Source: Octopus vulgaris (lineage: Eukaryota). From it: a DNA stretch of 64,000 bases. This document shows, one piece after another, positions 1 to 64,000 of the stretch (its first letter is position 1; each line of letters opens with the position of its first letter). The notes below the pieces were generated by a model. That model saw only the letters and a program-made list of their open reading frames with translations. It was not told where the DNA came from and made no database searches. Location: positions 194,866,001 through 194,930,000 of the forward strand of contig OX597815.1 of assembly GCA_951406725.2 (NCBI GenBank). Reading direction: 5' to 3'. The position numbers and the translations under genes were made by a program.

Positions 1-262
1 ACATCAATTAAGCATATTATTATTGAATTAGAAAAAAAAAAAACCCCCAAAATCCAAAAACACTTCTCGTGCGCCGTTGTAAAAATTTTGGTATTTTAAG
101 ATGCTCGGTTTGAAATCTTATCTACATGTAACATTTTTGATTTGAATCAACATTCCCAGATAACTGGAAATTTTCGCCGCATCTCTAAGATAATTTATAG
201 CTATTGTGAATTCACGTGATTAGCTATTTATAAACCCGGACAAGGCCGGGTAGCTGCTGCTG
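1..262 (+). mobile_element. Possible 3' end of a non-autonomous Helitron, cut by the window edge
   Basis: GC hairpin CCCGGACAAGGCCGGG (235-250) about 10 nt before a degenerate end. It resembles the 3' hairpin of the Helitron at 8702-9190. The terminal CTAG is not intact. Confidence 0.3.
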
Positions 263-341
263 AGAAGTATATATGCACGTGATTACAAAGAAAACAAGTA
301 GCAAAACAATGCAACGTGCATATATTTATATGCATGCATTG

Positions 342-388
<47 letters not shown>

Positions 389-1132
389 TATATCAGTGCT
401 TGCTTGCAAATATTATTGTATAGATACACGCACACACAGACAGCAAAGTTGAGCTGGACAGGTACTCACACATCAACTCACTTATATCATAACCCAGCTG
501 CTGCAATATTTGTTCACATTTACATACACTTATAGAGATAAACGAAGACGTATGTATACATATAAGGCGGTTCTACTGCAAGCCGAGCACACATTAATTA
601 TTATAAAACGGACGTGTCTTTACACATATACGCATACGTTCGTAAACAGACACGTGCAGTCGTATTCACACGTTCAATAGCCGATGTATATGCATAGCCA
701 GCATATATGTATACACAGAAATGTGAGCATTCAGACATACAATAAAATTTGTCCACCTTTCTTACCCACACAAGACGAACACGTGCAAACCGCAATCTCA
801 TACACGAAATGCTCCTCACATCACATACACACGTGTACATAAACTTGTGTTATCTTCCACACACACAGAAATGTATATAGAAACATATGCACAATTATAA
901 TGACTCATAGACACAAATGATACTCATGTATTTCCTCTTTTTACAGGCACGTGTTCACACAGACGAAGACACATACATACACACACACTCACACACAGAG
1001 GTTTTCAATAGACTTTTTGGAAACAAAATTCTGAAACCCTAGATGTATACGAGTGTAATGTATATATATACTATTAATATATGCCTAGAAACACAGACAC
1101 ATTGTGATATACAATCTTGCACATATACGCGC

Positions 1133-1346
1133 TGAGGGGGTGCTAAAAAGTTCATGGCTTTATGGGTGTCGCATGGCGTGATAGACCTGCTTTGAGGTCC
1201 GTCCTCCCGAGTTCTTTTCACAAGGCTTAGACAATCTGAAGGACCAGTGTGTGAATCTGAGAGGGAAATATATTGAATAAAATCATAATTAAAAAAACTC
1301 TTCTATATTTTCTTTTACACAAAGCCAGAAACTTTTCAGTACCCCT

Positions 1347-1348
<2 letters not shown>
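1133..1348. mobile_element. Mariner-type MITE
   Basis: Imperfect TIRs: TGAGGGGGTGCTAAAAAGTTCATGGCTTT and AAAGCCAGAAACTTTTCAGTACCCCTCG. No coding capacity. Confidence 0.65.
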
Positions 1349-1378
<30 letters not shown>

Positions 1379-1381
<3 letters not shown>

Positions 1382-1623
1382 TTTATTTATTCTTTGACTG
1401 TTTTCAGCCAGAGGCTGGGGCCATGCTGGAGCACTGCATTTCAGTGTTTTGTGGTCCCATTTCCGTACAGTTCTTGGTGAAGGAGCGAGCTGGACGAAGA
1501 GTTTCTTCTTCGTGCCTCTTGCGGAGATGTGGGCTTATCTGGGATTTTGTCCAGGTGCCTTTTGAAATTTGTCCAGGTGCCTTTTGAACGTTTTCACATC
1601 AACACCTTGAAGATTTCGTAGAC

Positions 1624-1624
<1 letters not shown>
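1379..1624 (-). mobile_element. 3' fragment of a CR1/L2-group LINE
   Basis: Minus strand reads LRNLQGVDVKTFKRHLDKF, then IPDKP in another frame, the FKxxLDxF..IPDxP C-terminal motif. It has a 21-bp internal tandem duplication (TTTGTCCAGGTGCCTTTTGAA) and ends in a tail shared with SINE family D. Confidence 0.65.
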
Positions 1625-1668
<44 letters not shown>

Positions 1669-2022
1669 ACACACATACACACACACGCACCCAAGTACGT
1701 GACACACACACACTCGCACGCATGCACATCTGTATACTCTCAAAGTCAACGTCCTGATGACGTGTAGGTTTACATCTATTACTGGATCATATTCATAAAA
1801 TAAAATGAATATTATGTGAAACTCTCAGCAATTAACATCGATGCTAATGCACAGAAGCAATAGCAGTGATTTGAGTTAAAAGGTTTTCATTCCATCTTCT
1901 CAAATTATAATTACACCCCCACAGACATATGTGTGTGTGTGTGTGTGTGTTTCTCAGTTTTTTGCGTATGTGTGTATATGTACATGCTTACATATATGTG
2001 AGAAATTATTTGTACATATGTA

Positions 2023-2095
<73 letters not shown>

Positions 2096-2453
2096 GGCGT
2101 TCGCGCTAAATTCGACAGTTTGCATTAAAGAAAGAGAAGATACAATATCCCATTCCAAAACAAATAGATCAAAAATGATTTACTAGATTTAAGTGTAACG
2201 TAAGATCATTAAAATTAACTGCCCTCAGTTCCCACCGCGGCCTTAAAACAGCTGCAGACCCTAGCTAGTACATTCTCGCATGGGGTAATAGGCGTCAAAA
2301 GCACCATCATTTCAGAGCGCTACCGCTTACTGATGAATTTATTTCAAGCTCTTTAGACATCGTATGCACAAAATACCAAGGGTTACAACCCTGAAATAAT
2401 TTTTGAAATCATTCCTTCAATATAGAAAATCAGTGGTAAGCATACGTACATAC

Positions 2454-2507
2454 CTATTTCTTTATTACCCACAAGGAGCTAAACACAGAGGGGACAAACA
2501 AGGACAT
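2454..2507 (-). mobile_element. Isolated 3' tail of SINE family A
   Basis: TATTTCTTTATTACCCACAAGGAGCTAAACACAGAGGGGACAAACAAGGACA, flanked by the direct repeat ATACGTACATAC (TSD). Confidence 0.75.
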
Positions 2508-2810
2508 ATATACGTACATACATACATACCTGCATACACACACATACACACATACATGTGGCTGTTATGAAATAGTCTTATTTGACTTAGCTTTCCGGCG
2601 GTTTCAGTTTGTAAAGTCCATAATAGCACATTCTATTGTTAATTTCTTTTCTGCATTCGGGATGTAATCAGCGTTATGCGTAAACTCAGGAAAAGGTAGG
2701 ATAATACACAAGGCAGGAGGGGAAAATTAAGTCGCAAATCAGTAGCCATAACGAAAAGAGGAAGGCGTGTGAATGATGAGTACTGCAGAGCAATTAAGGT
2801 CAATATTAAT

Positions 2811-2975
2811 TATTTTCTAGTCTAGGCACAAGGCCCGAAATTTGGGGGGAGGCGACCAGTCGATTAGATCGACCTCAGTACGCAACTGATTCTTAATTTA
2901 TCGACACCGAAAGGATGAAAGGCAATGTCACTTCGGTGGAATTTGAACTTAGAACGTAAAGACAGACGAAATATC
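2811..2975 (-). mobile_element. SINE family A (Meta-domain-like), distal unit with tail 2, separated from its array by a LINE insertion
   Basis: Has AAGGATGAAAGGCAATGTC..GGAATTTGAACTTAGAACGT and tail 2 (CTAGGCACAAGGCCCGAAATTTGGGG). Ends at AGACAGACGAAATATC, one copy of the putative TSD. Confidence 0.85.
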
Positions 2976-3365
2976 AATTTCTTTATTGCCCACAGAGGGC
3001 CAAACACAGAAATGGACAAATCAACTGATTGCGATCAGTAATACTTTATGGTTTTACATAAAATATGAATATAAAAATTATATAAAACATAAAAAATCGA
3101 ATGGAATTAACAATACAGAGACAACACAAATGTAGCGATGATCAGGCCACGCTCCGACCCCACAAGCCCCGATCACTGGTACCTTTATTGTTCTTCTTTT
3201 ATAGCTTATTCATACGGTTCTTTGCACACACAACACTCGTGCAACATGATTCCATCTCTTTTTGAACATACTCTCCGACAGACACCTCTTCTCCAGCCAC
3301 ACCTTCCTTTTCAAATGAAAAGTAAAAAATGATCGTAAATCGTGACCGGAGATAAATTTGCCCAC

Positions 3366-3685
3366 GGGCATATGGCGTTGTGGTTAAAAGCGCGGGCTAC
3401 TAACCCCAATAATCTGAGTTAAATTCCAAGCATTGACCTGAATACAACAACAATAATAATAATAACAATAACAATAATAATAATAATAATAATAATAATC
3501 ATAGCATCGAAAAATACCCTAAGAATGAGAACCCAGGTTCGAAATTTTCCCAAGACACCTGATGAAGGCTGGAGGGCATATCAACCGAAACGTTGTGTTA
3601 ACAACAAACAAGATGGGAACAAATATTCGTCAAATATACATAACGTACATAATACAGTTCTATATTTAATAGATGAGGAATTAAC
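3366..3685 (+). mobile_element. tRNA-headed SINE-like element with (AAT)n linker and hammerhead-containing Penelope-type tail
   Basis: A-box-like TGGCGTTGTGG (3373-3383), B-box-like GAGTTAAATTCC (3416-3427), (AAT)n 3441-3499, hammerhead 3554-3599, inverted terminal piece 3659-3683. The tail recurs at 55471-55556. Confidence 0.65.
3554..3599 (+). ncRNA. Minimal type I hammerhead ribozyme motif (PLE type)
   Basis: P1 GACAC/GTGTT, core CTGATGA (3559-3565), P2 GGCTG/CAACC (one mismatch), GAA, palindromic P3 ACGT, cleavage triplet GUU ending at 3594. Confidence 0.75.
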
Positions 3686-4855
3686 TATGAGAAATTAGGC
3701 CCTCACAAAGTTAAGTAGGAAAAATGTTACAAGGTCCGTACGGTAGTCGTACGATGTTTAACACCTCCACTTGACCCATTCATTTCCTATTTGCGGCTCC
3801 ATTCTTTTTCTGTTCAAGGATTCTCCTGCCTACTTGGATACCGCCAACTTTCCTGAATGGGAGAATAACAAAATATAACTCTCCGTATTTCACTAATTCT
3901 ACTTATTTTACACGATTTCGTACGCTTCCCCGATTATTTGGATATGAATGTAAGATATTTAGTTTTATCCTAGTTATCCTAAAACCGAATACATCCTTAT
4001 TCAGTATTTTGTCCATATCTCATTTCACGAGGCTACTGCTATCTTGGATTCGTTGCAAATAAGTTTCGCATTCAAAACTAAACATCTCTACTGCAGATTC
4101 CTGTTTGGAAGAAAGAGATCAGCTGCTTAGTCAAAAAACCACACGCACATATACACACGCGCGCGCTGCTCCTATATTCATTACGATGTACGCTAGTTCT
4201 TCAGTTGATATTTTCTATAAAGATTTATGGTCAAGCAGTACGCGCACATTTCCAACAACGGTGTATCAATCTACCTTGTGCAACATAATCAGTGATATAT
4301 GATAGTATTCATGGAAAAAACATCAAACAGTAATGCTGTCCACAGAAATTGGTTAGCCAAAGATTATAGCAACCAAACTTAAAAGGAAACGGAAACCAAA
4401 ATTTCCTTTGCCATTAAGAATTCAATATTTAAGTTTTAATCTGCACTATATGGGACATTGATAACCTATAATGGTGATTTTAATATGAAATGGAATGTTG
4501 CATAAAAATAGTGATGTTGGGCGACTTAATTTGAGGATGAAAGCCGTGAGATGTTTAGAATTACTCGTATGAGGTCTATAAGTATAAAATCACAGGACAA
4601 CAAATTCTAAGCAACAGAATACTAACTCACACCGATCAATGCATTGATGATTGTGAGGAAACCGGTTGCAAAACACATGCATGTCGCCCCATATGCCGGG
4701 TAATTGAAAAGTAACTCTGTATTTTAAAATACTTATAATTTATTTAGCTATAATCTTTTTCTCAAATTTGTTCTTTAAGTTCTTTGATGTATGAAAATTG
4801 ATACTTTGTTTTGTTTTTTTTTCAGATCCATTATTTTGTTTGAAATTTAGAAGCC

Positions 4856-5236
4856 CTACAAACATGGTCTCATCTCTCTAAAAAAATCACACTTATTCGT
4901 CGAAAGTAACCGGGTTCCACTCCCAGCTGCAAACGCAAAATTTTTTTTTTTCTTGTTTTTAGTTTGTTCAGTTTGGATGCTAGGTACATTAATTATTCTT
5001 TTGGACAGAATACTTTTGTTTTTTTGCAAACTCAGGATTTCTTCTCGTGAAAGTTCTGACGAGCTGTCAGATACATCTCTAAATAACTCATACATTTTGT
5101 CATTCTTATTTGCAACGGGGGAATCCATTATTTCTTTCTTCGTATTTGGCTCCTCCCCAGACAACATGTAAATCTTTCTTTCAACATGAGAAACAAACAT
5201 TTCTGTTCCAACGGTAGGCTCCTCGCTAGACGACAT
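4856..5236 (-). pseudogene. N-terminal remnant of LINE ORF1 (126-aa ORF)
   Basis: Charged, low-complexity ORF starting ~200 nt inside the putative 5' end of the 2977-5435 element, upstream of a CWKC..H knuckle remnant. No domain recognisable in this piece. Confidence 0.45.
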
Positions 5237-5451
5237 TCTTCCCCACTACGGAGTAAGGAACAACGCGTGATTTCTACAAGCACTTAGTGTTTTCAAATTA
5301 AAACTCCAGCAGTTAAAAAATTCAACAATTTAACACAAAACAGCAAATATTAGAAACAGAAGGTATTAGTAATATTAACACCAAAAAACAGCAATTTTCA
5401 CCACGAACACATGTGCGACGCGTAAGAAACAAAAGAGACAGGCAAAATACC

Positions 5452-6293
5452 TATTTCTTTACTACCCACAAGGGGCTAAACACAGAGGGGACAAACAAGG
5501 ACAGACAAAGGGATTAAGTCGATTACATCGACCCCAGTGCGTAACTGGTCCTTAATTTATCGACCCCAAAAGGCTGAAAGGCAAAGTCGACCTCGGCGGA
5601 ATTTGAACTCAGAAAGTAACGTTAGGCGAAATACGACTACGCATTCCGCCCGGCGTACTAACGTTTCTTATTTCTTTATTGCCCACAAGGGGCTATACTC
5701 AGACGGAACAAACAAGGACAGACAAACTGATTAAGTCGATTAGATTGACCCCAGTGCGTAACTGGTACTTATTTAATCGACCCCGAAAGGATGAAAGGCA
5801 AAGTCGACATCGGCGGAATTTGAACTCAGAACGTAACGGCAGACGAAATGTTGCTAAACATTTCGCCCGGCGTGCTAACGCTTCTTCCAGCTCGCTGCTT
5901 CAAAAAATCTTTTCTGCTCTAGGCACAAGGCCAGAAGTTTTTGGGGAGGTTAGGCAAGTTGCTTAGATCGACATCAGTACGCAACTGGTACCTAATTTTT
6001 CGACTCCGAAAGGATGAAAGGCAAAGTCGACCTCGGTGGAATTTTAACTCAGAACATAAAGACAGACAAAGTACAGCTAAACGTTTTTTTTTTATTTCTT
6101 TACTGCCCACAAGGGGCTACACACAGAGGAGGCAGACAAACATATTAAGTCGATTATATCGGCATCAATGCGTAACTGGTACTTATTTAATCGACCCCGA
6201 AAGGATGAAAGTCATAGTCGACGTCGGCGGAATTTGAACTCAGAACGTAAAGACAGACGAAATACAGCTAAACGTTTTTGCCGGCTCGCCTCC
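5452..6293 (-). mobile_element. Tandem array of four SINE family A units
   Basis: Four copies of CGAAAGGATGAAAGGCAAAGTCGACCTCGGCGGAATTTGAACTCAGAAC. Units are about 5452-5668, 5669-5900, 5907-6090 and 6092-6293. Tails 1 and 2 are both present. Confidence 0.9.
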
Positions 6294-7139
6294 TCTAACA
6301 TCCATAATATTAATATAATAATGGTAGAGCTTACTTAATTCAGCTCTTTCTATATTCCGAAACTCGGGATCGCATTTTTTATATTGCGAAACTATAATTC
6401 AATCAGAAAAGCCACAAAAAAAAACTTGAACGCAATGAATTACAATAGCTCAAGAATACGGTTTTGCCCCCACCCCACTGCAAAATACGGCAAAAAAAAA
6501 AATCTTCCAATCTTCCACAAATCCTCGCCCACATTCTACTCCCTCTTCCTCCTCCTTCTGCCACGACTACAAGCAAAATTTATGATTCAAATTTTTGTAA
6601 TATAAAAATCGATAATTCTAACTTACATTCAAAAAGAAATGTATGAGAAATTAGTGTCTTTTGGTAAATATTGATTTTTCTCTCAGCAGCAGAATCCATT
6701 CTGTCTGTTCTTTTTTTTTCTATTTCTTTCCTCACAATGATATATTCTACTATGTATTTTGAATCCATACAATCTTGAATTATATATTATTAAATATATT
6801 CTTCTGCCTTGCTGACCTTCACAATCCATTCCATCATAAAGAGTAAATGGTAGTGGTGGTGGTGGTGGTGGATTTATCTAGTCGCACCTTGCCGTCTTAA
6901 AAGTAAAAGAACTCGCAGGATAACGTGATACTGGTTTCTCAGCGCATACGAATATGACTGGATGGCCATGGCTCGAGTGCCACTGATCAACGGTTTGTTT
7001 GATCATTGTTGATGTTGTTCTGTACAGCCAACACAACAGTAGAACCATTACTTAAACGACAAGTTCTGGGGCATTACCTGGAAGCGTTATGAATCTCCTC
7101 ACATATGATAAGAAGCCTTTATATTTAATAAGAGTTCTT

Positions 7140-7565
7140 GGACCTTTTCGGTTTGAACGGCAGTTTTTTCTAGCGGTGTCATATGAAATTGTCACCCATA
7201 ATTATGACCCTAGAATCGATCTATTGCATTTCAATCTCTTTTAGGTTTAGGGTTAGTTTGGGTTAGGGGTGGGGGAAGGGTATCTTTTTTTCTTCACAAA
7301 TGTAAATAAACCCAATCTGCTTCTTAAACGAGGGACATATTCATACGGCACAGAATGCTTTTTAACTCAATAGACGTCACTGATTGGTTGAAATTGCAGA
7401 AATTGAAGGAAAAAAACAACAAATATCTTACAAACTATAGAATTTTCTCAATAAATCCAAGAGAAAAATATGTTTTATAAACACATTCTACCAGTATACG
7501 AAGTTTAACATTTTTTAGTTACCTAAAAATCATGCTAAAAACTGCCGTTCAAACCGAAAAGAACC
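7140..7565. mobile_element. MITE (non-autonomous DNA transposon) with ~29-bp TIRs
   Basis: GGACCTTTTCGGTTTGAACGGCAGTTTTT ... AAAAACTGCCGTTCAAACCGAAAAGAACC, with an internal TTAGGG-like G-rich patch. Superfamily not assigned. Confidence 0.8.
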
Positions 7566-7690
7566 GATGTCTTTTTCCAGGAGGACAGATTGAATCAGCT
7601 GTTGCTGATCTAAACAACATTCGTGAATACGCGCAACATACACGCTTATTTCTAGCTCTAAATTACATACCATTACACGACAATAGATGT

Positions 7691-7966
7691 GGAGGCACAT
7701 GGCCTAGTGGTTAGAGCAGCAGACTTGCGATCTAGGGATCGCGGGTTCGAATCTCAGACCGGACGATGTGTGTGTTTATGAGCGAAACTCCTAAGCTCAA
7801 CGCGGCTCCGGCAGAAGGTAATGGGAAACTTCTACTGACACTTTCACCACAGCTTTCTCCTGCATCTTGCAGGTCACCTGCGACGGACCAGGTGGGGAAC
7901 CTATACTCCAAGGAAACCGGGAAACCGGCCCTATGAGCTAGGCTTGGCTCGAGAAGGAACAAACAA
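7691..7966 (+). mobile_element. tRNA(Arg)-like SINE, family B
   Basis: Head GGAGGCACATGGCCTAGTGGTTAGAGCAGC..GGGTTCGAATC (A and B boxes) and tail GGCTCGAGAAGGAACAAACAAC. Other copies at 13371 and 22234. Confidence 0.9.
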
Positions 7967-8100
7967 CAGCGACACTCGACTATACATAAGAATATGCCAG
8001 AATGGACTGTAGGCTGTTCAGTATTTCAGCTATCAATAGTAGGCAATCCAAATTAGGGAGCATCTGCGACGTAGTTCCTCCCGCAATATATAGCAGTAAA

Positions 8101-8492
8101 AAGGCGGTGAGCTGGCAAACACGTTAGCATGCCGGGTGAATTGCTTAGCGGTATTTTGTCTGCCGCTACGTTCTGAGTTCAAATTCCGCCGAGGTCGACT
8201 TTGTTTTTCATCCTTTCGGGGTTGATTAAATAAGTACCAGTTACGCACTGGGGTCGATATAATCGACTTAATCCATTTGTCTGTCCTTGTTTGTCCTTTC
8301 TGTGTTTAGCCCTTTGTGCGTAGTAAAGAATTAGGTATTTTGTCTGTCTTTACGATCTGAGTTCAAATTCCGCCAAGGTCGACTTTGTTTTTCCTCCTTT
8401 TGGGGTCGATAACCTAAGTACCAGTTCACACTGGGGTCGATCTAATCGATTGGCCTCCTTCCCCAAAATTTCGAGCCTTGTACCTGGAGTAG
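8101..8492 (+). mobile_element. SINE family A dimer (tail 1 unit plus tail 2 unit)
   Basis: Head AGGCGGTGAGCTGGCAAACACGTTAGC, two body copies, junction AAAGAATTA|GGTATTT at 8334. Confidence 0.9.
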
Positions 8493-8701
8493 CACTGAAA
8501 GCTCTCTCAGAATTACAGTTCTGCTCCCTGGGGGTTGTCTTTGAGCGAGACACAAACATAGAACATAAGAAAAACACCTCGACAAAAATAACAAATGAAA
8601 CCACAGGTGAATCTGTTTTACATGCAAACAATATTTTCCAGTATCAAGGGGACTTTAGATAAAGGTTTAGGTGATCAAACCAGCATATCTAATTTATACA
8701 A

Positions 8702-9190
8702 TCTTTATATATAAAAGAGAGGTTGTGTGCTGTCTGTCTCCTACGATTTAGATTCCTAACTACTCCCACATTTTGAGGTGCAGTTTAACCAAAACCGGGT
8801 ATCTTAGAGTCGTGATTCATATCGAGCCTTTCTGGGTATTAGCGCGCGTCTACGATGAAAAATAATTTAACATCAGAAAAATTTTAATCAATTTTTCCCA
8901 TTGTCGATGGCGGCAGTTGGCGTCCACGCTCACATCTGCACCTGTTTGCTTCTCCCCCTTCTTCCCTCCCTCGTGAAGCTGTGGGGAAAGGAGTGTAAGG
9001 AAATCAACGTCGTAAAGCGTTGTCAAGGAGACTAGCGTTCTTTTAGAACAACGACTTCATGGCTTGAAGACACCAAAACAGAAATAGCTAAGAAAGCCCG
9101 AATTGGCATCTATAAGGGAAGTAACTCTCTAAAAATGCTTATATAGTTATTTCCCTTACAAACCCGAGCAACGCCGGGCGATATTGCTAG
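8702..9190 (+). mobile_element. Non-autonomous Helitron
   Basis: Starts TC after A (8701) and ends CTAG before T (9191). Subterminal hairpin CCCGAGCAACGCCGGG at 9163-9178. No TSD. Confidence 0.8.
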
Positions 9191-9434
9191 TAATGAATAA
9201 AATGAAGTTTGCAATGACGTTGAGATGGAAGAAACGATCATATATTCGTAGATAAATTTAGTAGTTATTCTTGTGTTGAACTTTATGAAATGACCAAGAT
9301 CACAATTCTAAAAAAAAGTTGATAAGCTCAGTTATGATATGACAAATTAGTGCACCATCATACAGAAATACAATGACAGATCTATTAATATAGGGGGAAA
9401 CAAAGTAATTCTGTTTACTTATTCTTACCTTCCA

Positions 9435-9866
9435 TTACTCTCTTTTTTAGTCTTTTACTTGTTTCAGTCATTTGACTGCGGCCATGCTGTCGCACCGCCT
9501 TTAATCGAGCAACTCGACCTCAGGACTTATTCTTTTGTAAGCCCAGTACTTATTCTATCGGTCTCTTTTGCCGAACCGCTAAGTAACGGGGAATAAACAC
9601 ACCAGCATCGGTTGTCAAGAAATGCTAGTGGGACAAACACAGATACACAAACACATACACACACATACACATGCACATATATATATATATATATATACAT
9701 ATATACGACGGGCTTCTTTCAGTTTCCGTCTACCAAATCCACTCCCAAGGCTTTGGTCGGCCCGAGGCTATAGCAGAAGACACTTGCCCAAGGTGCCACG
9801 CAGTGGAACTGAACCGGGAACCATGTGGTTGGTAAACAAGCTACTTACCACACAGCCACTCCTGCG
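9435..9866 (-). mobile_element. tRNA-derived CORE-like SINE, family D, with internal microsatellite
   Basis: Minus head GCAGGAGTGGCTGTGTGGTAAG..GGTTCAGTTCC, CORE-like CCTTGGGCAAGTGTCTT, internal (TA)/(TG) tract, tail CAGCATGGCCGCAGTCAAATGACTGAAACAAGTAAAAGA. Confidence 0.9.
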
Positions 9867-9905
9867 TACATTGTTATTGTTTTAATTACATTCCTTTGAA
9901 GTATG

Positions 9906-12739
9906 ATTTCTTTATTACCCACAAGGGGCAAATATAGAGAGGGACAGTACAACATGATTGGGGTCATGTTAAAACTATGATATAAAACATTAAATGAAGG
10001 TAAAAATTACAGTGAAAATTACAATGAAATCGAAAATCGAATGGTACACATTAACAGAACAAAACATGAAGAGGACGCATGAAACAGAAAAAAAACAGGA
10101 TTGCCGACCCCACGAGCCCTGTTTTTTCCCACTGAAACCTTGGTAGCTGACTTATGGCGTGTTCATGCAGTAACTTTCACTCCCAGCAATCGTGCAACAC
10201 GCTTCCATCTTTTTTGAAACTCGCATACTGACAGACACCTTTTCTCTAACTCAACCTTTCTTTTTAAGTGGAACTTAAAGAAGTTCACCAAGGCGAGGCC
10301 AGAGATCATGGTGTCTGTCCCTATATCTTTCATTCTGGTCTTCCATATAACCTCTTTCGCGACTGCTACTATGACGAGAAAGCAATGCTTACCTTCGTTT
10401 GTCAAGAAACTAGGCGAGTCAATTTTTAAAATTGTCTCAGCCGATAGCTGTACTCTTCTTCCGTCCGTCAACTGGTGTTCTGCATAAACCCACACGTCCG
10501 AAATTTCCGGCACTGGACAATAGCGTGAAGGACTGTTTCCACATCCTGCTCGCATCTTGGATAGTTCGATGGTCCATCGTGACCATGTCTTGCGAACTTA
10601 TCCCGAACGGGTAAGGCTCCTCTGTAACATTGCCAGGCCAAAGACTTCTGAAAGTAACTCAGCGTCCTCGGTCCGAATGTCCTTTGGAACAGGCTGTCTA
10701 ACTGATTATTATCGAGACCCAAGGTCCTTCCCAGGGCATCGTCATTTCCGGCCTCTACCAACCTACTATAAAAAGCTGCGGTGGTACCAAAGCCACCGGC
10801 ATTGCCCGACTTGCGGAAGTGGAAGAGGGCCTTACGGCACTCTGAATACCGCACACTGAACCTAAATCTGCGACGATACCAGGTTTCTCTACCACCCAAA
10901 CTGGTAAAGCTGGGGAACATCTGCCTCGCGTGCGGGGACCACACCCGTTCACCATCCATGTAGAGCCAAAGATGCCTCAACCTCAGCGCATGTTTGCGCA
11001 TCAACAGCCAGCCAAGGCATCCCTAACCCACCCTTTAACGGCTTCTGACAGCAAATAGAACGTCTTACAAGAGAATGGGTGCCCTTCCACAGAAAGCGAA
11101 AGATTTGCCCCTCCAACTTGCTCAACCACGAATCCGGACAAGGAACGATGGTTAGGCGGTAAGTGATGACCGATGCCATAAACACATTGGCCATCGCCAA
11201 GACCAAGTCTCGACCGCGTGAGCCACCTTGCACGCCACCTCAGACCAGTTCTTTTCTATCTGGAGATCTGGACCAAACCAGATCCCTAGCAATTTAACTG
11301 GGCCCTCCGTCCAGCATCCCACGATGCTATTTGAAGGCATCGACTTGCCCCTCCAAGTGCCGAGTTGCAAGCCGACTGACTTTTCCCGATTAATTTTTGC
11401 TCCTGTCACTGTCTCGTAAGACTTGATGGTATCTCTCACATTCTGTAGGAGTTCCAACTTGGTCACGATGATGGTGATGTCGTCCGCATACGATGTAACA
11501 GATCCTCCACCCACTGGATTCGTCGGGATGGCGCTCTGATTTCTCAGTAATGGCTCGAGAGCCATCACATATAAAAGCGGGGAGAGCGGACACCCTTGAC
11601 GAACTGACCGTTTGATGCGGAACGGCTTCGAAAGGAAGCCATTCACCCTAAGGATCGAGTCGATGTTGTCGTACAACTGTATAATCCACCTGAGAAAACC
11701 AATGCCTAGACCGAACTGTGCAAGCACATACACCAGGTACCGATGGTTCACCCTATCGAAAGCTTTACTCTGGTCTAAATGGACCAGTGCCCCACCTTTG
11801 CCAGAATTGTTCCCGAACCCTTCTATGGTGTAGCGTATAAGGTGAAGATTATCCTGATTGGTCCTTCCGGGGACCGCACAAGTTTGTACTTCCCCGATTA
11901 GGCCATCCGCGACATGCGTCAACCTTTTCGCTAACACCTTGGCCAAAATCTTCACCTCTGCATTCAGTAGGGTGATGGGTCTGAAGTTATCTATTCCATC
12001 CCCCTTGCTCGGGTCCTTCCTGATCAGCGTCACCACTCTCCGGCGCACAGATCTGGGAATGAACCCATTCTGCCGCCAGTTCGCGAAAACGCCGGCCTGT
12101 ACGTACCCGAACAAGTCTGGCATACTTTTATATAGTTCGGAGGGTAAACCATCAATTCCAGGCGCCTTACCTCCGCCGCAGTCGGCCATGGCTTCAGCTA
12201 CCTCCTCAGGCGAGATTGACCCTTCCCAGCTCTCCGCGTCCTGCCCCCAGATGCGCGGCAGCCCGGCGAGGAGGTCCGTACGGTCCGTCCTCTCACCCGG
12301 TCCGCCGTCGCTCCCGAAAAGCCGGGCGAAGTGCTCCAGAAACGTCCGACACATCTCCGGTTCGGTTACCACATCGCCTTGCTCGTTCGTCACAGACTTG
12401 ATTGTGGAATCGTTTCAACGTTGAGCTTCCACAACTCGTGCCCATCCGGAAGCCTTAATACCCTCGCTCCCCATTGCGCGGAGTCTAGCTCTGACGATAC
12501 AACCCATGTGTTCGGCTTCGAGGTGCTGGTTTAATTCCAATCTCTTCAGCCTAACCTGGGCTCCATCGCCAGATCTCATGGCTTCCTCTAAGGCCTTAAC
12601 TAACCCCATTTCTTTTCTACGCCCACTAGCTACTAGTTCTATGCTATATCTAATGGACTCGTATTTAATGGCTCTCTTGAGGGCGTACCACCATTTGTTG
12701 TTAATAATGGAACCGGTTAACGCCTTCTGAATTAATAAT
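9906..12739 (-). mobile_element. 5'-truncated L1/Tx1-clade LINE
   Basis: GC-rich island with RT reading frames. Perfect 16-bp TSD ATTCCTTTGAAGTATG at 9890-9905 and 12740-12755. The 3' end is CCCCTTGTGGGTAATAAAGAAAT with no polyA. Confidence 0.93.
10163..12730 (-). pseudogene. Frameshifted LINE ORF2 (reverse transcriptase, zf-RVT and C-terminus; endonuclease lost)
   Basis: The 413-aa ORF 11152-12393 has KAPGIDG, NFRPITLLN, LDQSKAFDRV, VRQGCPLSP, YADD and KINREKS. Downstream frames have FRFLW..GGLG and ALPVRDK..PRCEQDVETVLHA. Several frameshifts. Confidence 0.92.
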
Positions 12740-12780
12740 ATTCCTTTGAAGTATGCCGGATGGCAGAAATCTATCGCATA

Positions 12781-13198
12781 TTTAATAGAAATTGAACCAT
12801 TGATTAAGTACAGCTAAAAAGAAAATAAGTATGTTAAATTGACAGGAAAAAAAGAAAAGGCGAAAAAAAGGTAAAAAAAAAGAAAGAGTCAGGTGTTTTA
12901 TGTTATGTTTTTAAAAAAAAATATTGAAAAATAGGACAGTTGTAGATAATGTATATAACGGTTCAAATACTTGCAAGGTATGTAACATGATAATTGTTTT
13001 GTGAATACATGATAAAAATGGATAGTTAAAAAATATTAACGATACTGCATGTGATGAGAGGCGTATGCAGCCATTCATAACCCCATTATTGTATAATCAT
13101 CTCATCATATTCGTTCTATGTATTGTCCTCTCTGTGGTGTCCTGTCTGTCCTTGTTTATCCCCCTCTATTTTGGGCCCTTGTGGATAATAAAGAAAAG
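12781..13198 (+). mobile_element. 3'-UTR-only insertion of a related LINE
   Basis: Ends GTCTGTCCTTGTTTATCCCCCTCTATTTTGGGCCCTTGTGGATAATAAAGAAA. 16-bp TSD AGAA(A/G)TCTATCGCATA at 12765-12780 and 13199-13214. Confidence 0.7.
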
Positions 13199-13370
13199 AG
13201 AAGTCTATCGCATAGCGGATCAAACTTTAACACGCAGTCGTTCATAAAAATAAAGTCGCTAATGTAGCGTTTAGAGAATCACCGAGCGAGCATTTTGGGC
13301 TTGCAAAGGTATAGTGCAATCTGTAATATACAGTTAGTAGTAAATTAAGGTAGTGTAGTGCTTGATGAGT

Positions 13371-13649
13371 GGAGGCACATGGCCTAGTGGTTAGAGCAGC
13401 GGACTCGCGGTGGAGGGATCGCAGGTTCGAATCTCAGACCGGGCGATGTGTGTGTTTATGCGCGAAACACCTAAGCTCCACTCGGCTCCAGCATAAGGTA
13501 ATAGCGAACTTCTGCTGACTCTTTCCTCCTGCATCTTGTAGCTCACCTGCGACGGACCGGCGTCCCATCCAGGTGTTGAACCTATACTCCAAGGAAACCA
13601 GGAAACCGGTGCTTATGGGCCAGGCGTGGCTCGAGAAGAAACAAACAAT
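13371..13649 (+). mobile_element. tRNA(Arg)-like SINE, family B
   Basis: Colinear with 7691-7966. Head TGGCCTAGTGGTTAGAGCAGCGGACTCGCG..GGTTCGAATC. Confidence 0.9.
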
Positions 13650-13759
13650 ATCAATAGTGCTTTACCGATGTGGCTTTATTTTCTCGATTGATTTAATTAA
13701 TTTCTTCTGAATCAACGTGTAAAATGTTCTAAATTAGCGAGTAAAATTCTACGTACATT

Positions 13760-13890
13760 CTGTTCTGTTTGGGGGAGAGTCATTTTGTTTTTGTGCCTTA
13801 TAATTTAACACACTCACTGGTAAAATTTCCATTTATTTCTTATTTTTATTTTCCTAAAATTTTCGTTGCGTCTTGCAACCTTTTCAATAG
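13760..13890 (-). mobile_element. PLE pseudo-LTR-like fragment with a U3:A8 hammerhead-like motif (13853-13890)
   Basis: Minus strand: CTA TTGAAAA G GTTGC AAGAC GCAAC GAA AATT T TAG. The flank matches the fold-back at 58881-59019 (GGGGAGAGTCATTT..CTTATAATTTA). Confidence 0.55.
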
Positions 13891-15332
13891 TATTCACTAT
13901 CTACGTACATTAGTATGTCTAACTTACTTCTCAGAGGAAACCCGTGTTACAACGCGTTAAAATGCTCTACCTCTTTTGAATTTTCGATAAATTTCGTCAA
14001 GAAGGGTTTCAATAACTTTCTCGTGTGCCTAGTTTCATTGCAAAGGTCTAAGAAACTGTTGCATAAAATAATTGGCTTGAGGTGGCATGCCGTGGGATCG
14101 AAACCACATCGTTGCAAGCGAACTTCAACATTCAGCCTTGCTGTCTCTGCAAAAGTGCAAGTGTCTTGAGAATATCAAACAACTTAGACTAAAACATTGA
14201 CTTTTTCACTTGATTAGTTAATTGCAATTAACACTAGAAACCAACAGATGATTCGACACGAGTCACCCCCACTCATGCACAAGCACTCACACGCATACAT
14301 ACGCGCGCGTCCATACATATAAACATTTATATTATACATCAATATGTTATTTGTGTTATTGAATCAAGCATAGGACGACGAACCAAAATACATCCCAAAA
14401 TACATTTGCAATGACAGATACAAACATATCATTACACTTCCAGACTCAAGCGAACTACCAATCATCGCAATATATCATTTACATGTATTAGCTTCCCTCG
14501 TGTCATATATTGAGATGGAAATAACCTGTTCCAAATTTGAAATGTTAGCAAAATAACTTAAATTATTTCCTCCTCAGCAAGACTTAATCACAGCTATTCT
14601 TGTTTATATCTTGTGTAATTATCATCAATTCTATCGTCAAAGAGACAGCGATTTAATTGTACAGAATCATGGCAACTGATATAGTCGGGAAAGACAATTA
14701 TCTTTTTAGAATCTTCTTACACACATACAAATGTATTTACATGTATTTATGTACACATACGCGCAAGCATATAAACATCGGTGTATGTTGTTGAGAGTGG
14801 CTTCATTAGCCTACAGCTATTTCAGCTTAAATTTAACGAAGAGCTGTTAATAATGTGGTTTATATATTTAGATGTTGTGCATCGTAAACTTACAGCTGTT
14901 TCTGATATGCATTTTAGGAGCATTCAGGGTTTCGTTTTCTCAATCACACGAAAGATCGATTGAAGAAAAGTTGAACGACCTTAACTTATACTGTCATCTT
15001 TAGGGACCGTACAACAATAAGTAAAGTACACGAACAGAAAAAGTTTTACAAATAAGTAAACCTATAAAACCCATTATTTATGCATTTCTTTGTATATTAC
15101 ACTTTGAGCACATACCGTATTAATTGGGAAAAGTAATCATGGATTTACAAAGTCGACTGTTTATAGACTTCGACTTCGAGTCTCGCCTTAAAATAATTAA
15201 GAGTTCTATAGCTATCCGCAGACCTTTTGGAAGCCTGGTGTATTTGTATTAACAGAGGGCTCAAAAAGTATTTTGTGCGAATAGATAATCTATTTATAAC
15301 TCTGTATTATCATGTATATATATATATATATA

Positions 15333-15522
15333 TTCTTTTATTCTTTTCCTTGTTTCAGTCATTTGACTGCGAGAATCCTGGATCACCGCCTTTAGTCGAA
15401 GAAATCGACCCCAGGACTTAGTCTTTGTAAGATTAGCACTTATTCTATCGGCACGTAAACAAACCAGCATCGGTTGTCAAGTGATATTGGGGGAGACAAA
15501 CACATTCACACAAACATACACA

Positions 15523-15566
<44 letters not shown>

Positions 15567-15626
15567 CACACATGTATATACATACGACGGACTTCTTTCA
15601 CTTTCCGCTTACCAAATCACTCACAA
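15333..15626 (-). mobile_element. SINE family D, 5'-truncated
   Basis: TTGTTTCAGTCATTTGACTGCG..CCAGCATCGGTTGTCAAG..(CA)n..ACGACGGACTTCTTTCA matches 9435-9866. Confidence 0.8.
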
Positions 15627-16809
15627 GATACGAAGAGTTAAGGTTGTAATGAATGTTAAGAGATACATATATGGGGCGGATGGGAATGGCGAGAACAGAA
15701 GTGAGTCTATTAGGATAAATGAGATATAACTATGGAGTAGCTGTAAGGGGAGGGATTGGGTGTTTAAGAGTATAATGGAGAGATTAAAAAGATAGAAGTC
15801 CCAAACTGGAGAGAGATGTCACAGCTGCTAAGGGTGAGTAAGTCGGTGCAAGTTTTCCATTATCGACTCATGATTTATAGTCAATGGCTATAATGTAGAT
15901 TTTGAAGCGGTAGTTTAAGGGATCCGTATGTGACGGGAAGTAAGAAATAAAGACGAATACTTTTTAAGTATAGAGACAAGCGCAATATAGTATGGCCATC
16001 GCGTCAAGTATCGCATATCAGGTAGATGGATATGACGTGGTTGTGTAACGGTGAACAGCTAATTAAAGAGAAAAGGAGGATCATGCGGGAACGTGCAGTG
16101 GGCGAGATTTCCTGCAAGAGAACAAACGGAGATTAAGTTAAAATAATATAGATTCCATGGGAAGATGGGATGATCATTGCAGTGACTTAATCATGCATAA
16201 GCCGCAAAATACCCCATCCAAAACTGTGTGGATATAAGTAAGCAACAAATATCATGGAGTAAGTGGAAGAATGGTTAAGGGATAGAGATCTGAATACAGA
16301 CTTATCTAATTCAGATGGAACATAATGAGTTATGGTAATATGGAACAGTCATGTAGTAGCGGACAGAAGGGGGGATTCTTCGTTCAGACGTAATATTTCT
16401 GCTGATTCTCAGCAGGAATTACATGCTTTCTGCGTACAACATTCCGGTATTAATAATACATCAAAAGGTATCATAAGATATATCTTTAGCTGTAATATGT
16501 TGGTTGTAGGTAGTCAGGGAGATAGGATATTGTTGTATAGTTTTCAAAAACTAGCTAATGTGTCCGAGGTATCGGTGCTTAAAGTCGATCGTTGATCTAA
16601 TGTAGATATTAGTGGAGTGTATTATTGACGGTGTTTACTTATACACAACATTATATTTAGCTTAGATTGCTGTCATACGAAAAATAGTCGCTATTATCTT
16701 GTGAAGATAGCCATAATCTCAATGCTATTAATATTGTTATAGACGTTATGGCAATGGGTATAATAATATTTATAAAGTTAATCATGATAACTATAAATAT
16801 TTAGAATAA

Positions 16810-16975
16810 GTATCACTATTATGCTTATAACTAAACAACTGCACGTTTTTACTAGGGTTCGGTATCATTGAGCAGTACCTTAGGCAAATGTCTTCTACCA
16901 TAGCCCCGGGACGACAACGGTTTGCGAATGAAATTGGTAGGCGTAAATTGTGAGGAGACCTGTCGTGCATGTGTA

Positions 16976-17013
<38 letters not shown>

Positions 17014-17242
17014 TATGTGTATGATGTGTGTATCGTGTGTGTGTCTTTGTGTTTCTGTTTATCCCCAAATCGCTTGAAAACCAGTCCTGTCTTGTTTAAG
17101 TTCACTTAACCTAAGCAGTTCTTCAAAAGCGACAGTTAGAATAAGGACCAGACTTAAATAATAAGTAATGAGGTCCATATATCCGGCAACATTCTTCAAG
17201 GTAATGTTTCAATACGGTTGCAGTCGAATGACTGAAACAAAT
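16810..17242 (+). mobile_element. SINE family D, old diverged copy
   Basis: CCTTAGGCAAATGTCTTCTACCATAGCCCCGGG, internal (TG)n, tail GCAGTCGAATGACTGAAACAA. Confidence 0.7.
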
Positions 17243-19372
17243 AATGAGATTTATACTGAGTTCATATATTTGGAATTTTTTTTTCCGCCCACAAATATTA
17301 CAGTATCATGAAACCGATATTCAATATCATGGCAATAAGCAACACCGATAATAGTTAATATCATGACAATAACTGACATACATATCAATTTGAGGTGTCG
17401 TTCACATGTAAAACATGGAACGTATGATGTTTCGCTGTTTATTCATTTGTGAGAGTTACTCTTACTAATTATCTATCCAAATAGGAGGTTTTCTACCTAT
17501 ATTATATATCAATAAAATATTAAATCGGAAGATAACTTTGATTTTCATATTTTTGTTATCGATAACATATATTCTGTTTTAAATCTCTGTGTTGAACAAA
17601 CCATTCCATCTACTACATTCCAATTATTGTTTGTATGTAAGAAATCAATAAAGAATATGATTTATTGAATAATTTAAATATGGAAAGATAGAAATCGGGT
17701 ATAGTAGGAGTTCTTATGGAAAACTGGAATATATAATAATAGCTTTACATCATTGTCTATAGATTTAATTATCTATAAATGAAGTTGTCTGTAAAATTAA
17801 TTGCGAGTTTTGTATTAAAGGTGAATGACAGTTAATTAGAAGACTACGAAGTACCCAGTTGTGAATATTATAAAAATATGAAAGACGTTCAATAAATATT
17901 TAATTATGGATTGTCGCATTATTAGCAACGTTATGGGGATTCTGTATGAATATTTATTATCCCTTCAAATTGGAATAATAATGCCGAATAGACTATAAAA
18001 TTCAGAATTTATATTGTTTTAATTTAATCGATGCAACACCATAATCGGTATAATAAATCGTGTTTATTATGGCAAAACATATTGTATAGATTGTGTCTGT
18101 TCATATTGTAAAACAAAATAGCGAGTGGGAGTTTATGTCAAGATATAGAAATATTTTGTGATAATGGAATCTAGATTATATTGAATGCCAAGTTTTTGCT
18201 GTAATAGTATCTATTAGGGATATAGCATCAAATTACGAAATATAAAAATCTTTGGTACAGGAACATGAAAAAAATGGCTCAATATGTGCAAGGTTTTTTT
18301 TTTGTATGGCTAGAGATGTATGTGATTTAAACTATATAAATGTGCTAAGGTGTGAGAAAATGCCTTCTGAGCAAGAAATCTTTCGAACGATATATTTATG
18401 TAAGTGCATATTTGTTTGTGTGAATATCAAATGTTGTGACTATATTACATTGAAGAGGTCTCGCAAGATAGAAATGTGTCCATTGCTTCTAACCATTACA
18501 TTTAAAGACAAGCTGTTCTCATTACATTATCTTTGTTTCTAGCTAATCTAAAATGCCATGAAAACTGTCATGTGCTCAACACATATTCCTGACTATACAT
18601 ATTATACCATCGTGTATTATATACACATGTTCGGACGCATGTGCACTCATATATACACATATATATGTATATATATGAGGCAGTAGAAATATGTTATATA
18701 ATAGTCCACTGGATTTTTTTTCGGTGTAGCATTTGGTCTACATTTTTAAGAAAACAGTATTGTACTGCTATGGATCATCTCGTCTGATATACATATATAC
18801 ACATGTATATTTAATATAATGAACTTACTTTGATCTATCTATCTTAGTAATGGCTGTGTTTAGTACAAGAAAAATATTTCAGATCTATGTTGGTAAAAGC
18901 GGACGACCATATATATGGTTTAGTCTTTAATGACATCAGAATATATCCATTTATATTAGTTATTGTTGCCATTTACATATTAGTATTTCTAATTGGTTCG
19001 GTTCAGGGGGAAAAGGATTTCAAATTTACGCTGTTGATATTTATATATTTCGGTATGTTTTAAATTTTGAATATCAGAATCCTGAATTTATTTCAAAGTG
19101 CTGATGCAATAGTTCAATATATTTATCAAAGCAATGAGACGCAGTACATTTTATTTCGGCAGAATGAAACAGAACGAAATTCCGACAAATTCCGGTATTC
19201 TCTATTTTAAATGTCCTCCACTTGTGAAATGAATTGTTGAAACTAGTACGCAATTTCAAATTTCATAATAAAACCAAATGAATTCTCGAATGAAATATGG
19301 CAACAAAAGAATGAATGGAACCTCGATATTATGTAAATAGAGGAACTTATCTATAAATATATAATACAGGAG

Positions 19373-19516
19373 AATCAGTAAGTTGTCATAATAATACTCA
19401 GAGTTTCAAATACTGGAGCTAAAAGCTTCTATGCATGTTTCATCAGTTGAAAATGCCTAGAAGCTTTTAGCTCCAGTATTTGAAACTCCGAGTATTATTA
19501 TGACAACTTACTGATT
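19373..19516. repeat. Fold-back with 59-bp arms containing a hammerhead motif (PLE type)
   Basis: Arms 19373-19431 and 19458-19516 are complementary with one mismatch. Minus strand 19446-19395 reads CTGATGA..GTATTT GAA ACTC T GAGT A (GUA triplet). Confidence 0.85.
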
Positions 19517-20214
19517 TTCATATATATATAGCGAGAGTTTACGAAAAAAAAACAACAAGGAGGTAAAATAAAGTGGGACAAATAAGTTATCTTAAGGGAA
19601 AAGATTATCATGGTCGGGTTGGGATAGTTTGAAAGAGAAATAGTCACTGAAAAAAGAGTGAATGTTAGAAAACAGGCGGCTATTCTATTTTACGGTTAGT
19701 GTGAAACGGAAAGAGTGTGTGTCGTGTGTATATGGACGTATATGAGAGTGCCTGTTTCTTGAAGAGTGTATAACTAGCTGTGATGTATGTGTTTGTATAC
19801 AGACGTGTGGGAGTATGAGGGCGTTGAGTAGACCACATGTAGTCTGGGTGGGCGTGATCGGTAGGTGAGTGGTGTGAAAGCCTATATATGAGAAGGGAAG
19901 TTTCAGTGTTCGGAAATAAGGATATTAATGAAGCACATAGTAAGTTGGATGTTAGTTATAGTTTGTACAAACATATAACGAAAGTAAGTAGGAGTCTGAA
20001 AAGGGCAAATATTTCACCTAAAATTTGAAAATACGAGTAAGATGTAGGAATTGTGTGAAATGTTCAGGAAGCTTGAAAGAATGTCCGATGGATGGCGATG
20101 TACTAATCTGATCCACGAAAGATATACGGTGTGTGATGTCGATTAGTGTCTACGTATAGAGAAAAGCTATTTTACCAATGTGCACAAGTGGAATATACAT
20201 GTATATTTATGCAT

Positions 20215-20645
<431 letters not shown>

Positions 20646-21477
20646 CGAATGCATTCGGAGATACACACTCAGAGGGATACATGAAATGCGAGACAGTTTC
20701 AATGAACACACATGGGATATTTGTAAGATGTTTGTTTGTTTTCAAAATCTTTGAATATGTTCGTCGTAATAGAATTCTATGACTAGGAATATGTATTTTC
20801 TAAAAGAAATTCAGAACTGCATTGTTTCCTAATCTCATCTTTCCTTTCTGTATTTTCGCAGTTAAAAAAAAAAATTATTTAGTCATTAGTATGTTTAAGA
20901 TTTGTAGGTAAACAACTTAAATGTGTTAGATAGATCTAATCTACTATTGTTAGTAGCCGATACAGATGTTGGTTGATTTCTCCAGCTACGTTTTACATTG
21001 TATGGAAAAGAGGGAGAGAGTAAAAAAAAGCGATGAGTTAACCTATATAGTTACACGATGGTTGCACGCAAAAAGGTTTGATAGCAGGCAATGAGTAAAA
21101 GAACGCTCTACGGACATAGCGGCAGAGAAAGCATTGTAGACACAAAAAAGAACAGGGATTAAATAGCAGAACTTTTATAGGCAGAGTTATGTAAATGTGA
21201 AATTTGTTTTATGTAACTACACTTTTAGGCAATAAACATTACCGTTTAAAAACTTGTATTCATTTTATCATTTTCTATAAGAGCCAAAAAATGAAATTTT
21301 GTCTGTTAAATTATATACACTGTGCGTATAACATAATTCACTACATTATCATGGTATCAACAATATACCAGTCATGTGACAAGTAACGCTATTTTTTACA
21401 TATTTGATTGTTCATGACTTCTTTCCTTTGTACAGAAGAAACTAAATAAGAACTATAAAACTAAATCAAGAACACTT

Positions 21478-22960
21478 ATAGTGAAGAAGATAGAAAAATC
21501 CTATCCTTCAAAATGTAATACAATTATGCAATCTGGCACACTTTTAGTTTAAAACATGCTCTTTAGGATAGGCCTGATTGCCAACGTCAAAATCGAAAAT
21601 GGCGGCTAAAATCCAAGATGGCATCCAACATTATAGTGAAAAAGATAGTAGAATAATCCTTCTAAAGGTGATACAAATATGCCGTCTGGCACACCTATAG
21701 TTTAGAATATTCTGTTTAAGATAGGCATGATTGCCAACGTGAAAAATCGAAATGGCTGCCAGAATCCAAGATGGCGTCCAACATTATAAACTAATAATTG
21801 CGATGAACAGGAAATAACATTTATTATAATAAAAGTTATTTATGCAATATTTTATAAAAATAGCATTATATTTACCATTTATTCTACTATTTTCTTCACT
21901 AATTCATGTTATACAGGTTTCATCATCAAATGCATAGACTGGCACAAAGGGAAGTGCATGTGCAACGTCCTGCACACTCAATTGTGCACTGGCACTCTTT
22001 AAGTGCTTGGCATTGTTCTGCTATGACTCTTAGTCAAGTGGATAGTGAATGTGCCATCGTCATTATTTTTCAACCCCTAGGTGATACATGATTGCAGCGC
22101 TGGTTTCGCCTGCAGAATCTGGCCCCATATATGCACCCTCTGATATGTAGCTCTGCATAATATGTATAACTTGAACTAAGGAAGAAGATAGAAAAATGCT
22201 TCAAAAGGTAAATATAAAGCTATTTATGTAACATTGTTGTTGTTTGTTCCTTCTCGAGCCACGCCTGGCTCATAAGGGCCAGTTTCCCGGTTTCCTTGGC
22301 GCATAGGTTACCCATCTGGGTAACAAATTGCATCTTTGTATCACATTTTGAGGGATTCTTACAATATTTGACGTTTATCCTATTCTCTATTAATCAAACC
22401 TGTCCTTCGCAGGTGAGCTGAAAGAATGAGAGAAAGTTGTGGAGAAAGAGTCAGCAGAAGTTCGCCATTTCCTTCTGACGGAGCCGCGTGGAGTTTAGGT
22501 GTTTCGTTCATAAACACACACATCACCCTGTCTGAGATCCGAACTCGTGATCTCCTAACCGCGAGCCCGCTGCTCTAACTTCTAGTCCATGTACCTCCAC
22601 ATTTATGTAATATATTGCATAATAAATAAACTTGATTATAATTAAACTTATTCCCTGTTCATCGCAATTATTAACTTTCAATGTTGGACGCCATCTTGGA
22701 TTTTGGCCACCATTTTGATTTTCACTTTGGCAATCATGCCTATCTTAAAGATCATGTTTTATACTATACATGTGCCTGACTACATATTTGTGTCAGCTTT
22801 TGAAGGAATTTTCTATCTTCTTCACTGTTGGATGCTGTCTTGGATATTATTGACCGGCATTGCCGATTTTCACGTTGGCAATCATGCCTATCTTAAACAG
22901 GATGTTTTATATTAGAAGTGTATCAAATTGCATCTTTGTATCACATTTTGAGGGATTCTT
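21478..22960. mobile_element. Deleted DNA transposon with long modular inverted repeats and an Academ-like coding remnant
   Basis: Two ~153-bp tandem units (AAAATCCAAGATGGC motif) at 21478-21790 are mirrored in inverted orientation at 22680-22960. Minus strand 22165-21930 reads ILCRATYQRVHIWGQ..*GLK and, after a shift, CQALKECQCTIECAGRCTC..LC. I associate this RAxYQxxxW plus Cys-rich end with Academ proteins (recollection). Confidence 0.55.
22234..22600 (-). mobile_element. SINE family B nested in the DNA transposon, carrying a 75-bp insert
   Basis: Reverse complement of the 7691 and 13371 copies. Flanked by ATTTATGTAA repeats. Interrupted at 22324-22398. Confidence 0.85.
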
Positions 22961-24386
22961 ACAATATTTGACGTTTATCCTATTCTCTATTAATCAAATC
23001 CATCCGGAAAGTCAAAATATCGTTTGAGGATAGTACAGAATCTTTCATAGTGAAAACCCTTAGGACTAATCTTAAGCGCCAAAAACAGAATTTCATTCGT
23101 CAGACTGATATACCGCAGGAAGTATTATCCTTACTCTTTCTCTCAAAAATAGACTCCGCTTGTGATTTAACACTCTTGAGGTGATGAATTGGTTCAAGGA
23201 TATTGAAAATCAACATGTGTAACTTATGTAATCTTTTAGTATGTAATATTTAATTAAATGAACTTTAAATATACTTTGATTAAATATTCCCTAATTATAT
23301 ATTGTGATTCCCGTCTTAGACATTAAATCTTATTGATTTTCTTTCCGTTGGTCATACGGTATAAATATACTTCTTTCTTTTATTCTGAATTATTCTGGGT
23401 TTAGCTATTCCCGTTATTTTATTTAATTCCAAATATATTCAACGCCAAATCCAATATCTTATTACGTGCCTCATTACTATTTTACTTTTATTTGGATATA
23501 TGATTAGTTTTATCACGTACAATTCGTTGGAAGTGTATATTATTTAGCATATATGCGTGCGTGCGCGTGTGTGTCTGTGTGTGTCTGTTTGCGAATTTAA
23601 GCATTTACATGTGTTATTCGTATACATCTCTTAGAGTGAAAATTATTCTTTTCAGCAACTGTCTTTAGAATATGGATGTTCCTCCTTTGACCTGGGGCCA
23701 GATTTTGGTAAATCTTGTTCAAGTTAAATGGAATTCTGTCTCGCCCTGAACATAAAAAAATTCAGGCTTAGTACTCTTAAGGAATGACCATCAACATTTC
23801 TCTCACCCATAAATTGCAACATAGGAACTATGTTCGTTTTGAACAATCCATTCGCTTTCGTTTTTTAACTAACAATTATTCGAATGATACATACACACAT
23901 TTGGAGGGTACCTAGAACTGGTAAACTGCTCATTTAGCATTTGAATCGACAGCTGACACACTTTCCTTTTCGTAGAAAACTCTTTAGCTAAAAATGTGCG
24001 GGTTTGCTTCTTAGTGGTGTTGCGAATATCTAGTCAGTTTCCTCCGTTTTACTACAAATGTAAGCATACTAATGTTTGAAATTGATTCGGTTTTAACAAA
24101 ACCAATTTCTTCCATATTCCAAAGAAAGGCATTTTGTGTATTATTTAAAAGGAAAATATGAATTTATGAAATAAATTATATAGTATTACCCTTACCATCG
24201 AATATGGTTCTAAAAGAACTTCGTTAATCTCCTGACCATTATTGCGACAATATCTTAGAGTTTCCTTATCATAATTATATTGAGGTTCAGCTATTGCTCA
24301 GAAGCTCAGCGTAGTGCAAACGCATTGCAATGTTATGGCATTTGATAGAGTAAAATAGGCAATGTGATAACATTGCTAGCAAAGAA

Positions 24387-24811
24387 TAAGGAGCTGAGGT
24401 TGACTTTACCTTTTCTCCTTTAACGGCAGAATCGGTAGGACGTCGGGCGAAATGCTTTGCGGTACTTCGTCTGCCACTACGTTCTGAGTTCAAATTCCGC
24501 CGAGGTCGCCTTTGCCTTTCATCCTTTTGCCGTCGATTAAATAAGTACCAGTTACGCACTGAAGTCGATGTAATTGACTTAATCCGTTTGTCTGTCCTTA
24601 TTTGTCCCTTCTGTGTTTGGCCCCTTGTGGGTAGTAAAGAAATAGGTATTTCATCTGCCGCTACGTTCTGAGTTAAAAATTCCGCTGAGGTCGACTTTGC
24701 CTTTCATCTTTACGGGGTCGATAAATTAAGTACCAGCTGGGTACTGGGGTCGATGTAATCGACTGGCCCTCTCCCCACAAAATTTCGGACCTTGTGCCTT
24801 AAGTAGGAACG
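24387..24811 (+). mobile_element. SINE family A dimer (tail 1 plus tail 2)
   Basis: 18-bp TSD AACATTGCTAGCAAAGAA at 24369-24386 and 24812-24829. Junction AAAGAAATA|GGTATTTC at 24645. Confidence 0.9.
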
Positions 24812-25219
24812 AACATTGCTAGCAAAGAAAAATTGTTAGAGGTATCTAGTAAAGAGGAATATTTACCCATGTTTGCCTCATTGAAAACATAGTTTCACAA
24901 TACAAATAAAAGTGCAAACCATCTAAGATATAACCTCATCACGATAACTTATCAAATTTTCACCATTACGAATACTTAGCTATATAATATAAACAAATAA
25001 TCTAATTTTAGCACCATAATTAATTTTCTCCTTTTTTTCTCGGGCGATTAAGAAATTTGTGTTTAATTTCTTTAAATTAAAGGAAATACATATCTTGTGA
25101 ATATGTTCTTACGTTTCTCCGGTCATGTCCTTCCTCTTCAGCTATGGATTAGGTAACTCGTTATCAATGATGGTTTTTACCCGACCATTTAGGAGGAGAG
25201 ATATTTTCCAGTGCCTTCG

Positions 25220-25620
25220 AATTTAATATTTAATAATTAAAGTTGGAGGAATCCCACGAGTCGAAAATGATCTGGTAAAGTATAATTCTTTATTCTTTAT
25301 ACCGATCTAATTCCGAAACGCGCGTACGTCGGTAACCTAATATCGATTGATTTTCGTTATTTTTCCCCTTTTGCCTGCGTGGATTGTTTTCAAGTACTTT
25401 GGTTTTTCTGGGAGTCCCTTTTAAAGTTGAAAGAATAGCTAAGATTTTTTTGACTGCTATTTCTAAACTTCGGTATGTGGTGAAGCAAATCTTTGCTGAA
25501 CCCTAATTATAAAGTATTACTTAAGCTTACCATGAAATGGTCTTTTTCATGTCGAATTTTACTTGGTGAAATTACTGATTACTTCTTAATTAATTAATTT
25601 TACCCTTTGCTAGTATTGAT
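25220..25620 (+). mobile_element. PLE pseudo-LTR-like repeat ending at (TA)n
   Basis: Hammerhead 3' half GAAACGCGCGTA (palindromic P3) near 25315, with the CUGAUGA strand decayed. 25450-25610 is similar to 57302-57450. Confidence 0.5.
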
Positions 25621-25626
25621 AAAAAA

Positions 25627-25671
<45 letters not shown>

Positions 25672-25675
<4 letters not shown>

Positions 25676-25888
25676 TGTGTGTGTTCGTGTGTGTTTATGT
25701 TGGTCCCCCACCAATTCTTAATATAGGGTGTCGGTGTATTTACGGCCCTCGAAGCAGCGGTTCGGCGTGGAATACCGATATGATAAGTATCAGAGCTTAA
25801 AAAATAGTACTGGGGCCTATTGGTTCGACTAAAACTTTTCAGGTGGTACATCAGCATGTCCGCTGTGCATGACTGAAAAGAGTAAAAG
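25672..25888 (+). mobile_element. SINE family D, diverged 3' fragment
   Basis: (TG)-rich start, GCGGTTCGGC..ACCGAT..GATAAGTA, CAGCATG..ATGACTGAAA tail. Confidence 0.55.
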
Positions 25889-26118
25889 CTCTATCTGTCT
25901 GCCTGTCTGTCTGTTTATCTATCTATCTACGTATCTATGTGCCTACCTACCGATCTATCTATCTGTTTACCTATCTATGTACTTATCTACCTACCGATAT
26001 ATCTGTTTATCTATCTATCGATCAATCTGTCTATTTATCTATCTATCTATATATATATATTACGGAGATGTACTCGCATAGCAAGTAATTTGATCTGAGA
26101 TCGTGTGCTGAAACGAAA

Positions 26119-26399
26119 ACAATTGCAGCGTGGAAGGTGTTTATAAGCCATTTAAGAAACACACAAAAGCCGTTCGATTCACTCCAACATTTAAGTTTAA
26201 TTTGTCAAAATATTTTCGTCGCTAAAATCCGCGACCTGTTCACTGACAAAGTCCGTGATGCAGCACGGACTTTGTCAGTGAACAGGTCGCGGATTTTAGC
26301 GACGAAAATATTTTGACAAATTAAACTTAAATGTTGGAGTGAATCGAACGGCTTTTGTGTGTTTCTTAAATGGCTTATAAACACCTTCCACGCTGCAAT

Positions 26400-26402
<3 letters not shown>
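26119..26402. repeat. 284-bp near-perfect palindrome with no spacer and two G3:C8 hammerhead-like motifs
   Basis: Checked block by block. The arms are reverse complements except at 26258/26263, and the centre is 26260/26261. Unique sequence extends left to ~26061. (TA)n lies on both sides. Confidence 0.95.
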
Positions 26403-26464
<62 letters not shown>

Positions 26465-26636
26465 ATCTATCCATCTATTTATCTATCCATCTATTTATTT
26501 ATCTATCCATCTATCTATCTATCAATCTATTTATCTATCTATCCATCTATTTATCTATCTACCCATCTATCTATCTATCCATCTATTTATTCCTCTATCT
26601 ATCTATCCCTCTATCTATCCCTCTATTTATCTATCC

Positions 26637-26701
<65 letters not shown>

Positions 26702-26730
26702 ACTATCTATCTATCCATCTATCTAGCAAT
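26403..26730. repeat. (TA)n plus (TATC/CATC)n microsatellite
   Basis: Direct inspection. Confidence 0.95.
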
Positions 26731-27268
26731 CTATACCCTTATTGATATACACACTCTTCCTTCATCTCTTGTGCTTTGTTTCACTCCTACAGATCCTGTA
26801 CCTCGTTCCCAACGATCGTCTTGTTTACATGTTTTCTCCCTTCTTTTCTTCCTCCCACACGCTTCTATATCCATTATTTCTATCTACCCAGCCCTTGAAG
26901 CTATTCACTGAAAGCTGACTTCTGAATCTAATTCTATTTCTGCGTTACATGTATAGTGTTTATTTGTCCTTTGTATTTCTTCTGAAAGAGAGACCTTATC
27001 TGTTCAATATTTCCGTTTCCCTTCTCTTCGTCTTTAATCAGAAAGAAAAACTAATTGTTTCTATAGCATCCACCACACTATATCGAACGGCTTTAATTCT
27101 CTTACATAATTCATTTCCCTATAATTTTTTTATATTCCTGTAAATTCTGATTTTTTCTTTCCTCGTAAGCCATAAACTCAATGTCGTTTGTAGATGTTTC
27201 TTTAAATGCACACACACACACACACACACAAACACACATGTAATAATAGTAATAACAACAACAATAAA

Positions 27269-27350
<82 letters not shown>

Positions 27351-27399
27351 GGTAGTATTACGAAGTAGGATAACATTAACTTTAATTCCTTTATATGTA

Positions 27400-27836
<437 letters not shown>

Positions 27837-27993
27837 AAAGTTGGTTTGTGAAAGCACGTGGTTGAATATATAGAAAATAGTAAAAAGTGAAAAAACTACA
27901 GAAGGCTTAAAGGTAAAAAATATATATATATTTGCGTCAATATGTTTGAAGAATATTAAAAAAAATTTTTTCTCTTACAATGACATAATTTAG

Positions 27994-28032
27994 AAGAAAG
28001 ACCGGTTTCGCGTTTAGCTTTTCAAATTTCTT
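27994..28032 (-). ncRNA. Minimal hammerhead-like motif, U3:A8 variant
   Basis: AAGAAA T TTGAAAA GC TAAAC GC GAA ACCGGT C TTTCTT: P1 AAGAAA/TTTCTT, 2-bp P2, palindromic P3 ACCGGT, GUC triplet. One extra T precedes the core. Confidence 0.55.
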
Positions 28033-28198
28033 GCGACGTTATGTTTATGTTGAATAGAGTTATCGTTATGTTTATGTTCAAAAGAGTTCTAAATAAGGGG
28101 AGGTAATGAGTGATTTCTTCCGGTGTAAGAGAATTAATCGCTTAAAAATGTTTTCCTTTCCCTTGGTGTGAATTTCTCTGTATCAGTATGTTGGCATG

Positions 28199-28710
28199 GT
28201 TAAGTCTGGGCTTGCACTTTTCAATGAAGAATGTTTCCTTGTTTAGTCTAATTTGTGTTGATGATCCGATAGCACATTGGAAAGATTAAAAATTGTGGTA
28301 GTAGTTACTTTGCGCATTTCTCAATATGCTCACTAAAAGGTATCATTCTGTATTCTGGGAATGCAATCTGTTGTCGATGCAGTGTGCATCTACGTCTGAG
28401 TGATAGTCCCGTGGATCCCACGTAGTCTTGGTGGCAGCCCGAGCATTTTATGACATAAATTATGTTTTCAGAGGCACAAGTAAAGTTAGATTTGATCTTG
28501 AATTTCTGTCCCTCTTTAAAGAGGAATTCTGATCCTTCTAGCAGGTTTGGACATGTTGCACAGTTCGATCTACCACATTTTTTTTACTTTTGCATCCGTA
28601 ATTTTAGAAAACAATTTTGCCTTTGTGAGAATCTTTTTAAGTGATTTAGGTTGTTTGTAGCTTTTAATGATTTGGTGTATGTTTAGAATTTCCTTTAATT
28701 TGGGGTCCTT
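28199..28710 (-). pseudogene. PLE GIY-YIG endonuclease remnant with Cys-rich linker
   Basis: Minus strand: DPKLKEIL..IKSYKQPKSLKKILTKAK, then KCGRSNCATCPNLLEGSEFLFKEGQKFKIKSNFTCASENIIYVIKCSGCHQDYVGSTGLSLRRRCTLHRQQI..PFSEHIEKC, then RLNKETFFIEKCKPRLN. Contains a stop and frameshifts. Confidence 0.88.
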
Positions 28711-28865
28711 ATGAAGTATTGGTAAATTCTGGTTGATGATGGTGAAGGCTTCTTTGTTTCTGGGGTTGTATGTAGATATGTAAGGTTATATTTTCGGGGA
28801 AGGTGTGTTGTTGTGTTGTGTGTGTGTTTTTATTGGCTAAACTGGCAAAATTACCATTCCGAAAT

Positions 28866-28932
<67 letters not shown>

Positions 28933-29564
28933 TATAGTATGTAGTGAACATTATATATATATATATGATGACGATAATAATAATAATTTCTTTCCGCTGT
29001 AATCACAATGCCTGACACTTTTGTGGGCAAGATTTGTTGATCACATCTGGTAATTATATACCTATACCCTGCTGGCAATTATTTTATATATCTCGAAAAG
29101 ATGAAAGTCAAATCTGAAAGGCTCGGCAACAGTTTCATTCAACCCGAAGCCGTAATAAATGCCACTAAGTATTTCATCCGGCGTGCTAATGATTTTGTCA
29201 GTTCGCAGGCTAAATGATAATAATGGTAAACATACATAAGAAACAAGGAGGATTTATGAGATAAGTTAATATAGATTAATTACATTATAAGAAAGTATAT
29301 CGATCAGCAATTTTAAACAAAAAACCGCCGTGGCAATTTTGGCTTTCCTGGTACTTTAGATATATGATTAACACATTTATGTTTTTAGAGGAAGCCAGAT
29401 ATTGAAACGAACTTTACAAATTAACCTTACACTTACGTAAATATATGAGGAGAAAGAATATGAGAGGGAGTTTAAAGGTGCTGTTGGAAGAGGGACATAA
29501 AGAGATGTGTGGATGTGTGTGTTTTCTCTGTGTGGGGTTATTATATGCACATTGATTATAGGGT

Positions 29565-29772
29565 GGGGAGCTGGAAGAAACGTTAGCACACTGGACGAAA
29601 TGCTTAGAGGTATTTCGTTAGTCTTTACGATCTGAGTTCAAATTCCGCCGAGGTCGACTTTGCTTTTCATCCTTCCGGGGTCGATAAATTAAGTACCAGC
29701 TTCGTACTGGGGTCGACCTAATCGAATTTCCCCCTCCCCAAAAATTTAGGATCTTTTCCCTATAGAAGAAAA
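29565..29772 (+). mobile_element. SINE family A monomer (tail 2)
   Basis: GAGCTGGAAGAAACGTTAGCAC..GAGTTCAAATTCCGCCGAGGTCGAC..CCCTCCCAAAAATTT. A more diverged minus copy lies at ~29000-29215. Confidence 0.85.
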
Positions 29773-30170
29773 TATTAATTTCTCTTTCCATCGCTGTGTA
29801 CGTAGAATTATACTATCAAATGCGTTGGCTTTTAAGAATTAAAGTAGAATTCCAACAAGAGCGGATATGCTCCAATCAATCACACAGTGTCTACTTTATT
29901 GATATATTTTCTTTGTAGTTATTTTGACTTAGAACCAAAAAAAAAGTCGTGACAATCTCACGACGTTGTGTACATTCAATTCTCACAGCTGCTATTCACA
30001 TTGCATGAAAAATAATAAGTACTTAGGTATATCGAAACATACCATTACAAGAGGCCTGTGTAAAATTTCTTGTGACATATACTGTAGAAATCAATATTTT
30101 GTACACGATAAGAGTGGCTTGCTAAGAGGCAAACTGAAACTAGCTTCATTAACAATATATGGAAAATAAT

Positions 30171-30571
30171 AAGGCGGCGAGCTGGCAAAATCGTTAGCAC
30201 GCCCGACGAAATGCGTAGCAGTATTTCGTCTGCCGCTACATTCTGAGTTCAAATTCCGCCGAGGTCTGCTTTGCCTTTCATCCTTCCGGGGTCGATTAAA
30301 TAAGTACCAGTTACGCACTGGGGTGGACATAACCGACTTAATCCGTTTGTCTCTCCCTGTTTGTCCTCTGAGTGTTTAGCCCTTTGTGGGTAGTAGAGAA
30401 ATAGGTATTTCTCCTATCTTTATGTTCTGAGTTCAAATTACGCCGAGGTCGACTTTGCCTTTTCTCCAATCGGGGTCGACGAAGTAAGTATCAGTTGCGT
30501 ACTGAGGTCGATCTAATTGACTGTCTTCATCCTCAAAAATTTCGGGCCTTGTACCTAGAGTAGAAAAGAAT
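30171..30571 (+). mobile_element. SINE family A dimer (tail 1 plus tail 2)
   Basis: Head AAGGCGGCGAGCTGGCAAAATCGTTAGCAC. Junction GAGAAATA|GGTATTTC at 30404. Confidence 0.9.
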
Positions 30572-33251
30572 ATAAGGAATGTTATTTATATTTCCTTCAC
30601 CAAAGTTTGTACATGAAAGTGTTATTTAGGATTAAATATATATTTTAAAACGTATCATGTTCTTTAAAATTGCTAAACGAATAGCTATTAGGAACCTTTT
30701 TAAATTACAGTTCGGATGTGATTTATCGATGCGTTTAATAATATTCATATTTTAATAATATGGAAAATTTAATTTAAATTTATAATTAAGCACTCATCAG
30801 AAAGTTCAGATATATCTCTTACATATTTACATACTTTGATATTCGCTACTTTATTTAGAACACAGTATGATCTGTCTTATTAAAGATTATATATCAAATA
30901 ACATGCAGACACTAAATGCATTTACCCCTGAAGACTATAATATCTGAAATGGAATATATGCACCTGCGAGATTAGAGCCAAAGATTTTAATTAAATCACC
31001 TTCATGTATCAAGCAACTACTCTGTATTAGTCACCTGTTCTGTATAAATGTTAATTGCATAAAGCTTGAAGGGTATAAACCCTGAAGATATTTCACAAAT
31101 ACGCTGTTGAAGCCAATCATATTTCTATAAAATATCCTTTACTCTATCAATATTTCCTAGATATTTCTCATTATGCTATTATAAATTGAAAATACCCCCA
31201 GTTATAAACATTACGGAAGAAAAATCAAACAAATCGTCTACTGCTCTTTCAATAGTTTGTGTTATCTAAAATAAAAGAATGGAATATATTTAAAAATCCA
31301 ATATTTTATGAAGAATGTGATAAATAGTATTTCTTCCGAGATTACAGAGTTGAAAACTATTTTTTGGGTATATTAATATTACATATTGAAACATTCTTTA
31401 CGAAATATTGATTGTAAGAAATCGAAATACAATTGTATCATATTTTATATTCCTTTAAAATATTAATCTTTTGAAATATACTACGTGCTTTCTTGTTGCG
31501 TATTCTCCCGGCTTTCAATTGCATCATGAAGCTAAATAATACGTTTATAACTTTGAAACGATTTGAGATTAAATTCCATTATACACACTTTCAAACGAAA
31601 AGATGTACGCACAGAATCGCACAGAATTATATTTCTCGTTACAATTCTTTCATACAATCTTGTAATATTAATCCAAAGCACTTGGCATTCCTGTCAGAGA
31701 AAATGAAATTGAATACCGGAAAATTTCTAACAGAAACAAATTATTAATCATTGAAAATATCTAGAAAATATCAATTGAAATAAGAATATAATGAAATATC
31801 AAAGGATTACATTACTTCAAGAAAACTGGGAAAGAAATGCGTGTATGTTAGAGCAGAAAGGAGAAAGAGAGGGGAGGAAACAAGCCAGCAAAAAATGAAA
31901 AATATATTGAAGAATGAGTAACAATAAGTAAGAGAGAACACGTAATATATATTGAAAATATTCATTTTCAGACTGTATTATTGAAAAGAATTTATACAAT
32001 AAATCCTGAAGTGGCAAATTCTAATCGCTATCATCTAGACGAAGGAAATATCCGTCTACATGATATAGTTTAAAAGAATGGAAAAGAAGAAAAAAAAATT
32101 GAAAAGGAAATCTAACAAAAATACATCTCCTCCATGGATATATTCTGTTACATAAATTAATATTTGGATATTTGATCACTAAAATTATATAAATAAGACT
32201 AAAATTTTTGAATAGATGGCGGTATCTAACGTGCTTCATCAGGAGTGTGTTGCCATACACATTTTTGCAATCTATTTTTTAGGATGGCTCTTAAATTCTC
32301 TGCTATTTTGGCATATTTGGGCCGTATATTTAAATATATGAGAGAAACCTGAATTTGAAATTGTATAAAAAAATATGCATATTACATTTCCTTGATTTTA
32401 ATCTTATTTGTTATCATATCAGAATTTGACTAGAAGTAGATAATGTATCTAATTAGCGAATTTATTTGATTTGTACGTAATTTTGTTACGGGATGGCGGA
32501 TAGTGAATGGCCTTTCTATATGAGGGATAGCTGCGAGAAAAACAACTTCTTGACAAATATGTGGTGAAACAAAACCGAAAAGAGGGTTTCAGAGATGAGT
32601 GAGATGAAACAAGGAATGCTATTCCAAACCCAAACGGTTGCATCCAGTGGCAAGATGGCAGCTTTAAACCGGACGATAAATTATGTCTTCTTCCGCTACT
32701 CATTTATAAAGAATTTCTAAGATAGCGAATAAAACAAATGTAATTGTTTTGATGTAGTTAAGTTTGTAGATTAGCCAAAATAAACGTTTGTATTTCTATA
32801 TATTTTAATGTTGTAATGTTTTAAAAACATTAATTCAGTAAATTAAAGACAATTCCATAGGACAAATATAATACAATTAAATGGACAAATATTCTAAAGT
32901 CAACCTTGTTTTCTTCATTATGTCATATACTACAGAATATTACAATATTATTAAATCGAGATGTTGTAAATGATATTTCAACTTTGTTTCCTTTATTTTG
33001 CCATATACTAAAAAATATAGCAATATTATTAAATTAAGACGATGTAAAGGATATTTGTAAAATGACGGTATTTTTAACTAATTGAAAAATTGTAATATAT
33101 AATGTAATATCATTTGAATCGATCATAATATATACACTATCAATGTAACTGTATTTGGTTGACATACATTCCAATATTTGAAATGAATTCTGCTCGAAAA
33201 CAATAAGGAAATCATATGACTAGAAGCAAAAATTGAAAAGGTAAATACATA

Positions 33252-33320
33252 TTCTTTTTTACTCTAGGTACTAGGTCCCACAATTTGGGAAGGGACCAGT
33301 CGATTAGATCGACCCCAGTG
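33252..33320 (-). mobile_element. SINE family A tail 2 fragment abutting the HERO-like end
   Basis: TTCTTTTTACTCTAGGTACTAGG..CCAGTCGATTAGATCGACCCCAGTG. Confidence 0.7.
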
Positions 33321-33750
33321 GATGTCTTGCAAACAACTTGCACATGCAAGTGCTACCAGTTAAAAGCTCCGTATATCGGAAGCTAGGAAGTGTATGGGGT
33401 CATCAGGAGAGAATGCGCGCCGTTTCGGGGCCTACCTCTCGACGGCATCAATGCGCACCGGCCCCCCTCACTGATATGAGGCCTCGCTTGCTAGATCAGC
33501 TGGTTATGAAGAACTCAATATACTTCTAGCCATCGCTCATCGTCTCTTTTTAACCAAATCCAGTGGCTAGCCTTCTCCACTGTAGATTGGATATCGGTCA
33601 TGGTGGTATTAATGCTAGTTTCTCACCCTCCTCTAACATTCGTTATAGTGTACCCTTTGGCCATGTTAGTAATGTCATCGCAATAAACACCATTATGTCG
33701 GACATCCTGCACCCCTCGTTCGTCAAGAATTCTTTTAAAGCACAGTTCCT
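33321..33750 (-). mobile_element. 3' fragment of an RLE-type non-LTR retrotransposon (HERO-like)
   Basis: Minus strand 33592-33515 reads IQSTVEKASHWIWLKRDDERWLEVY*, matching the AExASxWLWLKR C-terminal motif. An EGCR remnant lies upstream (~33705-33717). The 3' UTR is structured. Confidence 0.7.
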
Positions 33751-35868
33751 TCTGCTTGTAACTTATAAATTACCTGCAATGAAGAAGAGCAAAAACATTA
33801 GGCTGTATACAGGACGCGGTACGATGCTTGTGAGTGTGTGTTTGTATGTCTGTGCGTGTGGATATTTGAGTCTATTATAATCTATGCATGCGGATGCATG
33901 TTCCTGTATGTATATATATTTCCATATATACGCTGTTGCCCTTCTAATATCTTAGTGAATGTAAGTACAGATGTTCTCAGAATACATTGATAAGCGTCTC
34001 TGAAACAAATGTTGTCTTACTGCTTGTAAAGCTTAATCGCTCGTGCCTATTATCTAAGTCATGTGACAACAATATATAACTCAATCACTGGCTGGAGAAT
34101 AGAGAGCGTGCAACCTAGGGGCAATAAAAACACTTTGGACACCCTTATGAATATTTTCATGGCCGAAACTGAGTGTAAAATCATTTTTCGCTTGATTTGA
34201 AACATTACCTTTCCATTATTGGGTTTATTAGATTCGATCGATGGACAAGTGTAATAAGAATAATATTTGTGTTGACACCCGTATTTATTTTAATATCAAG
34301 ATGAGAAAATCGACCGTGTTTGTAATAAAAAATAAGATCTGATTTTGCACCTCAAAAGCAAATTTCGTTCTCGCGTAAGTGAACGTTGTTACCGTGTAAT
34401 CTGTCCACCTGCAATGCTGCTCCCGGGATTTGCTAATATTTGTTAATAGACATAAAAAATGTACTGACTGGAAATTGGCCTTTTTAATTCAGATGAGATA
34501 TATAGGAAGATTATTGGTGTTCTAGTGCTAAACCTGTTCAGAAAAGGAACAGGGCATATGACGAGTAAAGGCATTCAAATATTATGAGTTATTAGGTCTT
34601 CTTTTTAAGTTAGTACTTAGTAGCTTTTGGTATAAGTATAATATAATATCTGCACCCCCCCCCCCCAGAAAACACAGAAAGCGGTTAGATTTATCTGAAG
34701 TGACAGCTTTCATTAAATATGAAGGAAGTACATTTCATAGTCTAGATAATGCCTTCGATAAGTTGTTCGAAAATGATTTGGAAATGTTATGGCTGGAACA
34801 ATGCAGCTGTCCTTACAAAGAGCGTATGTAATGTTAGGCAACAATGACAACATGGTGAGAGTTATGTGGATGGAAGTTTGAAAGTGTAGCATGAGGTTTC
34901 GAAATGTGTGTGTGTGTGTGAAAAGATGTGTGTTTGAAAGAGAGAGAGAGACATAGACAGAGAGACAGAGGGAGAGGGACAGAGAGAGAGAGAGAGACAG
35001 AGAGAATATCTGTAAGTGTGTGTGTATGTCAGTGAGAGCGAGATAGAGAGAGCGTTTGCGTGTGTGGTGTTTGAATAAGAATGTCTGCTTATTGGGTATA
35101 TACATGCGTCAGCTAGACAGTATATATTTCTTTAAAGCACACAATGTATTGAAGTTGCAAATATGTACTATAAAAGAAACAATAATTCAGCATTTTATAA
35201 GTAACTGCGTTCCAACGAACCGTGTACGTTTCCCTTGTTATTCAATCGAGAACATTTTTCTGTGTATTGCCTATAATAGAAATATTTTAACTTCTTTTAG
35301 CTTATTATTAATTCTTTTCCATTATTTCTATGGAGGACTTCCTTTCCGAATTTTCGTTTTCTCATTTAGTAATATTTTAGTATATTTTTTCTATTTTTTC
35401 ACATTATTCTGAATTCCAAACGTCTGATTGTATTTCAGCGGACAGTAAACTGCTGGACTGTCCACTATTGATATTGAATGGCTTGCCTCTAATAAGGTTC
35501 ACCGAAGTAATTCAAGAAGCCACAAGAAGGTGCCGATCGTTTTCACATAAGCATACCTGTCTTAATAACCGGTATATATTTTACAAAAAAAAGTGAAACA
35601 AAATAATAAATCTACCTCTCCACAATATTACTCACTATTACTGCCTACAGAAAGTAACTCCACAAATTATTCCTCGTATACTTTCTTTCACAGAGTCCTC
35701 TTTAAAACATTTAGCCACAATCACTTGTTGAAGATCATCTCAATGTACAATGCATGTAAAACACCAACAAGTCATTGATACCTGTTATGTCGCACGTTCG
35801 GATGCCTCTACTACTCTACTCCTACTACTCTCTTCTACTCTACTGTTCTCTAGTCTACCTGTTTCTTT

Positions 35869-36276
35869 ACTACCCACAAGGGGCTAAACACAGAGAGGAC
35901 AAACCAGGACAGACAAACGGAATTAAGTCGATTATATCGACCTCAGTGCGTAACTGGTACTTACTTAATCGACCCCGAAAGGATGAAAGGCAAAGTCGAC
36001 CTCGGCGAAATTTGAAGTCAGAACGCAATGGCAGACGAAATACCTATTTCTTTATTACCCACAAGGGGCCGAACACAGAGGGGACAAACAAGGACAGACA
36101 TAGGTATTAAGTCGATTACATCGACCCCAGTGCGTAACTAGTACTTAATTTATCGACCCCGAAAGGATGAAAGGCAAAGTCGACCTCGGCGGAATTTGAA
36201 CTCACAACGTAACGCAGACGAAATACCGCAAAGCATTTCACCCGGCGTGCTAACGTTTCCGCCAGCTCGGCGCCTT
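35869..36276 (-). mobile_element. SINE family A dimer (tail 1 plus tail 1)
   Basis: 14-bp TSD TTCTCTAGTCTACC on both sides. Internal junction GACGAAATACC|TATTTCTTT at 36044. Confidence 0.92.
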
Positions 36277-37547
36277 TTCTCTAGTCTACCCGCTGACGTC
36301 TACGTTTCTCCCTCTATATCTACGTATTTGGCTAGCCTACTACATCGTCTAGGGACGTCCACACATCATGCTTAGTACGACATCCTCTTTCTAGTATAGC
36401 GATAATCCACAAGATGTACCTCAAACTTCACAACCAAATAGGTTCTCAAACGAAAACTTTCTGTATGGCTATTAATATCAACCAACACATTATCGCAATA
36501 ACTTATAAGCCTCTCAAATCTGATTCGGGTTTCATACAACAGCGTCTATGAAACTATAATAGGAAACAAACAAATAATGAAATGTACACAATAATTAGAT
36601 GACCAGCAAATTATCAAAATGTAATCAATACAAAACTTTTAAATCGATCTATGAAATTAATTATGGATCATTACCAATACATTGTTTTACCCGCTTTTTT
36701 TCACATAGACATATTCTTATACCTTAAAGTCATGTAGGAATATCTCGGGTTGTGAATCGGAAATTCCCGGTAAATCTCATAAGACATTCAAAATCGTACA
36801 CTCTGCGAACGTAGAACGTTATATTGCAAAAAGAGATACATAAATATATATTACTATAGATCAAAATAATTTATCCTTACATTTCATATGTATCTGATCC
36901 TAATTAATAAAAATTTCTGTGTTGTCTGTCTGTTTCCTTAACCGGAAGTAACCGTTTAAATAATAATTCTGTCTCACGAATCGCGTAATTTCAATTAATG
37001 AAAAAATTATTTATCTACGACATCGAGTTGCCGGCAGCCAGATTACAAAAAAACAAAAAAACATTATGTATTCTTACAATATTTATGTTGTGTATAAAAG
37101 AGATATTTAATTGCAGTTAAATTTATGAAAATCGTTAGCCTGATTGAAGGCAAAATAATGGCCGAGACATTCCAAACTTTAACACTCCCTCACAAAAAGC
37201 TTCGTGTATAATACCTACCATCATATTAAAGTATAATTTCTCACTTTTCCGGCTTTCAAAATAATCTTTTAAAAATCAACTTTCGATTAACAAATATTCT
37301 TCTTAATTTAACAATCGGTATTATGGAAAAGTAATTTTCAAATTGAAACAACAAAGAAAGCCACAAGAAGGATACAAAAGATGTAAATACCAACAAGGAA
37401 CTGTAATTCTGGCAAACGTATTCATTATATCAGACAAACCAATAATACCATTGACAAACTACGCTCAATTAGAACAGACATTCCCAACCCCAAAGTTAAC
37501 CCATTGATGGATAATAATGGTATTAATCTAAATACATATCATCCCTG

Positions 37548-37840
37548 AAGGCGCGTGGCTTAGTGGTTAGGGTATTCGGCTCAAGATCGCAAGGTAGTAA
37601 GTTTAATTCCCGGAGGTGGCTTATGTCCTTCAGCAAGACACTTTATTTCGTGTTGTTCAAGTCCACTCAGCTGACAAAAATGAGTAGTAACTGTATTTCA
37701 AAAGGGCCAGCCTTGTCACACTCTGTGTCATGTTGAATCTCCCTGAGAACTATGTTTATGGTACATGTGTCTGTGGCGTAATCAGCCACTTGCACGTTAA
37801 TTTCACGAGCAAGCTTTTCCGTTGATCGTAACCGACGGAG
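37548..37840 (+). mobile_element. tRNA-derived SINE with CORE-like and Deu/Nin-like domains
   Basis: Head GAAGGCGCGTGGCTTAGTGGTTAGGG, TGTCCTTCAGCAAGACACTTTATTTC, then CAGCCACTTGCACGTTAATTTCACGAGC. The 3' half is shared with 52296-52679. Confidence 0.8.
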
Positions 37841-37914
37841 TGATCCTCATATATCCTCCAAAGACTAACATCGACATTATCTCAGTTAAGCAGTCACTGA
37901 GTACAAATTCAAAC

Positions 37915-38100
37915 AAAAAGAAGAGAATCAGGAAATCTAATGTAAGATGGTTTCATCTCTGTTAATTTTTGCTTATTAAAACTATCACTCAAAAACTTTC
38001 TTTGACATCCTTAGAAAACGCTTTCCTCCGCAATACATACACCACAACATATCTACAGTTAGCCTTTCGTATTCAACTAAACCAAATCTACCAAAGTTTG
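37915..38100 (+). pseudogene. Highly decayed PLE ORF fragment
   Basis: Across frames: KRIRKSNVRWFH..IKT..KNFL..ILRKRFPPQ..TVSLSYSTKPNL. This resembles the RxRxIxWFNPP..FP..SYSxxPN segment of PLE proteins. Confidence 0.5.
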
Positions 38101-39659
38101 TAACAGATGCAAACCACCAGAAAATAAAATTTAACAAATTACCACAAAAGAAAGATACTAATATTGATAAATATTATTGGATAATTCTGCTTCAAAGAGA
38201 GTAAGAAATTCTCAGCAATCTAAAAAAAAAGAATAAAATAAAAAGACAAAAGCAATGACTTCGATCAACGTCAGAGAACAAATCGTCTCGGTCTAAGTTC
38301 TTCATTATTGCATTTGTCATTTCTCCGCATCAAATTAAAATTCTATGAGTACATTTCTAAATAGTATAACATCAATCATGGATTTCTCCGAGACGTTCAT
38401 ATTTTAACGTAACAGTATATAGAATACCGTATTTGTCATTGTATATTAAAAATATGAAATACATCCAGAAATGTTCTTGTGTCTTACGCAATCTTATTAC
38501 GAATGGGAGACTGCGTGTCGTAGGCCAGGTAGGCGGATGAGTGTAAGTCCGCTAGCTGTAATAATTGGTACTAAAACACATTAAAAACCATCCAAATTAT
38601 CACGTATGGTAGCATATACTTATGAAAAGCTTACATTGCGTCAGCAGTTATGGGGGAGGATCCATGAGTTCATTGAGTCTTCTCCTTCAGTATACATAAT
38701 TCACACTTGATATTTAATAACCCTGTTACGTTAAAAAAACAAACTATTTCAATTATCTACATAAAAAAATTCTCTTAGTAAGATGAAAGGAATATTGAAT
38801 ACTCACCCGCCTGTCAGTTATTTCCAAGGACTCGACTCGCTGACTAAATTAGCTGCGGGGGCTGCCAATCTGGTGGTCGATCGCGATAACACGAAATTGT
38901 ATTGCCATATTGTACGATACTTTCCAAACTATAAGCAAATTTACCAAACTATAAACACCTATGCAGGTGATCTGAAAGTAGAATATATTTGAAATATGTT
39001 TTTTTCCATAATGGCATTTATTTATATTTATTCATGATAAATGTATGCTTTCATAAGTTGTTCATATATACTCTGAGAATATTGAATTTACACGCAGAGA
39101 ACCACACATTTTCTGTCAATAAAATAAACTTGTAAAATAGAGATGAATCTTATTTGCAGATAAATACGGTGTTTCAATCATCGCAATATAATTTCAATAG
39201 ATATTTCTAAAGTAAATCAGAATCGCCAGCAAAATGACATATTTAGCACATTCAGTTAACCCTTTATTTTCCGTCCATGTAATTTAGTTTCAAAATGTTT
39301 AACGTATTTCCTTGTTGGAGATGCGCAAATTTCAACTACTGTGTAAGAGAATTGTTGCTGAGGTTTTTTTTAATTATAAAAAGGTACATTTTCCAAAATT
39401 CCTCGGCAACACATTTCAGTCATTCGGATAATGTGTCAAAATATATTAAAGAAACAAATAACAGACAATGTTTACTCTCACTCTGTGTTTGTACTCGGGC
39501 GCACATCTGTGATTACTTGTATGCCTTGCCTGTAAACCGAAAGGAGTTTCACTAAAAGTCAACTTGAATAGAACATAATATAGTCCTAAGAAATCAATGA
39601 GGTTTAGTTAATTAACGACAGAAAAGAAAGGAAAATAACAAGGTATTCGTTTCGGAACA

Positions 39660-40075
39660 GAAAGGCTGAAGACGCTCGACCTTTAATCTCTAGAAAAACG
39701 ACGACGCCGTGGTGATCTCATTCTTGCTCACAACATCATAAGCGGAAAGTGTAACCTCTCGAAAGAGCTGTTCTTCACTCCTGCTCCAGAGCGTCGGCTG
39801 CGAGGTCACTCCGCCAAGCTCTATCTGCGACGATTTCATCTCAATCGAAGGAGAGGGTCTTTCTCCGCCCTGGTTAAGGATCCGTGGAATAAGCTGCTGG
39901 ACGAAATAGTGAAGATGCCGACGACCGCTCGGTTCAAATTCTCTCTTGACCAGAAATGGCCTGAGCTCTTTGCATGAACACCCCTGTACATAACTCCATG
40001 TCCCCCTACATGGCTTTGCTTTTTGCTTTTTGCTTTTTGAGCCAAAACATTAACTTAACTAAACTTAACTTAACA
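39660..40075 (+). mobile_element. 3' fragment of a CR1-group LINE
   Basis: 39660-39977 reads ERLKTLDL*SLEKRRRRGDLILAHNII..RRLRGHSAKLYLRRFHLNRRRGSFSALVKDPWNKL..FKFSLDQKWPELFA*, followed by a short 3' UTR and a (TTAAC)n tail. Confidence 0.9.
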
Positions 40076-40887
40076 TTAAACTCGAATGAAGTATTAAGTA
40101 AAACTGTATTTAACGAGTAAATGTTTCCTCGGTCTGTAAAGCATATTGCTATAGAAGTCCATTAGTCTGATGAATGCCTGTTTATAGATTTTGGTGAGGA
40201 AGGTTAAATCTACTTCGTAGTAAATGTGCCATCAACTGTGATCTCTCAAATTTTAGTGGTGGGTCAAACAGTTTTTAAACGAACACGGAAAAGGTAAGTT
40301 GAGACAGATGGTAATAAATATAGACAGGGTGTTATAGAAAAGAAGGTACATATATAGAATCACAGAATCACATTCTATGAGGCAATAATTAGGAAGGGAA
40401 ACTCTGTAGGGAATTTTGTCTACGATTGCACAATAGCAAATATTTTTGTTGCAGCTCGAATAAAAGAACTCCGTTGCTTTATACCTTTCTCAAACAAACC
40501 AATGTTATTTTCATTGAATTCTACAACTTTTCAATATGCTTCGACTTTTTTCGAATTCATAATGATTCAAAGATGGTAAAGTGTATAACTTTTACACACG
40601 ATCATACGTTTGTATGATTGAATGATAGTTTGCATGCATTCTCCAGGGAAATATGCTTCTATATAAATGTGCGCATGTGTTTGTATATATAAAGTATTGT
40701 GTCTCATTGAATCAAAGTAGGACACCAACTATGTTGCTGCAAATATATCGAAGCAGAAACACGTACCACATTTGGAGATACGTCTGAAGAATATGAAAAT
40801 ATAAATCAAAAGCTCAGCAATTTAATGCTGCTCTCATTATGGAACACAAAATGAAACTGCACGTCGCATTCAATCTACACTGACACA

Positions 40888-40939
<52 letters not shown>

Positions 40940-41679
40940 TACACACACACACAATCTTATAATCTTTCACTGACGGCAGGAAGAGTCCTCGATAACTATT
41001 CTATTTTCACCAGTGACTACATGACTGAGTTCCACTTTACTTGAAGACGTTGTGAACTCAGAGCGTCTACTGAGTGATTCCACCGAAATAAAATTGTTAA
41101 TACTCGCTTCTATACTCCCGAGTGATTCGACTGCCAAAAATGTAGAAAAAAATAAATCCTAATGATATATGATAATTTACATTATTTCAACAACTGTATC
41201 ATTAATTCTCCAATTAAGTAATTACGATAAGTAAGTTATATAAATTAATTCAAATAGAATCTATTTAAAGCAACATTTATTCCCGCAAGCGCAGTGGATT
41301 TGAAAAGTTATAATGTATAAGCAAGAAGTACATGCTGGATTTGCCTCGTACTTATATGTTTAATCTAGGCGTACCTTTGATGCAAACGTCGCCTAGTAAA
41401 TTATTTTATTTGCTAAAAGATTACCGAAACCATGATCCAAGAAATAGATGGTAAATGTTTTTTATTTTCCATTCCCTTCGAGTTTTTATCCCTAATAGTG
41501 GTTTGGACTTTAGCTGTTCCTTCTAGCGTGAAAGGAATCCTATGTAGGATACCTCTTATGTGTTTAAATGCACACTGTATTTATATGAATAATATCTAGT
41601 CTATTGGGTAATTTTTCTACACGCCAGGCCACAGGTAGTAAACATTTCTAAAATCTTTATTACCTAGATATTCTTAATC

Positions 41680-41730
<51 letters not shown>

Positions 41731-41826
41731 TATTGAAAGATAAACATATATAAATATATATTTCAACTTATTCTCTTCCCCTTTCATTCAGGGGGATTAT
41801 TGGCCCACTCAACACACACACACACA

Positions 41827-41882
<56 letters not shown>

Positions 41883-43354
41883 CCTGAGATCGCGTCGATA
41901 CTGTCGTCAATGTAATGAGGAAGAGTGGTTACAAGCCAACAGCAACACATATGCAAAGCTAAGCGCTTTCTGGACGCAGAGCCCTGGGAAACCCTTTGAG
42001 CCGGCCATAACCATCTTTATTTGAACATATACATATTTTTTCACACATGAAAAAATAACAAAACAGTACGCACATACACCGTGAAAGAAATATGAATTAT
42101 GTACAATAAAAACATATCGAAAAGAAATATGTATGTATATGATTAAGATGCAGGTAAAACTCATAAAATCACTCAATATCCGATAACTAGCAAGATACGA
42201 ACAAGTGAAGTTAATTTTAAACACAAGTAAAAAAGTATATATACATATTTAGATACAGACATATTAATACATAAACTTATAAATGCACTGAATATTAATT
42301 TTGAACTACATTTCATTGTACTTCCTTTATTGCAATAAATGTAGTAATAGAGACCTGATATCCTTCATTTAATTCTATTCTAAATTCATTATTTTATCTC
42401 CAAATATATTTGGAGAGAGGAGTGATGTTTACTCGTGTGTAGCTACTAAATAAAACGCTGCTGAATAGGTGATTCTTGAAAGAGTTCCATAATTGAGAGC
42501 AAACTCATATACTATTAACCCTTCAGAAAACAAAAATCCTACTCACCGTCCTTGAATGATAGCTGTTCAAATGGTTATCATCATCGAGGTAGAGGTATAT
42601 ATTTCTACGAAAATTGCTGTAATTACATATTCCCACCACTATTAAGTCTGATAGTTTATATTAGACACATATACACACAACAACAACAACAACAACAATA
42701 ATACATTACAGGGTTCCTTTGTAAATTGATTTCAACATTAAAACAAATATAAGGATGAAGCAATGAAAGGTACGGGCAAGCTTATATAGGGAAAAACTGC
42801 AATGAAATCTCCTGAAGAGGAAATAAGTATATGCTGAGTTAATAATTTGATTCAGCCTTACAATAAACAACGCACGTCTTAACATATACGCACACATAAG
42901 CTTTTACAACGGCGCAAATGTGTGTGTATATATAGATAGACATATATATATATATACATACATGCATACACAAAAGCTAGTGCGTGTGAACGCGAGCTCC
43001 GATATACTATGAACAAATAAAAATCATGCACTTACTTACATATATATTTTCTCGTTACATTAAATTCATGTGGTAAAGTGGTTGCCATGTCTATAGTATC
43101 TTGAAACAATATTTACACTCTATTAGACAAAAGCCTACGATGAATATTTTGACATCGATGAAATAATTATTGGAACGAAGTGTTTGAGAGATACTGTAAA
43201 TCTCTTTTGCTATTTGCTTCTCCATCATCGACATGATACTAAATATTTATTCAAAATATGGAAGGAAAAAAAGCTGCCTCTTAAATATAAATCTAATGTT
43301 ATGTTTGACATGAGAAACAAAAATCATATATACTATGGTTTTCTGTACTATTAC

Positions 43355-43537
43355 ATACACACACACACACACACACACATACACACTCACACACACACAC
43401 ATACACACACACATACACACTCACACACACATACACACATACACATACACACACATACACATACACCCACACACATACACATACACACACAAATACACAC
43501 TCACACACACACACGCATACACACAAACACATACACA

Positions 43538-43577
<40 letters not shown>
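43355..43577. repeat. Imperfect (CA)n microsatellite
   Basis: Direct inspection. Confidence 0.95.
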
Positions 43578-43578
<1 letters not shown>

Positions 43579-44507
43579 GTAATTGTCTATAATTCTCTCT
43601 TTAATTCAATTTCCCATGTTCCTGTCATGCTGCGCTTTCACATTTTTTTGCTGTCGTGCTCTAAGAGTTTCCTTTATTTTTCTCCTTCTCCGTTTTGCTT
43701 GTAATATTGTACACAATGTATCTAACACCTTGCTATTAATCTCTTTTCTGTTCCCCATTTATTGCATGTTCAATAAGCCCTGCATTGCTGTTTACATTTC
43801 AATATTTATGCATTTTAATGAATAAATCCGATTTTAGATTCCAAATTAAACTATATTCTAGTTCAATAATACTAATGGTTTTCCGATGTATACCGCTACA
43901 CTACAAAATTACAAAAATATTATTAAAGTTCACTGTCAAAGAAGCCATCAGAATTTTATAATTGACGCATATGGAATTGAAGCTTCTGTTGATTCTTCTG
44001 TGACAGGTAAATACAATTTAGTGCCGAATCTTTCTGAGATTTATCGCAGTATTGAATAAACCTAGCATTTATCTTAACCACGCGTGCCATTTGAATCTTA
44101 TTCAGCGTGTATGAATGTCAAATAAGATTATTCACTTAAACGTCTAATACTATTAACTTAGAAATTTTCCAAAAAATCAATGTTTCACTTTCGTTGGACA
44201 TGCGACCTAAAATATAAGGTAAAATCTCAGTAAAGTCCAATCGATTTGCAAGATTTCTATTACCTGTTTAACAACACTGATTAAATAGGTAGAATTAGCT
44301 AAAGAAGATGATTGAAGTGAATCAATGACATGTCTACAGATGGATACTTCAATACGCTAATTATTGAATGGAGGATGCTAAAATTTCTCAATTTAAACAA
44401 AAGTTAACACTCACATTCTGGTATAGAAAAAAACTTTTAAAGTGGTAATTGTTAGCATTTGGACATGCGACCTAGAATATAAGGTAAAATCTCTCTCTCT
44501 CTATATA

Positions 44508-44543
<36 letters not shown>

Positions 44544-45102
44544 TGTATGTATGTATGTATGTATGTATGTATGTATGTATGTATGTGTGTATGTATGTAT
44601 GTATGTATGTATGTATTTATGTATGTATAAAGATACAGATATGTATGTGTTTATATATATGTATGTATTGGTGAATGCGTTACCATAGATTAAGAAAGCG
44701 GGCAGAACTAACAATTTAAGTTACAAGAATTATACAACTGCTTCAGGAAAGCACGACTTTTTTGAAGATAATATGATAGTTACTGACATGCATCAACTAT
44801 GTGGACATCGAAAGCGAAATGTTTCCATGCGTGATGGAAGTTCGATTTATCACTTTTTTTTGTTTTGATTATGCTTATTACTGGCAGTTTATCTTATTCC
44901 CCATGCACCCGTAAGAGTTTGCGATAAAACATGTTGGCAAAAATTATTTGTTTTCTTTTGCACATATATTAGTTGAAGTATCCCAGCATATGAGTAGAAA
45001 TTGTACATATTGGCTTTGATGCATCGTTGTTTGGCTTCAATAAAGATAAATACTGAAAAGAGTATGACTGAACAATACTGAAGCCATTATATGAAGTAGA
45101 TA

Positions 45103-45310
45103 AGACGGCGAGCTGGCAGATTCTTTAACCCTTCGGGCGAAATAATTACCAGCATTTCCGTCTTTACTTTCTGAGGTCAATTTCTACCGAGTTCAAGTTT
45201 CCTTTTCATATTTTCGGGGTCGCGAAAAGAAGTTCCAGTTGAAGGCTAGTCGATATAATTGACTAGTACCCTATCCCAAAATTTCAGGCCTTGTGCCTAT
45301 AGCAGAATGT
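45103..45310 (+). mobile_element. SINE family A monomer (tail 2), diverged
   Basis: GACGGCGAGCTGGCAGA..TTTTCATATTTTCGGGGTCG..CCCAAAATTTCAGGCCTTGTGCCTATAG. Confidence 0.75.
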
Positions 45311-45333
45311 ATTATATGAGGTATAGTATTTGA

Positions 45334-45367
<34 letters not shown>

Positions 45368-45541
45368 ATTTAACAGTTAGGAAGCATAACATTCCAAGCC
45401 AACAGGGAGAAATTCAATTTAGCAATACTAAATCAGCATACACAATATATTAAATATATAGAATTTAGAGACAAAACCTCTATTTAGCAATTCAATCAAT
45501 ACTGAACGATATTATCTATACAAAATCATATAGAAAATATA

Positions 45542-45610
<69 letters not shown>

Positions 45611-45997
45611 GTATGTATGTTTGTATGTACATATATGTATATATGTATGTATTGTATAAATATACAGATATGTATGTGTCTATATATATGTATGTATTGG
45701 TGAATGCGTTACCATAGATTCATTTGCAGTCTATAGTAAACAGTTCGTATGAACGACAGGTTTCACAAGATATAAATTTTTACAGCGTTTCTACACAATT
45801 TGCATGTTTTCTATTTTCGTAGCTTGATTAGTATTTGAACTTTTGCATTTCACATGCAATTGCCTGTGCACATACGAAAAGAATTTTATATTTCTACGTA
45901 AACAGTCACTCAATTGTGTGCCATTCTTCTAAATTCATTTATTGCATTGTTCAAAAGACATTTCCAAAATAGCAGAATCTATATTTTCTTAATCACC

Positions 45998-46036
<39 letters not shown>

Positions 46037-46619
46037 GATTTTAAAAACATAAGAATTTTCTTTTAAAGTGTGTACGTTGAAAATATTTCAAATATATGTG
46101 TAACATGTATTAGGAAGTAGTCTTCAAATAATTTTTCTCTTCTTTTGGAAACGAATCTGATGGAAGCATTCATTCGTAAGTGTAATTATTTGAAATGTAT
46201 TTCTGTTTCATTGTGTTTCTGCTTATTATTCTATATTTTTTAAAACAGAATAACTAAATGTCGCTGATAAGCTTTCCTATAGAGCAGTATTGATACGTAA
46301 TGCAACACGTATTTCAATGAGACGCAAATCATTCTATACAAACCAATATATCAGAACGAATCATCTTGTTATATTGTGAATGTTTCTATGTTGCTCTTTT
46401 GAAATTTCCTTTTATTTCCATGGCTTTTATTGCGTATGATGGAATATACGGACGTCTGTATGAAGATGTATTTACAAAAATCTCTTTATAGTTTATGGCA
46501 TCTATGGTTTTATATATTTTCACTAAATATATTTCAGTTTTCTGGTTAATAATGTAAACAGACCAAATGCAGCCATTTATTTTCTTACATCTCACTTTCT
46601 ACACAATTTCATTTATGGT

Positions 46620-46738
46620 TACACATACACGCACACACACAAACACACACAAACACACACACACACACGCAGACACACACAAGCACGCACACAAGCGCGC
46701 GCGTACGTATACATATATGATTATAAATGCATACAAAT

Positions 46739-46820
<82 letters not shown>

Positions 46821-46964
46821 TGTTTGTGTAGAGAAAGAGACACAGACACAAAATACATGCAAATATATCTATCTATCTATTTATCTATCTGTCTGTCTGT
46901 CTGTCTGTATGTTTGTATGTATGTCTATCTATCTATCAATCAATCAATCAATCTCTCTCTCTCC

Positions 46965-47035
<71 letters not shown>

Positions 47036-47130
47036 TACATGTATACAGAAATAGAGAAGCACGAACAAAAACACGCATGCATATATACATATGCGTGTGT
47101 GTTTATGCATGTGTGTATGTATGCATGTAC
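46620..47130. repeat. Compound microsatellite (CA, TC, TA, TATC)
   Basis: Direct inspection. Confidence 0.9.
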
Positions 47131-47358
47131 ATATACATATACAATTTATACGGTTTTCATTTCATTCACAAACAGTTATGTAAATTTGCAATTGCATAAC
47201 ATTAAAAAAATATGAAAGAAGAAAATTGCCTAAAGCTCTACAATCGCTATTGAACATAGTGGTACCTATGTATGAGATGTCAGCGCTTGTATTGATTAGA
47301 ATCTCTGGTTTTTAACTTTTGGAATAGAATAAAAGACTAGCGCCAGTTTTTCGAAGTA

Positions 47359-47700
47359 AAGGGTAAAGACCCCCTTCGGTCATGAATGACCATGGGATTG
47401 CACCTAGAAAGTTATCCTCCTAGACACAAGTCCGGGCAAGGTTGTTTATGGAAGGCCAGCAGTCGCCCATGCATACCAGCCTCCCCTCTCCACGCCACCA
47501 GTGTTATCCAAGGGAAAGACAAAGGTCGATACAGCTTGGCACCAGTGACGTCGCAACTCATTTCTACAGCTGAGTGAACTGGAGCAACGTGAAATAAAGT
47601 GCCTTGCTCGAGAACACAACACGCAGCCCGGTCCGGGATTCGAGCTCACAACCTCACGATCGTAAGCTCGACGCTCTAACCACTGAGCCATGCGCCTTCA
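47359..47700 (-). mobile_element. SINE family C, full length
   Basis: 15-bp TSD CAGTTTTTCGAAGTA at 47344-47358 and 47701-47715. tRNA-like head, CORE-like domain, tail TGACCGAAGGGGTCTTTACCCTT. Confidence 0.93.
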
Positions 47701-48947
47701 CAGTTTTTCGAAGTATAGAAAAGGTAACTTTTTTCCGTCAGACATTCAGTATCAGGCATTAAAGATACTCGTGAAGCATCAAGTATGTTATGTTTAATGC
47801 AACTATCTACAAAATCCACGGATTAGTCATAAGTTTGTTCAATATTTAAATATGTATTATACTATTCCATCTTAGTACTGAGAATAAACTACCCCAAATA
47901 ACCTCAAACTTTAATCCTCGTATTTTTTACTTCTAAAGCATTTTCATTGACAGATTGAGACAAAAGCTACTCATAAATCGCAGTTGGTCTTATTTCTGGG
48001 AATAATGAATATTGCTGATAAGAATATAAGTATATGGTGTTCATAAATTATATTCACACCTACAATTTACTATTTCCTATTAAAGTTGGAACCTATGAAT
48101 CAACGTCTTTGCATGTTAAATAAATATTATTAAAGTTTTAATTTGTTAGCCTATCTTGTTCAATAAATTCTGCTGAGATGACTTTAGTTTATCGAAATTT
48201 TGAAATTCTATAGGTATTTTATGGACACTCTGTATCATTACAAAGGCTTGAGAGCGTCTTGGTTGAGATATATATTTCATGAAATAAATTTGCTAACAGA
48301 TCAGAAGTGCTGGTTACAGCCCATCAATTTAAACACTAATGCACGCGCGCATTTGCAATGTGAATCGAACAACAGATTTATATATATTTCAGAGAGCATC
48401 AGCTGTCACAGGAGATATAAACCACTAACCATTAAAATTTCGATGCCTAGAAAAATAGGAGGTTGATACACTGGTTGTTTCGTAGTTTATTGGATTCCCA
48501 CCCCAGTGGAAATATAACAGATTATTGACTAACCTCAAAAACACATTTTAAAGAGGCTATGCGTACAGTAATAGCTTCATTACAGACACTTTCGTACAGT
48601 ACATGAATATTGTAGGTGCTTAATTCTTGAAGAATAGAATGTATGCATTATATAATGGTATCACGAATGTGGATTGGCGTAAATGTATTAGAAATGTATG
48701 TTTGTGTGTACGTACATTTATGCATACAGGTATAAATAGTTGTGGGTAATCACTTAGGTTATTGCATGCATAAATACATGCATATGTATGCATATCTCTG
48801 TTTGTAGTGTACAAGAATGAGTGTAGTTTAGGTATTAGCGATGTAAGTGGTAGTGTAGTAGCACAGTAGATTTCAGAATTTAAGTACTGTTTAACAATTA
48901 ATATATAATTAAAATGTTGTGGTGGATATAAATATTATTCGTATGTA

Positions 48948-49610
48948 TATTTCTTTATTGCCCTCAGGTTGCTAAACATAACGGGGACAAACAAGGTCAG
49001 ACAAATGGATTAAATCGATTACATCTACCCGAGTGTGTAACTGGTACTTAATCGATCTCGAAAGGATGAATGGCAAAGTCTACCTCGGCGGAATTTGAAC
49101 TCAGAACGTAACATCATAGAAATATTGCTAAGCGTTTTGCCCGGCGTGCTAACGATTCTGTCAGCCCATCGTCCTCTCTGCTGTCAATATTTCTTTCTTT
49201 ATTGCCCACAAGGAGCTAAACATAGAAAGGACAAACAAGGACAGACCAAGGGATGAAACCGATTATATTGACCCAAGTGCGTAACTCGTACTTATTTAAT
49301 TGGCCCCGAAAGGATGAAAGGCAAAGTCGACCTCGGCGGAATTTGAACTCAGAACGTAGCGGTAGACAAAATACCTCTTTCTTTACTACCCACAAGGGGC
49401 TAAACACACAGAGGACAAACAAGGACAGACAAACGGATTCAGTCGATTATATCGACTCCAGTGCGTAAATGGTACTTATTTAATCGACCCCCGAAAGGAT
49501 GAAAAGCAAAGTCGACCTCGGCAGAATTTGAACTCAGAACGTAGCGGCAGACGAAATACCTCTAAGGCTTTCGCCCGGCATGCTAATGATTCTGCCGGCT
49601 CGCAGCCCTT
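48948..49610 (-). mobile_element. SINE family A monomer followed by a tail 1 plus tail 1 dimer
   Basis: Three body copies. Junction GACAAAATACC|TCTTTCTTT at 49375. Confidence 0.9.
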
Positions 49611-49673
49611 ATTATTCGCATATAAGCATGTGAGTGTAAAGTTGTATTGTGTGTATTGATATGTGTGTTGGTG

Positions 49674-49712
<39 letters not shown>

Positions 49713-51532
49713 GTATGCATGTATGTGTGCGTGTTTAGATGTGTATATAGTGTGTATGTGTATAAATATATTGGTTGACAGTAAGTATATACATAGATGT
49801 ATGTGTAGGTACGTATGTGTTGAATACATATTTTGGCGCGTGTAAGTAGATGTATTGAAATATTTCCCTTTATCTTTGTATACAAACAGAATGATGCTGG
49901 TTTATTATGATGTATCTCCCAACTATAGATACGTACTATTTTTTAATAAGTTTTTGGGGCCAGAAATCTGTGGTCCAGCTATTTATAGATTAAAAGGAAA
50001 TAAAAAATTTCATCTTCCATTCTACATTCATACTAACCCTTTATCAACTTTTCGCTTCCCTTCCCGTTCCAGTCGCCTAAATAATTCTCCTTCATAAACT
50101 ATAAAGTAGGATATTAAATCACTCTCTGACCAAAGTTCGCACATACTTGGATTCGTAGAAGGAGTTTTTTAATGATTAATTCATGCATATATATATTTGA
50201 TGCGAACGGCTATTTTCGCATGATGTAATAATTCAATTCATCAATAAATAAATCACGTTTGAAACAGCTGTAGCGATCGAACTACTATCCACCTGTGTCA
50301 CACTAAATCATGTGCCCGGAGTCTGAAGATTTTTTTTGAGACACAAAGCACGTTATCAAAAATCAATGTCTCATTAGCAAGAAACTATTAGCATGTCTTA
50401 TTGTAACACAGCGTGCGTTCAGTGATATTTATCTGTACTTTTTTGTTGATCCTATATACATATTTAATTTATTTGGTAAATGAAAAAACGAAATTTTGGT
50501 TCCTCCTGTAAAAGGCCCGGGACAGTATCTTTGTGGAGGCATTTAGTTACGCTTTACTGCACAGCATTCTTTTTCAATATTTGTTCGTCTGAAACATTTA
50601 GATGTTATGTTTACATATAATGATTTAGAGGAAACTGATGATTTAATATTAAGAGCTATTTGTAAACAAACGCATTATTTTGTGAATAAATCAATATAAA
50701 TTGGTTGGTTTTAAATATATAAATTTTGTGCATACCTTTGAAGAATGTTCCAAAAGAAGTTATGCATTAGCAAAAACATATTTTCAACTTAATTAACATC
50801 ATTAGGTATAAAATTTTATTTTTGTGTTTATGTTTGAATACATTCAAAATTATATTATCAGAATATATTTTCTTAAATATTTGATATATTTTATTAATGC
50901 TATCTATTTTATCTCCCGCTTATTTAACATACATACAAAACGCCGATGGGAATATAAGGAAAAGAAACTAAATAGAAAATTCTATTTAATACATTTCTAT
51001 AGTATAATCATACCTACTGGCAAATTTTGTTTTTTCAACTGAACGACATTTCTTAATTACATAATCAACTCTTAACAAAGGTAAACATTCAGAATCCCTA
51101 TTCAATTAAGCTTCTCGAATACTATTAATAAAACTATATTTCAAAAATAAATAAATTAATTAATAAATAAAGAATTCCATTGAAATGTTAGCTGACTGTA
51201 GTTACATGGAGATGAAGAAAATATATTAGGAAATTAAAAAATAATAAGAATTTATTTCACTTATTTAAGATCTATTTAATCTGATTCTATTTACGTTATT
51301 GCGAGGTAATACATATTAATTACTAAATATATATTAATACATATTAATTACTAAAATATATTCCAGTCTTATTCTGAATTTCTGGGCAGATTCTAATGGA
51401 TGCTTAATTTGTTGTGGTTTGATATATATAAAATATAGATCGCTGGTAAAGACGATATTAGGAACTGGTTAGTGATTAGCACCGATCATTCATAGTGAAT
51501 GTTTTACTCAATTACTCAGATAAAGTGATATA

Positions 51533-52038
51533 CAGTAATCCCTCACCATTTCGTGGTTCCCCTATCACTGTTTATTATTACACTTACGTCAATTTCCCTG
51601 TGGTGTTGTTTTGCATCTATAATAAATTAAATATCTACAAACTCTAAAAATAATTTTAGTAAACACACCAGCATCGGTTGTCAAGCAATGCTAGGGGGAC
51701 AAACACAGACACACAAACACATACACACACACATATACATATACATATATACGACAGGCTTCTTTCAGTTTCCGTCTACCAAATCCACTCACAAGTCATT
51801 GGTCGGCCCGGGGCTATAGCAGAGGACACTTGCCCAAGACGCCACGCAGCGGGACTGAACCCGGAACCATGTGGTTGGTTAGCAAGCTACTTACCACACA
51901 GCCACGCCTGCGCCATATCTACAAACTATATAATTAATTTTAAAAAATATACAGTGCAGTACTGTTTCCACTTCGACGATTCTCATCCACCGCGGGTGTT
52001 TTTAGAACGTAACACACGCGATTGTCGAACGATTTGTG
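51533..52038. mobile_element. Decayed pogo/Tigger-like MITE
   Basis: TA-CAGTAATCCCTC.. start and a degenerate inverted end CGCGATTGTCGAACGATTTGTG-TA. Interrupted by a SINE. Confidence 0.45.
51660..51913 (-). mobile_element. SINE family D (5' part), nested
   Basis: Matches 9595-9866. Confidence 0.85.
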
Positions 52039-52295
52039 TAGAACAAAAAAAATTAAACACTTTTGCCATTAAAAATCTAACGCAACACATGTTCACTCTA
52101 AATGAAGGCACATTTTCACTATTAAATTACGATTACAACTTAATCAAACGGTTTCAGCGATATAATTAAAAGAAATATGAAATATTTGTAAAAATAGTTA
52201 TACTCGATTATTCAATGGCATTCGGATCTCGGGTCATTTCCTCTTTTTTGTGTCAATAAATTTCTTTATGGACTCTCTATACGTTGATGTTTGTG

Positions 52296-52679
52296 GAGGC
52301 GCAATGGCCCTGTGGTTAGGGCAGCGGACTCGCGGTCGTAGAATCGCGGTTTCGATTCCCAGACCGGGTGTTGTGAGTGTTTATTGAGCGAAAACACCTA
52401 AAGCTCCACGAGGCTTCGGCAGGGGATGGTGGTGGTGATCCCTGCTGTACTCTTTCACCACAACTTTCTCTCACTCTTACTTCCTGTTTCTGTTGTACCT
52501 GTATTTCAAAGGGCCGGCCTTGTCACTCTCTGTGTCACGCTGAATATCCTCGAGAACTACGTTAAGGGTACACGTGTCTGTGGAGTGCTCAGCCACTTAC
52601 ACGTTAATTTCACGAGCAGGCTGTTCCGTTGATTTGGATCAACCGGAACCCTCATCGTCGTAACCGACGGAGTGCTTCC
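52296..52679 (+). mobile_element. tRNA(Arg)-like SINE with Deu/Nin-like 3' half
   Basis: 17-bp TSD ATACGTTGATGTTTGTG at 52279-52295 and 52680-52696. Family-B-like head joined to the 3' half seen at 37690-37840. Confidence 0.9.
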
Positions 52680-53087
52680 ATACGTTGATGTTTGTGCTTA
52701 CTTAAATTTCATATGAAAGAAATTTATTTCGTGTACTTTTACAAAATATATTTATTGAACATTGTGGCATGATTCAGATATAGAATACGTGACAGCTCAG
52801 TACTGCACAATCTATATGCAAGCAGAATAAATTACATATAATCACCCACTCATGAACTCTGTCTTTCTTTCTCTCTGTCTCTCCTACACAGAGACTAATA
52901 CACAAAGATATATATTACTCAAGTCAAATCTCTGAATATGTACTTTTGAAATTAAATCGAATTAGCAAATGCGCTGTCCGATCAAATTTCTACAACTATG
53001 CGACAAATATGAGAAGTAAGAGGAGATCTGCTTGATATACTATTACATTTTATTGGCTGGATTAGTCATGGAATAAAATATATTACT

Positions 53088-53130
<43 letters not shown>

Positions 53131-53133
<3 letters not shown>

Positions 53134-53292
53134 TTTCTCTTTTACTTGTTTCAGTATTTGACTGCGGCCAGCTAGCACCACCTTTACTCGAGCAAATCGT
53201 CCCCGGGACTTATTCTTTGTAAGCCCAGTACTTATTCTATCGGTCTCTTTGGCCGAACCGCTAAGTGACGGGGACGTAAACATACCAGCATC

Positions 53293-53379
<87 letters not shown>

Positions 53380-53536
53380 TACGACAGGCTTCTTTCAGTT
53401 TCCGTCTACCAAATCCACTCACAAGGCATTGGTCGGCCCGGGGCTATAGCAGAAGACACTTGCCCAAGATGCCACGCAGTGGGATGAACCCGGAACCATG
53501 TGGTTGGTTAGCAAGCTATTTACCACACAGCCACTA
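53131..53536 (-). mobile_element. SINE family D inserted in (TA)n
   Basis: Colinear with 9435-9866. Confidence 0.9.
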
Positions 53537-54736
53537 TATATATATATATATATATCGTATTATATAATTTTATATAATTATATTATGAAAAATTATACAA
53601 TAATTTCTAACCCCTGTTGGGAAAGCAGTATTAGAGTTTCTCAATGAGAAAATCAGAAATAGTAATGATCGTCTTAAATAAGGTGATAACTGTCATTACA
53701 ACTAACCAGTGGTAAGCTCAACCGATATGACTGCACTTTTATACATGCGTGCAAACAAATGAAATAGTAATCGAAGTATTAGCGTGCTGTACAGAGATAA
53801 GGTTCGTAATAGATTAACTAATACGAGGTTTTGATATTTACTTACAAATAAATCATCACGATTACATAAAATATCGACAATACACTTTACTTAAAATTAT
53901 ACGAACCATCATTAATACGATACAATAACTATATCGTTATCTAGTAATAAACATATTGGATTACTTATGCATTGATACATAAAAATGTGAGATGACCATA
54001 GAAATAATGTCTTTGTAATTTGGTTTATTCGATTAGGACTGTTCTGCAAGAGACCAACAAAATATACCATGTCCCAACGTATGACCTAAAGCAATATTGT
54101 ATGTCTAGGGATTGATTTTATAGAGTTCTTACCATATATATCAAATAATGTATTTTACATTTTGGTATGAATTGCTGTGTAAAATATAAGGGTGATTCGT
54201 TGAACTCATTAAATTTTGCATATCAAATGGCAGGCAACACTTTAGATGAATTGATGTACTATAACTTTTGAAATATGGTCAAACTCCACCATATTTAAAA
54301 ATAAAATTATGTCAATAATCCCATGTATAGTCATATAAGCAGAAAACAATTGGTGATTGTTGTTTGTAAATACGATTTTTTTACAATCAGCAGTCTGAAA
54401 ATATCATTATCATATAGCATGAGGCATGATGTATATACATACCTATATGCTTTTTATTTACTAAGCATATTTCTACTTTAAAATTGTTTCTTTATTGATG
54501 TTTCATCGAAACCCAGTCTTACGAGGATGTTTTTCATTAGAAGCTAAAGCGTCCTTACGTTTAAATATTATTCGACATATTCCTTCTTCCTCAGTGCGAT
54601 TTTGTACTGAGAACGACATACGAAAGATTTACCAAATATTTATGATTTATGGCTATGTAAACAAAATATATATAAATATGTGTGTGTATGTATATAGGTA
54701 TACAGATGTGCATAAATCTGCATTTGCCAACATAAA

Positions 54737-54772
<36 letters not shown>

Positions 54773-54870
54773 GCATTTCATTTCATATTGTTCACGTAAT
54801 AGGCTTTCCGAATAATAAGTTCACTTAGTGGATTAAATTAAGTGCTAGTCAGGACTGTCGCTCAATAACA

Positions 54871-54911
<41 letters not shown>

Positions 54912-55470
54912 CACGTACCTACATACACATATCTATACCTAACTGTGTGTGTGCGTGCGTGTGTGTATGCATGTGTGCGTGTATACGCATGTGTGTATCT
55001 GTTTGCATGAACATACGTGCCTGCGTGTTTCACTGTCTAGGAATCATGTTAGGATTATAATGCGAACCGATTAGATAGCTTGGAATACGTAGTTCAGGAT
55101 ATATTATATAGAAGAGATTGGATGGTTACATAAATATATTTATCGGGAATCCACCGCTGTGATCACATATATCTATGGAATCATTTCCATTCTGAAGAAG
55201 TTTGTAGTTCCACAACTTTATAATAACGTAGGAATTTTAAACGGTAACTTCATATAGAAATAATAAATGACTTACTCTGTTCTTCCTGAGCATTTTCGCA
55301 TTCATCCAACCCCCTTAATATTAGAACCACCATGAATTAATAACCAATAGTAGGTAATAGTATAATGTTTCATAGGTTTTCTAGCGAAAGTGTTGCATAT
55401 TTCCCTTATTTTCTTCAACCATAGGAATGCAGTCACTACTTGTATTTTTAAAGTTGATAATTAATCTAGA

Positions 55471-55556
55471 CGAAACGTTGTGTTAACAAAAAAGATGTGG
55501 ACAAATATTCGTCAAATGTAAATAATGTACATAATTCCTCATCTCTTAAATATAGA
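55471..55556 (+). mobile_element. Truncated copy of the hammerhead tail of the 3366-3685 element
   Basis: CGAAACGTTGTGTTAACAA..ACAAATATTCGTCAAAT..TAATTCCTCATCTCTTAAATATAGA. Confidence 0.8.
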
Positions 55557-56405
55557 TCGTCAAATAATGAATTTAACGGATTAAAATAATGTGCTTTTCA
55601 TTTAAATTGAAACTAGAAATCTTCCCGATTCATTTCTTCTACTAATGAACATTTATTTAATTTAGTGTTACATTTCACAGATGGAGAACCAACGTTCAAT
55701 AGATTTATCCAATTTGTAAATGATCTTTAATCTGAACTATATTTCATTACCATCGTAGAAATAATTAGAACATTCTTGTTAATTATTTGACGGTAATTTT
55801 GAAATACGCCATATATCGAGTGGAAAAATGTAACATTTATTATAACAGAGATTAACTTTCTTGTAATACGTTATAATTTATACACACAACTTTCTGATGA
55901 TTGGTTTTGTTTCAGGTAAAACAAAAATACATTTCCATTTATATATTCAACACTGATTTTATTCGTAGCGTAGCCAAAGTAATTCTAATATTATAGCAGG
56001 CAATTAGCAGATTTCAAAATACATTTTCTCTACGATTTAAGTCTCTCCGTCTAAAGCTGATTTTACATTAATTTAATATTAATTTAATATTAACTTAATT
56101 AATTTCATTGAGACGACATCGCCAGCATTTTCAGTATTAATCATTCGTTAAGTTTACATATATTTAAATTTGTGATAGAATCTCAATGTTCATAATTTAG
56201 CTCCGAAGTCAGTAGATTTGATGAGAATGAGCTTGGCTAAATTATCAACTTCAGTACATGGCTAGCAGTTTATTGTGTCAACCATCAAATGGTTGAAAGG
56301 CAAAGATGACTGCACCGTTGTTTGAGTTCAGAGCTTAAAGAGCTCTTCGAAGCATTTTGCACGATCATTTATATGTATTTCAATGAATGAAATATATAAA
56401 GGTCT

Positions 56406-56891
<486 letters not shown>

Positions 56892-56895
<4 letters not shown>

Positions 56896-57460
56896 ACAAT
56901 AAAGGAACGGCCATAATAGGCCATTCACCCACTAGAAATACCGAATTTAGAAATAGCAGTCAAAGAGAAAATTTATAGCTATTTCTTATACGATATACCG
57001 ATATATCGTATAAGAAATTACAGGGAAATGTTTTAAATCTCATTTTATTTTAGTGGGTGAGCCTATATGCGTTCCTTTATTGTTGATGTTGAACTTAAAA
57101 ATGGTCTATGACTATTTTAATTTTTCCTACTTTGACAAAATTTTTTTGCCACCCTATATTGATTAATTATATATATATATATTCAATAAAGTTTAAACGA
57201 ATGCCTTCACATACCGAATTTAGAAATAGCAGTCAAGAGTTATAGCTATTTCTTCTACTAAAGGAGATCTCAGTAAGGAGATCTCCCTTTTTTGCTAAAT
57301 CTTTGACGCTACATTCGGTATGTGGTATGCAATTCGTTGCTAAACCCTTTGCTTAGTATTACTTAAATTTTCCTCGAATGAGGCTTTTACATGCCGAAGA
57401 CTACTTGGTGTAATTGATAATTATTCCAAATTAATTAATTTCACCCTTCATTATTACGGT
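56892..57460. repeat. Two adjacent imperfect fold-backs of related PLE-like terminal sequence
   Basis: ATCAACAATAAAGGAACG (56892) pairs with CGTTCCTTTATTGTTGAT (ends 57087), centre ATTTCTTATACGATATA-CCGA-TATATCGTATAAGAAAT. CACATACCGAAT (57208) pairs with ATTCGGTATGTG (ends 57324). The fold-backs are separated by (TA)n. Confidence 0.7.
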
Positions 57461-58880
57461 TATATATATATATATATATATATATAAATATATATATGTG
57501 TGTGTGTGTATAAAAAATATATATAAAAATACAAAATGGGACAAGAACGCAAAACATACAAATAGACGACACAAAAAAAACGGAGGGATCATTCGAAGCC
57601 TCTAATCTTCAGTCAAGAACCGGAACATCCTCGCAATTTCGCCTGATTAATCTTGATCGCTCCGGTGTGTGTGTGTGTGTATGTGTATGTGTCTGTATGT
57701 GTGTGTTGTATAGTAACACATAAACATAATACTATAGTCAAAATAGATAAACAGTATGTTATCAAAAATTTGTGTCTCACTGTTACACCTATTCGCTTGT
57801 GATTATGTAGACATTTATCGAGAACTAGTCGAAATCATGCGTATTTATATAAGCTAGGTAATAATTAATCCAGTTTGTATCATATTATGAATATCTGAGA
57901 TATTTGTTTAATCGTTATAAAAAAATAGCAACCTGGCATCAACTTTATATCAGTAGCAAGTATATATGCATTTTGTCTATAATTCCAACCTTGTGAAGCC
58001 AGGAAATGCGAGCAATGTACCGAACGTCGTTGCGAGTATTGATTTTAGGAGAAAATCATTTGTATGGAAGTTAATTAGCTTTGGAACCATTTTGACAGAT
58101 TCCAGAGAAATATGTCAATTATTCTATTTACTCGGTATCTTGTTTATTTCTAATTTCCTTTTTGTAATTTGTTTAAAAATTTAATGAAATATGGTGTTTT
58201 AGATATCTAAACAATCAATGAGGTTAGCAAAGTAACACGTTTTTTATGAATATACATTATTCTCTATCAGACAAGGTCTTTCAAACCCGAAATATGATGT
58301 CAGGTCGTTTAGAGAGTGATTGATTACATTTTCGTCATGCTACAACGAATCAGTTACGTTATTGTTACTGTGTCGGCTACCCTAATCTTGTATCAGAATT
58401 ATATTATCATATGTCTTGCTTATATTATTCAGAAATATGCAACAATAGATCGCCTTTGAATTAATCAAACCATCTACTATTATGAAAATTTGAATAATAT
58501 TATATAAATATCCAAACTATTTTCTCTCGAAGTAAAAAACCTGAAAGTCACAGCCAATATAAACTTAGTTAAGCGCCAAAATTGTTCGTCTCTACCTTTA
58601 AAAATATATTATGAATCCCTCTGAGGGAGAATAAAGACAGCAATTGCTGGTGTGTATCACGTAAACGAATATGAATGACTGAAATGTTATGACAACGACC
58701 TTTATATCTGAAAAGGCTGCCAGATTCATAAGGCTGATTATACTAAAATACAAAGTGAACGTAAAGATTGAAAATACTCCAACTTTCCACCTTAACTGAT
58801 TAATTGAGATAATAAAATCGTTAGTTTTTGGATTTGGTTTGCAAGATTCCTTATATGAGTTCGTGTGTTGAAGCATATTC

Positions 58881-59019
58881 TGTTGTGTCTGGGGAGAGTC
58901 ATTTACTTTTTGTGTCTTATAATTTAGGAAAATAGAAATAAGAAATAAGTGGTAATTATGCTGGTAAGTGTGTTACATTATAAAGCACCAAAAGAAAATG
59001 ACTCTCCCCAGACACAACA
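58881..59019. repeat. Fold-back of the 13760-type repeat
   Basis: Perfect 24-bp arms TGTTGTGTCTGGGGAGAGTCATTT (58881-58904) and 58996-59019, extending imperfectly inward. Confidence 0.8.
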
Positions 59020-60094
59020 AAATCGTTACTATTTTTAATTATTATTCTGATGCTTGATAACCAGGCAGTGTGTTTGAGTTTGAGCTTTTTTTTCATAAAT
59101 TGTTGTTCGATAAATGCTTACATAAAGCTTAAATGGTTTATACTTGGAAGAGAATGATAAATAGAGAAAACATGTTATTGAAAAGGACAATTAGATATAA
59201 AATATTTCATATCTTGCTGTTTTGCTGCTGGTGAGTAACATTATATGATACTTGATAGGGTAGAAGGCGCTCATGTGGTGATCATCAAATCTTTCTCTCA
59301 AACACATTGAATCCAAATCAGCATCATTCTGATATATATTATTTTTCCGTTTATTAAATTAGAAGGGAGTGACTGGAACAGATGCGGCTGCTGTTTTTAC
59401 CTGCTCTAGTGAATATGCATACAATTTTTCAGTTCCCCGCAAGATACGTTTATAACTGTAGCCGGTTGATTGTCGAAATTATAATAATATGTAGCAAGTG
59501 CTTTTTCCAGATGTTAAACATGAAATTTCAAGACGACATACACACTTCTGACATTACACGTAAAAATAAAAAAAATATCCTTAATAATGTCAGACATATA
59601 TGCGGTATAACAGGAAACTTAAATATAATAGTGCAACAGTATTGAATTCACATAGTTAAAGAGAGATTGTCGATGCAACTATATCGCATCAAACTTAATG
59701 CTTCCCGTTTCTGGGAGAAATATCAAACTGACATTTCATTTCGCAGGAAACCAGTACAAGAGATTGAGTTTAAAGTGGGAAATGAATTTAGCAAACTGAA
59801 TTATGCTTCATAAAAGATACATCATGCATTTCCAGTAATATCGGAACTGTCGATAATGTTGTATGACATCACTTCACATCTGATGAAATTAGTAAATACA
59901 TTTGAAAATGTCACGTTACAAAGTTTCTAGAGCTTATTTTACGGGCTTCCAATTATAGCGAACTTTAACAAAAATTTCAGCTTAAATGCAATCTAATTTT
60001 TCCGACTTCCTATATCTAGTGTTATGAAGCAGAAGTAATATCCGTATCCAGGTTTACATATATACATACATACATACATATATATTTTTTAATT

Positions 60095-60107
60095 ATATAT
60101 ATATATA

Positions 60108-60183
<76 letters not shown>

Positions 60184-60215
60184 TATATATATATATATAT
60201 GTATATATGTGTGTG

Positions 60216-60262
<47 letters not shown>

Positions 60263-60390
60263 ATATACATACAGACACACTTATATATATATATATTATA
60301 TATATATATATACATACAGACACACTTATATCTATATACATTTACACACATACACACATACGCACACACACATATATATATATATATCTA
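60095..60390. repeat. (TA)n-rich compound microsatellite
   Basis: Direct inspection. Confidence 0.95.
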
Positions 60391-60781
60391 TTCATATGCA
60401 TATACGACTGTGAGCGTTAATACAGATATACACACACACATAAATAAATATGCATACATTATATAATGTTGTACATTTATATGTATATTCATTCCCGTTA
60501 ATTGTATCAACTAGAAAACTTTTCAGAGAAAAAGTTTCGAAAGGTATTTTTTTTTTATTAAAAAATATTTCCATCATACATTTACTTTCATTTCTATAAA
60601 TTACCGTCCAGGATTTCCTTGATGGGAAATTGACATTCTGAAAAAGTCAGTACTGTATCATCCACTCAAATATCCGTAAACATATGGGCTTATATACATA
60701 CTTATACATGCACTTATATTTCTACATGTGTCTGACTATATACAAAGTTAAATATATATATATATATATGTATATATATAT

Positions 60782-61431
<650 letters not shown>

Positions 61432-61478
61432 GTGGTGGTGGTATATATATATATATGTGTGTGTGTATGTATGTATGC

Positions 61479-61546
<68 letters not shown>

Positions 61547-61589
61547 ATGGAGAAAATGGAGAAAACGTTTGAACAACAAACAAACAAAT

Positions 61590-62055
61590 TGACGAAATAC
61601 CGCGAAGCAATTCGCCGACATGTTAACGCTTCTTATTTCTTTACTGTCCACAAGGGCCTAAATATAGAGGCGACGACAAACAAGGACAGACAAACAGATT
61701 AAGTCAATTACATCGAACCCTAGTTCGTCACTGGTACATAATTTTTCGGTCACGAAATGATGAAAGGCAAAGTCGACCTGGACGGAATTTGAACTCAGAA
61801 CGTAACGGCTGACGAAATACCTATTTCTTTACTACCCACAAGGGGCCAAACACAGAGAGGGCAAACAAGGACAGAGAAAACAGATCAAGTCGATTACATC
61901 GACCCCAAGCCGCAATTGGTACTTAATTTATTGACCCAGAAAGAATGAAAGGCAAAGTCGACCTCGGCGGAATTTGAACTCAGAATTCAACGGCAGACGA
62001 AATACAGCTATGCATTTCGCCCGGCGTGCTCGCGTTTCTATCGGTTCGCCGTCTT
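61590..62055 (-). mobile_element. SINE family A multimer
   Basis: Two tail 1 units plus a head remnant. Junctions at ~61633 and 61821. Confidence 0.88.
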
Positions 62056-62224
62056 TCTAGAGCGGAAATATTCTGGAAAGAATGTTTTCGAGCAATTTTT
62101 CTTTCTTTTTGAAGCCTAATATAAAAGTTAAATACAGCATCGTTATATGGCTTTTGGACATATTTTTATTATCAATTTCTGGATTTCTGCATATAGTATT
62201 GTAGAATTATCTACTGTGTTTTCG

Positions 62225-62303
<79 letters not shown>

Positions 62304-63745
62304 CAACCTTTATTACATGTTGAGGAATGTAGTGTTGCAATATCTATGTCGAAAATGCATGGAAAAGAGCGAGGTATGCGTTGCTTTTATGAAGAATGTA
62401 GCTATTTTATTAACGGAATTTATAGTTCCTTATTTGCGCTGGAATTGTATATTACTTCGGTAGTGCGCTCACTTTTCCATTGTTTTTTGTTTGCTTTTGA
62501 TTTTGAACAATGTAATACTTTTGTGTTGAAGAGAAAGTGTTTCTTTCTGGCTCTTTAATAATAAGCTCAAATATTGACTTTACGTTTACTTTTCATATTT
62601 GTATCGATTCCGAATTTTATCAATATCTTTAACAAGATGAGACTTAGAGAGCCAGTATGTTAATACCTATTAATAAAAGTCTTAAAATATGCATATTTTG
62701 GAGTCACGTATGTATGCATATATATATATATATATATATACACACGCGAACATATATATATGTGACAGGATTTCTGCTAGTGGCCGTGATTATTACAATG
62801 GAGATTTCTTCATAATCTTTGTTTGGCAGGATTAGAAATTAAAAGAAATTATAAGACGGCAAAATGCTAAAAGTTAAAAAAAGTCAGACGTAAAAACATA
62901 TACCTTCAAGCTGTAAGATGCTTCAAAAGTTGAAACTGTTTCTTTTATTTCATTGAGCTGTCGGTTTTAATCATTACATTTTTTTGTAATGGAATCACAA
63001 ATAATTTTTACTCGGCCATATCATCATCATCCGAAAGTGATGATTAAGAATAACTACAAGAGATGGATTTGTGATTCGAACTAGAGAGTGATAATTCCTT
63101 ATTTCAAATAATGTTTTATGCCTAATAGTGTGTGGTTTCTGCCCTTTTCTGTCAAAATAAACTCATCATTCTCTAATTAGTTGGTATGAAATAATAAGCT
63201 ATAATAATGTATAAAACTTAAGATCCCAGGCAAAAAATGTTAAACGTTGCCATATTCCACGGTACATCTTTAAAATACAATTTCACCAGTTTTCAATAAA
63301 TCATATGTACATGTGTTTCCCTTATTCATAAAAATGTATTCCTAGACATTGAAAAAAATACTTTAAATATTGGTTCCTATACATTGGCACAATATTTGTT
63401 CCTATACATTGAAAAACTACTTACAGTGAAAATAAACATTACTGATGGAAAGATGCTAGTCATATGAAATCACCTAGGCTAGGAGAGTGCTACGAGACGA
63501 AAATAATTCCATCAGTATTATCAGAGATTGCCCAAATAATACTAATGAAAAATAATTTTTATTCACTTCAGACATATTAATTGCAGTCATTATCATTCGA
63601 AGGTAAAGAGACAAAGGTTGCTAATTCTTATTTGACAAAATGTCACTTATGGAAATGGAATCTGATTCTTATTTTCTGTCCGACTAATTTGGTTTGATTT
63701 GTTTTCCAGCCGTGTTTGCCTCTTCTGATATCAATATCGATATTA

Positions 63746-63975
<230 letters not shown>

Positions 63976-64000
63976 ATAACGATAGACATATAGGTATATA

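Follow-up and report, generated by a model that had tools for sequence, protein, structure and literature searches.

The genome of Octopus vulgaris contains a LINE family that is targeted, genome-wide and site-specifically, to the SINE that is likely its own partner, and this SINE also inserts into itself. The site-using LINE family is long-lived and inserts almost only at one spot in the SINE head. We consider it probable that L1/Tx1-group LINEs of one clade have inserted many times, each time independently, at this spot in the head of a very abundant SINE with which they share their tail, that the endonuclease likely recognizes about 20-25 bp, and that the same machinery likely carries the SINE. 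Coordinates refer to the window, i.e., the whole 64,000-nucleotide stretch analyzed (contig OX597815.1, positions 194,866,001 to 194,930,000 of the forward strand), and all counts come from one genome (2.8 Gb, about 30 large contigs).

In the window, a SINE array on the minus strand is split by a LINE remnant (2809..6293). Five SINE units make up the array, in which two internal junctions are at a second position near head nt 13, not at GGTATTT. Read in the SINE direction, unit 1 (6094..6293) has an internally deleted head and tail 1, and is followed by unit 2 (5906..6093), with tail 2 and the same head deletion, unit 3 (5670..5899), with a complete head and tail 1, and unit 4 (5452..5669), which ends in tail 1 and whose upstream join is at the second position. 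The upstream target copy (5436..5451) consists of ~13 duplicated nt and ~3 target-like nt that are likely LINE-borne, and borders the LINE 5' end (4893..5435), which comprises the 5' UTR and the start of ORF1 (5'-end type A). The LINE 3' end (2977..3362), with the end of ORF2, the 3' UTR, and the tail common to the SINE, adjoins the 3' part of the host SINE (2809..2975), where a copy of the site (2963-2975), box B (2938-2950), and tail 2 are found. In place of the LINE body is a non-LINE stretch (3363..4892, no strand assigned), containing another short repeat near 3360-3660 (identified by eye), match-less sequence, and a dispersed 190-nt repeat at 4691-4880. The latter is the only repeated part of 3661-4900 in a genome search, and 3661-4900 had no match among the collected loci. 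The repeat search was dominated by microsatellites. An earlier note, made from the window sequence alone, had read 2977-5435 as a LINE at the SINE site, flanked by GGTATTTTGCCTGTCT before 5435 and GATATTTCGTCTGTCT after 2977. Both flanks and the position hold, but the element is a remnant with a non-LINE middle: similarity to a full-length copy is confined to its ends (~4893-5417 and 2977-3362), which match it at 76% and 81%.

When each end of the window LINE was used as a query, 40 matches were obtained per end, and 30 copies were cut out for junction scoring. The site follows the LINE 3' end in 28 of these 30 relatives (one was cut short by Ns), and in all 30 the 5' end is preceded by a copy of the site together with SINE head or tail sequence. 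An exact LINE-tail pattern matched the genome 72 times, and the site directly follows the LINE 3' end in 63 of the 65 distinct matches that were scored with flanks. The chance of an insertion at the site in the right orientation is ~6e-5, as calculated from evenly spaced stretches that total 600 kb and contain 71 units with the site. A lack of enrichment in the LINE 3' flanks, which the earlier note had named as evidence against its proposal, was thus not found. Target-specific Tx1 families have been delimited as having more than 20% of flanks in one sequence type (passages of PMC4494074); the octopus LINE exceeds this share, and its independence from hitch-hiking is evident from the comparisons below.

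If one SINE-LINE-SINE composite and one dimeric SINE master had spread as units, the junction would be inherited rather than targeted. Such a history, which we regard as extremely improbable, would account for the outer duplications around whole composites and whole arrays, and for the mostly full-length state of young LINE copies. Of 40 full-length young (B) copies, 36 allowed both host halves to be scored, giving mean p-distances of 0.021 for the LINE, 0.097 for the host head, and 0.109 for the host body (0.020, 0.084, and 0.095 without CpG), and LINE and host distances are uncorrelated (Mantel tests: LINE-body p=0.15, LINE-head p=0.49). Host halves with five times the LINE divergence and no correlation refute the composite for the LINE. 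Independent insertion, as had been proposed, is instead what these 36 copies display: LINEs that differ by 2% sit between SINE halves that differ by 10-11%, and the LINE hosts are older, unrelated SINE copies. Both tail 1 and tail 2 occur at the ends of host SINEs, and many hosts retain their own outer duplications. A single composite is also difficult to reconcile with three different LINE 5' ends at the site (types A, B, and C, all starting at the same place), and with the existence of truncated and off-target copies.

A boundary is visible in 11 5'-truncated B copies. Nine of these adjoin the SINE head, at differing points (L112, L119, L321, L324, L328, L330, L335, L337, and L338); the remaining two are L113, which is off-target with a 13-nt duplication, and L138, which is without a head. 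At the off-target copies L113, L329, and L332, the duplications resemble the site and SINE sequence is absent; therefore, the LINE is not a composite. Two older off-target LINE copies have duplications beginning GGTATT and CTGTA. At L318 and L319, one LINE adjoins the site that precedes another LINE. L120 and L139 were also considered as tandem LINEs and were set aside, since an upstream flank common to both probably reflects a segmental duplication. SINE body at the 3' end without a head at the 5' boundary was seen in 15 of 20 older copies with long flanks and in six more. Joint movement of head-less truncated LINEs with the SINE body was not supported: an outer duplication was found in none of the 14 head-less truncated copies tested, which likewise speaks against the composite. 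We can only guess that the head loss in older copies results from deletion at insertion, of which L335 and L337 are small-scale cases, or from later loss. The young LINE is also present at ~99% identity in contigs of four sequencing runs (four organism codes), which end within ~30 nt of the junctions; the contigs of these four runs were too short for any to bridge a junction.

The LINE 3' junction lies after about SINE nt 47 (counted from GGCGG), between box A and box B motifs that, by eye, fit the consensus. The target duplication at the site is ~13 nt. The earlier note had reported 16-nt TSD-like flanks, with a mismatch between the 5' and 3' copies; a duplication does exist, but at 17 loci T stands two bases before the LINE start where the host has C, and therefore the real duplication is ~13 nt and the additional target-like letters are likely LINE-borne. 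Young B copies are found only at the C variant of the site (36/36), compared with 20 of 94 intact heads that have this variant (p=5e-18), and older LINE copies join the G variant. Upstream of the LINE start, variation at positions -24 to -3 is ~1% in B hosts, whereas the same positions in intact heads of the same type vary by 2.5-5.5% and the distal head by 7-8%. Such low variation is compatible with a recognition sequence of 20-25 bp, and also with RNA-borne sequence having overwritten these positions.

Full-length site-using copies are ~5.35 kb. Their ORF2 (1133 aa, open in the two copies checked) encodes an N-terminal AP-type endonuclease (PF03372), RT (PF00078), and a C-terminal CCHC zinc finger (zf-RVT, PF13966), with no RNase H family in a domain search at E 0.01, and a separate 440-aa ORF1 has a zinc knuckle (PF00098, 23.2 bits; cut-off 20.8). 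The best solved-structure match of ORF2 is human L1 ORF2 (E 2e-64), and R2 is far weaker (E 2e-20). The ORF2 layout, the separate ORF1, the closer match to L1 than to R2, and the duplications of 13-16 nt are all features of the L1/Tx1 group. All 29 homologues are unnamed proteins with at most 40% identity, and therefore the homologue search gave no clade label; an L1 endonuclease chimera apart, no named Tx1 protein was among these 29 homologues or 16 solved structures. The Tx1 label is provisional, as it derives from the domain layout rather than from a tree with named Tx1 references.

Sister LINEs serve as a natural control. In the window, a 5'-truncated copy of family E (9906..12739, minus strand), with the same tail and with RT and zf-RVT remnants, lies at a non-SINE site between perfect 16-nt duplications (9890-9905 and 12740-12755). 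Two insertions outside SINEs had been listed here, at 9906 and 12781. The site is indeed not a SINE, but 12781 was rejected as an insertion end, and 9906 and ~12740 bound this one sister LINE. Family E has the tail common with the SINE, and none of its 29 3' ends is at the site; two join the nt-13 position. One loose family E match to the site was also seen, with SINE sequence not following. Further sister LINE families have other repeated targets, and close sister families have open ORF2s with a ~70% identical endonuclease and different targets. In a tree of the ORF2 3' third (42 copies, two excluded as too short, midpoint root only), a 100/100 branch separates the 22 site-using copies from 20 others, and young B copies are nested among older site-using copies. 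The hairpin loop is a specificity determinant in such elements; here, it hardly differs between site-using and other LINE families.

The SINE and the LINE have ~45 nt of tail in common, with a conserved small hairpin. There are 102,945 exact SINE tails in the genome; the site directly follows 24,254 of them, or about a quarter, and the nt-13 position follows 1,589. By extrapolation, the genome has ~330,000 site-bearing SINE units. Duplications of at least 11 nt were found for 28 of 71 tail-1 monomers (0.3% when shuffled). The element can be classed as a SINE with a LINE-derived tail, given its shared 3' tail, high copy number, and target duplications. Neither ARAGORN nor Rfam gave a tRNA match for the SINE head, and three SINE central-domain motifs, sought with a view to MetaSINE or another named SINE superfamily, were not found in two of the supplementary files of PMC4824008.

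The same site is used by the SINE itself, as had been suggested from the window: a target copy followed by a complete new head occurs at 102 exact junctions genome-wide, with none for a reversed control, and the 100 of these 102 that were listed fall into ~83 loci. Of 30 nested loci examined, 25 have the downstream tail-site junction and five lack it. A private host variant is present in both target copies at four nested loci (L251, L272, L275, and L278), and the two copies are discordant at several others (L260, L266, L273, and L276). In a 664-kb sample made up of the window and 60 evenly spaced stretches, the site adjoins 16 of 50 tail-1 ends and none of 21 tail-2 ends. The seven junctions of tail 1 with GGTATTT that had been reported for the window are all present. 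One is at 5451 (minus strand), and the others are within SINE dimers at 8102..8475 (junction 8334, plus strand), 24425..24787 (24645, plus), 30171..30571 (30404, plus; tail 1 + tail 2), 35860..36276 (36044, minus; tail 1 + tail 1), 49190..49607 (49375, minus), and 61634..62030 (61821, minus). The tail AAAGAAATA has one change in three of the seven. Two dispersed tails had been described as followed by GGTA. The first, at 2454, is borne out as a lone tail-1 fragment (2456..2505, minus strand) followed by GGTATG. The second, given as 35869, also joins GGTA, with which the 17-nt target duplication flanking the dimer at 35860..36276 begins, although its position is ~10 nt off. For 25 TAG-type SINEs at dispersed sites, the pre-existing target was compared with GGTA; 17 agree at 3-4 of 4 positions (background 4.5%), 12 of them exactly.

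The multimers require a separate consideration. The LINE might be site-specific while the SINE arrays arise solely from local duplication or unequal exchange, without SINE targeting. Adjacent units have a rare variant in common in 14 of 66 cases, compared with 3.7% of random pairs, and therefore local duplication contributes to array growth; some arrays are 97-99% alike internally, and long runs of a 184-nt period are present. We nevertheless think it very unlikely that local duplication is the sole source, in view of the 102 nested junctions, each with a target copy and a new head and with varied spacer lengths among them, and of the private-variant duplications at four nested loci. For the most part, adjacent units differ roughly as much as unrelated ones do (mean 0.092 vs. 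0.108, 66 pairs), tail-1 and tail-2 units are mixed in arrays, and dispersed targets bear GGTA. In addition, divergence is greater in the downstream unit than in the first (0.067 vs. 0.043, 33 pairs, p=0.017), as expected if a younger SINE lands in an older one.

The earlier note had allowed that the repeated junctions could descend from one dimeric master copy, and had asked whether dimers form a single clade. They do not. No pair among 1074 array pairs (47 arrays) has two rare variants in common in either unit, and no two of the 47 arrays share one rare variant in both units, which refutes a single dimer master. The GCGTAGCC head matches the first unit in 5/5 dimers, as movement of whole dimers predicts, and neither correlation of divergence between the dimer head and the first or second unit is significant; many dimer masters remain part of the best explanation. 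The proposal that the SINE grows tandem arrays by self-insertion can be retained in part. Nested insertions occur, but head-less junctions are ~240-fold commoner than nested ones (24,254 vs. 102, counted with different patterns). Most array junctions have no second head and therefore are not each a simple insertion; they probably originated by several routes. From this excess, we infer either that nested loci serve as numerous new masters through read-through or that the host's head gives way to the incoming one.

For the L1/Tx1 group, it is established that reverse transcription is target-primed at a preferred nick. On the explanation that we favor, site preference would be set by the endonuclease, a step that we infer from the insertion pattern. 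The bottom strand would be nicked at the SINE position and target-primed reverse transcription would follow, with the SINE mobilized in trans through the tail hairpin that it shares with the LINE. Dispersed SINE copies may reflect a relaxed form of the same preference, with GGTA at the nick. A nested SINE could read through its own tail into the host body and so seed head-body-body multimers, which would then spread and at times duplicate locally. LINE insertion would part box A from box B, and that SINE copy would be silenced as a result.

It is also conceivable that the RNA mainly sets the site, with the 3' target letters of read-through transcripts pairing with the nicked strand and the endonuclease only loosely specific. 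GGT sites are used by 96 of 138 TAG-type SINEs and 2 of 42 of the CAA type (Fisher p=1e-14, including units of the same array), a sharp split that pairing could produce, and CAA-type SINEs favor AGAA sites, which echo their own tail repeat. The tail letters of the CAA type match the targeting LINE, yet this type rarely uses GGT sites. The split, which tail matching alone does not predict, could reflect RNA pairing or different partners at different times. It could also stem from different ages or partner LINEs. Pairing would let the C with which the duplication begins in every young LINE copy (36/36) perpetuate itself, and would be compatible with the target-like letters carried at the LINE 5' end (T in 17 C-host loci); read-through pairing raises the efficiency of R2Ol, according to parts of PMC6530143. 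At dispersed sites, however, the 3' and 5' copies do not differ significantly in how near they are to the motif (the 3' copy is nearer in 10 cases and farther in 6, p=0.45), a 3' extension cannot read the near-invariant bases upstream of the nick, and target use follows the ORF2 tree. We therefore consider it unlikely that RNA is the main determinant, and return to recognition by the endonuclease. More tentatively, the two elements may form a self-amplifying loop with target coevolution, in which the SINE makes hundreds of thousands of landing sites for its helper, while the helper gains safe havens and splits the SINE promoter. The LINE would have tracked the G-to-C change of the site, and read-through RNA tails would steer each SINE subfamily. 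We see this as a possible extension, though not a likely one as a whole.

Overall, the targets of known sequence-specific LINEs are RNA genes, microsatellites, and unrelated transposons, and here the target is a non-autonomous partner. This would entail a feedback in which a successful SINE provides ever more target sites and a successful LINE disables SINE promoters. The system accounts for a large genome feature, tens of thousands of SINE multimers with a 184-nt period, and warns that SINE dimers of this type need not be one subfamily. Sister families with different targets, and a one-base target shift within one lineage, are natural sequences for specificity tests; therefore, both the long-standing problem of how an AP-type endonuclease acquires and shifts its specificity and the share of RNA are directly testable.

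R2, which has a different endonuclease class, targets rRNA genes, and the octopus ORF2 is far nearer to human L1. The rDNA-specific R2 and R1 are similar to the octopus LINE in their precise 3' junction, variable 5' junction, and possible help from read-through (sections of PMC6530143). As far as the consulted text of PMC4494074 goes, Tx1L of Xenopus targets Tx1D, Keno targets U2 snRNA genes, and Kibi and Koshi target microsatellites; these too are sequence-specific endonuclease-RT LINEs with multicopy targets, but no SINE is among the targets and no feedback on target number is described there. An account of octopus elements lists L1-Tx1 and SINE activity, and the words "target" and "nested" are absent from its main text (PMC13282606). 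SINE-targeting LINEs did not appear in the available portions of PMC4758252, PMC4824008, PMC5035012, and PMC8869645, and literature screened by title or abstract contained no LINE targeting its partner SINE, although Repbase entries or supplements could hold one.

The closest known system, within what is described in excerpts of PMC4494074, is that of the crocodilian Tx1-Mar LINEs and SINEU SINEs, whose common target is Mariner-N4, a DNA transposon. As in the octopus, a Tx1-type LINE and its presumed partner SINEs share one target in a multicopy repeat, and independence was argued from truncated copies. SINEUs are less strict than the LINEs (SINEU-1 23%, SINEU-2 13%, and SINEU-3 90%), and tandem insertions of SINEU-3 sandwich the target duplication (PMC4494074, same excerpts). 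By contrast with Tx1-Mar and SINEU as described there, where the target is a third element, the octopus target is within the partner SINE, between its promoter boxes, and therefore each SINE copy is a new target; the octopus partnership is additionally backed by the common 3' tail. The octopus elements are thus a new variant of target-specific Tx1-like systems, in which the partner SINE itself is the target.

A second junction position lies at about nt 13 of the SINE head, for which a genome-wide pattern count gave 1,589 exact matches, and junctions there are present in the window (5669, 6083 and 61634) and at two further loci of the same genome (L220 and L223). Its users are mostly SINEs of the CAA tail type, together with two LINEs of sister family E. 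SINE heads also occur in tandem, with 5-8 per run at a period of 64-66 nt and a target copy ending each head (G000, contigs C10:17996024-17996504 and C14:84691111-84691408).

Among the monomer SINEs in the loci examined, GCTTAGCG-type heads were found in 23/23 copies with tail 2, which occurs only with such heads; tail 2 is older than tail 1 in these monomers. The head variant GCGTAGCC co-occurs with the body variant CCGT, a combination that would retain pairing in the predicted SINE RNA hairpin. This modeled hairpin contains the target (window 8140-8170, + strand).

Other repeats are also present in the window. The LINE remnant (2977-5435, - strand) encloses a dispersed 190-nt repeat (4691-4880) with 378 candidates in the genome, and further short-repeat families have heads that appear tRNA-like by eye (3360-3660 and 7690-7970, + strand; 9510-9860 and 13370-13500, - strand).

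In one sister LINE family, which is very young, the insertions abut a single repeated target that is not a SINE and starts with CACATGGAGGAA (L239, L240, L243, L245, and L247-L250; 3' flanks at ~5990-6100 in LINE orientation), and no Rfam family covers this target. Many copies of this family have an open ORF2 of 1132 aa, and tandem copies are frequent, spaced at ~5.26 kb. Further sister families (L237, L238, L231, L234, L216, L228, and L230) each have recurring 3' flanks of their own. These flanks suggest a radiation into differently targeted families that have one common tail.
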